Shown here one piece after another: positions 1 to 14,350 of a stretch of 14,350 nucleotides of DNA. This stretch comes from Pseudomonadota bacterium. Its GTDB lineage: Bacteria; UBA10199; 2-02-FULL-44-16; JBDRGF01. Both the position numbers and the translations under genes were made by a program. The stretch is taken from contig JBDRGF010000092.1 in the NCBI GenBank assembly GCA_043818055.1, positions 1 through 14,350 on the forward strand, given 5' to 3'. A model generated the notes under the pieces. The model did not search any database, was not told the origin of the DNA, and worked only from the letters and a program-made list of their open reading frames with translations. Positions within the stretch are counted from its first letter, which is position 1; each line of letters opens with the position of its first letter.

Positions 1-28
1 TACTTTGTTTTGTTCTTTTTGTTCTTCG

Positions 29-106
29 TGTCATCCCCGCGAAGGCGGGGATCCAGTATTGATAGGTATTAGCCAAATCTGGATCCCCGCCTTCGCGGGG
101 ATGACA
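29..106. repeat. REP/RPE-like palindromic doublet (CGTC/TGTC-tagged class)
   Basis: TGTCATCCCCGCGAAGGCGGGGATCCAG (29-56) and its perfect 28-bp reverse complement (79-106) flank a 22-bp spacer. Each arm is itself a hairpin (ATCCCCGC-GAAG-GCGGGGAT). Confidence 0.9.
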
Positions 107-124
107 AGCGGGAATCATAGGTTT

Positions 125-472
125 TTAGAGGTGCCCATAACAGTGAATGAATTGATTTGTTAAAAAATCCACTTTTACTTTTGTTAACTTTGCTTTTTCG
201 AAATTATAATATTGTATATAGCGATAGCAGTTAATTAAATTTATGTGTTTTCCTTTTTTTAAATTTGAGGCGTAGGTAGTAACTTTATGATTTAATATTT
301 TGGTTGTGATTCGTTTGTTTTCGATAAGTTTTCGTATATAGAAAAATGAAGTGATAATTTCTCTTTGGAAAGTTTCAACAAGATTTTCAGTCCATCGAGG
401 CGGGTTATTTACAGGTTTCAGACGTTTAGCATGTTTAAGAAGTTCATCTTTCCAATATCTCGATTCAATCAC
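125..472 (-). CDS. Hypothetical protein, possibly C-terminally truncated
   Basis: 115-aa ORF with GTG start preceded by a G-rich RBS-like run, 23 bp after the hydrolase stop. Motifs ESRYWK, FFYIRKLIE and NQFIH resemble a conserved hypothetical family (recollection, unverified). Ends 18 bp from the REP doublet. Confidence 0.6.
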   Translation of the reverse strand: MIESRYWKDELLKHAKRLKPVNNPPRWTENLVETFQREIITSFFYIRKLIENKRITTKILNHKVTTYASNLKKGKHINLINCYRYIQYYNFEKAKLTKVKVDFLTNQFIHCYGHL

Positions 473-495
473 ATCCCCCCCCTTTTTTTTAATCC

Positions 496-1401
496 TTACG
501 ACTTATTACTTACTACCTGTTTCTCCCCCAACCACTCATTCACAATTTTGGCCAAACCTTTGGTGTCGAAGGTATTGCCGACTCCAAAAAGATGGTTGCC
601 GTCAGGTTTTGTTGTTACAGTAATGTCGTTGTTAGGAAGCTTTTCTTTCCATATTTCAGTTTGTGATAGATCAACCTCCTTGTCTGCCTCTCCATGTAAT
701 ATAAGTATCGGAAGATCTTTGTATTTATCGTAATATGTCCAATTGGGATTCAATGCCAATTGATCGACAACCCGTCCAGCAGGCCAGCTTTTATCAAACA
801 TCTCATCGCGTTTCATGTCGTGTGCGCTTTCTAATTTTTCAGTTCTTTTTTTCAACTCCTCATCATCTTTAGCTTTGTTAAGGTAAACATCCTTTATGTT
901 AGTTGCTATTGCCCCGAGCAATATCAAAGCCTTTGTATCCTGGAGAGGCAGATGACCCGCATGAAGTGTCCCCTCGCTGAGGGCTAAAACAATTAACGGT
1001 TTGTCGCTTGGTACCCTTTGCCAGACATCGCGAAGCTGTTTCAGTGTAAAATTCAAATCTGTCTTTCGATATTTATCCCAGTCAATTTTGTTGAGATATA
1101 CACCATATTTTCCGTACCTCACTACATCCCAGCCGAGTTTGTTGAGATCGTCCGCCAAATTTTTGTTAAAGCTTTTCTTTGCATAAATGATATCAGCATC
1201 AACAGGTATCCTCCCGTCAACATTTGTTGGAGCCGCCCCTTGAATTATCAGTATTGTACCTTTGCTGTGATCCAGATCAGACTTGGTTAGTATGAAATCA
1301 TACTCCATCTCAGTGCCGAGTTTAGGCGAACAGGATAAAAACGAGACGCCGAGTATTATCAGGGCGAGTGTAGTTAATTTTTGAAAGGTGGTTCTGAGCA
1401 T
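496..1401 (-). CDS. Lipoprotein alpha/beta-fold hydrolase (esterase/peptidase-like)
   Basis: Signal peptide with lipobox FLSC. Nucleophile elbow ALSEG (variant of GxSxG), acid in LILHGEADKEV, His in DGNHLF. Confidence 0.85.
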   Translation of the reverse strand: MLRTTFQKLTTLALIILGVSFLSCSPKLGTEMEYDFILTKSDLDHSKGTILIIQGAAPTNVDGRIPVDADIIYAKKSFNKNLADDLNKLGWDVVRYGKYGVYLNKIDWDKYRKTDLNFTLKQLRDVWQRVPSDKPLIVLALSEGTLHAGHLPLQDTKALILLGAIATNIKDVYLNKAKDDEELKKRTEKLESAHDMKRDEMFDKSWPAGRVVDQLALNPNWTYYDKYKDLPILILHGEADKEVDLSQTEIWKEKLPNNDITVTTKPDGNHLFGVGNTFDTKGLAKIVNEWLGEKQVVSNKS

Positions 1402-1413
1402 GTTACCAATCTC

Positions 1414-1509
1414 TTATTTTTTATCCAACAGCTTCTTTGCATCTGAAAATGATTTGAGTTTTCCTCGTTTGATGCATTCTTCAAGTTGTTGCTCTACTCC
1501 CTTTCCCAT
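1414..1509 (-). pseudogene. Truncated N-terminal stub of a HEPN-type toxin gene
   Basis: Translated by hand: MGKGVEQQLEECIKRGKLKSFSDAKKLLDKK*. The ATG overlaps the MNT 3' end, the usual position of the HEPN partner. The sequence resembles N-termini of MNT-associated HEPN proteins. No RxxxxH motif remains. Confidence 0.6.
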
Positions 1510-2042
1510 ATTGTAATACCTTTCTTAATTTCATCATTTAAAACTGGTTCGTCATCAGAGAAGCTTAACATCTCCTCAGGCGTTTTAAGAATTAACTGGG
1601 TTGATTCGGCAATTGAGCTGTTAGCTATAATTTTTCGAATTTTTTCAGGCTTTGTGCTGATGCAAAATAGATCAAAGTCGCTCTCAGATGTATTGGAACC
1701 GTTTGCACGACTCCCAAATAGTATGATCTTTTCACAAAAGGGTTTTATTTTTTCCATGAGCTCCTCAACTTCTATAAGATTGCTCATGATTTTAAGTTGA
1801 TTGACATAGGCTGTATCATTCAGCTTGTTAAGAATCATTCTTCCGCGCGGTGTTCTCGTTAAAATATTCATTTCGGCTAATTTTTTTAAGGCGATATGTA
1901 CGGATGATTTTTTTATTGAATCGATTTCCGAAGCAATTTCTGCATCTATCAATTCTTTTTCAGAATGTTGGAGTAAAAAGTGGAGGACTGCCCAGACTGA
2001 AGGTGAAAAAGGCTCTTTTTTCATATACTTGCGATTGTCCAT
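1494..2042 (-). CDS. HTH-fused minimal nucleotidyltransferase (MNT/MntA-like antitoxin)
   Basis: IILFGSRANGSNTSESDFDL matches the GSx10DxD MNT motif. N-terminal winged HTH (EIASEIDSIKKSSVHIALKKLAEMNIL). Start is probably ATG 2042 or 2024 rather than TTG 2054. Confidence 0.85.
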   Translation of the reverse strand: MDNRKYMKKEPFSPSVWAVLHFLLQHSEKELIDAEIASEIDSIKKSSVHIALKKLAEMNILTRTPRGRMILNKLNDTAYVNQLKIMSNLIEVEELMEKIKPFCEKIILFGSRANGSNTSESDFDLFCISTKPEKIRKIIANSSIAESTQLILKTPEEMLSFSDDEPVLNDEIKKGITIWERE

Positions 2043-2081
2043 AATATTGGACAATTATCCATTATTTTGGACAATTGTCAA
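2035..2081 (-). promoter_or_regulatory. sigma70-type promoter of the HTH-MNT gene overlapped by two palindromic operators
   Basis: Minus-strand TTGACA (2081-2076), 16-bp spacer, GATAAT (2059-2054). Tandem 20-bp units TTGTCC-N8-GGACAA (2035-2054) and TTATCC-N8-GGACAA (2055-2074). Confidence 0.7.
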
Positions 2082-2376
2082 TGCATATTCCATGGAATTA
2101 ATCTCATGTAGAATTGTCTTGTTACTATTTCCCCATAAAATCCTTCATCGCTGTGTCAAATGAACTGTGCAAACACTCTTTAATATTCACTTTGAACCAT
2201 GCTTGACCTCCACGAAATGTCCTTTAACTCTGGGAATTTCAAAATCAGATATTGTCTGGAGCGACAGGCCGTCAAGATCCATCTCCTCACCAACATACAT
2301 CATCGGACCTGCGGATTGGGAGGTTATTACTAAGAAGTTGGGAATTCATCATTTGTTAGTAAGTTCAAAATAGGTG

Positions 2377-2436
2377 GTAGGCCGAAAGTGCTCGCCCTAA
2401 TTAAGAGGGCAACCACGGGGGGTTGCCCCTACATTT
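2377..2436. repeat. GTAG-type REP doublet, left arm degenerate
   Basis: Right arm GGGCAACCACGGGGGGTTGCCCCTACA (2407-2433). 2394-2436 matches 5204-5246 at 41 of 43 positions. Confidence 0.85.
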
Positions 2437-2455
2437 GCAAGGATGACAAAGGAAC

Positions 2456-2689
2456 TCAAAAACAATTCTTAATATATGGATAGGTTGCAAAAATTACAGC
2501 AATGCTCAAAATTAGACGAAATGCGTTTTTGATGCTGCGGTTGCCCTCGCAAATAGCAGAATATGCGTGATTGAGGCCGGATAGGAAGAAAAAACAAAGG
2601 ATTACGATCAGGATTGCCGTGTACGCCTTCACTCCCCAACTAAAAAAGACGACGACACAACCGCCGATTGAGGTTGCGATGTTGTTCAA
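2456..2689 (-). CDS. Putative small membrane protein (about 77 aa) or gene fragment
   Basis: The C-terminal part of the 143-aa track ORF has 2-3 hydrophobic segments. GAGGA lies 5 nt before TTG 2689. The longer N-terminus is antisense to the Phd gene and its operator, so it is probably spurious. Confidence 0.35.
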   Translation of the reverse strand: MNNIATSIGGCVVVFFSWGVKAYTAILIVILCFFFLSGLNHAYSAICEGNRSIKNAFRLILSIAVIFATYPYIKNCF

Positions 2690-2727
2690 TCGATTCCTCA
2701 ATCTTGAAGGGGATATTAAAATAAGCC

Positions 2728-2777
2728 TTGAGTTATGACCATAATTATGGTCATAAATATGGTCATAAATAGGAGGG
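2728..2777 (+). promoter_or_regulatory. Autoregulatory operator array and RBS of the Phd-NTase operon
   Basis: Three 12-bp units: TTATGACCATAA (2733-2744), TTATGGTCATAA (2745-2756), ATATGGTCATAA (2757-2768). The first two form a perfect 24-bp palindrome. -35-like TTGAGT at 2728; RBS AGGAGG at 2771. Confidence 0.75.
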
Positions 2778-2780
2778 TGT

Positions 2781-3131
2781 ATGAGGATACTGCAGGATGT
2801 GGAATATGTCTCCGTAGCTGAAGCGAAGGCGAAGCTGTCAGAGAAGATCAGGCGCGTAATAGAATCTGGTAGGAGGTTTGTCATCACCTCCCATGGTAAA
2901 CCTCAGGCGGTTTTGATCGATTATAAAGAATATATTTCTCTGATCGAACCTGCAGAAGAGGGGCAACAAATCGACTCTCTTGAAGAGTGGCAGGGGCGCA
3001 AAAAGGAGAGAGGGAAAATAATAGAGAGTATAAGTTCTTTATTCGATGAATCAAAACTGTCCAAAAAGGGACAGAAGGAGTACAAAACAGGTGAAGTTAA
3101 AAAAATATCAAAAGTTAAAAAACGCGCTTAA
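2781..3131 (+). CDS. Phd/YefM-family antitoxin with charged C-terminal extension
   Basis: VSVAEAKAKLSEKIRRV..FVITSHGKPQAVLIDYKEY is a typical Phd/YefM DNA-binding domain. Strong RBS. Confidence 0.9.
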   Translation: MRILQDVEYVSVAEAKAKLSEKIRRVIESGRRFVITSHGKPQAVLIDYKEYISLIEPAEEGQQIDSLEEWQGRKKERGKIIESISSLFDESKLSKKGQKEYKTGEVKKISKVKKRA

Positions 3132-3723
3132 GAAGGCAATAAAGGAAGCCGATCTGGGGATTCGCGGCGTTAAAATAGCGTCAGTGATCGCGGAGGCTCT
3201 TCATGAGATAGATATCGATCCGGTACTGGTTGGCGGTGCGGCAGTTGCCTTTTATTCTGATGGACGATATGTCACAGAAGATATCGATATGCTGGCACCA
3301 TCCGGACCCGATGTTCAGGAGGTCATGGAGGAACTCGGTTTTTCGCGGTTTGGCAAAGACTATATCAATAAAGAGCTTAACATCTATGTGGAGTTTCCCG
3401 GGAGTTCATTGGGACCGACTGAACGTGCGATTGTGATAAAGGTGGGAGATGTCGATCTCAAAATTGTGTCGATTGAGGACCTGATAATAGATCGTCTGAA
3501 TGCCTTCAAATATTGGAAATCCGCCGTCGACGGTGTCAATGCGTTGAACATGCTGGAGCTTGGAATCGGTGATGAAGGGCGCATTATCAATCGTGCGCGA
3601 GAGGATGATGTACTAGATGCTCTGGATTATATTCGGGGCGTGCTTCGGAAGGTGATAAGGCAAAAAATAAATCCCCAGTTAGCAAGTGAATTGCTGATGG
3701 CTTATTTCAAAAAACAACCATGA
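3091..3723 (+). CDS. Nucleotidyltransferase, AbiEii/DUF6036-like (putative toxin)
   Basis: VLVGGAAVAFYSDGRYVTEDIDM matches the GG..(R)xTxDxD Pol-beta-superfamily motif; SIEDLIIDRL helix follows. Likely start is GTG 3091 after AAGGAG (3075-3080), overlapping the Phd gene by 41 nt. Confidence 0.8.
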   Translation: MKLKKYQKLKNALKKAIKEADLGIRGVKIASVIAEALHEIDIDPVLVGGAAVAFYSDGRYVTEDIDMLAPSGPDVQEVMEELGFSRFGKDYINKELNIYVEFPGSSLGPTERAIVIKVGDVDLKIVSIEDLIIDRLNAFKYWKSAVDGVNALNMLELGIGDEGRIINRAREDDVLDALDYIRGVLRKVIRQKINPQLASELLMAYFKKQP

Positions 3724-3751
3724 GGAGAGATTATGATCAAAAGGGGTGATG

Positions 3752-4102
3752 TCATTCACCATCGGCTAAAAATCGCTTCAGATCGTCAATCACTCGCTGT
3801 CCCAACCCAAGCCACCTGACGCCGATCCCGCTTTCGGCATGGTCGAATGTAGCAACCCTGACAACCTCAGCGGTGAAATGAAACGGTTTTTTAAAGCCCG
3901 GTAGCGAAAAGGATAGAAAGAGCAGAGATCCAAGTTTTAGAGGAACGTCGTATTCCAGAAACATTCCACCCAAGCTTATATCCTTCGAGTTGAGATAAAA
4001 GATGTCCTCTCCATATTCATCTTCGAAGATCACCTTTGTCTTGAAATGACGACGGGGGAAAATCCTGCGTTGAGGCGCTTCTTTCATATTTTCGTTCATC
4101 AT
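3752..4102 (-). CDS. Stand-alone PilZ-domain protein (c-di-GMP receptor)
   Basis: RxxxR (RIFPR) and DxSxxG (DISLGG) motifs, AEVVRV..GIGVRW. Start ATG 4102 or 4099 overlaps the upstream stop, with GGAG upstream. Confidence 0.9.
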   Translation of the reverse strand: MMNENMKEAPQRRIFPRRHFKTKVIFEDEYGEDIFYLNSKDISLGGMFLEYDVPLKLGSLLFLSFSLPGFKKPFHFTAEVVRVATFDHAESGIGVRWLGLGQRVIDDLKRFLADGE

Positions 4103-4488
4103 TTGTCTCCGAGCAGTTTTTTTGTCACCTTGAGCATCTCGGGTGGATGAAAAGGTCTCTGTAAAATTTTCGAATTTGGCACCCCTTTTAACAATTTCGA
4201 CCATTCATGGTCAGGGGATCCTTCCGAACACAAGAAGAGCTTATTGATGTTGGCCAGTTTTACATTTTTTTTGAAGACCTCAAGATCGATATGGGCCTTT
4301 GAATCTTTGAATACATTGCTGCTAACGATGATCAGGTCAGCCTTTTCCCTTCGTTTGATCCTCTCAACCAGAGAGTCGATGTCGGAGAGCTTTACCAGCG
4401 TGTAATTGAAGTCCTTAAACAAAACGAAGTAAAAATTTATGGCAAGGTGTGACCTGTCAACTATATATAGGTTTTTATTGGAGCTCAT
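4099..4488 (-). CDS. Atypical single-domain response-regulator receiver (pseudo-receiver)
   Basis: REC-like pattern LYIVDRS..ADLIIVS..KLFLCS..ILQRPFHPPEMLKVTKKLL. The phospho-acceptor Asp appears replaced by Ser and KPF by RPF. Confidence 0.7.
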   Translation of the reverse strand: MSSNKNLYIVDRSHLAINFYFVLFKDFNYTLVKLSDIDSLVERIKRREKADLIIVSSNVFKDSKAHIDLEVFKKNVKLANINKLFLCSEGSPDHEWSKLLKGVPNSKILQRPFHPPEMLKVTKKLLGDK

Positions 4489-4554
4489 GTCCGACCTTAT
4501 ACCATCTTTGTTTGTCTTTCTTCAAACAAAAAAGCGAGTTTGATTCCATTGTTC

Positions 4555-4583
4555 TTGACTTTTTAACGACTCTCTCTTAATTT
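4555..4583 (+). promoter_or_regulatory. Putative sigma70 promoter for pal
   Basis: TTGACT (4555-4560), 17-bp spacer, TAATTT (4578-4583). RBS AGGAGG just upstream of ATG 4621. Confidence 0.45.
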
Positions 4584-4620
4584 ACGCAAATAGAATGTCT
4601 AAAATTTAGGAGGGGGATTT

Positions 4621-5046
4621 ATGAAAAGATCGTATGTAGTTGCTTTGGTTCTCTTGGTGATGGTTACACTCGTAATGACCGGTTGTGCTCGCAAAAAAAC
4701 CACAACAGCAGTGCAGGCTGACTTGCAGAGGGTTCATTTTGATTTCGACAGGTCGAATATCAAATCTGAATACCAGGGAACGCTTGCCAGCAACGCAAAG
4801 TGGATGCAGGCCAACGCAAACACCAATGTAACAATCGAAGGCCATTGTGACGAGCGTGGCTCGGTGGAGTACAACATCGCACTGGGCGATCGTCGTGCGA
4901 ATTCTACAAAGAGCTATTTGAAAAACCTCGGCGTGTCGGCCACCCGTATGAATACAATTTCCTACGGCAAGGAGAGACCTCTTTGCACAGAGCACAATGA
5001 AAGCTGCTGGTGGAGGAACCGCAGGGCTGATTTCGTAGCGAAGTAA
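4621..5046 (+). CDS. pal: Peptidoglycan-associated lipoprotein Pal
   Basis: Lipobox MTGC. OmpA-like domain VHFDFDRS, IEGHCDERGSVEYNIALGDRRA, ISYGKERP, NRRADF. Confidence 0.96.
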   Translation: MKRSYVVALVLLVMVTLVMTGCARKKTTTAVQADLQRVHFDFDRSNIKSEYQGTLASNAKWMQANANTNVTIEGHCDERGSVEYNIALGDRRANSTKSYLKNLGVSATRMNTISYGKERPLCTEHNESCWWRNRRADFVAK

Positions 5047-5083
5047 GGTTGTAAAGCCATAAATTTTGAATACTCAAATGGGG

Positions 5084-5118
5084 GACGCGCCATCCATAAC
5101 TTGGAGGCGCGTTTTCTA
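5084..5118 (+). terminator. Probable intrinsic terminator after pal
   Basis: Bulged hairpin ACGCGCC(A)TCCA-loop-TGGAGGCGCGT followed by TTTCT. Confidence 0.55.
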
Positions 5119-5180
5119 TTGTGGGTAGCATGTGAGTCTGTTGCAGAAGGCACTCTTTTTTGTCAGTTTTTTGATATTTT

Positions 5181-5243
5181 TGTAGGGGCAGGCCCCTGTG
5201 CCTGCCCTTATTAAGAGGGCAACCACGGGGGATTGCCCCTACA
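5181..5243. repeat. GTAG-type REP doublet (REPIN-like)
   Basis: TGTAGGGGCAGGCCCCTGTGCCTGCCC - TTATTAAGA - GGGCAACCACGGGGGATTGCCCCTACA: inverted GTAG-tagged hairpins. Confidence 0.9.
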
Positions 5244-5378
5244 TTTCAGTTCAGCAGAAAACTCTAGCAAAGAGAGGACTTAGTTAGGTGTGGTCAAAGG
5301 CTTGTAAAAGATGTTTTTTTGCTCTACACTCTTCCCTCATATGTAGTATATTGCACGTTATCATTTATAGGAGAGAAT

Positions 5379-6353
5379 ATGTTTAAATATGCTATTTTCA
5401 TTATGATGCTTTTTATTTCGACTTTGGCCGTTGCTGCACAAGTGGATGAGAAGATATCGGATATTGAGAATCGCATCTCTCAGATCGAGAGCACCTACCT
5501 TGAAAACAGCGCTCGTACAGCTGCGGAATTGTCGAGGGTTGAGGCGTTTCAGATAGATATCACAGAAATAAGGGGAGATCTTCAAACAAACAAACATCTT
5601 ATAAACAGCGAGTCGAAGGAGATGGGGTCACGCCTCACAAACATCGAGCAGAGGCTTTCCACGATGGAAGATCGCTTTGATGTTTTCGCCAGTCAGCTCT
5701 ACAGAGCCCTTGAAAAGATAAATCCAAAGATAGCCGACGAAGGAAAACTCTATCAAAGTGCGTTGGATAAAGTCGATAAAGCTCAATATCTCGACGCCAT
5801 TACAACTCTTAAAAGTTTTATAAAAAAATATCCAAAGAGCGATCTTACAGGTTCCGCGCAATACTGGATAGCTGAGTCTTATTATTCCCTGCGCGACTGG
5901 AGAAGGGCGATCAAGGAGTATCAAATATTCATCACAAAATATCCAGGGAATGAAAAAGTTTCGAACGCTATACTCAAACAGGGATTTGCTTTTACAAAGC
6001 TCAATCTGCTCGACGAAGCGAAGCTATTCTTGAACAAGGTGCTCAAAGATTTTCCATCTTCTCAGGATGGCGCGGCTGCTAAAGAGAAACTGGATGTAAT
6101 CGAAAACAAACAGAGCCAGAGCAAGATTGAAGCAAAACCGGCCGAGCCGACATCGTATCCTGACAAGACGCTTCAACAGGTTAGGCAGGAGACGAGTGCC
6201 GCCACGAAGGAATCTGATAAAAAGTTGCTCGAAATGAAGAAAGAAGATGGAATAGAAGAAAAAAGCATAACTGAGAAAAAAATCGAAACCAAGAACGATG
6301 ATAACAGTTCGGTTAAAGAAGTGAAAAAAGAAGTTGAAGAGGAGATGTTCTAG
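5379..6353 (+). CDS. cpoB: Tol-Pal system periplasmic protein CpoB/YbgF
   Basis: Signal peptide (AVA-AQ), coiled coil, TPRs (FIKKYPKS..AQYWIAESYY; YPGNEKVSNAILKQG), located directly after pal. Start ATG 5379 follows AGGAGA. Confidence 0.9.
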   Translation: MFKYAIFIMMLFISTLAVAAQVDEKISDIENRISQIESTYLENSARTAAELSRVEAFQIDITEIRGDLQTNKHLINSESKEMGSRLTNIEQRLSTMEDRFDVFASQLYRALEKINPKIADEGKLYQSALDKVDKAQYLDAITTLKSFIKKYPKSDLTGSAQYWIAESYYSLRDWRRAIKEYQIFITKYPGNEKVSNAILKQGFAFTKLNLLDEAKLFLNKVLKDFPSSQDGAAAKEKLDVIENKQSQSKIEAKPAEPTSYPDKTLQQVRQETSAATKESDKKLLEMKKEDGIEEKSITEKKIETKNDDNSSVKEVKKEVEEEMF

Positions 6354-6508
6354 TGCTTCGTCAATTTAATTTCCACCAGTGGAAATATGATAATATTAAA
6401 TTGTTACGAGCACTTGTGCCCTTCCTCACTATAAAGAATTTAATAGATGAGGTGCTAGAAAACTTGTACCGATCAATAATATAAAAAATGAATGGAGGCG
6501 GTGCTAAG

Positions 6509-7516
6509 ATGTTAGTGCTCGGCATTGAAAGTTCGTGCGATGAAACAGCAGCGGCCGTGTTAGATGGTGATGTACTTCTCTCCAGCAAGGTTGCGACTCA
6601 GGAAGAAGTGCATGCTCCTTACGGTGGCGTGGTCCCTGAGCTCGCTAGCCGCAGACACCTTGAAGTTATCTCGCCTGTCATCCAGTCGGCATTAAAAGAG
6701 GCAAAGGTGTCGATCGACGATATCGAAGGAATTGCCGTGACCAAAGCCCCCGGTCTTGTAGTTGCGTTGCTCGTGGGACTTTCAATGGCCAAGGGTCTGG
6801 CCTTTGCTAAAGGAATACCCATCGTCGGCGTCAATCATCTTGAGGGACATCTCGGGGCTGTCTTTCTGGAATATAAAGATTTAGAATTTCCATGGATAGG
6901 GCTTGTCGTGTCAGGCGGACATACGAGCCTCTATCTTGTGAAGGAATTCGGCAGCTATGAGCTTTTAGGTGCCACATGTGATGATGCAGCGGGTGAGGCA
7001 TTTGATAAGGTTGCAAAGCTCTTGGGACTTGGATATCCCGGTGGACCTCTGATTCAGAAAAGGGCTCAGTCAGGAAATCCCGATCGTTTCAAATTTACAA
7101 AACCAAAACTTTCATCAGGGGATTACGACTTTAGTTTTTCGGGCATCAAGACGGCGTGCCTTGTGAAAAACAAGGAGGCTCTTAGCAATAATATGCGGGA
7201 CGAGAAATTTGTCGATGATCTTGCCGCAAGCTTCCAGAAGACTGCCGTTAGATTTCTTACGGACAATCTCTTTGCTGTTGCGCATAAATTCAAGGCTAAA
7301 GGAGTTGCGATATCGGGCGGGGTTGCTGCAAATGCTCTTTTGAGGAGCGAAGTCGAAAGGCTGTCCAAGGAGGAGGAATTCAATTGTTACATGCCGCGCT
7401 TGAGCTATTGCACCGATAACGCTGCGATGATTGCGTATGTCGGTTCGCGATATTTAAAACAGGGAAAGCGGGATGGCCTTGATCTGAACGCGACTGCAAA
7501 TGAGGAAATTTGTTAA
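6509..7516 (+). CDS. tsaD: tRNA N6-threonylcarbamoyladenosine synthase TsaD
   Basis: LGIESSCDETAAA, YGGVVPELASRRH, NHLEGH, VSGGHT, DDAAGEAFDKVAKLLGLGYPGGP, CTDNAAMIA. GGAGG upstream of ATG 6509. Confidence 0.98.
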   Translation: MLVLGIESSCDETAAAVLDGDVLLSSKVATQEEVHAPYGGVVPELASRRHLEVISPVIQSALKEAKVSIDDIEGIAVTKAPGLVVALLVGLSMAKGLAFAKGIPIVGVNHLEGHLGAVFLEYKDLEFPWIGLVVSGGHTSLYLVKEFGSYELLGATCDDAAGEAFDKVAKLLGLGYPGGPLIQKRAQSGNPDRFKFTKPKLSSGDYDFSFSGIKTACLVKNKEALSNNMRDEKFVDDLAASFQKTAVRFLTDNLFAVAHKFKAKGVAISGGVAANALLRSEVERLSKEEEFNCYMPRLSYCTDNAAMIAYVGSRYLKQGKRDGLDLNATANEEIC

Positions 7517-7546
7517 TAGAATGCTATGTGGTTTAAAATTATACTA

Positions 7547-7608
7547 TGTAGAGGTCGACCTCATGTGTCGACCCGAAGAACGGGCTGACACGTGGGTCAG
7601 CCCCTACA
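7547..7608. repeat. GTAG-type REP doublet (different subtype)
   Basis: TGTAGAGGTCGACCTCATGTGTCGACCC - GAAGAAC - GGGCTGACACGTGGGTCAGCCCCTACA. Confidence 0.85.
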
Positions 7609-7651
7609 AAAGCTTTCGCTAGGATCAAAATAACAAAAAGAGGTTTGCTTA

Positions 7652-8494
7652 ATGTCAACGCCAACTGAGCTGATTAAAAAGTACGATATCAAGGCAAAAA
7701 AAAACTTAGGCCAAAATTTTCTAATCGAACCCTCCATCATAGATAAAATTGTCAAACTGCTCGAGATTGATTACAAGGATACCATTCTGGAAATAGGGCC
7801 TGGGCTTGGGGCTCTGACATATAGATTAACCGAGTTTCCAAATCGTCTGATAGCGATAGAAAAAGACAGCTCTCTCTACGAAATTTTGCAATTGGAATTC
7901 AATGATAAAAAAAATGTTGAAATTATCAATCAGGATATTCTTAAAATCGATCTCGCGAAATTAGCGAAGGGTAAAATAAAAATTGTCGGCAATCTGCCAT
8001 ATAACATCTCGAGTCCTATCATATTCTGGATGATAAAATTCAGGGAGCATATCGATACGGCGACCATCATGCTTCAGAAGGAGGTGGGACGGCGTCTCAC
8101 AGCACCTTCCGGGAACAAAGATTATGGAATCTTGTCAGTCATTTGCCAGGCGTGGGCGGATTGTAAAATGTGCTTTAATATCCCGCCATCCTGCTTCAAT
8201 CCTCCCCCAAAGGTCACATCCAGCATCGTGAAATTAAAGTTTCGAAAGCCGTCGATTGATCTGAAAGATCCTGTTCTTTTTGAAAGGGTTGTTTCATCAG
8301 CTTTCGGCAAAAGGCGAAAAACTATTGTAAATTCAATCAAGTCTTCAAATTTGGAAATTTCAGAAACGGCTCTATTGTCTGCATTAAAAGGGCTTGGAAT
8401 ATCGGAAAAATCCCGGGCTGAAGTCCTATCGTCAAAGCAGTTTATCGAGCTCACCAACGCTCTTTCCGATCTGGACAAGAGAAACGCTTGCTGA
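7652..8494 (+). CDS. rsmA: 16S rRNA adenine dimethyltransferase RsmA/KsgA
   Basis: KKNLGQNFL, LEIGPGLGALT, VGNLPYNISSP, MLQKEV, FNPPPKVTS, FGKRRKTI. Confidence 0.98.
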   Translation: MSTPTELIKKYDIKAKKNLGQNFLIEPSIIDKIVKLLEIDYKDTILEIGPGLGALTYRLTEFPNRLIAIEKDSSLYEILQLEFNDKKNVEIINQDILKIDLAKLAKGKIKIVGNLPYNISSPIIFWMIKFREHIDTATIMLQKEVGRRLTAPSGNKDYGILSVICQAWADCKMCFNIPPSCFNPPPKVTSSIVKLKFRKPSIDLKDPVLFERVVSSAFGKRRKTIVNSIKSSNLEISETALLSALKGLGISEKSRAEVLSSKQFIELTNALSDLDKRNAC

Positions 8495-8508
8495 TATAGC
8501 TCATCCCG

Positions 8509-9141
8509 ATGAACGAATTAAATTACATAGCAGTCGATGGCCCGATCGGTGCCGGTAAGACTACTCTTGTCAATATGCTTTCTAAAACGCTCGCTGCTAA
8601 AGCCTTCTATGAACCCGCATCAAAGAATCCTTTTCTGCCGGATTTTTATAGCAATCCAGATGACAATGCCTTCAAGACACAGCTCTTCTTTCTTCTGAGC
8701 AGATATCAGCAACAGGCTGAAATTACCAGGCGTTGCATCGACAACAAGCGTGTGATTTGTGATTACACATTTGCAAAGGATTCGATCTTCGCAGGTGTGA
8801 ATTTGAAAACAGATGAGCTGGAACTTTACAATAGTATTTTCGAGCTTTTGAGCACGAAACTTGTGAAGCCTAATCTCGCGATATATCTGAGGGCCGAGGG
8901 AAAAGTTCTGCTTCAGAGGATCAAAAAACGAAATATCGACTATGAGAAAAAGATAAACATCTCCTATCTCGACAGACTCACCAACGCCTTTGATGATTAT
9001 TTTCTAAAATACACGAAGACCCCACTTCTCGTTGTGGAAACGACGAATGCCGATTATCTCAGCAGCCCGGAAGATTTTGAAAATCTCAAAAAAGAGATCA
9101 AAAACCACCGCGGCGGCACTGTGCATTTTATTTCAAGATGA
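8509..9141 (+). CDS. Deoxynucleoside kinase family protein
   Basis: IAVDGPIGAGKTT P-loop, EP..NPFL.DFY, QLFFLLSRYQQ, lid RIKKRNIDYE. Confidence 0.92.
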   Translation: MNELNYIAVDGPIGAGKTTLVNMLSKTLAAKAFYEPASKNPFLPDFYSNPDDNAFKTQLFFLLSRYQQQAEITRRCIDNKRVICDYTFAKDSIFAGVNLKTDELELYNSIFELLSTKLVKPNLAIYLRAEGKVLLQRIKKRNIDYEKKINISYLDRLTNAFDDYFLKYTKTPLLVVETTNADYLSSPEDFENLKKEIKNHRGGTVHFISR

Positions 9142-9142
9142 A

Positions 9143-9234
9143 GCTGTGCTATGCGTTTTGTGTTGTGTGCTTTGCGCTTATGTATGAATGTTGATTTTTT
9201 TCGCATAGCGCATAACTCAGAGCTCATAGCGGCT
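9143..9234. repeat. Inverted pair of degenerate heptamer tandem arrays (consensus GCTATGC)
   Basis: Left GCTATGC GTTTTGT GTTGTGT GCTTTGC (9148-9175). Right CGCATAG CGCATAA CTCAGAG CTCATAG (9202-9229) is its imperfect reverse complement. Confidence 0.7.
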
Positions 9235-9279
9235 ATATTCCTATTGATAACTGTTGCCGGCTCTGATAAATAAACAAAT

Positions 9280-10560
9280 ATGGAGATCATCTCAGCCAAA
9301 TACATGCTTCCCATGACAAATGGGTGCCCCGTCATCGAGGATAATGCTATAGCTACCGACCTCGATCGCATCGTCGACATCGGATCAAAAGAGGATTTGG
9401 TCAAGCGCTATCCAACTGCGGAGCTGAAAGAATATCCTGGCTCTGTTCTCATGCCGGGCCTTGTGAATGCGCACTGTCATCTCGACCTCGTGAATTTCAG
9501 TTGTATCGACAATGAGGAGTTTGAACCGGCAACACCACCCGAAGACCCGATTGAAAATTTGATCGCTACTATTCTCTATAAGCAGGATGCAAAACCGGAT
9601 AGGGTGTATGTAGGGATGCAGAGGGGTGCGATGCGTCTCATTGAGACGGGCGTCACATGTATCGGTGATGTCACTCATTTCGAGGGGACATTCCGGTTGC
9701 TCGACGAGGTGGGTCTCAGAGCTGTTGTTTTTCCAGAGGTGCTTGCAGGAATAGGGCCGCAGACGAAGGATAGATTTGAAGTAGCGCTCGCCCTGATAGA
9801 TAAATACATGTCCGCCTCTCACACGAGGATACAGCTTGGGATCGGTCCCTACTCTCCATACACATTATCGCGCCAGCTTTTGAAGATCATCAGTCAGCAC
9901 GCGAGGGAGGCGTCGATACCGATTCAGATCCATGCGGCTGAGACATTTGCTGAGATGGAGTTTTTCTTCGATTCACAGGGTCCGATCGCGACAGAGTTAT
10001 TTCCTGCTTTAGGTTGGAAGGAGCTCCCGCCGGAGCAGAGAAAGACACCCATACAATATCTCTCTGATATAGGATTTCTCGATGCACCTGTGACTATAGT
10101 CGGTGCTTTGCATCTCTCTAAAGGGGATTGCCCGCTTCTTGCGAGGAACTTAACGCAGGTGATCTATTGCCCTTCAAATAACGAATACTTAAAGCTCGGG
10201 ACGCTTCCATATGGAAACCTCGTCAAGGCTGGCATTCCGATAGGGATAGGCACGGAGCAGTGGCGGGGGAGGTTGGGTTTCAATCTCTGGGAGGAGTTGA
10301 GGATAGCTTCGAAGCGTGGATCGAACCCGATTCCCACAGCGCAGGAGCTGGTAAGAATGGCGACGATCGGTGGAGCCAGAACCCTTGGTCTTTCGCATAA
10401 CATCGGCACTATTGAAAATGGCAAGAAGGCCGATTTTATCGTGATCACCCCTTCCAAGAAGTTCTCGAAGGGGAGACTCTATGAAGATCTCATCGAGACA
10501 ACACAGCCTCAACATATTGTCCTTGTGGTAGTCAATGGAAAGATACTGAAGAGAAAATAA
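9280..10560 (+). CDS. Metal-dependent amidohydrolase (MTA/SAH-deaminase/SsnA-like subgroup)
   Basis: LMPGLVNAHCHLD, TGVTCIGD, GPYSPYT, IHAAET, CPSNN, ATIGGARTLG, GTIENGKKADF. Confidence 0.9.
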   Translation: MEIISAKYMLPMTNGCPVIEDNAIATDLDRIVDIGSKEDLVKRYPTAELKEYPGSVLMPGLVNAHCHLDLVNFSCIDNEEFEPATPPEDPIENLIATILYKQDAKPDRVYVGMQRGAMRLIETGVTCIGDVTHFEGTFRLLDEVGLRAVVFPEVLAGIGPQTKDRFEVALALIDKYMSASHTRIQLGIGPYSPYTLSRQLLKIISQHAREASIPIQIHAAETFAEMEFFFDSQGPIATELFPALGWKELPPEQRKTPIQYLSDIGFLDAPVTIVGALHLSKGDCPLLARNLTQVIYCPSNNEYLKLGTLPYGNLVKAGIPIGIGTEQWRGRLGFNLWEELRIASKRGSNPIPTAQELVRMATIGGARTLGLSHNIGTIENGKKADFIVITPSKKFSKGRLYEDLIETTQPQHIVLVVVNGKILKRK

Positions 10561-11186
10561 TGAAAATAGTTAAATCGATACCACATTTGATCAAGACGAG
10601 CCTCATTGCCGGAGCGCTCGTTGTCATCCCGATAATTCTGACTTTCTGGGTTTTGAAATTCATCATAACCTCTATGGATAGTTTTATCACTTCGCTTTTT
10701 CCAGAATCGTTAAATCCAGAGACGCTAATAGGTCACGATATTCCGGGGTTCGGGCTTGTTTCGACGCTCATCCTTCTGGTGGTCGTGGGAATATTCACCC
10801 GACTCTACATAGTAAGGAAACTGGTGCGTTTGGGCGATTGGGTTATTTCTAAATTGCCTGTGGGAAGAGGGATCTATTCAGTATTCAAGAAATTTTTGGC
10901 TACGATTTTGAGCCAGGATTCTACGAGATTCAAACAGGCTGTCCTTATTGATTATCCGAGGATGGGTTGCAAAGCGATCGCTTTTCTAACTGGAGATGCC
11001 CCGCCATCGATTCAGACCAGGACCGAAAAAAAGATGGTAGGAGTCTTCGTCCCAACGACGCCCAATCCTACATCCGGATTTTATATCATCCTGCCCGAGG
11101 AGGATATTATAAGGCTTCCTATTTCGATTGAACGTGCCTTTCAGCTGATCATCTCAGGGGGCATCATCTCTGATGACAGGACGTGA
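10560..11186 (+). CDS. DUF502 family membrane protein
   Basis: Two N-terminal TM segments and the signature VFVPTTPNPTSGF..LIISGG. Coupled to the upstream gene through TAATG. Confidence 0.92.
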   Translation: MKIVKSIPHLIKTSLIAGALVVIPIILTFWVLKFIITSMDSFITSLFPESLNPETLIGHDIPGFGLVSTLILLVVVGIFTRLYIVRKLVRLGDWVISKLPVGRGIYSVFKKFLATILSQDSTRFKQAVLIDYPRMGCKAIAFLTGDAPPSIQTRTEKKMVGVFVPTTPNPTSGFYIILPEEDIIRLPISIERAFQLIISGGIISDDRT

Positions 11187-11192
11187 TCTCCC

Positions 11193-11648
11193 ATGAGCGT
11201 TAAAATTATCTGCAAAAATAAAAAGGCCCTTTTCAAGTTTGCGATCTCAGAGCGGATCGAAGCTGGGATAGTCCTGCACGGCCCTGAGATCAAGAGCATC
11301 AGGGATGGTAATGCCAACCTCTCCGACGCCTACGCTATCATGAAGGGTGGCGAGGCCTACCTGATAAACCTTCATATCAGCCCATATCAAGCGGCCTCCT
11401 ACATGAATCAGGAACCCAAAAGGGAGCGAAAGCTTCTCATGCACAAAAAGGAGATCGAAAAGCTAGCAGGAAAGCTAGACACCAAGGGCTTAACGCTCGT
11501 CCCTGTCTCGCTCTATTTTAAAAACGGCCGTGTAAAGGTCGAACTGGGCCTGGGGAAGGGAAAGAAGTTGTACGACAAACGAGCAACAATAGAAAAACGC
11601 GATTCAGACCGAAAGCTCAGACGAATGGTGAAACATAAACAGAGATAA
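11193..11648 (+). CDS. smpB: SsrA-binding protein SmpB
   Basis: NKKA.F, EAGIVLHGPEIKSIR, RERKLLMHKKEI, GKGKKLYDKR. Adjacent to tmRNA. Confidence 0.98.
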   Translation: MSVKIICKNKKALFKFAISERIEAGIVLHGPEIKSIRDGNANLSDAYAIMKGGEAYLINLHISPYQAASYMNQEPKRERKLLMHKKEIEKLAGKLDTKGLTLVPVSLYFKNGRVKVELGLGKGKKLYDKRATIEKRDSDRKLRRMVKHKQR

Positions 11649-11808
11649 AAATGCTAAATCCCAAATTACAAGCATCAAATAACAAATAAATTCCAAATCT
11701 CAAATTCGAAAAATAACTGATTAAACATTGATATTTACGATTTATCTGCTATTTGGTGGTTGGTTTTTGAAATTTGTTTGTAATTTGTTTTTTGAAAATT
11801 GGAATTTT
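11649..11808. repeat. Inverted pair of degenerate heptamer tandem arrays (consensus AAATYNC / GNRATTT)
   Basis: AAATGCT AAATCCC AAATTAC AAGCATC AAATAAC (AAAT) AAATTCC AAATCTC AAATTCG (11649-11708), followed by a T/G-rich mirror array (ATTTGGT GGTTGGT TTTTGAA ATTTGTT ... TTGGAATTT) to 11808. Confidence 0.8.
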
Positions 11809-11833
11809 CCCGATGCTTTTGCATCGGGTTTTT
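11809..11833 (+). terminator. Terminator-like hairpin abutting the 5' end of tmRNA
   Basis: CCCGATGC-TTTT-GCATCGGG (perfect 8-bp stem) followed by TTTTT. Confidence 0.55.
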
Positions 11834-12186
11834 GGGGGCGAAATAGATTTCGACGGGGATATGTCACAGCATAAGTGGCGCGTCGACCTCTCAGTAAGTC
11901 GTTAAACTATTGGGGAAACCATAAATGCAGAACCATTAGCATTAGCTGCTTAATTAAAAGCAGCACGTCAACCGGCCGACACCTGTTAAGTCGAATTGAC
12001 GTCAATTAGCAGGTTAGCTTCTCCAAGTTTGCTTTAGCGCGGAGCGGCGAAACTCATTAAAGCTGGCTCGAAGCGAATCCTGTTCCTGGGAGTTGTCAAG
12101 AGCGAGACTCAAATTCAGGAAATACACGCGTAGAAGCTTATGTTGTATATCTTCGGACCCGGGTGCGATTCCCGGCGCCTCCACCA
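11834..12186 (+). ncRNA. ssrA: tmRNA (one-piece, 353 nt), encoded tag AEPLALAA*
   Basis: 5' GGGGGCGAAATAGATTTCGACGGGG and 3' CCGGGTGCGATTCCCGGCGCCTCCACCA. The acceptor stem has the G3-U alanine determinant and an encoded CCA. Tag frame ATAAAT|GCA GAA CCA TTA GCA TTA GCT GCT TAA (11927-11953). Lies next to smpB. Confidence 0.97.
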
Positions 12187-12294
12187 GCCTTCGCTCCGAA
12201 TGAAATGAGGAGCGAAGGCTGCCGCGCCGAAGCTTAATAGCGAAGGCGGGCTAACCAGTTACAACAAACAAATGAGCTACGGCTCGGCAGGCCA
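12185..12294. repeat. GC-rich structured inverted-repeat element immediately 3' of ssrA
   Basis: Perfect 13-bp IR 12185-12197 / 12209-12221. A second IR, 12219-12234 / 12275-12290, matches at 14 of 16. AGCGAAGGC occurs twice (12211, 12239). Confidence 0.7.
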
Positions 12295-12406
12295 CTTAAA
12301 ATGCGATTTTATCCACTTTACAACCAATATGAAAATTCACATATATCTTTTCAAGTACTAAATCTGATGTATAATAGAGACTGATAAGTTTTTAAGAGGT
12401 GCGAAA

Positions 12407-13138
12407 TTGAATAATAAAAAGCTAAAAAAACCACCGATAATAGAAGCAATAATAGGGATTGCTTTAAGCAAACCTATATATTCACTAGAAACACTCGAAT
12501 CTCTTTATAAGTCTAATTTCTCAGATATTTTTGCTAAAAAAGAAACCCGGAAGAATTTTATAGCTCATATTGATATAAACACTAATGCTTTTAAATCTGA
12601 TGGTAGAGAAATGGGTTTAAAACTAAGCACTGACCCAAAGGACTTAACCCTATTCTTGGAGATAAATAGATTATCTCTAAGCAAACTTGCCCCATATGAA
12701 AGCGGAGAAAGTCTGTTAAAACAATATAAAGGTTTTTGGAATACTTATATAGAAAAATATGAGGGTGAAATTAATATTCAGGATATTGCCTCTCGTTCCA
12801 TTAATAGATTTGTCCTTCCAATTGATAAATTAGGTCTCTTTGCAATTAAGCCGGTAATGCTTAGTGAAAATCTTATTCTTTTTGGTAACTATGCCGGTCA
12901 ATATATAATAATTTCCTCACGGTTTAACGCAAAGGCTATAATAAATGTAAATATTAAACCGCTGGAAAATAAAAAAGTTGAAATAACTTTTGATATTGAT
13001 GCTCACAATGTAATCAATGTTAAATATAATAACTTTGAATCTGATATTGAATCCATATTTATGAGATTAAGAGAGTTTAAAAATGATATTTTCTTCTCTA
13101 ATTTACCAAAAGCTAACATAATGGAGGAGTTTCAATAA
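12407..13138 (+). CDS. TIGR04255-like uncharacterised protein
   Basis: N-terminal LKKPPIIEAIIGI, central L.PY and IASRSINRF (family R-Y-I-N-like), C-terminal FDIDA..LREFKNDIFF. TTG start with AGAGGTG RBS. Family call by motif recall. Confidence 0.75.
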   Translation: MNNKKLKKPPIIEAIIGIALSKPIYSLETLESLYKSNFSDIFAKKETRKNFIAHIDINTNAFKSDGREMGLKLSTDPKDLTLFLEINRLSLSKLAPYESGESLLKQYKGFWNTYIEKYEGEINIQDIASRSINRFVLPIDKLGLFAIKPVMLSENLILFGNYAGQYIIISSRFNAKAIINVNIKPLENKKVEITFDIDAHNVINVKYNNFESDIESIFMRLREFKNDIFFSNLPKANIMEEFQ

Positions 13139-13665
13139 TGGCAACTGCAATAGCCTTAGACATGTCACTTCCTAAAAATCATCCTCCACCTATATTTGAT
13201 TGTAAAGCATGTTTTAGATCTGAGGAGTCGACTTCCCGTGATAATAAGGTATTGGTGTTCCCGAAGACAACATCTATCGATGAAACTCCTAAACAGACAG
13301 CTATATCTGCAAGTGAAAATTTTGATGAAGAGTTAAAATATATTATTAATAATTGTTTAGTAGCAAATTGGGATAATGAAGGCGCAGCTTCAATTTCAGA
13401 AAAATCCATCAAATATGCGATAGACTTTATTGGATTATTGCCCAATACAATTTCACTACCTGAGCTAGTCCCTGAGCCAAGTGGGGAGCTTGCTATGGTT
13501 TGGTGGAAAAATGGCTTTCATCTAGCCTTAGGAATAGACAATGATAGTAATGCTGCATACGGTGCAACAACACCTAGTAAAGGAAAAATTTTTGGTGACT
13601 TTAAATTTAAATATGAAATTCCACTAGAATTAATACAACTACTAGAAAAAATAGAATCTGTTTAA
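13138..13665 (+). CDS. Conserved hypothetical protein (NWDxxGA..P..VPEPSGELAMVW motif)
   Basis: 175-aa ORF coupled through TAATG, with GGAGGAG RBS. Likely disordered N-terminal ~60 aa, then a compact alpha+beta domain. Confidence 0.75.
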   Translation: MATAIALDMSLPKNHPPPIFDCKACFRSEESTSRDNKVLVFPKTTSIDETPKQTAISASENFDEELKYIINNCLVANWDNEGAASISEKSIKYAIDFIGLLPNTISLPELVPEPSGELAMVWWKNGFHLALGIDNDSNAAYGATTPSKGKIFGDFKFKYEIPLELIQLLEKIESV

Positions 13666-13667
13666 TC

Positions 13668-14108
13668 ATGTTCAATTTTTTAAAAAAATTATTTATCAAA
13701 GAAAAACCAGCCGAGAAAAATGAGATTGTCGCTAGATTTATAGCTGAAAAATCTAAGTATAAAAGAGAAAAAAAATGTTTAACGCATAGCGCTTTTATAC
13801 CTCCTAAAAATTCTAAAGAAATTTCGGTGTGCTGTATTTTAGACATTATTAAATCTCCTCAAAAGATTTGGGATATTGCTGTAAAATATGTCAGTTCAAA
13901 AATTTTAGGAAGAGGTGATTTGTCAGTGGAAAAAATTAAAGAAATTAAAAGTGATAGTAAATCTCTATCAGTGCTAATCAACGGATCTCCACACAAAAGA
14001 CATGCAAATATTAAAGGATTTCCTGCCCCTTCTGAGAGATCAAAAGTTAAAGCTATAGCCATTAGTCTATCGGATATTTCTACTTTAGTTTTGCGTAATA
14101 GTGAATAA
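13668..14108 (+). CDS. Hypothetical protein with ADP-ribosyltransferase-fold-like motifs (putative toxin/effector)
   Basis: Starts 2 nt after the previous stop. Motifs IVARFI, SAFIPP, EISVC, GRGDL and RHANI. The fold assignment is inference. Confidence 0.6.
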   Translation: MFNFLKKLFIKEKPAEKNEIVARFIAEKSKYKREKKCLTHSAFIPPKNSKEISVCCILDIIKSPQKIWDIAVKYVSSKILGRGDLSVEKIKEIKSDSKSLSVLINGSPHKRHANIKGFPAPSERSKVKAIAISLSDISTLVLRNSE

Positions 14109-14335
14109 AACTTGGGGCCATCGCCTTTTAAAACTCGCCCACTGCATTAGTTTATAATTATTCCATTTTTATTACCAATGGTAATGTAATTAGTGCCTGT
14201 CGGGGAAAGAAGGGGTAAAAAACGCGAAGATTTTATTCTTCGCTTGCACTGATCACTGGGTGATTGTTTCCCCTTCATCTTTTTTCTTTTCTTTCCCTTC
14301 GATTTTTCTTTTCATTATCAAACAGCCTCCGGAAT

Positions 14336-14350
14336 TAGGGGCGAACCTCT
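14336..14350 (+). repeat. Start of another GTAG-type REP, cut by the window edge
   Basis: TAGGGGCGAACCTCT resembles the (G)TAGGGGC heads at 5182 and, in reverse, at 2433 and 7608. Confidence 0.45.

Follow-up and report, generated by a model that had tools for sequence, protein, structure and literature searches.

Do the three small genes that follow the tmRNA gene on this bacterial contig form a defence operon, and how might their products act together? The window, by which we mean the whole 14,350-nucleotide stretch analysed here, is one entire contig from an assembly representing a 93.6% complete genome. The initial annotation had described three co-oriented, tightly coupled ORFs, and this layout was reproduced exactly: genes 1 and 2 share a TAATG overlap at position 13138, genes 2 and 3 are separated by 2 nt, and 220 bp lie between the tmRNA CCA and gene 1. 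The features are as follows.

11834–12186, plus strand: tmRNA (ssrA) identified by ARAGORN, with tag peptide AEPLALAA; a host gene.
12187–12300, no strand assigned: spacer with a short repeat element, matched by blastn against the genome on contigs C126 (97% over 72 nt) and C141 (85% over 110 nt).
12348–12375, plus strand: possible sigma-70 promoter (TTTTCA-16-TATAAT) from a promoter scan, with no excess over chance alone.
12407–13138, plus strand: gene 1, TTG start, 243 amino acids, with AGAGGTG 7 nt 5' of the TTG.
13138–13665, plus strand: gene 2, ATG start, 175 amino acids, with GGAGGAG 5' of the ATG.
13668–14108, plus strand: gene 3, an ORF of 146 amino acids.

The TATAAT noted earlier at position 12370 is present within the promoter-like element, but such sites are no more frequent than chance would give (13 in the scan versus 9.7 ± 3.5 in shuffled sequences). 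In one RNA run, identical contigs cover parts of genes 1 and 2 at a depth of 3.6–7 versus about 800 for the tmRNA, which may reflect DNA carry-over; gene 3 has no identical contig in that run. On the 5' side of ssrA lies an ORF (11193–11648) that we take to be smpB-like, and the gap between it and ssrA (11649–11833) holds an imperfect palindrome with many partial genome copies (31 blastn pieces) and many loose-ended contigs in the reads, as in a dispersed repeat element. Elsewhere in the window, a Phd/YefM antitoxin gene overlaps a DUF6036/DUF2204 nucleotidyltransferase gene (2781–3723; Pfam), forming a second, unusual toxin–antitoxin-like pair. On the minus strand at 1494–2054, Pfam identifies an MNT-antitoxin-like fusion of an HTH and a minimal nucleotidyltransferase (Polbeta); the ORF upstream of it (125–472) has no Pfam match.

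The cassette looks horizontally acquired. Its G+C content is 31.0%, whereas the genome as a whole has 43.3%, and values this low or lower occur in just 4 of 3,195 genome segments of 1.7 kb; the hand counts behind the reported drop (16/60 and 34/60) are exact. The operon also has a lower G+C content than the surrounding DNA at 67 of the 68 loci of relatives with enough flanking sequence, the mean difference being 7.7 points. The earlier suggestion that ssrA is a special integration site did not hold: a tmRNA lies nearby at just one other of 164 loci (L110, more than 3 kb away), and tRNA genes recur instead, within 500 bp at 14 of 124 motif-selected loci (9 of them from one Nitrospirales lineage) and at 6 of 40 wider regions. 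Site-specific integration at ssrA was likewise rejected, as the window holds no integrase and the tmRNA 3' end occurs only once in the assembly. The hairpin-rich spacer repeat, which abuts the tmRNA CCA, was ruled out as an att duplication because the tmRNA 3' end is single-copy in the genome by blastn. No read joints that skip the cassette were found in four runs; DNA runs of three studies contain identical cassette pieces, and one of these studies may be the source. The contig ends at position 14350, 242 bp 3' of gene 3, which puts the right-hand limit of any island out of view.

Are the three genes a unit? Relatives were collected by scanning for the peptide PHPRHANI (44 genome loci plus the top 80 of 120 metagenome loci), a sample biased towards one subfamily and containing near-duplicates. 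In 118 of these 124 loci, gene 2 immediately precedes gene 3, and the slot before it is filled by a TIGR04255-type gene in 56, by family A in 37 and by family B in 13; 12 are unassigned, 11 of these at contig edges. A second sample of 401 genomes, drawn evenly from another, large phylum, gave 36 TIGR04255 matches in 32 genomes, 16 gene 2 matches and 13 gene 3 loci; complete trios occupy 9 of the 13, including all 8 strong ones. The proposed co-occurrence of the three genes in order is thus borne out in both samples. Of 93 genomes from the window's own phylum, one has gene 3 and three have TIGR04255. Purifying selection acts on every part (dN/dS 0.19–0.49). We conclude that the cassette is genuine, conserved, widespread and mobile. 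Two divergent complete trios (L211 and L212) lie some 195 kb apart in one genome of 2.1 Mb. Word-indexed searches gave one relative per protein, and relatives of genes 2 and 3 were absent from the plasmids, phages and viral contigs searched. Single-sequence searches gave no notable Pfam or PHROG hit for any of the three proteins, the family profiles had no sequence match in the PDB, and a language-model atlas placed the proteins in unnamed clusters alone.

Gene 3 was modelled with high confidence (pLDDT 93.8), and its strands (residues 20–25, 51–56, 81–86, 101–104, 112–116 and 139–142) form the six-strand split beta core of the ART fold. The first 41 rows of a wide structure search are ART-fold proteins. 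By its model, gene 3 is therefore an ART-fold protein, and the ART-like fold put forward earlier agrees with both the modelled core and the fold matches. Foldseek alone gave no match at E ≤ 0.001 in the PDB or viral models, and none of 147 family members had a Pfam match at E < 0.01. R23, S53 and H112 are conserved on strands 1, 2 and 5, with His in the usual place of Glu as judged from strand positions rather than residue-level superposition. We infer that gene 3 is quite likely to be a toxin, which would most likely attach ADP-ribose to nucleic acid, at RNA ends or on bases, or waste NAD+. At 3 of 124 loci, as well as in one of the sampled genomes, the ORF is split. Its 5' part (13668–13700) encodes a short leader rich in Phe, Leu and Lys that may form an amphipathic helix and is found in about one-third of aligned relatives.

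The best structural matches of gene 3 are KptA/Tpt1 proteins, which could instead mean that it is a KptA-kind repair or antidote enzyme (one that tidies RNA ends or undoes a modification), with gene 1 or gene 2 as the effector; gene 3 also occurs without gene 2 at two loci (L027 and L075). Yet KptA aligns through its ART lobe alone (chain residues 86–180), excluding the RNA-binding lobe, the third slot at one locus (L203) holds a MazF/PemK toxin, and pairs of genes 2 and 3 occur without gene 1. We consider a repair role very improbable and retain the toxin reading.

Gene 2 comprises a variable N-terminal tail (residues ~1–59) and a conserved domain that runs to the C-terminus and keeps W78–D79, P114-x-G116 and W122; its atlas model is of modest quality (pLDDT 0.69), and the protein ends in AA in 2 of 125 cases. 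It is probably an antitoxin. Across 100 distinct proteins, tail length varies with the first-gene family: 36–94 amino acids (median 48) with TIGR04255, 107–128 with family A and 73–79 with family B. This pattern fits the prediction that the tail partners the first gene, although DNA adjacency alone would yield the same pattern, and tail sequences are only weakly similar within one first-gene type. Between L074 and L055, the gene 2 domains are 61% and the gene 3 proteins 50% identical, and the first genes cannot be aligned.

Gene 1 scores 51 bits against TIGR04255 (cut-off 30) over residues 5–231, above the curated threshold, so that its earlier description as TIGR04255-like stands; by profile match, it is a divergent member of this curated family, which has no assigned function and no mention in our full-text literature search. 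The model of the 243-residue protein (pLDDT 89.6) contains two beta-alpha-beta(4)-alpha-like repeats in an alpha/beta sheet, with guanido-kinase, KA1 and TBP as its nearest folds in a structure search, and E13, R130, D196, K225–N226 and F229 are conserved. A role as chaperone had been suggested. SecB gave no Pfam hit and is absent among the fold matches listed, though a remote link may exist, and 'chaperone' stands as an analogy only; we propose a guard or sensor instead. One TIGR04255-type first gene (L121, 3306–4499) encodes 397 amino acids, with about 150 extra at the N-terminus. Whether gene 1 acts through the tail of gene 2 is, in our judgement, evenly balanced. An unlikely alternative keeps the same toxin–antitoxin core and makes gene 1 an enzyme or small-molecule sensor; it would switch the pair by modifying the antitoxin tail (phosphorylation and ligation are examples) or by binding a nucleotide signal.

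To view the family beyond gene 3, wider regions were taken around 32 of the 36 TIGR04255 matches and 8 gene 2 matches; two of these regions lacked an anchor. Two co-oriented genes follow the first gene directly in 32 of 35 anchors (32 from these regions plus L002–L004). The second genes belong to several unrelated groups, and in many of them a long leader precedes an HTH, helical or gene-2-type domain. Among the third genes there is one clear PemK/MazF (L203), and Pfam named 1 of 13 scanned; judged by motifs, other groups may be PemK-like, papain-like or divergent ART-like. Genes 2 and 3 occur without a first gene at three loci, and gene 3 alone at two. TIGR04255 thus heads a modular family of apparent antitoxin–toxin pairs. 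Cassettes of this wider family on plasmids of cultured Thermus (L238, 4007–5309) and Crinalium (L004, 3983–5813) offer culturable hosts, and the Thermus one adjoins VapBC, a methylase and cas6.

The first slot can itself be occupied by families A and B (for example, L007, 4530–5246, and L012, 3984–4643; about 238 and 219 amino acids), which come mostly from Desulfobacterota-labelled and metagenome contigs and are named by no profile library. None of 10 matched the TIGR04255 model, and HHalign gave 35% and 0.5%. Repeated swapping of first genes was considered and not upheld: the trees require 3–4 changes, and AU tests on 29 chosen rows keep a single origin (p-AU 0.37 and 0.14), so these trees give no proof.

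Does the cassette act against phages? Sorting the nearest ORFs at 37 loci by our own grouping, and with no background control, we found restriction, toxin–antitoxin, Cas or Abi genes at 15, an HTH and M78 peptidase at 2, transposase, Rep or capsid genes at 3, ambiguous neighbours at 2 and housekeeping or unannotated neighbours at 15. At two loci (L023, 1092–2221; L024, 3759–4696), an HTH and M78 (IrrE-like) peptidase pair lies directly 5' of the trio, a regulator layout that occurs before other defence operons. At another (L223, 3192–7341), roughly 1 kb separates a divergent trio, probably prophage cargo, from a phage capsid gene on the opposite strand.

These surroundings also bear on whether the cassette is a selfish addiction or stress-response module with no phage role. 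Its sporadic occurrence (gene 3 in one of 93 phylum genomes), low G+C, positions beside tRNA genes or between housekeeping genes and presence in two copies in one genome would suit such a module. By contrast, there is no replicon or integrase here to stabilise, defence genes adjoin relatives at the 15 loci above, a related pair is found embedded in defence systems, and conflict systems typically show this kind of effector exchange behind an unchanged first gene. We regard pure addiction as distinctly unlikely and an anti-phage role as fairly probable.

Taken together, we suggest a mobile three-part toxin–antitoxin cassette for abortive phage defence, with TAC-like logic, different parts and reversed order. 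Gene 3 would be an ART-fold toxin that uses NAD+ and carries His at the Glu position of classic R-S-E enzymes, and the folded C-terminal domain of gene 2 would bind and silence it. The TIGR04255 protein would hold the variable N-terminal tail, keeping the antitoxin stable or in place, until a phage protein or signal binds gene 1; the tail would then be freed, the antitoxin lost and the infected cell stopped by the toxin. As a whole, this mechanism is a serious possibility a little short of even, and the TIGR04255 protein, which heads many different pairs elsewhere, is probably a novel type of switch controlling the suicide systems that bacteria use against viruses. More tentatively, TIGR04255 may define a widespread, undescribed class of three-part toxin–antitoxin defence, in which a TBP/KA1-like, non-SecB saddle would serve as a general phage sensor that grips the N-terminal tails of unrelated antitoxins and licenses interchangeable toxins (R-S-H ART, MazF/PemK-like, papain-like and metallo-beta-lactamase nuclease). 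This class would be an independent, mirror-image invention of TAC, and the R-S-H ART a new RNA- or NAD-targeting clade. The locus offers TIGR04255 a testable role, cheaply so at a total of 1.7 kb. If the proposal is true, TIGR04255 can serve as a marker with which to find numerous new toxin families, control of antitoxins by a guard evolved without SecB, and the ART enzymes gain a clade in which His replaces the catalytic Glu.

How does the cassette compare with known systems? The proteins closest in fold to gene 3, KptA/Tpt1 RNA 2'-phosphotransferase and the ART-like toxin Tse2 (9ldi/9ld3, 7yw2, 5ako), share 3–10% identity with it; KptA is a repair enzyme with a second lobe, whereas gene 3 aligns with the ART lobe only, and Tse2 is an antibacterial effector that is secreted and paired with a dedicated immunity protein. 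The two-gene systems RES-Xre, ParST, MbcTA and DarTG resemble the cassette in having an intracellular ART-fold toxin behind an antitoxin gene.

The nearest catalogued relative is PDC-M32, a two-gene phage defence candidate in PADLOC (bioRxiv 10.1101/2024.01.29.577857; PMC12429752, both consulted in part). M32 is not named in the portion of the preprint's main text that was available, and the literature searched, itself partial, yielded no experimental test. PDC-M32A matches 56 of 83 gene 2 family members (best 5 × 10^-6; divergent members to 8 × 10^-10) at positions ~250–365 of 375, and PDC-M32B matches 43 of 147 gene 3 family members (best 3.6 × 10^-7); these matches score 12–36 bits, versus E = 10^-153 for a true member. 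Of the window's own proteins, gene 2 reaches E = 0.0076 (profile positions 268–337 only) and gene 3 has no hit; neither is named by PADLOC, PHROG or NCBIfam models. Sequence similarity thus points to a remote relationship of the gene 2 C-terminal domain to the C-terminal third of PDC-M32A, and of the gene 3 family to PDC-M32B, by which this anonymous candidate gains a proposed mechanism: an ART-fold toxin with its antitoxin. PDC-M32A is about 200–250 amino acids longer than gene 2 (375 versus 175), a size that would fit a fusion of genes 1 and 2, yet its N-terminal part matches none of 40 gene-1-type or 29 first-slot proteins. No full-length PDC-M32A member was found among 5, 301, 75 and 221 genomes. 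The word 'undescribed' therefore needs qualifying: the gene 2 and 3 families match PDC-M32 profiles, but the full-text literature searched, which took in few subscription papers, has no description of the cassette; PDC tables S3–8 may annotate M32. Nor does such a cassette appear in the consulted parts of PMC13092281, PMC13069673, bioRxiv 10.64898/2026.10.19.760177 and PMC9503650.

PADLOC profiles of CmdTAC and TAC systems have no match in the cassette families. As described in the sections consulted of PMC11618068 and bioRxiv 10.1101/2024.02.24.581848, CmdTAC (PD-T4-9) and other TAC systems share with the cassette three tightly coupled genes, an extra gene common to different toxin–antitoxin pairs and a middle protein whose long variable tail faces that gene; CmdTAC also has an ART-fold toxin, as presumed for the cassette, where the ART protein is the third component. 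The parts differ. TAC systems, HigBAC and MqsRAC among them, run toxin–antitoxin–chaperone, whereas TIGR04255, gene 2 and the ART gene follow one another in every trio seen, as the proposal of a different gene order had anticipated. CmdT has a diphtheria-type H-Y-[E/D/Q] triad (PMC11618068) and gene 3 R-S-H; CmdA consists of two helices and a disordered C-terminal tail ending in LAA, and TAC antitoxins carry a disordered C-terminal ChAD, whereas gene 2 has an N-terminal variable tail and a folded, conserved domain that reaches the C-terminus; and CmdC is SecB, whereas gene 1 is a two-repeat protein with no SecB match. By analogy, the cassette most likely works like TAC, yet stands outside the TAC family.
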